A stretch of DNA of 64,000 bases from the human T2T-CHM13v2.0 reference genome, Homo sapiens: the NCBI RefSeq assembly GCF_009914755.1, contig NC_060940.1; one strand, given 5' to 3'. This document shows positions 1-64,000 of the stretch, in pieces (position 1 is the stretch's first letter; each line of letters begins with the position of its first letter). The notes beneath the pieces are model-generated. The model was given only the letters and a program-made list of their open reading frames with translations. It was not told where the DNA came from and searched no databases. The position numbers and the translations under genes are program-made.

Positions 1-231
1 ATGGCATATTGCACATCTTTACTGTGGTCTGAACAGACCTAATGTGTCATGGATACGTGTATTATATAATAATAAAGTGCAAATTTACGTAGTCCAGTTA
101 TATTCTGGGTTTTTTCACTAGATTGCATGTATATTTCAAGAAGTCTGTGCAGAAATAGCCTGAATTGGCCATGAAAATGGGAGCTGCATTTTCCCAGCAT
201 TAGGCTATAATATTTTTAAATGGCATTAGAC

Positions 232-399
232 TTTCAAAATAACTAAGAGTGGAATTGGAATGTTTCTAACACAAATAAATGATAAACACTTGAGGCGAAG
301 GGTATCCTGATTGCCGATTTGATCATTACACATTGTATGCTTGTATCAAAGTATCACATGTACAACATGAATAAATATGATGTATCCCTAATAATTAAA
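232..399 (+). mobile_element. 5'-truncated L1MA-type 3' end with long target-site duplication
   Basis: L1MA-like gatttgatcattacacattgtatgcttgtatcaaa; flanked by aatattttta(a)atggcattagac at 209-231 and 400-421. Confidence 0.8.
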
Positions 400-464
400 A
401 ATATTTTTAATGGCATTAGACCATTGCAGAGCAATAATAAATAATTGCCAAACTTACTATATTA

Positions 465-906
465 AATTCCTAGGGATGCTGTAACAAAGTACTGCAAACT
501 TGGTGGCCTAAAACAACAGAAGTTTATTCTGTCACAGTTCTGGAATCCTGAACTTTGAAATCAAGGTATTGGCAGCACCACACACTCTCCATAGGCTCTA
601 GGGGAGACTCCTTCCTCTTCTGGCTTCTGATTGGCTCCTGACATTCCTTGGCTTAGGGCAGGGTATCTTCGGTCTCTTCCTCCATCTTCACGGGGTTCTT
701 CCTTGTGTGTGTCAGGTCTACCTTTCATGTCATATAAGGACACCAGTCATTGGATTTAGGACCCACCCTAAATCCAGGATAATCTCTTCTTGAGATCCTT
801 AATTACATTTGCAAAGGCCCTATTTCCAAGTAAGGTCATATTTACAAGGACCAGAGGTTGGGACTTGGACATATCTTTTTGTGGGACACACACTTCAACC
901 CACTGT
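465..906 (-). mobile_element. ERVL-MaLR solo LTR (MLT1C-like)
   Basis: Typical MLT1 motifs: aaacaacagaagtttattct..cacagttctgga, gtcattggatttagg, ccctatttccaagtaaggtcatatt. Confidence 0.8.
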
Positions 907-1297
907 ACTTATAGTGCCAGAAATTTTAAAACTGTTACTGTAAAGAATGAAACATCTTCAAATCTAACTCCATTTCATATCCATGGGCAGTATTGGGATA
1001 AGATATCCATTGCTAGTCGTTCAGTACTGCAGGTCCCAACTAAGTTTCTCATGTCATCCTCCTCATTCTGCTTTGAGCCTTTGGGAAATGAGGGTGACTA
1101 CTTATATCTGATTTCAGAATTTAATAGTAGTTACTCTTTCTAAACATGTTAACAGTCTGTAATGTGTTTGAGAGATTTATCTAGAGACATTTTTCAACTA
1201 GAAACTCTCTGCTTCTTAAAGTATTAAATATGTAGTTTTTAAGGTAACTATAGATAGGATTAAATTTTGGCATTTTTCCAAGGTAGAAGGAACTGCT

Positions 1298-1357
1298 TGT
1301 GTGTGTGTGTGTGGGTGGGTGTGTGTGTGTATGTGTGGGTGTGTGTGTGTGTGTATG
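1298..1357 (+). repeat. Interrupted (GT)n microsatellite
   Basis: Read directly. Confidence 0.9.
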
Positions 1358-2023
1358 TAAATGCCCAACCCATTCTTTTTTCTTTTATAACATATCTTTG
1401 CTCACTGCCTTCACTTGTCCTGGAACATCCAAGCCCTAATTTCAGTCTAAGACCCTAAGGCTTTCCTTAGATATCACCTCTTCCACAGTCTTAATAGACC
1501 TGTTTTCCCCACAGCCTCCAAATACAGTATATTGGCTTCCCTGCTGAGGAAAAGACAAAACTTCCTGAATGTTCCCTTACAAAGTAAATAGAAATCTAGA
1601 TTATGTTGTTGGAATTGACTTAGCCGCCAATTCTAATCATGGTTAAGTGAAAATTCAGCCCCTTCTACCCAAAAGAAAAAAAAAAGACTCTGTTCTGAAG
1701 GTCTTCATAATCTGCCTAAATCTCCAGATGGAAATCTGTCCTATATAAGTAAAGAGGAAAAGAAGTGATAAACAGGATAAAATAACCATAAAAAAATTAG
1801 TGTTAGGGAAACTGAACTATATATCATATGTAAGACTAAAGGTGTGATAATAATTGACTGTTAAAAACTTGTTTTGCTTGCCACACTGTATCTATAACAT
1901 ATTCATTATTTTCTTCCTTTTCCTGTCCTTGGAAATGTAGAATATGCTCAAACCACTTTTAGTTTGTCTTTTAAATAGAAAGAAGAAACTAAATGATTTT
2001 GGTAAGTTTAAAAATGAATCAAT

Positions 2024-2322
2024 GGCCGGATGCGGTGGCCCACACCTGTAATCCCAGCACTTTGGGAGGCCGAGGCGGGCAGATCACTTGAGGTTAGAAG
2101 TTCAAGATCAGCCTAGTCAACATGGTGAAACCCGTCTCTACTAAAAATACAAAAATTAGCCGGACATGTTGGTGCACGCCTGTAATCCCAGCTACTCAGG
2201 AGGTTAAGACAGGAGAATCACTTGAACCCGAGAGGTGGAGGTTGTGGTGAGCTGAGATGGCACCACAGCACTCCAGCCTGGCTGACAGAGAGAGACTCTG
2301 TCTCAAAAAATGAATAAAATTA
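2024..2322 (+). mobile_element. AluS, full length, TSD AAAAATGAATCAAT
   Basis: Dimeric Alu consensus; 14-bp TSD at 2010-2023 and 2323-2336. Confidence 0.95.
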
Positions 2323-5300
2323 AAAAATGAATCAATAGTCTTGTAACCCCTTATCACCTGAATTATTTTTATAGTCTATCTTTTAGTTTTCTATCTTCTG
2401 CTCCTTAAATGCAGCTATATATAACAGCAAAGAGGAAAAGTAGTTGCTCACTAATTGGATGTTTGTAGTACTGGCAAGTAGTTGGTTGGGAACAGGTTGC
2501 GGAAATCCTGTGGCAGTTTGTTGGAAAGAGGGTCAGATTTGCCTAGAATGATTAATATGCGAATAGCTCTTCAGGAATTACTGGCAAAATATTAATATTG
2601 AAGGAAAAGTGCAGTAAAATTTCTTAGCTTGAATCAGTCAAGGGAAAGTACAGTCTGAATGGGTAAACAGTATCTTAATTCTAAGGCTGAAAGAAATGCA
2701 GTTGTCATTTTCATCTGTTTCTGAAACTGAAACTGCTAAGCATGTTTACCAAGGAAAAGCATTATTACCAGAGCTGCTTTAGCAAATCCGAGGAAGAGAT
2801 GAAGTCCTTAAGAGTTGCATCTGTTTGCCTACTGATAATTTGTGTAACGATTCTGAGAAATGGTTTAAGTAGGCAGAACATCCCTATCTTCCATCTTGTT
2901 TCTGTTCTTAATATGCCTGAGTAGGCTCTTCTGCACAAAATGGTGATCTAGCCCAAATTGGATGATTTTGAACTGATGGACTGTGGACCCTGAAGGAATA
3001 AGACTTTGCTGTCTAAATATTTTCACATAATATAAAAATATAAGAGACTATTCCATGGAATCTAATGGTGTGAAGGCTTTTAGTTAAGCATTTGCATTTA
3101 TTTATCTCCTTTGTTATATTCCTCTTGTCCCTAAGAGAATGAACAGGATGTTCATGATACCCTTTCTTTTGAGTTTTTAGAGGGATTTAATGGATATTTG
3201 AATCTTGCTGTTTCTCAGCTTATGACAGCTGCCCATCCTGGACTTAAAACAACCTATAGTTAATGCTCCTGGGCTCAGTAGGAGTGATGAATCTGATTAT
3301 CACCAGATCCAAAGTCTGTTAGTTGAAGAGAAATCCTTTCCTGGAACACCAGGTACATTTTAGGCCAAGATTTGGGTGTAGTGACTGAATTGCATGTAGA
3401 AAAGACATTACATCTTACTGTGCCCTGTTCTGGTTGAGGGACAATAAGTGGTGCCAAGCTTTGTCCCCTATATGAACACAGTGGTGTCTACATCACACCT
3501 ACTTAATAAACATATTTGCTGTTCCTTGTCATTAAACCCTGACCCAGTATAAATCTTAGAGCTGGTAAAAACCATTAAACCTGTACAAAAAAAAATATAA
3601 TGTCTTCACAGAGGCAGGCTAATGTGCCATCCTGTTTCATGTTTATAATTAGGTAGCCTAATGCTGATCACAGTGGTAAGAAATTGAAATGATTTAATTT
3701 TTCTGCCTGTCCATGATAAGGGAAAAGGTAGGCATTGTGGTCTGGTGGCAAAGTATGCAATTACATTAAAGTATTCTGTGAATGGAATTAAAAATGGTAA
3801 CTTTGGAATAAAAATGGGTCGGGGAAAATGTGAAAAACTGCTTTTATGTGAGCCAGGGATATAAGATTTCAGCCTTTTTATTTATCCATTCACACTTACT
3901 CCTGAATGCAAGGCTTTCAGAAGAAGCAAGTAAATGGATGCTGAATGCATTCTGAACGAGCGGGAAATGACAGGCTTTTTTGTCTTCTAGGAGGTTTCTT
4001 ATATCCTGTAGTGAGCAAGAGAGTATCAATTACCAACTTAAAGAAGAAAGAAGTTGGAATGGTTCTCTAAGAGTATTTTGGAACAAGCCCCGTGGCTGAA
4101 ACATTTAACATTTTAATAGAAGACTTCAGATATTGGCCAGGCTCTGGTGCCTTTGAACTGGAGTTGAGTCGTCCCCTCCCTCCTTCACCAGCTATCTCTT
4201 AACCTGCCGATACCAGTGATGCCCCAGCACTCTGGAGATGAGAAACATAGATTGACATCTTCAGTCTGGCATCTATAAATTGCTCGGTTGCAGGAACCAG
4301 AAATGGGCATGTCTTTTTATCTGCTGAACTATTTGATACTGGAGTGGTTGTGATTTAAATGGTGGTTAAAGCCTTGTCAAATATTGAATTGTTTTACTGT
4401 AGACCAGTCTGTTGTTCTCAGATGGCAGCCCTTTACCCATGTGCCACTTTGATCTGCTTGCCACAGCACCTTGTGATCTCTTATTTCTGTTTTTGGAATG
4501 TTCGATCCAAAGCTGTGCAGGCCTGCAGCCTGATGTGGCAGTTGGCAAACTGAGGCTTCTCAGTTACAAAACTTTGGGGCCCAGGTTGTTAGTGTCTCAC
4601 TAAAAATCCATGATCTGCGATGGAACCGAGAGAGGGGATTACATAGAGGGGAGACCCTTGGCTTTACTTCTTTTCATTTGTTTGTTTGGTAGGGACCAGG
4701 AAAAGAAGCTGGAAGGTAAGATGGGTAACATCCCCTACTGACAAGACCTAGACTTAGAATTTTCTTGTGCTGCAGTGCTCTAAGAACCAGTGTGTATCGC
4801 TTTCTTTTAAAGCATCTTTCCATTTCACAGATGCTCAGCTTCCATCTTGCACTTCAGATTTGGAGAGGCTGAATGTGTTCCCCAAGCCCAGGTTGCTGAC
4901 AGCCATGCTGGGGCTAAGGCCCTTGATTCTGACAGCTGCTGGTCTGCAGCGATCACAAGATCAGCAGTGGTGCACGCACCACTTTAATTATCCTGGAGGA
5001 CAGAAGGGCCAGTCCTTGCCTCTCACTGTGGAGTGGCTGTGAGGCTGAGATGCCATCAGCAAAATCCTGCCTGTGCTTTCCAGAAAGCTGCAGCACTTGA
5101 AGCACTGCAGCAGAATCTGCTGAGCAGGGCTGGGCGTGACACAGCTGCCAAGAAATTATTCAGAAAGAACCCTTGTCTTATAAGACATATTTGCAATGAA
5201 GACTAGACTATTTGTTTAATTTATAAAACAAAAGGGAGGGAGGGTTAGGTCAGCAGAATGTAAGTGGGAGTATGGATTTACTTCCTGATTTTTAAAAATT

Positions 5301-5731
5301 ACTGACTAATTTGGTTTATTTCTTTGAATGGGATGAACAAAAGGATATGGGGGAGAGTTTCCTCCACTCCTCCCTTTTCTTTTAAAAAAATAGTCTATTT
5401 TAAAATGCTGTTGCTATCTTAGGGACAGGTAGAAACCGCCATGGAAGGTTATATGATATGCTTGATTTGCTCAAGGTACCAAAATACACTAGTGTGATAT
5501 TCCCTGGGAGTTTTCTCTCTTCTTCTAGTAGGTTCTCTCACAGTGCACATCAGTCTTTCTCAACAGGAGGACCCGTCTCTAAATGAGCAGGGCCTGGCAG
5601 ACCCTTGAAAGTTTATGGGCATTTACAGGATCATTTAATTCTGTAATGAGGTCCTAAACTGCCCCAGATGTCTTAGCATTGAATGAATATAGTGGTGGGT
5701 GTTGTTCATTCAAAAGGTGCTTTTACTGAAT

Positions 5732-5995
5732 CAGTGCTTCTCAAACCAGTTTTTTTCTTCACTTTGTCTCAGACTGAGAGATACTTTTATAAAATATAAC
5801 AAAAATGAATTACTAGGAAAAAAAGACATGCAAAGTACAAGCCCTTTTTAAAATGGGGTTTGTTAGCTATAAAATTACTCAGTTTGCTGTAAAAATCTCT
5901 AAATCCTTATTGTCAGTCTTTGCACTTACCTGCTGCAGACTGGGAGCAAACCATTTGTGGACCGGTGCTCCTTTGACCATATTTTGAGCACCACA
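5732..5995. mobile_element. hAT-Charlie DNA transposon relic (Charlie4-like)
   Basis: Terminal cagtgcttctcaaa ... tttgagcaccac and internal tgtggaccggtgc. Confidence 0.55.
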
Positions 5996-6096
5996 AGTTT
6001 AAATAGTTGTGTTTTTTTCTCCTTCCTTCTTCCTTCCCTGTTTCTCACCGTTGCAGTGAAACGTAGTACCAGAGACACATTACGTTCTTGTCTTTT

Positions 6097-6945
<849 letters not shown>

Positions 6946-8599
6946 GCCTAGGATTTAAATTGCATTTGCAGACTAAGACTGTTTTAGTGAAGGAGGGAAG
7001 TTTTTCAGGATGTATTAGAAGGAGGAAAGTTAGTGAAAGTATAAAATAGAAGTATAATTGATCATTCATTTAGAGCAAAATAAAGAGTAGAAAGCCCACA
7101 GTGCCGGAGAAAAGTATCTTTTGAATGGATGTGGTAGGCATAGCTCTTATTTACACAAGCTTAGTAGTAAAATAACGTTGATTGAGGGAGAGGCTGGAGC
7201 GTACTTTCTCAACCCTGATGTGAACTCTTGCGGAGCGTTGGGAGGTGGTGGTTGAGGGGCATTCAGTTTTACAGAAAGACCAAACCTGCTTCATCCGTTT
7301 ATCTCCAGGTGCTTGCTTTTTTTTGCCATAGTTTTCTGCTTGCTGAGCTGTCAGTTTAATTTACTGTCTAAAGCTCAGCCTATTATTTTTCAGGTTTGCT
7401 GCCCTACAGGTACACTGTAAAGGATTTCTGTGAAATCCTGGAGCAGCTTTTAGTTTCAAAATGCCAAAGCTTTGTGCTTGTGAAAATAGGTTGTGTTCAG
7501 CTTCTTGCTTGATCATCTTTGTTTTGTTTTGCTTCTGAAGCTGAACTTGAGTTAGAAGCATGATGCTAGAAGCAATTTAAAGGGCACATCAAATTTTTAC
7601 TGTAATACTGACCTATTGATTGTTGACTTATTTGTAGGTTTAATGCAAACCCATTTCCTTACTTAGCGTCTGACTGGCCATTAAGCCCTGGCAGTGTGCC
7701 GGAATGTTGAAATCTTGTATTGTATAATATGATTTGTCTGTCTAAGGGTATTATGTGTATTTGGTTTTAAAGACACAAAGCCCTCAACTTTGTGTGTATA
7801 TTCCAGAATACAAGACAGATTTCTCTACAGCAAAATTATTCACGTCTAAGAGTATAAAAGTGAGGAATTGACATTCAGCTGAACATTAACACCTGATGTC
7901 TTGCAAACTGGTACTCTTTGGGCTATCTGGCTTTTATAAACAAACGCAAACTAACATAACAGAATCAGGAAGAGAAGACTAAGCAGGGAAGGGAGAAGGG
8001 GTGTCAGTGAGTATGCAAGAGTAGGTGACAATTAGGTTTGCCTGGTTCCACTCTGCTGGCATGGAGTTGAAATTAGAATCTAGCTGAAGGGCTGGTGCCG
8101 TGTCCTGTTTATGGAGAGAGCTGGCCAGGGGCTTAGGAGTGGTTGGAGAAGTCATCATTGGTCACAAAAAACTTTCACCATCTTCTTTCACAGCCTGGGC
8201 ATCTTTTGACTGGAATAAAGGGTGTGTTTTCACCCCTTGAGTTAAGGCTGAGGGAGTGAGATGACAAAAACATTAAATCTGTGACTTTGAGAGTAAATGA
8301 GAACCGAATGGCTTTAAGGGGGGAAAATTGACTTCCGCCACCCCCTCCAGTCACACAAATAAGATGGACTTACTTCAGAAAATTTGGAAAATGGCTCCAT
8401 AGTCACTTTCTTGACTGTTGTACTCCCCCTTGAAGTTGTTAGAACAGATACCATTTGGGGAGTGTTGAACTTTTTAAACAGCATACTTGAAACGGTAGCC
8501 ATCTTTTGTTTGAAATGACAAGGAAAATTGATAATAGAGAAGTGAGGGACTGGTACATGAAGTGTGTGTTAGAAATAGACTGTAAAAGTGGCCCTCATA

Positions 8600-8745
8600 G
8601 GCCGGGCGCAGTAGCTCAAGCCTGTAATCCCAGCACTTTGGGAGGCCGAGGCTGGTGGATCACGAGGTGAGGAGATCGAGACCATCCTAGCTAACACGGT
8701 GAAACCCCATCTCTACTGAAAAATTAAAAAAAAAAAAGAAAAAAA
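8600..8745 (+). mobile_element. AluY-like left arm only, with TSD
   Basis: Left monomer followed by A-run; gtg(g/a)ccctcata on both sides. Confidence 0.9.
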
Positions 8746-9186
8746 CACGTGACCCTCATAGCTCAAAATTGGTCAATTCCTATAAATTGACACACAGTCT
8801 GTTCCTTTATTCTGTAACGGAAAAGCTTCCTTATGTGCTAAAAGGGATCAGAGATGTGCTGATTTCATGAACAACCCTTACATCATTTCATTGTCCCCTC
8901 AAACTATTTGGAAGGCTGGTTATTGAGAAGTTCTGTGACTTTGTCCTAATTTGGAAGATTTAGGGGGAAGTAATAGGCCTGGAACTTTGTATGAAGTTTG
9001 AGGGACACATCATCATAATCTTTTCATTTGTATAATACTTTACAGTGGGCTTTGTCATTCTCTTGTTCCACACTGCAGTGTATGAGATGGATTGAGTGAG
9101 TGTTGGCATCATCTTTATTTAAAAGGGGAAGAAATTGAGACTAAGATAGATTAGTTACTGTAAAAGGTGGAACTTGAACCCAAATA

Positions 9187-9393
9187 ATTCTTTATACCTT
9201 GTCGTGTAGTCTTACTTTTCTTATGCCTTGCTGAGGAAGGCATCAAGTGATGGATTGGTTGGGTAAATGCCGTATTATTCTTTTCTGCAAAGACACTAAG
9301 CCAGTTCTTTCACCACTGGTCGAATTTCTTAATGTTTTGTCCCTGCCTTTCCTCTGACCATTTCTTACCTGTTTTCTATGGGATGACATTTCC
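9187..9393 (+). repeat. 207-bp dispersed direct repeat, copy 1
   Basis: Matches 10180-10386 at offset 993 with 6 substitutions by manual alignment. Confidence 0.95.
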
Positions 9394-10179
9394 ATTTATT
9401 CCCTCCAGCACGAAAGTCTTGCTGGTTAACTAAATTAGAGATGGAAATGCTACTTAGAAGAGTAATTTGGCGTGATTGGCTTCTGTGGACTGTGCACTGA
9501 GTGGTGATAAACCTCATTTTTTCCATCTGAGATATACTTTGGAACAAAAAGTGATACTGATGTTTGTTGATACTGCTGACATAGTTTACTGCTGTTTTCC
9601 TTTATGTGACTTGGTGCTGAGTTTATGCTGTCTGAGTAGGTCATTGCTCCCAAGCAAATGAAAAGTAGCAAACTGAAACAAATGCCATATTTGGAACTTT
9701 AGGTGGACTGGAAGGAATGTCAGGGGTTTTAGAGCAGATTGAAGGAAAGATTTTTTGGTTTTGTTTTTGCCATTATTTTGCTTTCTGTTTTATGCTGGAT
9801 ACCACCTTCTCTGTTCCCTTCCCTTTCATTCTTTTTCTTTTTCTTTTTTGGTCTTTTCTCCTTTCTTCCTTTCACTTTTGCTTTCCTTCTGTTCTTTGCA
9901 TCCCTCTCTCTGCCACCTGTCCCCTTGCCTCAGCCTTTTTAGACTGGCTGTCAGCAGGAGCTGCCATTGCTAATGGGAGTGTACCGGATGCCTCAGCGGT
10001 ATTGAGGGCAGAAAAAGGATAAAGAACATGGTTGGGTAGAATTTTTTCTCATTTTTCTGATCAAGTGTTAGCTGTGAAAACACGGCTGTTAGAATGGCTC
10101 CCACAGCTTGGCAGTATGCACCCACCAAAGCTATCTTCCTGTGGAATGAACACAGTTGGAGAGTGAGTTTGGACTCCGG

Positions 10180-10386
10180 ATTCTTTATACCTTGTCCTGT
10201 AGTCTTACTTTTCTTATGCCTTGCTGAGGAAGGCATCAAGTGATGGATTCGTTGAGTAAATGCCATATTATTCTTTTCTGCAAAGACACTAAGCTAGTTC
10301 TTTCACCACTGGTCGAATTTCTTAATGTTTTGTCCCTGCCTTTCCTCTGACCATTTCTTACCTGTTTTCTATGGAATGACATTTCC
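10180..10386 (+). repeat. 207-bp dispersed direct repeat, copy 2
   Basis: Matches 9187-9393. Confidence 0.95.
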
Positions 10387-10697
10387 CCATCAGGGGCCTG
10401 GAAGCTCTGTGGAAGCCTAGCCTTGCTGTCTATCAGAGGTGGGCCTCTTCCTTGTTTCTCCACTGCCCTACATACTCTCCTTACTTGTGTTTTCTGCATT
10501 TGCAAACCCCAAATAAATGGAATTTAGTTTTATTTGTCTAGCCAGTTTGCTCATGTTCTGCTCTTGTAATATGTACCCTGAAGTGCATTTCCTTACTTTG
10601 GCCATTGCCTGAAGCCTCTGCTAATTTTCTACCTTTGTTTTTTAGTGTCTGACTCAGCTTGGTATTGAGGGCCTGTAAGAGTTTTCTGTTACAGTAC

Positions 10698-10919
10698 TGT
10701 GATAGTGCGAAATATGTATTTGGTCTTGGACCCTGTTTCCTCCAGCCTGCTGGGAAGAGAGAGGATCTGAAGGTTAAGTTGATCACCAGTGGCCAGTGGT
10801 TTACTCAGGCATGCCTACATGAGGAAGCTTCCATAAAAACCCAAAAGGAAGTCTTCTGTGTTGATTGTCATTGTGTGGTGAGAGCAGAGTAGACACAGTT
10901 TGAATTGGTTTTTCCTCAC
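10698..10919 (+). mobile_element. MER21-like LTR, internally deleted
   Basis: Start tgtgatagtgcgaaatatgtatttggtct, internal tgaaggttaagttgatcaccagtggcca...ccataaaaacccaaaagga, ends in CA. Confidence 0.7.
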
Positions 10920-11379
10920 AAGTACTTAGTAAGTCAAGGTTTGAGGTGAGAGTTGCAACTTATTTATTATTAGATGATTGATTATACATTAAAGCCAAAT
11001 CTAAGTAGGGGGAGAACGGGGAAGAAACTGACCAAGGAAAAGAAGACATTTGGTTGCGTTTCTTGTGTTTCGGAAATGAAGTTGTAAATTAATCTACCTC
11101 CCAACCTCATATATGCTTTTCACTATTTGTTAACTATTCATTCTACTTTCTTTTTTGAGGATGGGGCAGTGTTATGGGATGGGGTTTATTTTGGAGCAAC
11201 AAACGCATTGCAGAGCCTTTCAGGCATCTAGGCTTTTCCTTGGGGGTTAGGAAGGGGAAGGAGCCACTGATCTCATCTCTGTCTTTGTATTAACTTTCTA
11301 GCTCAGGTTGGGTTTAATTTCCTCCTCCATTCCTCTCCTGCCCTGAACACCTTTGGCAACCAGAGAAAAGCCTTTTGGT

Positions 11380-11540
11380 CAGTGATTGTAGAGTGTGGCG
11401 CTCAGACCAGCAGCATCAGCATCACCTGGGAACTTTTAAGAAATGTGATTCTCAGGCTCCCCGCAGACCTATTGAATCCAAATCTGTGAGGGTGCGACCC
11501 AGAGTCTGTGTTTTAACAAGTACTCCAGCTTGAGATGTAC
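11380..11540. mobile_element. MER5A (hAT-Charlie MITE)
   Basis: gaccagcagcatcagcatcacctgggaact...agaaatg...tctcaggc...gtgttttaacaag. Confidence 0.85.
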
Positions 11541-12644
11541 TGAATTAAGTGATAACAGAAGTCTACTGTAGGTAAACCTGCTTTTCTAGGTGTCTCTGCC
11601 AACTTTTAAACTCAGTCCACCTGTGGACTAATACTGAATTTTCACTAAACAAACTGTAAACAAAGCAGACTGCAAAGCAGTGTATTTATCTTTTAAGTGT
11701 TTGAGTCCATAAAGAATTTATAAGCACCTTTGTTTTTATCTTTGCTTCATCAAGGACATAGTGTTCAATATAATATATGTTTAAAACATATATATTTAAA
11801 AACTTATGACTTAATAATTTGTCAGTTATAATTGTTTTCATCATAGAGGTATTGAATCTGATATTAAGGCTGTAGCTCAAAATATACTACCTAAAAAGTA
11901 GTCAGAGCCCAGAGGAGAATAAAGAAGAGAGGGAGACATGGGAAAGGGAAGTGGGAGGATTAATAATCCCATCTTAGTTAATCATCATTATCCTCTCTGA
12001 TTGCTGTGAGCGGATGTGCTGTTGCTTCTGCAAATGTTAATAATTCATGGATGGACTATGCCAAAAGGAGGCCTTAAATCTGGTCTCTCAGCAGATTAAA
12101 TACACCGTCTGCTATCAGTAGGAGCCAGGAGAGATGAAAGATGGACTTGTTTTTATTCATTAACCTGATTTCTCTGCCTTTTTCCCAGCTCCTCTCATTC
12201 TCATTTTGTTCACCTTTTAATTTGCTTCTCTCTGTATGCCCCCCACCCCCACCATTAAATGTGTGCTAGAGATCTTGGGTCTACTGTTAATGACATTAGA
12301 TTTTACTTTTCCTTAGCTGCTAGTAACAACAGATGCCATGAGAGAAAGCAGAGAAGCAGAATAAGTATTTCTTTGGAAATGTCTAAATCAGTCTGCATAT
12401 TTGAAAAATGTATTAAAATGTGCTGCCTGTGTTTTAGAAATCATTTGAAATGGCTTCTCTTGGCTTTGAAGAGAATCCTATTGTATAGATGGTTGAAAAT
12501 ACATGCAGTGCTCTTACTTTATGCTGGTGTGGTGGTATTTTCTCATTTCGCAGATGAAGAAACTGAGGCATGAGGTGGATGATTTGGTTGCCTAGAACCC
12601 AGTTGTTCTGACTCTAGCTTCAGTATGCTTTCCACTGGACTTGA

Positions 12645-13031
<387 letters not shown>

Positions 13032-14823
13032 TAGTAATGTGTAGGTAGCTTCATAGGAACACTTCACCAGATTAAATGCTAAATGATAGTTTGCCAAGAA
13101 ACACTACAGTTGGAAAAGGCTGATGACCATCTGGAGTTATGTAGACATTTCTAGAACTTCTGAATAATAATACTCAGCAATTTATAGGTTAATCAGTCAT
13201 GTTGAGCACTTATTCTGTGCATGATGCTGTGTTAAGCACTTTAAGTGGATATAATATAGTACCCATTCTTACTACAGTTTCAGTGTTGTAGGTTTTCCTG
13301 AGGGAAACTGGCTACTTAAAATGCTCCAGTATCTTAAGGGTGTGAGATGGCAAAGTAGTAGAACTGGAAACGTTTTGGTCTCCTCAGTAGTTTGCTGGAG
13401 GACTTACTGTTAAGTAGCATGTCAATAAAACTGGGCCATTGTTTTTAAAACCATTTGCCTGTCCCTGCTGGAAGCCTGATGGAGAGAACAGTGTGGGGAA
13501 AGCGGATTTTAAAATCAGCCTGTTTTTCCCAAAAAAATGTTAGAATTGCAGATCCTTGTGCCCCTATTTTGAGATGAGGAGGGCACAGGTATAGCGATGA
13601 AAGCCCAACCCAGTATTTTATAGGGCCCCATAGACAAGGCCACCCCTCCCTTGCCATGGTTGTCTATCCTGACCTGAAGTAGGGGTAAAGAAAGGCAGGG
13701 GCCCCCTCACCTCTTGCACCCTTCATGTAGGACCAGTAACCCACAGGTCATCACCATAGTTGCTGTTTCAAATTCATTTTACTGTCATTTCTCATCATTT
13801 TTACTCTGGTTATTTTATATATTTTTTTTTTCTTAAAGTTTATATCCTTGCATATACTTTTATTTGTTGGTGCCAGATTTTTTTTTTTATTGCTTTGAGG
13901 AATGCTATTTTCAATTTTATAATAGGGATTGATGAAAAAATAGAATTTTGCGTTTAAGTTTTCTTCATAGAAAACTTTGAGAAAGCTACATTTTATTTAT
14001 GTCAGTGTGTAAAATTATAACCTGATAATGAAAGAAATACAGTTTTTCCCCCCTTGTTTAAATCGTTGAGGGTTGGATAATTTTAATAAACCTTTTCTTT
14101 CCGTTGAGGAGTCTTTTATTTTGTATTTTTCTTACCAGTATCTGGCCATATCACTGTTTTCCAGATAGTAGCACAAATAATAAATATGTGCAAAAACTAT
14201 ATAAAAATTAAGGTTTTAGTGTCTTTTCTTTAACATAATAGTAAAATTATGATGGACTCTGCTTTTAATAAGCAAATCCAAATCTGAATATCTAGATTTG
14301 TAAAAGAAACCTTGGGACAATGTTCAGCTTTAGTATTCCTTCAAATAACAGCTTCCCTGCTGAATTTAAAATAGAATTTGTTTAAAAGAATTCTATTTAC
14401 AATCAACCTGGCAAGAAATACATCTGTTGTGAAAAGTACATTGGTAACAAGAATTAACAAGCTAGAAGCTGTTCTTGTGCAACCACCACCATCCCCCATG
14501 TAATGACTTAAAATTCCATGAAATCTGGGGCTCTAGCAGGCACCCATGCAGTTTTTCTCAGTACGTGTCCCATAGTGCTGTGCCAAGAGCTCTCTCTGTA
14601 AGGAAACAAGAAAGCCAGGTCTTGGCCCAAAGCCAGGACCTGGGCCAGAACCTGAGTTTGAGTCTCTTTGTGCCTGAAATTTTGTGGCTATGAATCCAGT
14701 GAACATATATCTTATTATTTCATGTATTTTTTACTGTGGTAGAACTTCTTCACATATTCTGCAAGTTCTTGCTGAAAGTCTCATTTGTTCCCTCTGTCTA
14801 AATACCAAGGCTTAATAGATGCT

Positions 14824-14872
14824 GAGAGAGAGAGTGAGCGTGTGTGTGTGTGCACGCACGTGTGTGTGTGTG
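14824..14872 (+). repeat. (GA)n/(GT)n compound microsatellite with alternating purine-pyrimidine tract
   Basis: gagagagagagtgagcgtgtgtgtgtgtgcacgcacgtgtgtgtgtgtg. Confidence 0.85.
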
Positions 14873-15739
14873 ACAGAAACAGAGACAGACTGATAGGAAA
14901 AGAGCCTTTCCCATTTTGATTTTTAGAAATCTGGGAGGCTGCTTAAAACTGTAGTGAATTGCCCTGGAGAAATATTGAGGACTATACTTCCTCTTCCCAT
15001 TTTAGCCTCTTCCCATTAGTAATTGCTTTTATTGGGGAACTACTTCTTGAAAACACATTTAAAATGGAAATCTTACTTCTGAAATTTCTTTCACCGAGGT
15101 GCATTTCGTATCTGGCCCACTTATAAACCCTGCTCTCACTCTTTTGGTTTATAGTCATATCAAAGTCAGAACCACCACTCTGGGGCAGCAGGAACTTATT
15201 AGCTGGGAAAGCTTACTTTTCCCTGTTGTTTCTTAACTCCTGGGCAGTCTAGTTTGGGTATCAGCAAGAGAGAATGAACTGTAATTTGTTTTAGTGCTAA
15301 ATAAGGCTGTGCAGAAATCTTCTCTTTTTTTTATTGACTGCCTAAATCTGGTGTTCCTCACTTAAAATAATATTCAGGATGAAATGTCTGCAATAAATTA
15401 GCAGAATTGCTTCTTCATTCTCAGCTAATTAGTAAGGACAGATGAGCTGTGAATGCCATACCACTGACTTTGGGTCAGGCCGTCTCATTTTCCCCGAACT
15501 TCCGTGGCTGTAGTTGCATATAATGAGGAAGCCAACTTTGGGAATTGAATACTGTTGGTAATGATGCTTAGTCACAAAGAAGAGCTTAGTGCCTCGGTAC
15601 ATTGGCCAAGAACCGCCTTAGTATGTTACCACCTAAGGCTGGAATTATCTCAGGGAGCTGAAAAGATTTGAAAGAACAAGCAAAAGTAATATTTAGCTCC
15701 CCTTTAAGTATAACTGCCTGCATCTACCTGGGCAGGGCC

Positions 15740-16760
15740 TAGTAGACACTAATAAAAGTTAAGAAGTGGTTTTGTTCAGTGCCCGTTAAGGACAGCACTA
15801 TGGAGATAATTCGAATAAATACAAATTCTGGATGCTGCCCTCTGGAAGTTTGTCTTCTACCTATAGAGCCAACACCGACATTCCTGCAAGATCAAACTGT
15901 CCAAGCTGTGAAAAGTGACGGACAGACTGAATGAGAGCGACACAGGATTCTAAATGCCATGGGAATTCAGAGGCGTGGAAGCGGTTAATAACGAATGAAT
16001 TCTGGGGTAGTTGGGAAAGACTCCCTGGAGCAGATGGGCCTTGAAAAATGAAATGGGTTTAGCTTGCCGGAAGTGAAAGAAGAGTAATAACCTGACCAAA
16101 GTCAGGGAGGTAAGAAATGGAAGTTATGTGCTAAGAAGTAAAATCTGTCAGGGAAGGGCAGTCAGACATGGAAGGAGTGACTGCCAGGCAGTGGAGTGTA
16201 GGCGGCAGGTGTTGAAAGTTTCGAAGCAGGTAAATATTGAGCAGAAAGGAGGGAGGGCATGGCAGTACTTATGGAAGTTGGTTTGGCCAGTGGAAGGATA
16301 GCTGCTAGATGACATTCAGAGGCAATTGTAGTAATACAGCTTTGAGGTGACAATAGCCAGGACCAATGTGGTAGCTGAGAAAACAGAGGAAAAAGATGTG
16401 TGAGGGACATTTGGGATAAAACATCTGCCACATGTGGTGCCTGATGGGCTTAAGAAGGATGTTCAGAAATTACGTGAGGTTTGGGGCAAGGAGAAGGATG
16501 GGTGCTTTTTGTTGAGGCTAAGGAATTGGAAGATTAACTAGATTGAGAGTTGAGATTTCATTTCCGTTTCTGATGTTCTGGTAAGCTATCACTGTGGAAA
16601 TGCTCCTGAAGCATTTGGAGATGGGGTAAGAAAATTTCTCAGAAAACAGCTCCATACAGAATTTTCAAGAGCCACAGGCCTAGAGAGAAGAATTGTGGCA
16701 GTAGAAATGAATGTGTAATAGGAGAAATGTTTAGCAGGAGGCAAAGGGCCAAGGTCTCAG
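15740..16760 (-). mobile_element. Highly diverged L2 fragment
   Basis: Purine-rich antisense-L2-like motifs (gatgggccttgaa, ggcaattgtagtaatacag..tgaggtgacaat); boundaries uncertain. Confidence 0.5.
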
Positions 16761-19638
16761 TGAGGAGAAGAAGCCAGGAGGAGGTTGGTAGTGGTGGGGT
16801 GGAAAGGGAGCAGGGACCCAGCTCTCCCAGCTGTATCTCAGAAAGCTGGGAGTTTGCTCATAGAGGGAGTCATCACTCAGCCTCACCTGGCTTCCTTCTT
16901 TACTCTTAAAAGCACTTACCCACCAGTACTATTGATCTTCCCAGCAGCCTGGAGAACCTGGCAGAAGACAGAGCAGAGCCCACCAAGTATCTGTAAAAGT
17001 TTTTCTGGGTAAAGTTCTATATATGGTCACTGTACTGTAGAGCCCTACAGTTGTTCACTTGAATATTATTTTACCTGGCAATTATTATAGTTCTACTTGA
17101 ACCACAAAAGTTCAATAGCTCCCTTTTCTAGACTGTAATCTCTACATTTGTTTAAGTGAGCCCACTTTAATCCCTTATATTAATGAATGCTGGACCCGTT
17201 AGTTTTTAACCCTTTTCTTTTTGCTTTAGTTTTTGGTGTCTAGGGTTATGTAAAGCCAAAATACAAAATTAAACAATGGACTACCAAATTTAGGAATAGA
17301 TCACTTTATGTTCAGTTAGTGACGAGTAAGTAGAGAAGCACCTCCTTTGTAAGGTGGCTTCTTTGTAGCATTTTTGTTGTGACCTCCTTACCTATTCAGG
17401 CATCTGGGGTCTGAAGGCAGGATAGTTAACACTTCTGCTCAGAGGTCCTTTCCAGCCAGCATATCTTGCAACTCCAAGCCAGCCACTCATCTAGTTTCCT
17501 TGGGATACTCGTAGATGGAGGAAGAAGGGGCTGAGCTGATTTAGAATTTATTCTAGCATAAAGAAATACCCTCTTAATTTATTTGTTGGCAATACTAAAG
17601 AGGAAAAACGTCTTAACAGTGACTTGGTGAAGTTTTTTTCAGTAAATAAAGAGGGTTTTCTTACTCCCCTGTAGTGAACCTCAGATGTATCCCTTGGGAA
17701 CAGGTTTTACATCCGTGAAATAGTTTGACTTTAACCACACTTGGGTCTTTGGGTTCTTTTCATCCCCAGGCAGAGATTCCTATTGCTATATATCCACCAT
17801 GCTCCAGTACAGTATTTATTTGATCAGAAACAAAAGAGTTTGCTTCTTGTACTGGTTCAGAGAGGTCCCCCAGGATTGTCTTTTGTTCAGTAATTGGAGC
17901 ATAAGCTGAGCCTGGTTAATTTCAAAGCTACCCTCAACACACACGTTTCTCCCTCCCTCCTTGTGCAGTTTTCTCAGCTGTTAGTGGTACCTTGTATTGG
18001 GTCTGGAACAAAAAAAGCTTGATTGTTGAATGTTAGCTACAACTACTGTGACATCTGCTATGGCACCACATAGCACTGTTGGTGCAGTTAATTTTAAGTT
18101 AGGGTAAGAAAACTAGAAAGCTCTTCAGCTTTACAGTGCTCGTTAACACATGCACCTCCAAATTATGCATTTGGTGTTATCACAATGAATAAAACAAAGG
18201 AAATCATGAGTTGATTTTTATGCTAGTAACTTAAGTTCTTTCATTGTTATTCACTGTTCAGACACCAGTGTGTTCCTATGTTCATTCTTTTTAGTTTACT
18301 TGGGGTTTTTTGTTTGTTTTTGTAAGGCAGAAATGTCTGAAACATCTCAACTCTGGGTATTTATTTAATTGGCAAAAGTTCTGATGTAAGAAATAAGTTA
18401 ATTATATTTATTCTTTTAAAGGAACAATGTAAGTTGGTTTTGCTTCTTAAAATACAAAAATGATGATGGTAGCTGAGTAAGAACCGTCAGTAGTCAAATT
18501 CTGTATGCTAAATAGCCAAGTTAATATTTATATAAAAATACATCATGAAATTGGCAAATATTATGTGTCTTTCAGATTCTGCAGTATAGATGTTGGTTTT
18601 GCAACCAACAGATTGCAATCTTAGGGTTTGTGGTTTTTGTTTTTGAGGAGAGAATGGTTCTATTTTCCTTTTGCAGTCTGCACCATGATGATGGCCCATC
18701 ACCTGACCAGCCTGACTTTAATCATCTGGTGCCTTGGTCTTAGCGTGGCTCTGTCTTTGCTTTTTCACAAGCTTTCCTATAATTGTACAGTTGTTTGCCG
18801 CACTGAATTTCCTTTTTTGACAGTGAAAAACATGATAATATTTTAATGTAGTCTTCAATTTTCAGGTTATATGTTAAAACGTGGAGGAAAAAAATCCCTT
18901 CCTGAGGAGCACTTTTAAAAATCATTGCAGTAGAATGGGAATATTCATTACTTACACATCATATATTTTCCCCTAAATGTTGTGCAAAGAAGTGACAGTT
19001 GAGCTGAGCATATGTTAATAAAAGGTCTGCATTTTCCTGTGTCAGTGACAGTTTCATTGGCTGTATATTCCTGAAATGCAAATAACCTCTGTTCTTTTCA
19101 AAGCTATAATTAATCTGAATAGTTATTAAACAGTATCAAAATCTTTTAACTACTAAGAGGCCAAACATTTAAGATGGCGAATTTACTGTTCTGCTTGAAG
19201 GACAGTACAATTGACAAGGGCACAATGATCCGAGATGCTTCTGTATGTTGTATCTACACATACTGTAGACTAAAATGGCAGAATCTGTCTGCTGCTGTAT
19301 AAAATCTTTTAACTACCATTTATTTTAGCATCATGGCATGTGCAAATTCCTGCTGCTCAGTTAAGGGACCAGCTTCACAACTGGTGTTACAATCTGTGGC
19401 CACAGCACTGCATCACAATGCAGCAAATGCATTTTCCACATTAACCAAACATGACAGCTGAAGCGATTATTAACCATGCAAGATGTCGGAAGTCATCAAA
19501 GATTCACATCAGAGTAATTGCAGTGGTTTGGGTTGGGGAAAAAAAGTATCATAGCATTCCTTGCCTACATGTTGTCTCTCCCCCTCTTAAATCTTAACTT
19601 GGTACAGTCCGTTAACAATAAAATACCCTTCTGTAACC

Positions 19639-20032
19639 TATAAACTGTTACTCCCATCAGTTTGTGCTTTCAAACTGATGGCTGACTTCTCTGAATTTGT
19701 GTAGCGCACAACGAATGGTGATGCTGTGCTCCGGGGGCTGCAGTGCACCCTTTTTAAAGGGACCCTGCAATCTCATTGTTTAATTTGACTCTTTAGTGCT
19801 TCAGTCACATCAGCACTTGCAGAGGGGTTGTTCTTTTCCTTTTTCTTCTTTCTCTCTTTTTCTCTTCTCTCTGTCCTTCTCCCCACCCCCATCCCTCAAT
19901 TCAGGCAGTTTGGGGTGGGAAAAACTTGAGCACTGGTTCCGACAGAGCTCATCTCATATAAGAAGGTTTGGAAGAGCTGCAGTGATCGACAGCATCGACC
20001 GTTCTGTAACTCCTTAAATTTAAGAGCTGCAG
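19639..20032 (+). promoter_or_regulatory. NUP93: Candidate internal promoter and non-coding alternative first exon of NUP93
   Basis: TATAAA at 19639-19644, locally more CpGs, donor CAG|GTAGGA at 20032/20033, in a TE-poor region; consistent with my recollection that NUP93 has short transcript variants starting in this intron. Confidence 0.5.
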
Positions 20033-21299
20033 GTAGGATTGGCCGTGTTTTGTAAAGAAATTAAGACAAATGCACCCTGGTAAATAGAGTGGCAGCATGT
20101 TGTTGCAGTGCCTCTGAAAGACAAGGTCTTGGTTTGTTTGAAAATTTGAGATAAATTTGGAAGCAGTTAACTCATTTGATAGAAGAAGTACTTGATTCTT
20201 CTGAGAATTGTTCAGATTTGTATCTTGCCATTCTAATATTTTTTCTTTTAAAAATGTATTGGGTGGGGCAGAATTTGCTTAAATATTTAAATAGTTGGTT
20301 ATTGGGATTTTTGTGAACTTCTTCTTTAAGTAGCAAGTAGTGTGGTCTTTAGGATTTTTAAAGGAGATACATGTGAAGTGCAAAATTCTTGTATGAGGTG
20401 GAATATGAAAATAGAATTTATTTTATTTACTAAAACCAGATCCTTCTTTGGGATTGCAGGTGAGAGTGAGTGAGTGCGTGTGTGTGTTTGTTTGTGTCTG
20501 TGGTGTGTCTGTGTGTAGGATTCTTTAGGAATTCAGTCCTTTATATTTGGTGATTAGGGAAAAAGTACTATTAGAGATTTTTTTGAACTATCTCACAGGA
20601 AATGTTTTAGCATAAGGCTTGAAATGAGAAGAACTAAACAGTAACACCAAAGAGGAGGATTCCTAAGTATTTACTAAATATTGGCAATTTAAATTGAGAT
20701 GGTTCTTTTTTATTTCTTAAATTCAGTCTCAAAAGAGATCATAGGAGTCCTTTAAGTATATTTCAAATTTTTGGCTAGAGAATATAATTTGTGTAAGTGA
20801 AATGAAAACTTCCTAAGTCATGTAAGCATTATCTGGAGGGTGATAGAATTATAAATCTTGCCTGCAATACTTTTAATACCTTGATTAATATCAAAGATAC
20901 AATACATTTAATTCGGCATTAAAAAGCAGCTTGTTTGTTGTCTTCTCTTAAAAGCAACAACAAAATATGATGATGCATATGGCTTTTTATCCTAAGGAAT
21001 GTATTTGTATTGTGGGACCTGTGGGGTCTGGACCTCTTTCTGAAGCATGTACTTGGAAATTGTTCACCCTAGTTGAGGGGTTTATTTCCCTTTGGAGGTG
21101 TGGGGACTTTCTTTACTCTTAACAATAGGAAGACTTGAGGAGCTGTCAATTGGGGAATACAGGAGAGCTGCTCAGCAGAGGGAGAGGAACTGTGAGAATT
21201 CGGCTCCTCTTGGCATTGGAGTTCTGGATTTACCCATGACTAAGATTCCTTTGAAACTCTGACCCAGTGCAGCATTGCAAAGAATCGATTTCTGAGATG

Positions 21300-21690
21300 A
21301 GACAATGAGATGTGGTTTGCATTTTGTAAAGATGGAGGAAACCTCTAACACTGACCCTGTATGGGAGATGACTCAATTATCCACGCCTTGGTACAGTTGC
21401 AAATTATTTCCCTTTGTCTGAAGTGGGTGGATGCCAGCGCCTTCATCAGAGCTCCTTAATTTAATGTATGGAAAATGTCTCAGCCACCATTTTTAACAAT
21501 TAGCTGTATCATGGTCGAGGTGAGCTGTATTCTGAAGGCAGCTGCAAGGCCATTTCATTTACATTAGGTTCCATGGCACAGGAGCTTTGTTACTGTAAAA
21601 CTAAGAAAATGAATTTGCACATTGTATAGAAGAGTTCTTTAGGAAGGTGGAGAATATTCCCAGAAAGAAAATGGAATTCTTTTGTCTACA
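21300..21690 (+). other. NUP93: Second candidate alternative non-coding 5' exon (start not defined)
   Basis: Donor ACA|GTAAGT with perfect intronic consensus at 21690/21691 in the TE-poor region; the 5' boundary is a guess. Confidence 0.35.
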
Positions 21691-24600
21691 GTAAGTATTT
21701 CTTGTACTCATATAGCAGGGAGAGGTTGAAAATTTGCTTTTGGTTGAATATGCAAAATAGACTTTTAAATGAACGCTGCAAATATGAAAAGTGTAACGCA
21801 GAGGTTCTGCGTTACACTGGATTTTTTTTTAATGTATTTCTCAAAAACCAGGTGTGATATATATACTTAAAAATAGGTTTTGTGAGTGATTTTAGCACAT
21901 GATTTTAATTATTCATCAGTAATTTAAGTTAATGAGAAGTATGAATTTGTCACTAGTCATGAATGGAAATGACACTTGAGAGGAAAAAGAAATCTGAATA
22001 TAGTAAATTTAAAAGAGTTCAGGTTTCTTTTCACTGTCTTTTAAAAGCAGTCTGTTTTCCATTCCTGAAAAGAATGGCTGGATTTTAATTTTAGTGTCTT
22101 ATTTTTGCTCTTGTTTTTAATGAAAATGCTTCCGGGTTAATGACCTATAATAGCTGATTAAAATCCACAAGAAACAAATGTTTTGACAAAACAAGATTTT
22201 TGTTTTCAAAGATCAATAGATTGAGGCTTTCACTCTCACTCATGGGGATAATTTTTAGTGCCTTCTACTTAATTAATAGTTGTGACTTCAAAGCTGCTTG
22301 TGTAAAACTCCTGTTTGTAATTGTAAGCTTATAAATCTTGATTCTTAAAATTAATTGGATTTGACCCGGCTTATTTCTTTGTTCCTTTATACTGTTACTA
22401 AGAGGAAACAAGTGGATTTTAACTTTGATTTGTGTTTCTTTTAAAGGCTGAAGAATTTTTATCTTTTAAACCCTGAAGAATTTATAGTGCATGTATTTTA
22501 TAGTAAACTTTACCATGAAGAATTTGCTCAACATGCTTTATTAGCTGTTTCAGGAGTTGAAGCTTCACAGAACTGGGTATCTGAAAATCCTTTTAACTTG
22601 ATATCAAATTTATAAAGCCAGCTGTTCTTCTAGCTCTTGTTGCACTAGCTCCTGTTTATCCTACTCACTGAGTGCTGTCTTCTCTAATTAATAGATGTTG
22701 GAAACTAGGGAGACAATGATTTTCTTCACATCAGCCTTTTCATTGACATAGGAAGGTTCGGTTGTTGTAAGCCCTGGTTAGAATCCTACAAGATCCATAA
22801 ATCTGTGGCGCAAATATTAACTTACGGAATAAGAGCCTAGATCTCAGCATAATTTTTTAATTATGGGGACAGCATTTAACATGTTTAAATATATGGTAGA
22901 ATGCAAAGGGATTCTTTTCCCTTGGTTTTTATGAGGCTTGCACCTTGAAATGAAAGAGTTTTAGGTCAGCAAATTAGAACTCCATTTTAACTGCAGATTT
23001 GTTTGCATAAAATGTTTGGTTGGATGACATGGGGGGTATCACAGAGCCTCCCTTTGAAATTTTTACAGTAAAACTTGGTTGAAGATCCTGGTCTTTTTTC
23101 CTTTTGTTGGCTTTATAATAAGGCTAGGTGTTAAGTACCCTGGGGGAGGTAGGAGAGACCCAGTTTCTTCCTGCTTTCTTTGCCTCCACCATGGTCTACT
23201 CAAGTTTGGCTGCTCGGAAGAGCCTCTCCTTTCTGGTACTTGTAGGGGATTCCTGAACCTCTTCAATCTGGAAACTCTTCAGTTTTCTCATGAAATTTTA
23301 GCCTGGCTGATAGTGAAGAGTCAGGGATTGGTTCTTTTTGCAACAAAAAATGTATTTGTATCAAACCTTTTACTGCTCTGACAGTACCATAATGTGGATA
23401 AGCAAGCATGTCAGCCAGCTCGCTAGGAAACATTCCGTGGTACTAAGATGGCAGAGAGGAAGGAGTAAAATGGCGTCACCAGGAACACTGTGATAAGGGG
23501 TGGACCGCACGAATTATTTTCTTTAAATTAGGTTTGAAGACACCTTTAGGAGCACTGCCTTGCCTATTTACAACCACTTTTTATTGTTAGAAGATAAAAA
23601 TTTTGAGATTTTCGAAGTAAAGATTTAATTAGCACTTATATGTAGATGGCTTCAAATGTTCCTTCTAAGAAATTGATGGCAAGTATGGTTAAAATAGAAT
23701 TTAAAGTACTTTGTGTTAATACTTCTGAAATGCCTTGCCTTATGCTTTCTTTTTCTTTTTTAGTATAAAAATTTACTCCTTCCAACACAGGGTGAATTTT
23801 TAGAAAACAAAAGACAGTGTGCTTTTTTATGGTGAGGTGAAGTAGCATTCCTACGAAACTATGTTATTTGTCTCTGGTTTTCATTCTAGCTCTTTGTGGG
23901 TTTTAGTTATTTTATATATAAAATATATATTTTGGCCACCTTCAAAAACAAAGCTTATTTTCTTTCTTTTGTGGTTCAAGGTATGGATTATTTTGCATGT
24001 GAACAATAGTCATAGTGGTAATGACAGTGTTGATTTCTCACCTGTTCCCACCTCTCATGAAGTTGGAGTTCTGTTGCTGGCCTTAGGGTTTAGTGCAATC
24101 AGCTCATGTTATAGTTAAGTAAAGGAAGGCTTAACTGCAGTTAAATAACTTTCTCAAGGTCATACATCTGGAAAGCAGTCGATTTTGCCCTAAATCTGGA
24201 CCACCTGACTCCTAATCTGTGCTGCACTGTGTCTCTGTCTGCATCTGACTCCATTTCTTTCTCTGCCAGCTTGCTGGTGACTGATTGATCTAATGGATTG
24301 AGCTTTCAGCAAAGTCTGTCTTGTCTTTGCCTTAGCAACCTAACTCACAGAGATGTTCATTTTCAGCTGTGCCAGAAATTACTTACTGAGCTGTGCTTGG
24401 AGTCTTCCTGGGCCTGTGTTGAAGATGATAAGCATTTATAAACAAACATTTAAAAATAAACTCTATCTTGCAAGTTGAGCTTTTGGGTCCATTGTGTTGG
24501 CTCGGCATGAACGGTGAAGTCTCCTGGGATGGGCAGAGTTGTTACATTCATGTGCTGTAAGCTAGGATGGAGCCAGGCATTCTGACATGTCCTTTTAGTG

Positions 24601-27600
24601 GGTCACGACCTTTTTAACTCTAGGTTTGAGGGGTCCTGCAGGGCAGAGTCTCCCCTTCTCCTCCCAGTAAGGATGAGCTAGGTGAAAGGTTTTAGCTCGC
24701 TGTCAGTTTCAGGCAATTTGTATTTGAATAATGGTCTTACCATCTCTCTTTCTGTTGCCTGTATTTGCCACTCCAGCTAAGCAGTGTTTCCAGTTTTCCA
24801 TACCTGTGGTGACAATGGTGAGTGTTGCATTCTGCAGTATTCCTCAGCTCTGACAGGGTAAAGTCACAATGTTTCCAAACTTAATTAAGGTTTTAGAGAG
24901 TGTGAAATCACCAATACTGTTAACAAAGGAATACCTTGATGAATTCCATTTAAGAGAACGTGAAATTACAAAAGGGAAGGTCTGTTTGTTTTAGTAGTCT
25001 CCAAACAAATCCATTTTTGAAGAAAGAATGTTTGAATAAGAAGAAACTGCAGCAAAACCAGAGCTCCCTTTTCTGTGACAGATCTGTGATGATTGGTGCT
25101 CCAATCCCATCAGCATAAGCATTGCTGCATAGCAGGAGGAGCTGTGATTTTCGACTGCAGTGTAAATGACTGACACCGTATACCAGCAGGGAAATGTGAG
25201 ACTTGGTTCCCAAACATTGTCCTGACTAACAGTGCTCCTTGTGCTTGCTAAGTAGAACTCGAGGCTTAATCCTGAGCGCTGTAGAAACCAGCCTGGCAAA
25301 GCTGCTCAGCTCCTACCTGACTGACTGCGAGACACACCCTCTGCTATCCTTTCCTGCTCGTGGCCCCCAAATCTTGCTTTTGTTTCTTTTTTCCAAAGGG
25401 AAAAAGACACTAGATATGACAAAGCTGGGGATCTGTGTGTGTGCTTTAAATAGTAAAGAACTGCTTTAGTGGGTTCTTGTAGGGTGGGTTTCGGGAGCTG
25501 TGGGAAGGAATGCTGGTCATGATAAAGGCCACTATTGATGCATTCCCATTTTATACTGCAGTGCGGTTTTAGCATCCAGAGTCCTTTGGAAGTGGATTAA
25601 TGCATTTCCAAGGTGGAAATCAGTTCCCTGAAGACATATTGAAACATTTTTTATCATCCCTGAATGTATCTTCCTTATCTTATCTTGCCCATCACCTTAG
25701 CGTGACTGTGATTAATATTTTTTAGATCTATTTATACCTTGGGTGAGGAGAGGGCTCTGCTGCTGCTCTTTGAAGCCAGACATACTGTGACACACTGTTA
25801 ATATTCCATTTGTGAAGCTAGATTGAACCATTTTCTCCTCCAAATCCTCTCTTTTCTTGCGTCTCCAAAGTTTAGCCCTAACCTTTTTGGAGTGATTGCG
25901 GGAAGGGGATAAAATGCTCACAGTTATCCCTGCTTTCTCTCCTGGGGTTACCTCAGCAGTCTGACAGCAGTTGCCTGGCTGCTCTCCCTCCCCCACTGGA
26001 CTTCTGTTGGTCCTGCTTCCCCTACCCTCCCAGGAGAGGAGAGAGAGGATGGCCAGCAGAGGCCCTTCCACCACAGCCTGGCACATCCTGCTGCATCACG
26101 GCCCTTCTCACTAGGACACGGGCTCTGGCCTGATTTTCTGGAGGTGGTAAAGTAGCAGTACAGAGCAGTCAATTCCTTTCCCTATCCCTCTTGTGACCTC
26201 CAAAGGAAAGTTGCTTCTACAACCCTACAAGGGTAGCATAGGGCTTTGCTGGATTTTGGAGAAGAGGGAGGTTCTGCTGAGAAGCATTTTTTCCATTAGT
26301 GCCTGGGTGGCCATCATTTATCATTTTATTCATTTATATTATGCCCTTAACTTGTTTGCACTCCATACGGAGTCTCAGAGCCCTTCAGTAACTGAGCCGG
26401 AAGGACTGCTTCCTGGGATGACCAGAGAGAGAAGTGCAAATAACAGAAATGCCCCAGGGCCCCTGAAAAGGGCAGAACTGGCTTTGCAGTAGTAGCACGG
26501 AGATTTAAATGGCCATCATAGGAATGCCCTTAACCTTGGCCTTCCTCCCCAAGTGCAGCAACAGATGCGCTAAGCAGCCCTAGCTTGATACTGTGGTGTA
26601 GGTATCAGAAGAGCCATCTAGTAGTTATGTGCCTACATTGTGTTGACAAGGGAGATGTGTCATGCATCTCTGGTCTCCTCAGTACCCCACCACAGGAATG
26701 GCATGTCCCCATTATTGCAGATGACTTTCCCTGTAGCTTTCCCCTCTGGGTCATGGTGAGTCCCACCTCTTAATTTATTTTATTTTTTTTTACCCGATGC
26801 TGAAATCTTTGAAGTTGGGTTTTTGTTGCATGATAATTTTTTTTTCTTTTTTGGGAGGTGGAGGGGTGGTAGTAGGTAGGGTCTGCAAAAGGCATTTGGA
26901 TAGACTTACATTAGTGTCTCTAAGGCCTGTGGCTTTCCCAGAAGGCAAAGGTGCAAATGGAGTTATATCACAGCTGTAATGGCATGCCCCTGAAGGGACC
27001 AAGCATGCCAGCACACTTGGGCTAAAGTGTTGCCTGTAAAGCCCTTTGCTGGTCCAGAAGGAGGCATTGCCCAGTGCCATGTGTTGTCAGGTTTTGAATC
27101 ACCTTATGCACATTCAATTCTCTTTAACCTGTGAGAACTTATAGACCATTCTGAAAACCAATTTAAATCATGGGGGCAAATAATTTGTTTTGCCTTAATG
27201 GACACAAATCCGTCACATAATTGTGTGAACCTTTTTTTAGCCCAATAGCAGAAACCATGTACAAAATGGGACCCAGCAGTCTGACAGTGACAGATGGCCT
27301 GGTGCCCACACAGTGCCATGTTATATCGCCAAGGTCTGCCACCTGTGGCTCCAGAGCTGCCTGCAGCAGTGATGGATCTGCTGAGCTGGCAAATGGTGGA
27401 ACTCCACAGCCACTCTTACAGCGTCTGCTGCCACCTGCTGAATGAGAGCAACTAGGCTTTTGCATAAATGCACAGCAAGAAATCATATAACAGCATTAAA
27501 AACATATTACAGTTGGCGAATATCAGCTCTGCCCGCTTAGCACTGCTTTCTGCAGGGTTATTTTTGAAGTTATATATGCAATCTGTGAACAAACAATTTA

Positions 27601-27634
27601 AAGTATTAAAATTTTTGTAGAAAACAAGCAACAG

Positions 27635-28046
<412 letters not shown>

Positions 28047-29862
28047 TCAGTGTCTCATGGGCCTTGTAAGCTGACGTTTTATATATTCTTATTTTATTGC
28101 AGTAATAGTGTCTAATGAAATAACCAAACATGCTATAAACCCTTATGGAAGTTCACCCAAATCTTGAAACTGCTCAAATTAAAAAATTTCTCTGTTCATT
28201 TTCTGGGCTTTATCAGTAATGAACATCTCTTTGCACTTGAAAAAATCCTTGAGGCGCTCTCCGTGTAGGCACCACAAAAGGGAGCTAATGAAAAGCGAGT
28301 CCACACCGTCTGATAAGCCCAGAGGCTCTCCAGGTACTGGTAGGATTTCTGTTGTGCTCATCTGAAAACAGTATCTTATTTCATCCTTCCTCATTTTCTC
28401 CATAAGTAGTTTTTTATCTTTGTACTAATTTTATCCAAGAGAAGTTTTTAGAAGAGGTCATTCATTTGTTCAGAAATTGGCAAGAAGGTTTGGGAGAGGT
28501 TCAGGGAGCATTTTACTTAGAATGAGCTGAAGCAAAGTAATGGTACAACTTACATTCCTGTCTTCTTAGAATGTGGATACTTCTCCATTGCACTAACTAA
28601 AGTACTAACTTTAGTACCAACTGAATACTCAATAGTATTCCAATACTTATTGGACTTCTTGTTTTATCTTGGAGCAGATCCTTTATTGATTAATTTTTAA
28701 CTGCTTTATTATATTTTCTTTCTTCCTTCATTGCTTTCTAGCTGTTGCTTGTGTCTTAGCAATGGTTTTTCAACAACAATGACCATTCCTGATGCCACTG
28801 CTCATTTTGTGTTGATGTTATTTTGATTTGGAATGTTGGCTGCAGATTTCCTATTAATTTGTATGTATTGTACATATTAAAATGAGAGATGATACATGAT
28901 TTTTGTAGCACCCGGCACCTATTTTTATGTCATACCAGATACCTTCTGGTAAATGTTCAGCCTGCTGTAGATGCCTCACTTTTACATTTTGATATGGTGG
29001 ATTGCTGGTTGGTCTGTTTAATGGAAAGAGACATGAGATAGTCTCTTGTGTTTTGAAGGTCATGAAAACATGACTATTGCCTTGTAAGCCCAAATTAGGC
29101 TCTTGTTTATTTATTTTAACAGGAAATTTGTGTGTTCATCAATTCAGACTCTGTGTAACTGTCCAACTGTCCAATCACTTATCTGCTATAGGTGGGAAGG
29201 ACAGAACTGTGAAAGAACCAATGTGAGCACTTTTTTGCCATCTGACTTTCCTGGCTAAGGTGGACACTGAATGTTTTTTTCACAAAGGCCCTTATTTATT
29301 GTAGTTTTCACTTTTGGGAACAAATAAGCCAAGAGAATTTGGCCATTTGGCGAAAACAAACATCCTTTTGCTCGCTCCCTTTTTCTACAGTAGGAATTAG
29401 CTGCCATCTGTATTCTGAAACCCAGAGTTTGCATGATAGGTAAAAATAAGGCAGTTTCATGCCTTTCTTGACCTGAGCCATTTAAGATCCACTTTGGCTG
29501 CCAGGTCCTTGAGATGTGACTACACGTTCCTTAGGAGAATCAAGTTAACCTTGATGTTACGTTCTGGGTTGTTCTTTGCCAGGATACATTGCAAAGCAGC
29601 GAAGCACTTTCTCTGTCAAAGATGGAACACATGACTGGAGATACTGCTTGGACAGATGTGTAGCATTTATTGTTCTACAACAATAATAGTAGCACTATTT
29701 TGGAACACTATGGTGTTGACCTCTAAAGCAATGAGTTCAAGCTTTTAGACTGTGACTCATACACACATACAATTACATATATATAATTGAAACAAAAGTT
29801 TCACAAATCAATACCCATACCACATATCTCTGTTGCATTTATTTTATTAAAAAATGCTGATT

Positions 29863-30040
29863 GGGCCAGATGTGGCAAGAATGTATAATCCCAGCTACTC
29901 CGGAGACTTAGGTGGGAGGATCACTTGAGCACAGGAGTTTGCGGCTGCAGTGAGCTGTGATTGTGCCACTTGTCTCCAGCCTGGGCAACAGGGTGAGACC
30001 CCATCTCTTAAAAAACAAAAAACAAACAAAAAAACAAAAA
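29863..30040 (+). mobile_element. Alu monomer (FRAM/FAM or AluJ right arm) inside a hAT (MER119-like) relic spanning ~29725-30097
   Basis: Single arm with ggaggatcacttgagc; flanks carry tgaaacaaaagtttcac and gatttcatgaccca...tttgaaaaccactg. Confidence 0.75.
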
Positions 30041-30714
30041 ACTGGTTGATTTCATGACCCAGTTATGAGTTCTGATTCATATTTTGAAAACCACTGTTCT
30101 AAAGGAATGCCAAAAACTTGACATTTGTTGTTTCATTTCTTTCCTATGTAATGTATGGGGGGGAGGAATAAATGTGCAAACATAAAATATCAGTTTATCT
30201 CACCTTGATTTGCTATGATGAGAGATAGCATGGAGCGTGGAAGAGGGAAAACAAGGGGTCACAAAATTTGGGTTCTGCGTCTGAACTTTGCTACGTATGA
30301 ACTGGGTCATCTGGACATAGAACCCCAAAGAGCTTTTAAGTTGGTAGAGGCTCAAGAAACCGTTTTGTACAGCTCACTCAACTTTTAAATCTCTATTAAG
30401 GATATACTTCAAAGTATGATCCAGTTAAGTAGTATTGAGAGACAGTAGCTTTGGGTTAAAAATAAGGGCTAGAACCAGATGTGTGTAACACACTTATACC
30501 TGGCACAAAGTGATCACCATTTAAGTGTTAGCTATTATTAGTATGCCATAAGCATACTCTGAGCCTCAACTTTATTGTTTGTAAAGAGTAGCCTGATGAT
30601 GAAAACAAATTTAAGGAAATTTTACTCTCCTCCTGGGTTCCATCCTTTTAGAGAGAGAAATTTTTTTTTATTTTTGCTGTTTAGAGGTTTACTCTTCCCT
30701 AAGTATCTCAGAAA

Positions 30715-30965
30715 TAGTTGGTCTTGAGAGCCGGAACTATGTTTGAATGTTGCCTCTGCCTCTTCCTGGTCGGGAATTTTTGCTCAAGTTAGTTAAATGT
30801 GGAAATCTCAGCTTCTTACCTGTAAAATGGGGCAGGGGATGGGGATAGGGGAGAGTGGGATGATTATGTCTGTTCTTTCATATTGTTAAAGGATTAGCAA
30901 TAATGTCTTTGAATTGCCTAGAGCAGTGTCTGGCCCTTAATTGCTTCCTGAATGGTGGCTATTAT
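30715..30965. mobile_element. MIR SINE containing a G-rich insertion
   Basis: tctcagcttcttacctgtaaaatgggg core. Confidence 0.65.
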
Positions 30966-31576
30966 GTGTTATAGAAAGCTGGAAACCAAAACACATTTGA
31001 GGAGCCAGTCAGGCAAGGGTCTGTTTCAGCACCCTGGCAGTGAGGAGCAGTACACAGATGGGGAAGTCAGGAGGAGTTAGTTTACCTAGCTGGCCTGCAG
31101 ATGTTTTGGGAGGTGTTCTTTATTGAGCTGACCCACAGCAGAAGGATCAAATGGGGGACTGTGAGCAATTACAAGTGCTTGTTGATGGGAATGAAGGGAT
31201 AGTAGTGATGGGGAGCTCTGGGGGTCATCATTAGATGCTGGCATCTACCAGTGGGAGGTGAACTGTTGGGCCTTTTCTGTACCCACGGGGCATCTCAGTG
31301 GCAGGGAGCCAGTTCATCCTTCACGTTCCAGCTCCCTTCTCCAGAGAACTCATTTTCTCATAAGCTATACGAGTACATCTCCTGGGTGAGGCATGAGAGG
31401 CGTATCACAGGAGAAGGAGTTTGGAGAGAAAGGAAACACATGGGTAGGAAAGGGAAGTCAGGAGATCTGTGGGGGACCTGGACTGAGGCAGCTATGGTTC
31501 TGCCCAACTTTTTAGTTCTTTAATTCCATTGGGCTGTTACTTTTCCTTGAGGTGTGGGTTATTTGAAAGAAACTCA

Positions 31577-31595
31577 CTGCCACTAGATGGCACAC
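31577..31595 (+). promoter_or_regulatory. CTCF-type core motif
   Basis: CTGCCACTAGATGGCACAC matches the CTCF core CCASYAGRKGGCRS; motif match only. Confidence 0.6.
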
Positions 31596-31636
31596 AGATC
31601 CCAGCAGTATTCTGATGTATAAATTACTATTTTATA

Positions 31637-31882
31637 CTTTGGGAGGCTGAGGCGGGCAGATCACGATGTCAGGAGTTCGCGACCAGCCTGACCAATATGG
31701 TGACACCCTGTCTCTACTAAAAATACAAAAATTAGCTGGGTGTGGTGGCGTGTGCCTGTAGTCCCAGCTACTCAGAAGGCTGAGGAGGCAGAAGAATTGC
31801 TTGAACCCGGGAGGTGGAGGTGCAGTGAGCCGAGATCACGCCACTGCACTCTAGCCTGGGTGGCAGAGCGAGACTCCATCTC
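31637..31882 (+). mobile_element. 5'-truncated AluS
   Basis: Starts at actttgggaggctgagg. Confidence 0.92.
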
Positions 31883-31914
31883 TAGATAGATAGATAGATA
31901 GGTAGGTAGGTAGG

Positions 31915-31958
<44 letters not shown>
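31883..31958 (+). repeat. Compound tetranucleotide STR (TAGA)4(TAGG)4(TAGA)11 in place of an Alu tail
   Basis: Read directly; follows Alu 3' end gactccatctc. Confidence 0.95.
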
Positions 31959-31959
<1 letters not shown>

Positions 31960-32403
31960 GTGTTATTATTTTTAAAAATATTTTGAAAAGACAGAACACG
32001 TGTGTTTTTTAAAATAAAATATGATGTATAACCTATTTAGCACTTCATTTTAGAAAGGAAGAAAGGATGAAAAATTAAAATTCAAAATCTATTTTGTGGG
32101 CTCAGTTTGTGCTTAGAGCCCAGTTTTTTAAGTATGTAATGGTTAATGGTCTTTGTTTATATGTGGGTGAGGTTTGACACACACACACACGCTTCATTTA
32201 ATTTATTGAGAGTTCTAAAATGCAGCTTTATAGTAAATATTTTAAAGACCAGAGTAATCTATCCCAAAACAATAATGTCTTTTTTTTCTTCTGTTTCATT
32301 CTTACTTGAAATTTCATCTCTCAGAAATTTGGGAATTGCATTTCTTGCAGAATATTATTTTGCTTTTCAACAAATGTGGTCATTGCTTTGCATTTGTGTT
32401 GTA

Positions 32404-32442
32404 AGTGTGTGTGTGATAGAGAGAGAGAGAGAGAGAGAGAGA
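32404..32442 (+). repeat. (GT)n/(GA)n compound microsatellite
   Basis: Read directly. Confidence 0.85.
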
Positions 32443-32475
32443 TGTGAACATGGGTGTCATTAAAAGAATGGGATA

Positions 32476-32974
<499 letters not shown>

Positions 32975-33344
32975 TCAGCAGCATAGCGGCAGCCACAAAA
33001 AGGTGCCACAGAGCAGAATCCATGCCTACTCATTGTTTGGGAGCATTAGTCATTGATAATAGTTTCATAGCTTTGTTTGTGAACCGTGACACTAAAGCCT
33101 TTAGCTTTAGCCACATTGGAGACCACTAATGAAAATGTGTTTATACTAAAGGTTTGTTGACTTGACATAATCATTTGCTGTGAAAGGTACAAACAAGGCC
33201 CATTAAAATCTGCCATTGTTTTGTGTCTGGGTCCCCTGTGATAGCCAAAAGCAGGTAGGTGGTGACAAGCTGCCCCCTTCTGAATGAACCATGTGGGTTC
33301 CTAGCTTTATGTGCTCTGGTTTATTAATGTCATTACATTATTAG

Positions 33345-33776
<432 letters not shown>

Positions 33777-33999
33777 TAAGAGGGAACTATTTCCTGGGCT
33801 GCTGGTCATTGTTCCTATCCATCCCAGTGCACTGCCCAGGTTTTTGGGGTGTGACAGCACCTGTTGGGGAGACATAGGCCAATACGTAAGGAATCTGGGA
33901 AATCTATAATTAGTAATGTTTTATTTAAATGTATATCCCCAATATTATCCTGCCTCCCGACCTGCCTCCCCCACCTTCTTAAAAAGACTGAACAGAATA

Positions 34000-34340
34000 C
34001 ACTAATGTGCCACATAATGATGTTTTGGTCAAGGACAAACCCAAATATACAACAGTGGTCCCATAAGATTACAATACCATATTTTTATTGTACCTTGTCT
34101 ATAATTAGATACACAGATACTTACCATTGTGTTACAGTTGCCTGTAGTATTCAGTACAGTAACATGCTGTACAGGTTCGTAGCCTGGGAGCAACAAGTTA
34201 AACCATATGCAGCTTGGTGTAGTAGGCTATACCATCTAGGTTTGTGTAAGTATATTCTGTGGTGTTCACACAATGATGAAATCGCCTAGTAGGAGCCTTT
34301 CTCTGAATGTATCCCTGTTATTAAATGATGCTTGACTATA
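34000..34340. mobile_element. Tigger3a-like (TcMar) DNA transposon
   Basis: tacttaccattgtgttacagttgcct..agtattcagtacagtaacatgctgtacagg; similar copy at 55975-56293. Confidence 0.8.
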
Positions 34341-34516
34341 TACTAAAACATTACAGTTGCTAAATTATAAAATGATCAAAAACTAATTAACCATGACAGT
34401 ACGTTTCCAATGCAAGAAAACGATTGTGTTTTAATTTAGCTTGTCATTTGAAAAGCTTTTGCCAAATTCTACTTTGTATTACATTTTCCCACAGTTTCTT
34501 TAAAAAGCAAAAACAC

Positions 34517-35169
<653 letters not shown>

Positions 35170-36295
35170 TCATATTACAACTAAGACTTTGATCTCTACA
35201 TGTCAATTGATGGGTCATCTTCCTTGTTCCTACTCAGCCCCCCACCAGCCCAAGCTATGGAAAAGAAACTGCCCCCTTGTATGAAGAGCAAGGTGTTGGC
35301 GGGGAAGTGCACTCTGTATATCTGTCTGTCTGTCTGCAACTGTGGCTATCAGAATAATGTCTCAGCCCTTTTCCTGTCAGATCTCGGCTGAAGCAAATAA
35401 GGACAATGAACAGCAGCAAAGAGGTCATCCTGGGCATCTCTTTCACTAATGGAAGTCACCAACAGATCTAAATCTAATCGATCCTAATAATAGAGCTACA
35501 TGTATTGAGCCTTGGGTCAATAACTTGATTACATTATCTTATTTTTTTTACAAACAAATAAGCTGAGGTTTAGGGAGTTTGGGCGACCTGGCTAAAGTCC
35601 TGCTACTAGTAGTAAATGGAGGCACTAGGATTTGAAACTGTCAAATTTCAAAGCCTATCCTTTTGGCCATTGTGTTACAGGCATTTAACCTGTTTATATT
35701 AAACTAGACTTGTAGGCTGTCTTTTCACCTCACCTGTATTAAACGAGCAGTGGACATCATCAGACCTGAAACAGAGAGTGCACATGGCAAAACGCTGGAA
35801 GAAATGTGTAAAGAAAGGATTTTTAGAATTTCCCAGATATTGGCCAACAAGTGAAAAGCACATAGACAAGTGGGCAATGATGATGTCATCAATGTTAGGA
35901 AGAAATTAATTTAAACCAACAGAGAAATATAGACTAAGGAACAGTTAGAGGAACTGTGACTAGCTCCATCACCAAGGCTGTATCTGCAATATGAGCCATT
36001 TAGGAATTTTGAAGGACAGTCTTGACTTTCCACTTTTTACATGTTTATGGGATATAGAACCCCACACTGTTGTTTCATGGGGACTTTACTTTCTAACAAT
36101 CATCATGTGCTCCCAGAATGGAAGAAACTAAGAAACATCTGTAAAAGTCATCTATGTTGATGTTTTCAAGTTGGGAGAGTTTTGTGAGGTGTAGGTAGCA
36201 TAGTAGATACCATTATGGTTATTGTTTGCCCTGCAGTATACTTTTGATTTTTTGAAAGTTAATTTTAAGTTGTGTTAATTTTCCCCCATTTATAG

Positions 36296-36358
36296 GGCTT
36301 CCTGAAGAATGAGAAGGACAATGCCCTGCTGTCTGCCATCGAAGAGTCCCGGAAGAGG
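36296..36358 (+). CDS. NUP93: NUP93 coding exon (probably exon 4), 63 bp, phase 0/0
   Basis: ttcccccatttatag|GGC...AGG|gtaaga; translates GFLKNEKDNALLSAIEESRKR, recognised as NUP93; joins the next exon in frame. Confidence 0.97.
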
Positions 36359-36405
36359 GTAAGAAAATTAACCAAAATGTAGATGTATACAGATGAGGGC
36401 AAGAG

Positions 36406-36707
36406 GGCTGGGCGTGGTGGCTCACATCTGTAATCCTAACACTTTGGGAGGCTGATGCAGGAAGTTCGCTTGAGCCCAGGAATTCAAGATCAGCCTAGGC
36501 AACATAGTGAGACCCCATCTTTACAAAAAATGCAAAAAATTAGCTAAGCATGGTGGCACACGTCTGTGGTCCCAGCTACTCCGGTGGTTGTGGGAGAATT
36601 GCTTGAACCTGGGAGGTAGAGGCTTGAGTGAGCCGAGTCGCGCCACTGCACTTCATCCTGGGGGACAGAATGAGGAGCGAGACCCTGTCTCAAAAAAAAA
36701 AAAAAAA
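36406..36707 (+). mobile_element. AluJ-like, starting 48 nt after the exon end at 36358
   Basis: gcttgagcccagg, aacatagtgagacccc diagnostics. Confidence 0.93.
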
Positions 36708-37724
36708 GCAGATGAAGGGTAGCAGTATATACTAGGGGAGTGTGGGATCTGGAAGCTGGAATCTATCCTATGCCCAGTTCTCTCCTACAGAGAGAGTTCT
36801 ACAGGAACCATTTTTTGAGGAGAATACCATGCTTTATAACTCTGTATGTATTTAGTGACTGAAATGCATCTGAGACACTGGACTGGACAATTAACTATTA
36901 AATTAATCTTGAAATGGAAAGACCAGAAAATTAGTGGTTTCATTGTTATTGTATAAATGGCATTTTGGTTTCTACTGAATCAGCAGTTCAGAAAAGCAGC
37001 TGACAATTTCCTTCAACTTAGTTTCCTTTTATTACACAATATGAGTGGACCACCTTTTATATTAACAATTTCTCCAAGCTCAAAAAAAATAAAAAAAGCA
37101 CACACGCGAAACTAGCTCCATGCTTGAAAAGATGGTAAATAAGTCCGCCAAAGACCAGCCATTATATGTGCAACAATATTCTGCAACAAGCAGTCCTGCA
37201 AGATACTCAAAGATTGTTTACTAACATGTGAGTTATCTCCATTTATTTCTGACAAGGATCCAAATATCAAAACCTTTCCATAACATCCCATTATAGTGAA
37301 AGAGATTTTTGGGCCACTGGGGCCTTTTGATGAGGGAAAAGAAAGGCTAGTTGTCCTGTGGAATTGGTTCTAGAAGTGCAGCTTTCCCCAGGAAGGAGGC
37401 TGGCAGGATACATTCCATCAGCTAGCAGTGGCCCTCTCTGCAAAGGGTGTAGGCTTGAAGTGACACCTCTGTTTTGCTGTTTACTTATTTAATTCTTATA
37501 TCCAGTGAAATTTATTTATTATGTAGTTCAAAAATAATAAAGTGAAAAAAATGCTGCTTCTCAGTGTGCTTTATTAAAATATTCTGTGAAGGTGAACATG
37601 TCTCAGTAGTACTGAGGTGAAATAGGGCAGCAGGGAGACTTGCCAGCTCCATTTTATAAGGAAATGTTCCAAAGTCGTTATTTAAATGACTGATATGTTT
37701 AGTTATCAAAATAAAATTCCCATC

Positions 37725-38029
<305 letters not shown>

Positions 38030-39185
38030 TCATTAATTATATTGTTGGCAATAGTACTTAGTCATAGATACAGAGAAATTCACTTGATTCAGATCTGAAA
38101 ATATTTTTAAAAGGGTTTTTTTTGGTTCACACATTAAGTGAATTACTCACCAACATTGATTGTCCTGCTGTAAAGGACCAGTGAAATTAAATTAGGATTG
38201 TTGAATGCTACCAAGCTTTATTAATCCATTTACCCCGCAGAATGTGTTTCTGGAATTGGCAGTCTCTGAACATTGTGCCATACTGAGACTAAATGTGCAG
38301 CCAGCCAAAACATTTAGGTGACATACCACAGTGCAAAATGTGTGCATATGTGTTTGTGAGGGAGGCATTCCAGTGTTGGGAGCCAGCCTAGGGGGAGACC
38401 TTTGACCTGTCTGGACACCAGGAAACTGCCACTGAGCAAGAATCATTTTCACACAAAAAGTGAGCAACTTTCTGGTATTTTTGTGACTATTTCATGTTTG
38501 AATAACTTGCCAGTGTCCTGCTGAAATGCCAGGAAAACAAGCTACAAAACCACAAGTGTGTCCTGTCTTTCCCCATTTGGTACATCCAGGCAAAAACAGA
38601 ACAACATTATCAGAACATATGCAGTGTTTCTAAAAGCCAGCAACAGTGCAGTAATAAACGGGTGTGAAGTCAAAGCATATTGCCCTCTTCCCTTTATGAA
38701 AATGGGGTTCAAATGCTCCCCACCTGCTCTTAATTCAGCTGTCCAATTCTTCCCATGCTTTTTTTCTTAACTGTGTTCAAAGAGAAATATTTTCCACACA
38801 TAACAAAAACTTGAAAGATTCAGATTTAATTTATAATAATTTCTCCACTGTTTTGTCATTTTCTGTGGATTGTTTTGCCTTCCTTTTAATTTTTAGATCT
38901 CTCCACACTTCCAGTTTATCCTTTTTCTTGTCTATTGAGTTTCTTCTTATCACTGCTTCCCACCTCACCTTAGACTCTCATTGCCCTCCTCTTCTCTTAG
39001 TTATTAGTTGAGCAGTTCTGTTGATTCCCTCTCATTAGTTCCTCTAGTTAGCATTCTTCTTTGCACTTTAGTTCAATGGTTCAGATGTGGATATAAACAG
39101 AATAGATTGGAATGGGACAGATGGGTGGCTGATCATCCCTGGTTAGCCCACAGATTGAATGTTCCATTACCTCTAATGTAATTAA

Positions 39186-39578
<393 letters not shown>

Positions 39579-40995
39579 TAGCCTGGCATACTTTCAGATA
39601 TATCTGAGGATTTGAACCCGGAAAGCTGATAGTTTTCAAAGTACTTTCAAAGTGCTAAGCAGGAGTTCTTGGCACACAGGCAGGCAGCCCAATTAACAGG
39701 GAATGGTTAATTCCCACTGTTGTCATTCTGACCCTTACCTGATGCTGAAAGTCTGTCTCCACTGTCCTCTTCAGCAGTCTCTGTGGGTGGTGTATTGTCT
39801 GTTTTCTTTAATTGCCTTTGCTACTCTGCCACTCTTAGCCAGAGGTCTTGTCCTTAAGAAAAAAAGACTTGCTACACTTTGTGGTGTGCTCACCCCGTGT
39901 TGCAGCTCAGTAGGCTGTATAGCGTATCAACCTCCCCCTGCCTCCTAACTTCTACCCTACCTGATCCTTATGCCACCTGGCCCTCCATTTTACCTTGCTG
40001 GGAGAGGCTAGAGGCTGAGGAGGCAGTTGGTTTGACCACTATGTAGGAAAGTTTTAGACAAAATTGTGGCTCACACTTGTCCATTCTTTCTGGACAACTT
40101 CTAAGAAAATTATCTCTTCCCCCCCACCCCCACCCCACCTTTGTGTTCCATCATACTTCTCTTGATTTAAAATGCATAACTTTCATGTTTAAAGTTTACA
40201 GATGTGAGCAAGAAGCAAAGGTTTTTCTCGGTATTTTTCAGCTCAGGCTAACTGACTGGTATGGTCCATTCTGCCTGACTCAGTGAAAAGAAAAAAAACA
40301 GTTGGAAGACTGTTTTTAAAATTTGTAATTATCATTTCTCCTGTGTCTGCAGAATATGTATTAGAAAAGGGTCCAGCAACGCACCAACCTTCTTCCTAAT
40401 CACGTGTCTATGTGTATGTATGTCTGATGTCCTTTTTCACATTTTAATAAATATTGGTCTGAAACAAAACATCCCAATTGTAGGAAGAGTATATGTATGT
40501 GATTTTTCTAACAGTTCCCCAAAGCTCATGCATATCAATATTATCAGTATAAATTATCTGTGTTGCCAATAATAAAGCAGGCATTGCTAATACTCATTCC
40601 CTTATTGCTGCCTAATTAGATGCCAATCTGATTGTAAATGAAATGGCTTTTTGAAAAGGCTTAAGCTGATGGGAAACCTGGTCTGCCAATTGGAGAATAA
40701 TAGGCTGAGAATGGTCATAATTCAATCTATCTATGTTGTTTTAATTCTCAGATTTTTTTTGGTCATCTTCCTTCTTCCCTCTCCCACCCCCTCCCCAGAC
40801 TTCCTTTCTTTTTTATTTTCCTTCTGAATGCCTTTATTTTCGCAGCTACCTGCAACTACCAGTAGACAGTAGCTTTTCAGTAACTTTGAGTAGCTTGGTA
40901 GGCAGTTTAATCCCAGAGGGCTCTTTTTCTTTTACTGGTTTGCTTCCTCCTATGAAAGTTTAGTGTTTCTTTAAAAAATCAAATCAAATCACTGG

Positions 40996-41294
40996 GGCCT
41001 AGTGCAGTGGTTCACACCTGTCATCCCAGCACTTTGGGAGGCCAAGGCGGTCGGATCACTTGAGGTCAGGAGTTCGAGACCAGCCTAGCCAACATGGTGA
41101 AACCCTGTCTCTACTAAAAGTCTTAACACAAAAGTTAGCCAGGTGTGGTGGTGCATGCTTGTAATCCCAGCTACTTGGGAGGCTGAGGTGGGAAGGTGGC
41201 ATGAACTCAGGAGGCGGAGTTTGCAGTGAGCTGAGATCGTTCTGCTGCACTCCAGCCTGGGCAACAGAAAAAAATAATAATAATAATAATAAAA
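40996..41294 (+). mobile_element. AluS with (TAA)n tail
   Basis: Alu consensus. Confidence 0.92.
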
Positions 41295-41454
41295 CACTGG
41301 GAGAAACTTGTTTTTTCTTATCTTAGATGTTTATTATATCGTAAGATACTATTGATTTTATAATCCGTCATTATTTTATATGCTACAAAGAAAAAATACT
41401 GCTATGACATACGATCTAATTTCAGAGCTTTTATAAAGATGTTTATATTAATAA

Positions 41455-42806
<1,352 letters not shown>

Positions 42807-42813
42807 TCAGTAA

Positions 42814-43162
<349 letters not shown>

Positions 43163-43288
43163 AGTAAATTCTTCAAAGATAATTTTTAAAGTAGATTGCT
43201 TTTTCTCTACCTATGGAGAAGTGGTTGGTCTGGAGGGCTTTAGGTTTCTGTTGGGTCTTAAACCATGTTTTTTTTGTTTTTTTCCTGA

Positions 43289-43453
<165 letters not shown>

Positions 43454-43489
43454 TGAATGCAAAAGATAAACTACTGTTAATAAAAACAT

Positions 43490-45372
43490 GAAGTCAAAGA
43501 ATACTTGTCTACTTGACTAGTATTTTTGGCACAGTGGATCACTGTCTTCCCCTTGAAACACTTTCTTCACTTAGCTTTTAGGATGCCGCATTTGCCTGGA
43601 CTTCCTCCAACATGTCTGCCTGCTTCGTCTCAGTCTCCTTTGCTGAGCTTTCCTCAAATTCCCTGACCTCTATAGGTTTGAGTGTCCCAGGGCTCAGTCC
43701 TTAACCTCTTCAGTTTCTCTCTCAATCGCTATCCTGTGATTTCATCTGGGGCTTGGGGCTTTAAATACCTATCATCTATATGTCAAAGAGTTTCAGATTT
43801 ACGCCTGCAGCCTTGAACCTTAGTGTTAATTTATCTGGTTAATTTATCTAGCCAGTGTTAATTTATCTAGTTGCCTTCTTGGCTCTGCTTGTGTGTCTCA
43901 TTGCCCTCACAGGCTAAATATGTCCAGAATTGAGTCATGATAGCAACTCCTTCCCTATCCCCCTTCTCTTCTCACAGAGTTCCCTATCTTTATAAGTGGC
44001 AATTCCAGTTTTTCACTTGCTCAGATCAGACACCTCAGCCTCACTTTTGTCCTCTCCATCTTGCCCATCTGACACCCAGTCTCTTTCACATGTTGACAAA
44101 TCCAGTTAACCCTACCTTAAAATATACCCAGAATCCAACCACTTCTCACTGCCTCCACTTTTAACACTCTGGTACAAATCACTGTCATCTCTTGCTTGGA
44201 TTATTGAACTTGGCCTCCTAACTGGTTGTTGTTATTGCCGTGTAACAGATTACTCCAAACCTTGTTTGTTGAAAACAAGTGTGTAGCTTCTTACTTGGTA
44301 TTTCTGGCTCAGGGTCTCTAAGCACAATCAGGGTATTGGCCGAGGCTGCACTCATTTCAAGGCTAGACGCAAGGAGCATCTACTCACAAGGTCATTCACA
44401 TGGCTGTTGGCAAACCTTAGGTCCTTTCTGGCTCTTGGCTGCAGAAATTATTTTCTTTTCAAATGGGCCTCTATATTGTGCTGCTCACAACATGATAGCT
44501 TGCTTCCCCTAGAACAAGAGGGAATGGGTCCAAGGGAGAGCTAAATAGCCCCCAAGACAGAAACTATCATCTTTCTATAACTTAAAAGTAGTATCCCACC
44601 TCTGTTGGTTAGAAGTCACTAAATCCAGCCTACACTCCAGGGGAGAGGATTATACAAGGGCTTGACTACCAGGAGGTGGGAGTTATTGGGGCCATCTTAG
44701 AGGCTGCTGACCACTCTGGTCTTTCTGCTTTTGCTGTTGCACGCTGCTACAGTCTCTTCTCAACACAGCAGCAAGAACGCAACTATTAAAGGACAGGTTA
44801 GATTGTGTCACTTCTCTGCTCAGAACCCTTCAGTGACTCTCATCTCACATGGAATGAAAACCAAAGTCTTCACTTTGACATGTGGGTCCCTACATGACAT
44901 GGTCTTGTTGCCTCTCCAAGCTCATCTTGTGCTGCTTTCCCTGTTGTTCTTGCTGCACCAGCCGAACAGGCTTCTTACAGGTTCCTTCAGCAAACCTGGT
45001 AGCCCTGCTTCTGCCTCCAGTCCTCTGTGCTTCCTATTGCTTCTGCCAGGAATGCTCTTCCCCCAAAGGACTGCATGGCAGTCTCTCTCACTTCCTTCGG
45101 ATATTTACCCATTGCCATCTCAGACCTTCCAAGGCCCTGAAATCCAAACCAACCCCTTCTTATTCAACACTTTGCATATCCCCTTCTCTTGCTGTATTTT
45201 TCTTTTTGGCACATCCTTCTATGTGCCATAGTATATGTTTTATGTCTTTATATTGTCTCTTTCTCCCATTAGAATGTAAGCTTATTGAAGATAAGGATCT
45301 TTGTTTTGTTTATTCCTTTATCTCCAGTGCCTGGAATACTGTAGATGCTCAGGAAATATTTGTTGAGTGAAT
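43490..45372 (+). mobile_element. L2 3' region, interrupted by an MLT1 LTR
   Basis: L2 3' terminus tagaatgtaagct...gtgcctgg...gctcaggaaatatttgttgagtgaat; pyrimidine-rich L2 body. Confidence 0.8.
44226..44715 (-). mobile_element. ERVL-MaLR LTR (MLT1F-like)
   Basis: Reverse complement begins gtggtcagcagcctctaagatggcccc; internal cattcacatggctgttggc. Confidence 0.75.
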
Positions 45373-45554
45373 CATTTGGCTGTAGCTAACTTCGTACTAA
45401 CTGAACTGTTAGGGATATATTGAAGCAGTGTATTATAGAATGATTATGTTAAGTAGCCCTTTTCTTAATTGCCAGTGTTAATTGACTGACAGTAGTGCTA
45501 AGTTGAAATTTTTTTCCCTCTTTTTAAAATTTAATTTTAAAATATAGGCAGTGT

Positions 45555-45842
45555 GGCCCGGGCGCGGTGGTTCACGCCTATAATCCCAGCATGTTGGGAG
45601 GCCAAGGAGGGTGGATCACAAGGTCAGGAAATCAAGACCATCCTGGCCAACATGGTGAAACCTGGTCTCTACTAAAAATAACAACAATTAGCTGGGCCTG
45701 GTGGCGTGTGCCTGTAATCCCAGCTACTCCAGGGGCTGAGGCAGGAGAATCACTTGAACCAGGGGAGTCGGAGGTCGCAGTGAGCTGAGATCCCGCCACT
45801 GCACTCCAGCCTGGTGACAAAAGGCAACTCCGTCTCAAAAAA
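45555..45842 (+). mobile_element. AluSc-like whose tail runs into the TA-rich minisatellite
   Basis: Alu consensus then aaaaaatatatata... Confidence 0.93.
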
Positions 45843-45948
45843 TATATATAAATATATATATTTCTAAAAATATATATAAATATATATAAATATAAAAATA
45901 TATAAATATACACACACATATAAATATATATTATATAACTATATAAAA

Positions 45949-46812
45949 TATATAGTTACATAACTATATAAAATATATAGTTACGTAACTATATAAAATA
46001 TATAGTTACGTAACTATATAAAATATATAGTTACGTAACTATATAAAATATATAGTTACGTAACTATATAAAATATATAGTTACGTAACTATATAAAATA
46101 TATAGTTACGTAACTATATAAAATATATAGTTACGTAACTATATAAAATATATAGTTACGTAACTATATAAAATATATAGTTACGTAACTATATAAAATA
46201 TATAGTTACGTAACTATATAAAATATATAGTTACGTAACTATATAAAATATATAGTTACGTAACTATATAAAATATATAGTTACGTAACTATATAAAATA
46301 TATAGTTACGTAACTATATAAAATATATAGTTACGTAACTATATAAAATATATAGTTACGTAACTATATAAAATATATAGTTACGTAACTATATAAAATA
46401 TATAGTTACGTAACTATATAAAATATATAGTTACGTAACTATATAAAATATATAGTTACGTAACTATATAAAATATATAGTTACGTAACTATAAAATATA
46501 TAGTTACGTAACTATATAAAATATATAGTTACGTAACTATATAAAATATATAGTTACGTAACTATATAAAATATATAGTTACGTAACTATATAAAATATA
46601 TAGTTACGTAACTATATAAAATATATAGTTACGTAACTATATAAAATATATAGTTACGTAACTATATAAAATATATAGTTACGTAACTATATAAAATATA
46701 TAGTTATGTAACTATATAAAATATATAGTTATGTAACTATAAAATATATAGTTATGTAACTATATAAATATATAGTTATGTAACTATATATAAATATAGT
46801 TATGTAACTATA
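45949..46812. repeat. Palindromic 25-bp minisatellite (TATATAGTTACGTAACTATATA-AAA)n, 35 cores
   Basis: Period of 25 read directly: 1 GTTACATAAC core (45955), 29 GTTACGTAAC cores (45980-46687, one 2-nt deletion near 46491), 5 GTTATGTAAC cores (46703-46808). Confidence 0.97.
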
Positions 46813-47156
46813 AATATATAAAAATATATAAATACATTTATATAAATATTTATAAATATATAAATACATTTATATAAATATTTATAAATATATAAATACA
46901 TTTATATAAATATTTATAAATATATAAATACATTTATATAAATATATAAAAATACATATATTTATAAATATATAAAATACATATATTTATAAATATATAA
47001 AAATACATATATAAATATATATAAATACATATATAAAAATACATATATAAATATATAAAAATACATATATATAAATACATATATAAATATGTATATAAAT
47101 ACATATATAAATATAAATACATATATAAATATATATATAAATACACATATATATAT
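46813..47156. repeat. AT-rich low-complexity repeat, including ~3.6 copies of a 32-bp unit (46831-46945)
   Basis: aatacatttatataaatatttataaatatata recurs at 46831, 46863, 46895 and partially at 46927; then degenerate TA/ACAT repeats. Confidence 0.9.
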
Positions 47157-48561
47157 GCAGTGTGGTTGTATCATTCAGATATTAAAGCACCCTGTCCCCA
47201 AATACCCTATTCTCTTCTCCCTTTGTCTTCCCCATAGGTAATCACTATTAGTACTTTCTTGTGTAAATTTGCGAAGTGTCTTTATACAAGTATATGAGAC
47301 TGTATGTTCTTATCCCCATTCCTTCTTACAGAAACGTTAGCTTACTGCATGCTCTGTTCTGCATTTTTTCTTTTTTCCCTTCATGTATCCCAGAGGTCTT
47401 TCCTGAGAGGGATTTTGAGGCTACATCCAGGAGCAGCAAAAAAGATTGTCTCCCTTTATCTGTGATTTTTGCCTTTGTGCCAGAGGGAGCCAGGGCTTGC
47501 CACACATTTACCACCCTGGTGTTGAGGGAGGACAGCCCTGGGCTTTTTGCTAGCTTTTCCAAATCAGCAGTGACTAGTTCTGAGGCTTTGTCCAAGTTAC
47601 TTAATTAACCCTGCAGACCTTCAGGGTCTTTACTGATTGAAGTGAGATTATTGGGGAAGATTAGTGATAATGTAAAGCACCTGACCCATAATAGCCATTC
47701 CCTATTATCTTTTAAAAAGCAGTTTCATGAAATTTAGAGGTGAAGATTTAAAATTACGTTACAAAAATTATGGTGCTAGGTGTTTTCAGGTAATATCATC
47801 AGTGCTTCCTGATAAGTCTTTTTTTCCCCCAAAGTTGTTTCATGAGTAGCTAAGATTCTTTTTGCACATCGAGATAAGAAAACTGAGGCTCAGAGAGACA
47901 CATAATATGCTCGTGAGACCCAGGATGGTTGGCCTGTGGACTCTTACTCTACTGAAGTCTAGGTCAAGGATAGGTAGGTTGGCAAAGGGTAACTGCACAT
48001 CCGGTATCTATTCCTGGTTTGTTCCTGATTTAAACACCAGGGTTTTTGGTTTTGTTTTATTAAACTAGCCCCCAAATAAACAGATGCCAAAGTCATTGTG
48101 TTGGGAAATTGCTCATTAAGGACCCTGTTCCTTATTTCTTAGACCTAAAGATTTCAGACTGAAATCAGTCTTTGGAAACGAAAAACAAATGTATAATATC
48201 GTTGGTCAAACTAATGTTTCTTTCTCAATTCTTTGTGAATCTGAGCAAATAATTAGAACAGCTCATGGTTTTATAAACTTCACTTTTTAAAATGGTGTTA
48301 ATAGGTTGTGTTCTGTATTGGGATTTGGATGTAATTATAAATTGATAATGGGATGTTCTTTCTTGATTGCTCTTCTCGTAAAAATAGAATAGTCTGTTTA
48401 GTAGACTCTTCTTACTTGACCTCAAGTCCCCTTGGAAGGGAGTTATCTATGCTTTTCCTATCTGTTGTGACACCTGGCAGAGTAGTTTGTAAATGTTGGC
48501 AAGTGATGTATACAGGTCTTTCTTAAGATTATCCAGGGAATTGCCCTTTTCTGGAATCTTA

Positions 48562-48961
<400 letters not shown>

Positions 48962-49027
48962 TTAAAAAGTGTACAACTCAATGAATCATCACAAATAGAA
49001 CACACCCAGATGAGGAAACAGAACATT

Positions 49028-49111
49028 ACCAGCGCCCCAGAAATCCTCTTTGTGGTCCTTTCTGGTCACCAGCGCCCCAGAAATCCTCTTTGTGGTCCTT
49101 TCTGGTCACCA
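49028..49111 (+). repeat. Perfect 40-bp tandem duplication
   Basis: accagcgccccagaaatcctctttgtggtcctttctggtc x2 followed by acca. Confidence 0.95.
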
Positions 49112-49807
49112 CCCACTATCAACAAGAGAAACCACTATCTTGACATCCAATATCATAAATTAATTTTGCCTGTTTTTGAACTTTATGTAAATGGAGTCAT
49201 ATAGTATCTACTGTTGTTTCTAGCTGCTTTTATGTAACCTTTTGTATATTATTGCATGTACTTTTAAGCCATTCATTCTCATGGCTAAACAGTATAACTG
49301 CAATTTGTTTATCCATTCTAGTATTGGTGAACCTTTTAGTTTCCAGTTCTTTTATAAATAGTACTATGGTGAGCATTTTTGTGTGTTTTGGTGAGCACAT
49401 ATTTGCATCTCTGTTGGGTACACCTAAGAGGGTAATTGCTGAGCCAGAGGGTATGCATATGTTCAGCATTAGCAGATACTGCCAAACTGTTTTCCAAAAT
49501 GGTTATATTGGAGTACCCTCCCACCAGCAGTATGTGAGAATTCCATTTGTTCCATATCCTTGCCACACTTGATGTTTTCTGTCTTTTTAAATTTAACCAT
49601 TCCAGTGTGTATGTGGAACCTTGTGTTTTTATAGGCCTTTTCCATATAATTTCCTTCAAAATAATGGAAAGTTGATACTTCACATGGACAGACACCTTGT
49701 CCACCCTCTTTATAGGAGACTACACAATGTAAAAGGCATAAGACAGGTTTTGGTATTCAGCAGGCTTTGGGTCCCCAAGCCTGGGCTTCCTCATTATGAA
49801 ATATCAT

Positions 49808-50070
49808 TTTGTTTTTGTTTTTTTTTTTGAAACAGAGTCTCACTCTGTCACCCAGGCTGGAGTGGAATGGCGTGATTCTCGTGCCTCAGCCTCCCGAATA
49901 GCTGGGATTACAGGCATGTGCCACCATGCCTGGTTAATTTTTGTATTTTTAGTAGAGACAGGGTTTCACCATATTGGCCAGGCTGGTCTCGAACTCCTGA
50001 CCTCAAGTGATCTGCCCTCCTCTGTTTCCCAAAGTGCTGTGATTACAGGTGTGAGCCACTGCGTCTGGCC
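49808..50070 (-). mobile_element. AluS, antisense, with internal deletion
   Basis: gcgtgat joined directly to tctcgtgcctcag. Confidence 0.9.
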
Positions 50071-50536
50071 ATGAAATGTCTTCCTTAAAAAACTGTTGTT
50101 ACGTAAGGAATGTAGACTATGTAAAGTGGCCGGCCCAGTGCCTAGCATAGTGTACACAGTCAGCATATTCTAGCATTCTTTGTGCGATTGTTGGTATTTG
50201 GTAAGATACACATTTTTACTTCAATCATTTTAATATGGATCCATCTCTTTTTAAGTGTTTTCCTTGATTTATAAAGTATTGTTAGGAATCAAAAAAATCT
50301 TTGCATATAAATAGAGGAGATAATTAAAGGAGTATGACAATATCTAAAACATTCTTTTCTGGGTACCTTATTGTCAGGAATAAGGTCGTTGGAATACAGA
50401 GTCAGTTAAGAAGACAGCTTCACATAATTTTGAGCTGACCTTAACACTTGAAGGAAAATGTCCAAATTCTGGTAATTTAATATAAAGAGAGGCTCAAAGC
50501 TTTTTTTGTTTGTTTGTTTAGCAAAAAGTAGACTAA

Positions 50537-50941
<405 letters not shown>

Positions 50942-52466
50942 CCCCTAGCAAGTTTTAATAAAGGAAATGATGCTTCAGTAGCATAGAGTCAATTTGGGAA
51001 ATTAATTTCCTTAGGATATCATTGGAAGAAAAAGGTATACTTTTTAGAGGAAAGTAGGAATTGAAAGATTGTTACTAACTCTTTAAGTTGTGATGTGAAT
51101 AAAAATGATGTGCTTTGAAACAAAAATGAGACCCCTGGCTACGAATCCTCACGTCGCAGTTTTTGCATCTGCTCAGCATGAGGAAGAACTTTCCTATTGA
51201 GGCTTGCATGACAGCATGCAGGATTTGAGCAGTTTGGGGAATCTATGATGTACCTTAGCCAACTTTTAAAACAACATTTAAAGGTAAATTTAACCTGAGT
51301 GTAGTCTAGTGGCTGCTTTGTGGTATTAGACATAGTCTATGAACAATCCCTTAATGTATTGTCTGGAACATGACTCAGCAGGAAATCTCACTAGGGAAGC
51401 TAAACTATGGCTTAATAAGTATAGATAATGATGGTAACATTCCACACTATGATATGTAAACAGTGTATGTTGAACATAGTCTCTAATTTTGATAACTCTT
51501 AATACCATATTCCATCACTTCTCAGTCATGCATCTGTTTTACATCTCAACATCTCTCAAATCAGGATATGTCTTAAATTCAGCAGTATATCATTAACAGC
51601 ATTTTAAAATTTCTTATTGATACATAACAGTGTTTTACAATAGGTGGACTATTAGATGAAATGAAATATAGTAGAATATGAACTAACAGTTTGAAAACTG
51701 CAGACCATAGGATTCTGAGCTGTATTTTGTGGCTCCCTGGCAGTTTCCTTGGGGATGGACCCAGTTCACCTGTTAGGGGTTTGAGTAGGAGTTCAGGTAT
51801 AGAAAGTGCTCTGCTGCTCTTTCAAAAAGATTTTTTAAAAACCTCATCTCAACAGGCCCTTGTCTGATCTTGTGCGCTTTTCTGACAGTAGAGGAATGTA
51901 GACCCACTCTGCTGCTCTTCCCCATCCTGCACCCAAACACAACCTGTCAGTGGTGTATACCCTTCCAGTTTCTCCCAGGGGCTTACATGCACATCTGTAT
52001 ATCTTATCGATTTATTATCTCAAATAGTATCATTTTATATATTAGTTCCTATAATTTTGCATTATGTTTTTTGTTTTACATATTTTACAACTTCTCCTAG
52101 GTTAATACACATAGGTGTCTGTCGTTTTTTAGTAGTTCTAATAGTGTTCCAGCCTATGTGTGGCCCAAGTATTCCTCTCATTTTGTCCATGGTCACACAA
52201 TCTTAGTAGGGTTAATAAGGTCACACAGTTAATAGCTGGGTTGCATTTAGGACCCTAGTCCTCTCTGGTCCCTGGTTGGTGTTTTTTTCCCAGTAGTACT
52301 GGACTTTTGCCTACAAATTTTAAAGCTAACTATTGTAAATTAATCACCGTGTTTCCATTTTGCTTACATAAAGCCAAAACATTCCACTTAGAAATTAAAT
52401 TCTTTTCCGTCTGCAGTATCATCATATTTTCTTACTACCCTATATTCATTTTGCTAGGAGTGCTAG

Positions 52467-52850
<384 letters not shown>

Positions 52851-53919
52851 TGAATACACTTTGTACAATAGTAGGTGCTTAATACAAGTTTGCGGTTCCC
52901 TCCTGCCACTTTCGGTCCCCATCCTGTCCTGGAATGGCTGTCTTGGGAACACCATCTACTCTGACGAGACTTTTCTCAGTTTGTGCTCCCAGAGGCTGCT
53001 GTTTTTCCACATATCTGTCTCCAGACTCCTGGGTGAGCTGCTTGTTTTCTTCTAAAAGAAGAAACCCTGTTGTCTTCCCTGCTCTTTTGGTCTCTGGCTC
53101 CCTGCTCCTGTCATCTTGTCCTGTCGTCCTTGCTATGGCTCCGCCAAGCCCCAGTGCAGAGAACCCCAGAGATTGGTGGCTTTCCCAGCCCTCAGGCAGT
53201 CCCTGGCTGTGGAATTCCAGCTAAATATTTGCCGGTTCCTCTGTTCAGGAATGTGCACATACACATCCTCTTGTGGATAATTGACTTTATGTGCGGGGAA
53301 ATAGCGGCTTGGTCAAGGGCAACTGAAGGATAGGTACCTTTGAAAACAAGAGCATTAGGCAAAATTAATTTAAATGGAAATTTGAAGGCTGATACCCAGC
53401 TACTGTTTAAATGGATAATTTTAAAAATTAGGTTTTTAGCACTGGAAAATATTTCTCAAGGCTGCTCATGTATATTTAGCTACAACAACTGTGTCCTTGC
53501 AAAAATGCTTTAGTGCTGTTCTCCTTTTCATTTCCTTGTTTATTCTCCTTGACTAGGTTTCTGGAATTAACAGGCTTAGTGCTGTGTCCTGTAAAAAGAC
53601 TGTGGAATCTCCAGCTTTTGGATAGCTCTGTTTTAGAAAGGTGGCTGTCTTAGAGAACAGTCCTTAATATAGTGTTAATAGGAAGACTCAGAATGAGTCC
53701 AGAAGTATAAAATGCCCTGGCTGGGGGGCTTGGTGGGGGCTTCCATCAAACAAGGAATGTGTATTCATTGTAGAAAAATGAAATGAGACTTTCAGCCTGC
53801 ACAAAGTGAAATACTTTAGGTCATATTTCTGAGGTGTCCATATCTGTCTGTTGTTGTGGAGCGTAGGATTTGCTCCTGTGTTCGTTGTGGTGGTTTCTTT
53901 TTGTTTATAAAGTGATAAC

Positions 53920-54162
53920 AGCTAGTGTTTATTGACCATATCTTGGACACTGTGTTGAAGTCTTCCACTTATTCCTCACAACAGTGCTGTGAGGTAGGGA
54001 TTCATACCGTTTTTCTCCCCATTTAATCTTCATCCCAATCCTATGTGGTGGATACCATTACCACCCCCACTTTACAGCTAAGGAAACTGAGGCTTAAAGG
54101 CAGCAGTATGCTCCAGGTCACATTGTTGTAAGTAGTGGATCCAGGATTTCCAGCTACTACTG

Positions 54163-54207
<45 letters not shown>

Positions 54208-54572
54208 CTGCTGCTGCTGGTGCTGCTGCTGCTACCACTACTACTACTACTACCACTACTACTACTCTCTACTGTTCTGTGATGAATGTTTTTGGAGAGT
54301 TGCCCTGGGCAGCCCTGGCAGGCAGGATAGAGCAGTAGCAAAGAGTACAGAGTGTGGTGCCAGACTGTGGATTCAAGCCACAGCTCCACTGCTTCCTACT
54401 GAAGTGAACTTGGGCAAATTGCTTCGCGTCTCTGTGTGCCTTTGTGTCTTCACCTGTAAGATGGATAAATAAATAAAAGTACCTACTTCATAGGGTTGTG
54501 GAGTTAATAACATGGAAATTCAAATAGTGTTGGCACATAGTAAGTGCTCATTAATAGCTGTTGTTATTATTG
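53920..54572. mobile_element. Two oppositely oriented MIR relics flanking the CTG/CTA repeat
   Basis: cactttacagctaaggaaactgaggct (54068-54094) and aacttgggcaaattgctt...tcacctgtaagatgg...ggcacatagtaagtgctca. Confidence 0.7.
54154..54266 (+). repeat. Compound trinucleotide repeat (CTA)2 CTG CTA (CTG)12 GTG (CTG)5 GTG (CTG)3 CTA CCA (CTA)5 CCA (CTA)3
   Basis: Read directly. Confidence 0.97.
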
Positions 54573-54599
54573 TAACCCAGTGGTTTTTTAAATTAAATC

Positions 54600-55020
54600 T
54601 GTGTTTCAGGTAGGAATGCTTTCAGCTGTGACAGGTGGAAACCTTGAGCTTTAGTAGCTTGAATAGGGGTATATATTTCTCACCTACCAAGATGTCTGCA
54701 GGTGTGGAGAGTGTTGATGTTAATCCAGTTGTTCTGCAGTGCCGTCAGGGACCCAACACCTTTCTGTCCTGGTACACTACCTTCTCTAGCACATCCATCT
54801 ACTTTAGGTTCACAAGATGGCTGCAGGAGCTCTAGACATTATATTTGCATTCAAGGCAGAAAGAAGGGGAGAGAGCTGAAAAGCCATGACAGGCCCCCCG
54901 CCTCAACCCTCCAATCAGTAAAAGCAGAAGCTGTCCCCAAGTATACTAGCAGGCTTGTGTTTCCATCTCATTGGCTAGAACTAGGGTGTGCCATTCCTTG
55001 ATGTAGTAGAGTCTGGAAAA
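54600..55020 (-). mobile_element. Old MLT1 (J/K-like) LTR
   Basis: cacaagatggctgc..gagctctagac, tctcattggctagaact motifs. Confidence 0.6.
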
Positions 55021-55029
55021 GGGTATATT

Positions 55030-55222
55030 CAGTGGTGTATAGGGATCAACACATGAGGACCTGTTGTTAAATTTTCAAGGAATTTGCGGTCTAGTTGATA
55101 TCACCTTGAATAGCTTGAAATCTGCCATGGTGGGAGAATTTAAACCGCAGACACCAGCAATGCTACCCATCGTCCCTTTTCCCAAGAGCTGGCTGTTAAG
55201 AAACATTTACCAGCACACTATT
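55030..55222. mobile_element. MER63-like hAT element
   Basis: agcttgaaatctgccatggtgggag; terminus aaacatttaccagcacact. Confidence 0.65.
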
Positions 55223-55231
55223 GGGTACATT

Positions 55232-55306
55232 TATTCGGTTGGTGCAAAAGTGATTGCCGTTGAAAGTAATGGCAAAACCTGCAATCACTTTTGCATCAAC
55301 CTAATA
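55232..55306. mobile_element. MADE1 (Hsmar1-derived MITE), internally deleted
   Basis: TA-flanked TIRs ggttggtgcaaaagtgattgc / gcaatcacttttgcatcaacc. Confidence 0.9.
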
Positions 55307-55974
55307 ACTCGAAATGCCAGCTTGAAAGGTGGCAGAGTGTAAAGATGTGAGAAGTAGGAATTGGGAGTGATCATTGTGCCAGCCAGCAGCATCTACCCAG
55401 ATCAGTGAACTGTTTAAGCTCTTTTAATACCAGTGATAGCTGGAGATCAGAGCTGAGGGGACCTCTCAAGATCACCTAGGATAGCCCCTTCATTTGACTA
55501 ATGGGAATCTGAGGAGGTGCTTTGCTTCAGAAGCCAAAGCCAGGGAGTGAAGTGGCCCTCCTGGAACCCAGGCATCCTTGACACTCCAGTGTTCATTCTC
55601 CAGAACCAGGGGCTTCAGACTGCCTTTCTGATAACTTCTCTCCCCTCTCTCCCCCTCTCCTGGTGCATGCCCACTGTACTCTTCCTTTTACCAGCTTCAT
55701 AGTGCTGGGAAGCTTGGCTGTTATCTTCCCCATTGGTTTCACAGAAAACCTAGTTTAAACTTTGATTTATTTTAGATTTTAGTGTATGGAACATTCAGCT
55801 TTTTTTTATAAATGAGATAAGCTTAAAGAATTTGATCTCTGCTATGCTACAGTACAAACTAGTCAGTGGGAACTTAAGAATTTACCTAATTTTGATCTGT
55901 ATTTCTTTACAGAAGAAATAAGCTTGGCTAAAGATGAATATTCTTTCTTTAAAAAGACTGAAACTTTTTTCATA

Positions 55975-56293
55975 CACAGTCATACATTGCATATGTGATG
56001 GTGGCTGGCTTCATAAGATTATACCGTATTTTTATGTGCCTTTTCTATATTTAGTTATATTTAAATATATACATACTTACCATTGTGTTACAGTTGCCTA
56101 CAGTATCCAGTATAGTAATATGTTGTACAGGTATGTAGCCTAGGAGCAATAGGCTGTGCATACAACGTAGGTGTGGAGTAGGCTAAACCGTCTAGTGTGT
56201 GTAAGTATACTTTATGAAGTCCACACAATGACGAAATCTCCTAATGATGCATTTCTCAGAACCTATCCTATTTTTAAGTAATATATGACTGTA
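55975..56293. mobile_element. Tigger3a-like DNA transposon
   Basis: cagtcat...atgactgta termini; same internal motifs as 34000-34340. Confidence 0.8.
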
Positions 56294-56966
56294 TTTTTAT
56301 TGCACTCTCCTCTTCAGATTGTAAGCTCTTTGGGGACAGGCTTCGCAGGCTGGGTTGTTTTTGTTCTTAGGGAGATGGATATATGTACAGCTGTGTATGT
56401 GGCAGGCACTTAGCAAATATTTACTGAATGAATGTCCAACTTGCCCTGGTCTCACATCTTCAGATAACAGAAAAGTAATCAGCAGCTGTTGTCTTAGTGT
56501 GGATTCTAGTGTGGAAATGTCTGAATCAGGTGTTTGACTCTATAAACTGCTTTCCCTCAACTGCCTGATATGATTGATGAAAAAGAGGCCCACTGATAAA
56601 AATAATGGCCTCACTAGTGTGAAGACATGGGAAGGGAGGATGAGGTAGAGAGGGGGCTTGAGATTCAAACAGAATGTTGGAAAGATGTACATTTCCAGAA
56701 ACAGTCATTGAGGTATTGATAGGGTTTATGCAGCCCCTCACTCTTTTTTAGTTAATCCAATCTCATGCCTGCTCTCTTCTCATGTGTTCATAGTAAAAGT
56801 TGCATGTTATTGAAATCCCTAAAATCATCACTTTGAGGAATTCTTAACTAGGAAACAGACTTTTCACAGCTCTGTTAAAGACAAGAATATGTTTATGATG
56901 TGATTTGATTTCTTCACATGACTGAATACTGTCCCTAACTGATTCTGAATGTGTATTTATCCACAG

Positions 56967-57041
56967 CCAAGCTACATCAGTGATGTGGGACCCCCTGGTC
57001 GAAGCTCTCTGGATAACATCGAGATGGCCTATGCGCGGCAA
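56967..57041 (+). CDS. NUP93: NUP93 coding exon (probably exon 6), 75 bp, phase 0/0
   Basis: tttatccacag|CCA...CAA|gtgagt; [25 protein letters not shown]. Confidence 0.97.
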
Positions 57042-58612
57042 GTGAGTGTGATTTTAAGGGGGATTAAGCCAGGAAAATCCTTTGTGAACCTCTAGGGAGT
57101 AAAAGGAAACAAAAACTTGTAAAAGTCAAACCCTGAAAGCAAGTTGTATTTTTTCATTTAGAGAACTAGTTAATATTTTAGCATAGGCCACTGGAGAATT
57201 CTATCAAATAGGGTAATAGAATTACTCACATTTGATTTGAGGAAATTGAAATCTGTCCTTTACACTGACCATGGCATCTCAGTATGCATTTTTGGCAATA
57301 GTCCCATGTACAGTAAAGCTTCAGGTAACTGCGCTGCTTAGCAAATGGAGTTCCATATTAACTGAATTACCTGGTAGGCTGTTGGTATTAACAAATCCTT
57401 TTTTCACTCTTTGTTGAAAGAAATTTTCTAAATGCTTTTTTGTCTTAATAAGCATAGTGTATTCACTACTTAATACCACTGTTGTCCTAGAAAAGCTCAT
57501 AATATTTTAGGGGTCATCCTTCTGGTTGTAGATGAGGACCGCCCAATAGTATGGATATGGACTGAGATGCTTTGTGGTAAGCACAGGAATTCTGTTGGAC
57601 TGAAACCACCCTGAGGACCATACATAGCTGGAATTGACTTTTTAAATAAAGCAGTGCCAGCCAACTTTGTGCTTTATTGTAATTTGCTGCTTTCTCCCAC
57701 AAAGTACAAAGAAGGAAAAATATCCTGTTTCTTGAATTGAGGGCAGTGGGCCTCCATCCCCTTAAGATTATCCTCCACCAGCAGTGGTCCAGGAATATCT
57801 GCTCAGCCATTACCACCTCCCAGATTCTTTGAGGGGGGACCCAGGGGTCCCACTTGTGGCCCTCAACATTATCCACCTCATCCTCCTCCAGCCTGGAGTA
57901 GGGTGGTTGGAGACAAAAACAGGGCAGCTATGGAGGTGAGCAGGGGACAGTGAGAAACTGTTAGACCCTGTGCTCTTTAACCAAGGGGTCTGTCTTCAGC
58001 TGCCAGTTATTTAGTCAGTGGCATTCCACATGAATTGAATTACCTGGTTAGCTGATGGTATTATCAGAAGTCCCTCTTTTACCCTTTGTTGAGAGAAATT
58101 TTCTAAATGTCTTTTTGAAAGTCTCTCTCTTTGGGGTGCCATTGCCACGTCAGACTCCAGGCAGCTGAAACCCCCAGCTTCATCACCTTCCCACACATGA
58201 GATCCCTTCCTTCCAACCCCTTTATGTTTTGCCACTGGCCTTCATTTATTTCCTCCTGCTCCAATTTTATACCTCTCTCTTTTTACTCCCCCTGTGCATC
58301 TGTATTCTTTACCCTTCACCTTCATTATATGGCTGACTCCTCTATTGCCATGGAGAGAAGCCTGATGAAATACAGGCTTCTGAGAAGAGAGACTATGTGT
58401 CTTCTACACCTGCAAAGACTAAAGATGTCATTAAACTAACATTTCATAGCACATACAACACCGTAATATTGTGTCTGTTTACACGGCTGTCCTCTCCACT
58501 AAAGAGTGAAGCTTTATATCCCATGTTGAACAGTACCTTGCAAAGGAAGGCCTGTAAGAAATGCTCATTGAGTGAATAAGTACTACGTCATGGTTTAAAA
58601 CCATTTTATTGA

Positions 58613-58917
58613 TTGGTTGGATGATTGATTGAGACGAAGTCTTGCTCTTTCACCCAGGCTGGAGTGCAGTGGTGCGATCTCAGCTCACTGAAGCCTCCAC
58701 CTCTGCCTCCCAGATTCAAGTGATTCTCCTGCCTCAGCCTCCCAAGTAGCTGGGATTATAGGCATGCACCACCACACCAGGCTAATTTTTGTATTTTTAA
58801 TACAGACCAGGGTTTCACCATGTTGGCTAGGCTGGTCTTGAACTTCTGACCTCAGGTGATCCACCTGCCTTGGCCTCCCAAAGTGCTGGGATTAAAGGCT
58901 TCAGCCACTGCACCCAG
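58613..58917 (-). mobile_element. AluSx-like, antisense
   Basis: Reverse-complement Alu with (TTGA/TTGG) tail. Confidence 0.92.
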
Positions 58918-59077
58918 CGAAACCGTTTAATCTTCATAACAGCCCTGGAAGATGAATGATACTGATGTTCCCCCATTTAATGTAGAGGAAACTACAGTTC
59001 AACAGGGTCATGATTTGTCTAACATCACTACTATGGGAGAGCAAAGACTTCATATACAAAGTAGAATCTTCCACAAG

Positions 59078-59184
59078 AAGATTTAGAGCTTAACTAGTTA
59101 AGATTTAGAACTAGTTAAGCTCTAAATCTTAACTAGTGAAGTCCTGTTTCACTTCCCTACCAGGACTTAACTAGTTCTAAATCT
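59078..59184. repeat. Patchwork of overlapping inverted repeats with a 26-bp segment identical to 62310-62335
   Basis: 59078-59099 is the reverse complement of 59109-59130; 59101-59119 is the reverse complement of 59166-59184; 59142-59167 equals 62310-62335. Confidence 0.92.
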
Positions 59185-59770
59185 AGAAGAGTGAATTTAC
59201 GATTTCTACTATCATCATTTTAGCTCCTTGAAAATAAAATCTAAAGTAAGAGTGGCTTTCCCATACCTTAAATATCACATAGTTCATTTTCCTTAAGAAA
59301 ATTTTACCTGAAGAACAGAGATTCTTTCCAGGAGAAATGGATATTCCACATGTGCCACACCTGCTATTCTAACACTTGTGGAGGGAGGCAGTGCCCAACA
59401 TTCCCCACTCCATCCATGAACCCTATACCAGGGCCATTCAGTCCTTTTGAAAGAATTGAGTCCTTTGCCTTGGTTATTAGGAAGCAGCAGCCAGAGCCCT
59501 TCCATTCTCCTGTCTTCCCCTGGGTGCTTCCTCACTAGGACAGAGGCACAGACCTGCCTGTGGTTCTTCTCCCCCTGGACCCTGCTGCTCCCGTTCCTCA
59601 GGTGTTTGGAAGGTGGGGTGGCAGTTAGCTTTGGTGTGTTACCCACAACCCCAACGCAACTGGGGAGCTGGCCAGTGTGGATGGCTCAGCCACTCCGAGG
59701 AAGGAAAGGTTGGCCGAAGCTTCTGCCGGCCATTGCCTGCTTCAGGAGGTTTAAAAAGAAGAGAAAATAG

Positions 59771-60004
<234 letters not shown>

Positions 60005-60531
60005 TGAAATGTTAACTGTTCTTCAGTTTTATTTTAAATAACTTTGGGTGGTTTTCTTGATGATGAATTTTTAAAAATGCATCTTCAAAAGGCCCTGCCA
60101 GTATCAATTGATAGTCACAAGAGTTCTCTTCAAGCCGTATTTGCTTTGAAGTCCCATCAGGCTTTTACTCCCCACTCACCAGTTTCCCTCCTTACACAAT
60201 CTAGTAGGCTCCTTAATGAGAGCAGAATTGTTAAGGTGATGGCTTTTTACACCTGTGAGCCCTCGAACTTGACTCGGTGGGGCCTTTGTGAGCATTCTTT
60301 ATATACCACTGGTTCTGTTCCTCTGACACACACATATACTGCCTTTATTTGTTCTCCTGCCTCACCCTTTATTCCTGGCCAGTTTTCTCCCATAAGGGGC
60401 AAAAAAAAAAAAAAAAAAGGGGGATGGATGACTACTTGGTGGGTGGCTAGGAGGAAGGAAGAAGGGAGGGAAGGCTATTATGGAAGCAAGCACCCATACA
60501 CAGATTTTTTTTGTCTTTTTAAAAATTGCTC

Positions 60532-60832
60532 AGCCCGTTGTGGTGGCTCACATCTGTAACCCTAGCACGTTTTGAGGCTGAGGTGGGTGGATTGCTTGCA
60601 CCCAGGAGTTCAAGACCAGCTTGGGCAACATGGCAAGACCTCTTCTCTACAAAAAATAGAAAAATTAACCAGGTGTGGTGGCATGCACCTGTAGTCCCAG
60701 CTACTCGAGAGGCTGAGGTGGGAGGATTGCCTGAGTCCGGGGGGGCCAAGGCTGCAGTGAGCCATGATCATGCCAGTGTATTCCAGCCTGGGTGACAAAG
60801 AGTGAGGCCCTGTCTCAAAAAAAAAAAAAAAA
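60532..60832 (+). mobile_element. AluJ-like
   Basis: Alu consensus with J features. Confidence 0.92.
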
Positions 60833-60837
60833 GTAAC

Positions 60838-61107
<270 letters not shown>

Positions 61108-61961
61108 TAAAATATAAGACAATGTAAACAGATCTAAAGAAGAAAGTCAGGTTTCACCAATCATTCCACCACTTAGGAAGAGTCACATTTGTCTGGACAT
61201 TCTAAAATTTTAATTTTTGAGACAGACCATGAAAACAGGCTTTTCTCTTTTGCTTTGGAACAAGTATAAACCTGCTTTTTCTCCAATCAGTGCTATCCTG
61301 CAAGGACTCATACATTTAAAGTATTGCCAAGGGTTCAGGGAACACATTGTTTTTAAGGAGCAATTTACAGGCAGAAGGATTCTGGGGAGAGGGAGTCCCA
61401 GCTGTGTGGTGGTAACACAGAGGAAAGAACACCCGCTCCTTTCCTGGGAGGCGTCTTTTGAAGGGAGTGAGTGGGAAGGAAAATGGGAGGCTGTGACGCT
61501 CACCAAGTAACGTAAGAGCGGTGGCCCCTGGAGCGTCTCTGGGAGGACAAAAACCTGTATTATTATGTTAAAGTCTTATTTTAAGCCTTTAGAAACTCAG
61601 ATAACCTTGTAAGGACTGAAATGCAGCTCTTTGAGTTTAAACTTCTAGAACTTTGGATGATTATAAATGGATTCCTTGTCTCTGAAGGGATAACCCACTG
61701 AGATTCAGTGTTCTCGTGACTTGTATGTGGTTTTAATTATGTACGTGGTTATGTCAGACCTGGAATAGTAATTGATCTGAAAACCAACTCAGGGCAGGGG
61801 CAGGGGTGCTCATCGGTGGATGGAACTCTGAAGTCTGGCCAGCAGAGACGCATCTTCTGCACTGAGCTTAAGCCTAGCCGTCACAGACAGATGACATTAA
61901 CCTCATCCCCCACCACATTCTGCCCCCTTTGGAGGTCAGAGTGCCACAAAGAACTAGATAA

Positions 61962-62150
<189 letters not shown>

Positions 62151-63364
62151 TAAGGCAGCAGTAGCACAGTGGGGCTGGCTTTCACATCCTTTGCAGTCAA
62201 CTGTTTCTCAGATCTTAAGTTGTCCTCAGGCTAGGTGTGCTGTAGGTATAATTTAAGATTTATTATGTTAAATTGAACAAGGTTCAGAGTTGTAATCCTG
62301 TTTCAGAAATCCTGTTTCACTTCCCTACCAGGACTGTTTCTGCAGTGGTATAAAAATCACACGTCAAAAAATCATGGTAAATGAGCACTGTTCGAATTCC
62401 CTTTTTCTTTCTCCACACTCTCTTAATACGTAAGGCCGTAGTGCCTTAGGTCATAATCTTTTTCTAATGTGGTTCAGCCATTACTCCTTAGGCTCTTTTC
62501 TCTCCACATTTTAATTTTACTCCCAGGCATGTTACTACCTTCAAACCCTAGGAAAACTCGTTTCCCCTTATTTTTGTTCTGACTCTACTTGGTTAATTCC
62601 CATAAGTCAGGGTCATTCTGAGCTGATAATGCCTGTGATTTATGCCTGGGTTTCTTTGCCACCTCCTCACCAATCAGAGCTGGTCACTGAGGGGTTTGTG
62701 GCAGTGCCTTTGTGCCCGAAGTATTGTTCCCTTCGTTAGTAGGACCCATGCCATCATCCCTCCCTGTGGACACTCCTTCCAACTCTGAATTGGCCAGCAG
62801 GGGTTGTCATGAGTGTGCAATAGAATCTCTTTATTTTAGAGACAGGGTGCTGGGCCCCTCCCTGCTGGCCTGAGAAGAGAAAGCCAAGTTGAATACACTT
62901 GCTAAATTGCAGGCCTTTGCCACTCAGCCTCTGCACCTGCCAGCAGCCTTGCAGTAAGATTGCCTTTTGTCAATAAAACGATACTTCATTAGGAAGTCAG
63001 AAGATTTCCTTGTATGTTACTGAGGTAATTCAAACTTGGTACAGCAGAGAATAGGTTTTTATACCAAATACTGTATTAATTACATGAGAGCTACTGAAAT
63101 GAACACCATCAGACACATTACATTCACTAGCTTCCATTCCCTGGTTAAGAAAAATCTGGAGCTCAAAATGGATTTTTATTCTCCTAGTATAGGAATAAAG
63201 GGTTTATAAAATAATTCATCCAAGCGTTAGCTGAATTTTTGTGTTTAAGTTTTGGGTTTATCAATCTTCAGCCATAAAGAACCTACATACATAGTAGCAT
63301 TTATTTGTTACCAGTCAGCAAAATGAGTCAGAATTTCTTATACTATATAAAAACTTCCCAGGAA

Positions 63365-63806
63365 TTTTTTTTTTTTTGTAAGACAGTCTGGCTCTGTCAC
63401 CCATGCTGGAGTGCAGTGGCATAATCTGGGCTCGCTGCAACGTCTGCCTCCCAGGCTCAAGCAGTCCTCCCACCTCAGCCTCCTGAGGTGTGTGCTACCA
63501 TACCCAGCTTTTTTTTTTTTTTTTTTTTTTGAGATGGAGTTTCGCTCTTGTTGCCCAGGCTGTAATGTAATGGTGTGATCTTGGCTCTGTGCAACCTCTG
63601 CCTCCCGGGTTCAGGCGATTCTCCTGCCTCAGCCTCCTGAATAGCATGGTTGCCTATCACCATGCCTGGCTAATTTTTGTATTTTTAGTAGAGATGGAGT
63701 TTCACCATGTTGGCCAGGCTGGTCTTGAACTCCTGACCTCAGGTGATCCACTGGGCTCAGCTTCCCAAAGTGCTGGGATTACAGGCGTAAGCCACCGTGC
63801 CTGGCC
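63365..63806 (-). mobile_element. Alu right-arm fragment (63365-63507) plus AluS (63508-63806), antisense
   Basis: Two reverse-complement Alu segments. Confidence 0.92.
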
Positions 63807-64000
63807 TAGGATTTTTTTTAATTTTTATTTTTTTTCAATGAGTGTAAGTGTATGACTGCTCATGACTACTTTTTTCTTGATCACCCTAATCCTTAACATT
63901 GGTCCTTGACTTCACCAATGGTACTGGGCTGCTTTCCTTGGTTTTAAATTGCTGGTAAGCCAGTCCATTTCTTTTAGTCTTTTCGTTTAGTTTTAAAAAT

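What the first reader, a model, noticed from the sequence alone, without database searches (positions are those of the whole stretch)
45949..46812. Intronic VNTR that is a tandem array of 35 PAR-bZIP/NFIL3 D-box sites: a possible copy-number-tunable circadian enhancer or TF sink
Seen: each 25-bp unit contains GTTACGTAAC (29 copies), GTTATGTAAC (5) or its reverse complement GTTACATAAC (1), and most units also contain TATAAAA. Established: RTTAYGTAAY is the consensus for the PAR-bZIP factors HLF/DBP/TEF and for NFIL3/E4BP4, and all three variants fit it on one strand. NUP93 lies at 16q13 between the metallothionein cluster and SLC12A3/HERPUD1/CETP. Inference: the near-identical internal units imply recent expansion and probable length polymorphism, so the number of D-boxes could differ between people and tune liver or kidney expression of NUP93 or its neighbours. 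My unverified recollection is that the reference intron is shorter than this one.
Basis: partly seen in the sequence, partly recalled or inferred. Interest (0 to 1): 0.8.

Follow-up and report, generated by a model that had tools for sequence, protein, structure and literature searches.

The report
Alu-tail palindromic minisatellite with D-boxes
A 25-base repeat that grew inside the tail of an old Alu element in a NUP93 intron carries 35 textbook binding sites for clock-related bZIP factors, but it looks like an unstable, hairpin-forming minisatellite and has no shown regulatory role.

Summary
There are 35 tandem units of about 25 bp (window 45955-46823): 29 carry GTTACGTAAC, 5 GTTATGTAAC and 1 GTTACATAAC, and no RTTAYGTAAY match lies elsewhere in the 64 kb.

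New here:
- **Origin.** The array lies inside a 1.3-kb A/T-rich tail of an old Alu, bounded by a 9-nt target-site duplication.
- **Unit structure.** Each unit is a 22-bp perfect palindrome plus AAA. As a single strand the array folds into one roughly 350-bp imperfect hairpin (z = -52 as DNA).
- **Rarity.** In T2T-CHM13, 29 of the 412 GTTACGTAAC sites (7%) sit here. It is by far the largest of only three loci with tandem TTACGTAA.

Evidence against a dedicated function:
- AT-rich minisatellites carrying D-box-consensus units are common.
- About 71,000 consensus matches exist genome-wide.
- TTACGTAA ranked only 18th among D-box 8-mers at DBP/E4BP4-bound sites in mouse liver.
- No paper or searched VNTR-eQTL supplement names this locus.

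Most likely this is a young, slippage-driven and probably length-polymorphic minisatellite whose D-boxes are a by-product. bZIP binding in vivo is plausible but untested. Length polymorphism could not be tested with one human assembly.

The parts
45548..45556 (+). 5' copy of the target-site duplication GCAGTGTGG
   Evidence: Longest shared word between the two flanks. A shared word of 9 nt or more was found in 4 of 2000 random 25x25-nt pairs from the window.
45555..45830 (+). Alu body. It is old: 8 CpG are left and it is 71-85% identical to the other Alu copies in the window.
   Evidence: Read. blastn against the window gave 22 Alu-like matches of 240 bp or more, with median identity 79.6%. 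The S-type subfamily label is my recollection, not a call.
45831..45929 (+). Proximal part of the Alu tail: A-rich and (AT)n-like sequence with a loose 28-bp period and a short (CA)n
   Evidence: TRF rows 45838-45977 (period 28) and 45842-45979 (period 2); sequence read.
45930..45954 (+). Degenerate unit 0 (ATTATATAAC...), which has no D-box
45955..45979 (+). Unit 1, GTTACATAAC (CA core; fits the consensus on the - strand)
45980..46702 (+). Units 2-30: 29 units with the perfect palindromic CpG-core D-box GTTACGTAAC. 28 are identical 25-mers and one (unit 22) is 23 bp.
   Evidence: The 22-mer palindrome TATATAGTTACGTAACTATATA occurs 28 times.
46703..46823 (+). Units 31-35: GTTATGTAAC (TG core). 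The spacers have diverged, with unit lengths of 23-25 bp.
46809..47156 (+). Distal part of the tail: compound AT-rich repeats with a period of about 14 and no D-box
   Evidence: TRF row 46809-47153; sequence read.
47157..47165 (+). 3' copy of the target-site duplication GCAGTGTGG
45951..46741 (.). Predicted single-strand hairpin (either strand): 348 base pairs, in 22-bp helices separated by 3-nt internal loops
   Evidence: DNA fold -300.5 kcal/mol against -114.9 +/- 3.6 for 20 shuffles. RNA fold -474 against -196.8 +/- 6.9. Extent computed.

Best explanation
This is a young AT-rich minisatellite that arose inside the A-rich tail of an old Alu in a NUP93 intron. Shown: the whole block 45555-47156 is one Alu plus a tail about 1.3 kb long, enclosed by a 9-nt target-site duplication. 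The repeat unit is a 22-bp perfect palindrome plus AAA, with the D-box as the palindrome's centre. The array is predicted to fold on itself as single-stranded DNA. Inferred: point changes in a TATATA-type tail sequence produced a self-complementary unit (cores run TA, CA, CG, TG across the array). Hairpins on single-stranded replication intermediates then promoted slippage or unequal exchange, which expanded and homogenised the CpG-core unit to 29 copies within roughly the last few million years. On this reading the D-boxes are a by-product of an AT-rich palindrome. They are real high-affinity sequences for PAR-bZIP, NFIL3 and C/EBP proteins in vitro, but the array has no dedicated regulatory role. 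Its main biological property is instability and probable length polymorphism.
For: The array sits between the Alu body and the 3' target-site duplication. This tail is 1326 nt long and 87.9% A+T, while the other 24 Alu 3' ends in the window have A/T-rich tails with a median of 28.5 nt and a maximum of 48 nt. Other AT-rich sub-repeats without any D-box flank it in the same tail. The unit contains a 22-bp perfect palindrome, present 28 times. The single-strand DNA fold gives z = -51.7, and 0 of 20 shuffles fold as well. 28 of 35 units are identical, and the diverged units lie at both edges. The Alu body has only 8-9 CpG left. AT-rich minisatellites with D-box-consensus units are common: 242 triple matches against 136 for the reversed pattern, and 10 fetched examples hold 0-18 consensus sites each. 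Single consensus sites are no commoner than the reversed control, 71,241 against 78,114. AT-rich minisatellite DNA at FRA16B forms secondary structure, stalls replication, and expands and deletes in human cells (abstract). The hub table lists no RefSeq functional element. No paper couples NUP93 with a VNTR at this site and none of the 16 papers holding GTTACGTAAC concerns it (listing).
Against: The array is unusual on one measure. It holds 29 of the 412 GTTACGTAAC sites in this genome and 27 of the 34 tandem TTACGTAA triples; the only other loci have 7 and 4 copies. So it is the densest cluster of the ideal palindromic site. The 25-bp spacing would let bZIP dimers occupy neighbouring sites without overlap (my inference; 137 degrees of rotation per unit). 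Triple tandem D-boxes are enough for DBP-activated, E4BP4-repressed reporters. C/EBPbeta binds ATTACGTAAT slightly better when it is methylated, so default intronic methylation need not block all binding. Retention of 29 CpG could also reflect protection from methylation rather than youth alone. No occupancy, methylation, accessibility or population data could be examined here, so absence of function is not shown.
Confidence: 0.6

Rival explanations
1. One reading: the array is bound in vivo by PAR-bZIP, NFIL3 or C/EBP factors and acts as a cis enhancer or silencer whose strength scales with copy number. It would modulate NUP93 or neighbouring genes in liver or kidney, possibly with a daily rhythm.
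For: There are 35 consensus sites, 29 of them the perfect palindrome. This is the largest such cluster in CHM13. Three tandem D-boxes drive DBP/E4BP4-responsive reporters. Each D-box is followed 2 bp later by TATATAAAA. VNTRs that alter the number of TF sites and promoter activity are known, for example MNS16A with GATA-1 (abstract in the listing).
Against: The array originated in an Alu tail. TTACGTAA ranked only 18th among 8-mers at DBP/E4BP4 sites in mouse liver, below TTATGCAA and TTATGTAA. No RefSeq functional element is listed for the window (hub table). NUP93 is absent from the VNTR-eQTL supplement files I could search in three studies, and a fourth lists only a different NUP93 VNTR; some files were not searchable and bioRxiv supplements are closed. 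The array is 2.5 kb or more from any exon and far from the promoter.
Confidence: 0.2
2. Its main consequence is structural. Like expanded AT-rich minisatellites (FRA16B/FRA10B type) and palindromic AT-rich repeats (PATRRs), it forms hairpins or cruciforms that stall forks and make it a local hotspot for deletions, expansions or breakpoints, more so in longer alleles.
For: A 348-bp predicted hairpin pairs 87% of the nucleotides. FRA16B behaves this way (abstract). PATRRs of 200-595 bp extrude cruciforms and break (passages). One long-read study lists NUP93 among driver genes with somatic SV breakpoints in liver cancer, but gives no position (passage).
Against: The hairpin has a 3-nt mismatch every 25 bp and the array is 84.5% A+T, below the more than 90% described for PATRRs. 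At 0.86 kb it is far shorter than fragile-site alleles (sizes recalled). No breakpoint has been mapped to it in anything I read.
Confidence: 0.12
3. It acts as a trans-acting TF sink: the array titrates PAR-bZIP or NFIL3 protein away from other targets according to copy number.
For: Tandem decoy arrays sequester an activator and reshape its dose-response in a synthetic yeast system (abstract and passages). 7% of all perfect GTTACGTAAC sites are here.
Against: The genome holds 35,836 + 35,405 strand matches to RTTAYGTAAY, so 35 sites are about 0.1% or less. The yeast effects quoted used arrays of 67-240 sites against a single target promoter.
Confidence: 0.02
4. It acts as RNA. Transcribed within the NUP93 pre-mRNA (same strand), the array forms a long AU-rich duplex that could be edited by ADAR or sensed as double-stranded RNA.
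For: The RNA fold is -474 kcal/mol against -196.8 +/- 6.9 for shuffles, z = -40. The array lies on the sense strand of an intron (hub table).
Against: This is a prediction only. The duplex is interrupted every 22 bp, introns are short-lived, and no editing or sensing data were available.
Confidence: 0.04
5. It is an assembly artefact, with the copy number inflated in this assembly.
For: None found. The idea is raised only because highly identical repeats can be mis-assembled.
Against: The array is 0.86 kb, with unique flanks and ordered variant units at both edges and one internal 23-bp unit. It is much shorter than the long reads behind a T2T assembly (read lengths recalled).
Confidence: 0.01

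Closest known systems
AT-rich minisatellites of rare fragile sites (FRA16B, FRA10B)
   Same: An AT-rich minisatellite with a unit of a few tens of bp, predicted secondary structure and expansion-prone behaviour. FRA16B DNA forms alternative structures, stalls polymerases, and expands and deletes in human cells (abstract; title of Yu et al. 1997 in a reference list).
   Different: The unit sequence differs (a 25-bp unit with a CpG-core palindrome). The array is only 0.86 kb here, and no cytogenetic fragility is known. It lies in NUP93 at 16q13, not at the FRA16B locus (16q22, recalled).
Palindromic AT-rich repeats (PATRR11, PATRR22, PATRR8, PATRR17)
   Same: Several hundred bp of AT-rich DNA able to fold back on itself. 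Some PATRRs are intronic (passages).
   Different: PATRRs are single near-perfect palindromes with more than 90% A+T. This is a tandem array of 22-bp palindromes, so it can pair in many registers. It has a 3-nt bubble per unit and is 84.5% A+T. No translocation is known.
Alu poly(A)-tail-derived simple repeats
   Same: It lies 3' of the Alu body, on the same strand, inside the target-site duplication.
   Different: It is about 40 times longer than the other Alu tails in the window and has evolved a complex 25-bp palindromic unit rather than a mono- to tetranucleotide repeat. That Alu tails seed microsatellites is recalled knowledge; I read no paper on it.
VNTRs that carry transcription-factor sites, and synthetic tandem D-box reporters
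   Same: Copy number sets the number of TF sites, as for MNS16A with GATA-1 (abstract in listing). Three-copy D-box concatemers respond to DBP and E4BP4.
   Different: No binding or reporter data exist for this array. It is deep in an intron, and its D-box variant (TTACGTAA) ranked low in vivo.
Repeated decoy TF-binding arrays
   Same: Contiguous identical high-affinity sites 10-30 bp apart.
   Different: There are only 35 sites against about 71,000 consensus matches in the genome. No evidence of sequestration exists.

Membership tests
Minisatellite / VNTR | Head-to-tail repeats with a unit of roughly 10-100 bp | tested here: met
   Period 25, 36.5 copies, 97% matches
Minisatellite / VNTR | Copy number varies between individuals | not testable with these tools
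   Only one human assembly (T2T-CHM13) is held. No paper or searched supplement gives alleles.
Alu-tail-derived repeat | Immediately 3' of an Alu body on the same strand | tested here: met
   Alu at 45555-45830 on the + strand; A/T-rich sequence runs unbroken to 47156
Alu-tail-derived repeat | Alu and tail enclosed by a target-site duplication | tested here: met
   GCAGTGTGG at 45548-45556 and 47157-47165; 4 of 2000 random flank pairs share 9 nt or more
D-box (PAR-bZIP / NFIL3 response element) | Sequence fits TTAYGTAA / RTTAYGTAAY | tested here: met
   35 of 35 units fit on one strand. Consensus as printed.
D-box (PAR-bZIP / NFIL3 response element) | Occupied by DBP, TEF, HLF or NFIL3 in cells | not testable with these tools
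   No ChIP data are at hand. In mouse liver TTACGTAA ranked 18th among bound 8-mers.
D-box (PAR-bZIP / NFIL3 response element) | Confers DBP-activated, E4BP4-repressed (rhythmic) transcription | not tested
   Needs a reporter assay
PATRR | Near-perfect palindrome several hundred bp long | tested here: inconclusive
   Predicted 348-bp hairpin, but with 3-nt internal loops every 25 nt; 87% of nucleotides are paired
PATRR | More than 90% A+T (as described) | tested here: not met
   84.5% A+T
PATRR | Site of recurrent or constitutional translocation | not testable with these tools
   No breakpoint data
Fragile-site AT-rich minisatellite (FRA16B type) | AT-rich minisatellite that forms secondary structure | tested here: met
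   Prediction only
Fragile-site AT-rich minisatellite (FRA16B type) | Expanded alleles give a cytogenetic fragile site | not testable with these tools
   This allele is 0.86 kb. I know of no rare fragile site at 16q13 (recalled).
TF decoy array | Sites numerous enough to change the free TF pool | tested here: inconclusive
   35 sites against 71,241 strand matches to the consensus, but 29 of 412 perfect palindromes. TF copy numbers are unknown here.

The most novel reading that the evidence does not exclude
The NUP93 intron holds the human genome's largest cluster of the ideal palindromic D-box: 7% of all GTTACGTAAC sites, each followed by a TATA-like element. It could work as a human-specific, length-polymorphic and methylation-gated landing pad for PAR-bZIP, NFIL3 or C/EBP factors. 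That would give NUP93 or neighbours such as SLC12A3 or the MT cluster a liver/kidney or time-of-day component of expression that differs between people according to copy number.
Probability: 0.12. Interest if true: 0.7.

Novelty: new member of a known kind. Interest (0 to 1): 0.35.

Why it matters
If the array is only what the sequence shows, it is a clean example of how an Alu tail can evolve into a complex palindromic minisatellite and create dozens of perfect transcription-factor sites from nothing. Motif counts inside repeats then measure duplication, not selection. If it is bound in vivo, it would be a natural copy-number series of clock-output elements in a gene linked to kidney disease, next to SLC12A3 and the metallothionein cluster. 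It would also be easy to assay, because its 35-mer occurs nowhere else in CHM13. Its hairpin potential makes it a candidate site of replication trouble and of long-read or short-read genotyping error.

Tried and rejected
- **Literature on this locus.** 'NUP93' + 'VNTR' gave 3 papers, none on this locus; I read the NUP93 passage of one, which was unrelated. 'GTTACGTAAC' gave 16 papers, by their titles and abstracts primers or unrelated. 'NUP93' + 'tandem repeat' gave 41 papers with 15 listed. I read one passage, which only lists NUP93 among genes with somatic SV breakpoints.
- **VNTR-eQTL supplements searched for NUP93.** PMC8024321 had 1 hit, a different 17-bp UTR repeat. PMC10234305 had 0 hits, with file 1 not searched. 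PMC8275641 had 0 hits, with file 6 not searched. PMC11701250 had 0 hits. bioRxiv supplements are closed, so a read-depth VNTR study held only as a preprint could not be checked.
- **Are such arrays generally Alu-tail products?** Among 10 other fetched arrays, only 2 have an Alu oriented so that its tail points at the array: L014 abuts it and L012 ends about 260 bp away. This was rejected as a general rule.
- **Is this the largest D-box array of any kind?** Only the first 100 of the 242 triple matches were listed. The claim of 'largest' is therefore complete only for the CpG-core octamer.
- **Tail-length comparison.** The first version stopped at the unaligned last bases of each Alu and was redone.
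- **Dating.** Ages from assumed, recalled mutation rates give a median of 1.6-2.8 My and a 95% bound of 6.7-12.3 My for 28 identical units. This is crude, because homogenisation resets the clock.
- **Assembly artefact.** Considered and set aside.

Full report
**Observation**

Reading the window shows an Alu at about 45555-45830, followed by unbroken A/T-rich repeats up to about 47156.
- Tandem Repeats Finder reports a 25-bp period array at 45918-46820 with 36.5 copies and 97% matches. Looser AT-rich arrays flank it at 45838-45977 and 46809-47153.
The first site is at 45955 and the last at 46799.
- All 34 + strand matches to RTTAYGTAAY in the 64-kb window lie in the array.
- 28 of the 35 units are the identical 25-mer. 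Unit 22 lacks 2 bp. The five TG units are the last five and the CA unit is the first.
- A further degenerate unit without a D-box (ATTATATAAC...) precedes the array at 45930-45954.

The 35 sites are copies of one sequence, so they are one independent event, not 35.

**Origin**

- The nine bases GCAGTGTGG lie directly before the Alu (45548-45556) and directly after the last AT-rich repeat (47157-47165). Only 4 of 2000 random pairs of 25-nt stretches from the window share 9 nt or more. The whole 1.6-kb block that NCBI masks is therefore one Alu insertion whose tail has grown to 1326 nt at 87.9% A+T.
- The other 24 Alu 3' ends in the window have A/T-rich tails with a median of 28.5 nt and a maximum of 48 nt (a first version of this measure was flawed).
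- The Alu body is old. It retains 8-9 CpG and is 71-85% identical to the other 21 long Alu matches in the window. The S-type subfamily label is my recollection.
- The cores of successive units read TA (unit 0), CA (unit 1), CG (units 2-30) and TG (units 31-35). This is what one expects if the motif arose by transitions in TATATA-like tail sequence, or decayed from CpG at the older edges. The order of events cannot be settled from one genome.

**Anatomy of the unit**

- TATATAGTTACGTAACTATATA is a perfect 22-bp palindrome and is present 28 times. AAA separates successive palindromes. The D-box is the centre of the palindrome and supplies its only G:C pairs.
- As single-stranded DNA, the 864-nt array folds into one long hairpin of 348 pairs (window 45951-46741), built of 22-bp helices and 3-nt internal loops. 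Its energy is -300.5 kcal/mol against -114.9 +/- 3.6 for 20 shuffles, z = -51.7.
- As RNA the energy is -474 against -196.8 +/- 6.9 kcal/mol, z = -40.
- The array is 84.5% A+T.

**Genome-wide context (T2T-CHM13, the window's own assembly)**

- The 35-mer made of one unit plus the next D-box occurs 27 times, all in this array.
- GTTACGTAAC occurs 412 times in the genome, against 2833 for the reversed, CpG-free control. So 29 of 412 (7%) are here.
- Three TTACGTAA spaced 7-37 bp apart occur at only three loci: chr8 (7 copies), chr9 (4 copies) and this one, which has 27 of the 34 triples. That list was shown in full.
- Triples of the looser consensus RTTAYGTAAY are common: 127 + 115 matches against 36 + 100 for the reversed pattern. 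They sit in many AT-rich minisatellites, mostly with ATTATGTAAT units. Only the first 100 rows were listed.
- Ten such arrays that I fetched hold 0-18 consensus sites each. Two of the ten have an Alu whose tail points at the array, one abutting it and one about 260 bp away.
- Single consensus sites number 35,836 + 35,405, no more than the reversed control at 38,864 + 39,250.

**What the literature adds**

- A mouse-liver ChIP-seq study (passages read) defines the D-box as TTAYGTAA. It finds TTATGCAA and TTATGTAA to be the most preferred 8-mers at DBP/E4BP4 sites and ranks TTACGTAA 18th. It used triple tandem D-boxes as reporters, with clear DBP activation and E4BP4 repression for at least the ten top-ranked sequences (PMC6687812).
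- Printed matrix lists give E4BP4 as NRTTAYGTAAYN and also give CRE-BP1 as TTACGTAA (PMC2654074 and PMC3978281, passages).
- A preprint states that C/EBPbeta binds ATTACGTAAT with high affinity and 1.5-2-fold better when methylated (10.1101/2025.11.14.688575, passage). The site is therefore not specific to PAR-bZIP factors, and methylation need not abolish all binding.
- FRA16B AT-rich minisatellite DNA forms alternative structures, stalls replication, and expands and deletes in human cells (PMC2875025, abstract).
- PATRRs are described as near-perfect palindromes of several hundred bp with more than 90% A+T that extrude cruciforms and break (PMC7999016, passages).
- Tandem decoy arrays can sequester an activator in yeast (PMC3322331, abstract and passages).
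- No paper couples NUP93 with a VNTR at this place. Searchable supplements of four VNTR-expression studies list either nothing for NUP93 or a different UTR repeat. Some files were not searched and preprint supplements are closed.

**Interpretation**

The best-supported account is a young, self-complementary AT-rich minisatellite born in an Alu tail and expanded by hairpin-assisted slippage or unequal exchange.
- With recalled mutation rates, 28 identical units imply homogenisation within roughly the last few million years: median 1.6-2.8 My, 95% bound 6.7-12.3 My. This is a crude figure.
- The D-boxes are then a by-product of the palindrome.
- I put about 0.6 on this reading, meaning no dedicated regulatory role. 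I put 0.2 on real in-vivo bZIP binding with a copy-number-dependent cis effect, and 0.12 on a mainly structural, instability consequence. A trans sink, an RNA role and an assembly artefact get small values.
- The structural description itself (Alu tail, target-site duplication, palindromic unit) I hold at about 0.9.

**What stays open**

These tools could not address length polymorphism, the GRCh38 length, ape orthologues, CpG methylation, chromatin state or TF occupancy. Because the 35-mer is unique to the locus, occupancy can be read directly from raw ChIP reads by k-mer counting.

**Verdict**

The array is real and striking in one respect: it is the densest cluster of the ideal D-box in this genome. 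In kind, however, it is a new member of known classes, namely Alu-tail-derived AT-rich minisatellites and VNTRs that carry TF motifs. Interest 0.35.

Noticed in passing
window 54160-54233: An interrupted CTG trinucleotide repeat of about 25 units, (CTG)n broken by two GTG and followed by (CTA)n-like units, in the same NUP93 intron on the sense strand. TRF gives 24.7 copies and 91% matches.
   Followed up: partly
window 31883-31959: (TAGA)19 microsatellite, 97% matches, adjacent to a masked repeat.
   Followed up: no
window 49028-49111: A perfect 40-bp direct duplication (2.1 copies, 100% matches) of non-AT-rich sequence.
   Followed up: no
window 6108-6692: Two Alu elements in tandem, reported by TRF as a 304-bp period and 83% alike.
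   Followed up: no
L009 (G000:C8:79117600-79120800), locus 1507-1648: The second-largest tandem TTACGTAA array in CHM13. It has 7 copies at 22-24-bp spacing, but with T before the octamer, so it does not fit RTTAYGTAAY. No Alu lies within 1.5 kb.
   Followed up: partly
L011 (G000:C1:113425900-113429400), locus 1572-1983: A 25-bp AT-rich minisatellite with 18 ATTATGTAAT sites, the largest D-box-consensus array among the 10 others I fetched.
   Followed up: partly
genome-wide: Triples of RTTAYGTAAY are 1.8 times as common as triples of the reversed pattern (242 against 136), although single sites are not commoner (71,241 against 78,114). I did not work out why.
   Followed up: no
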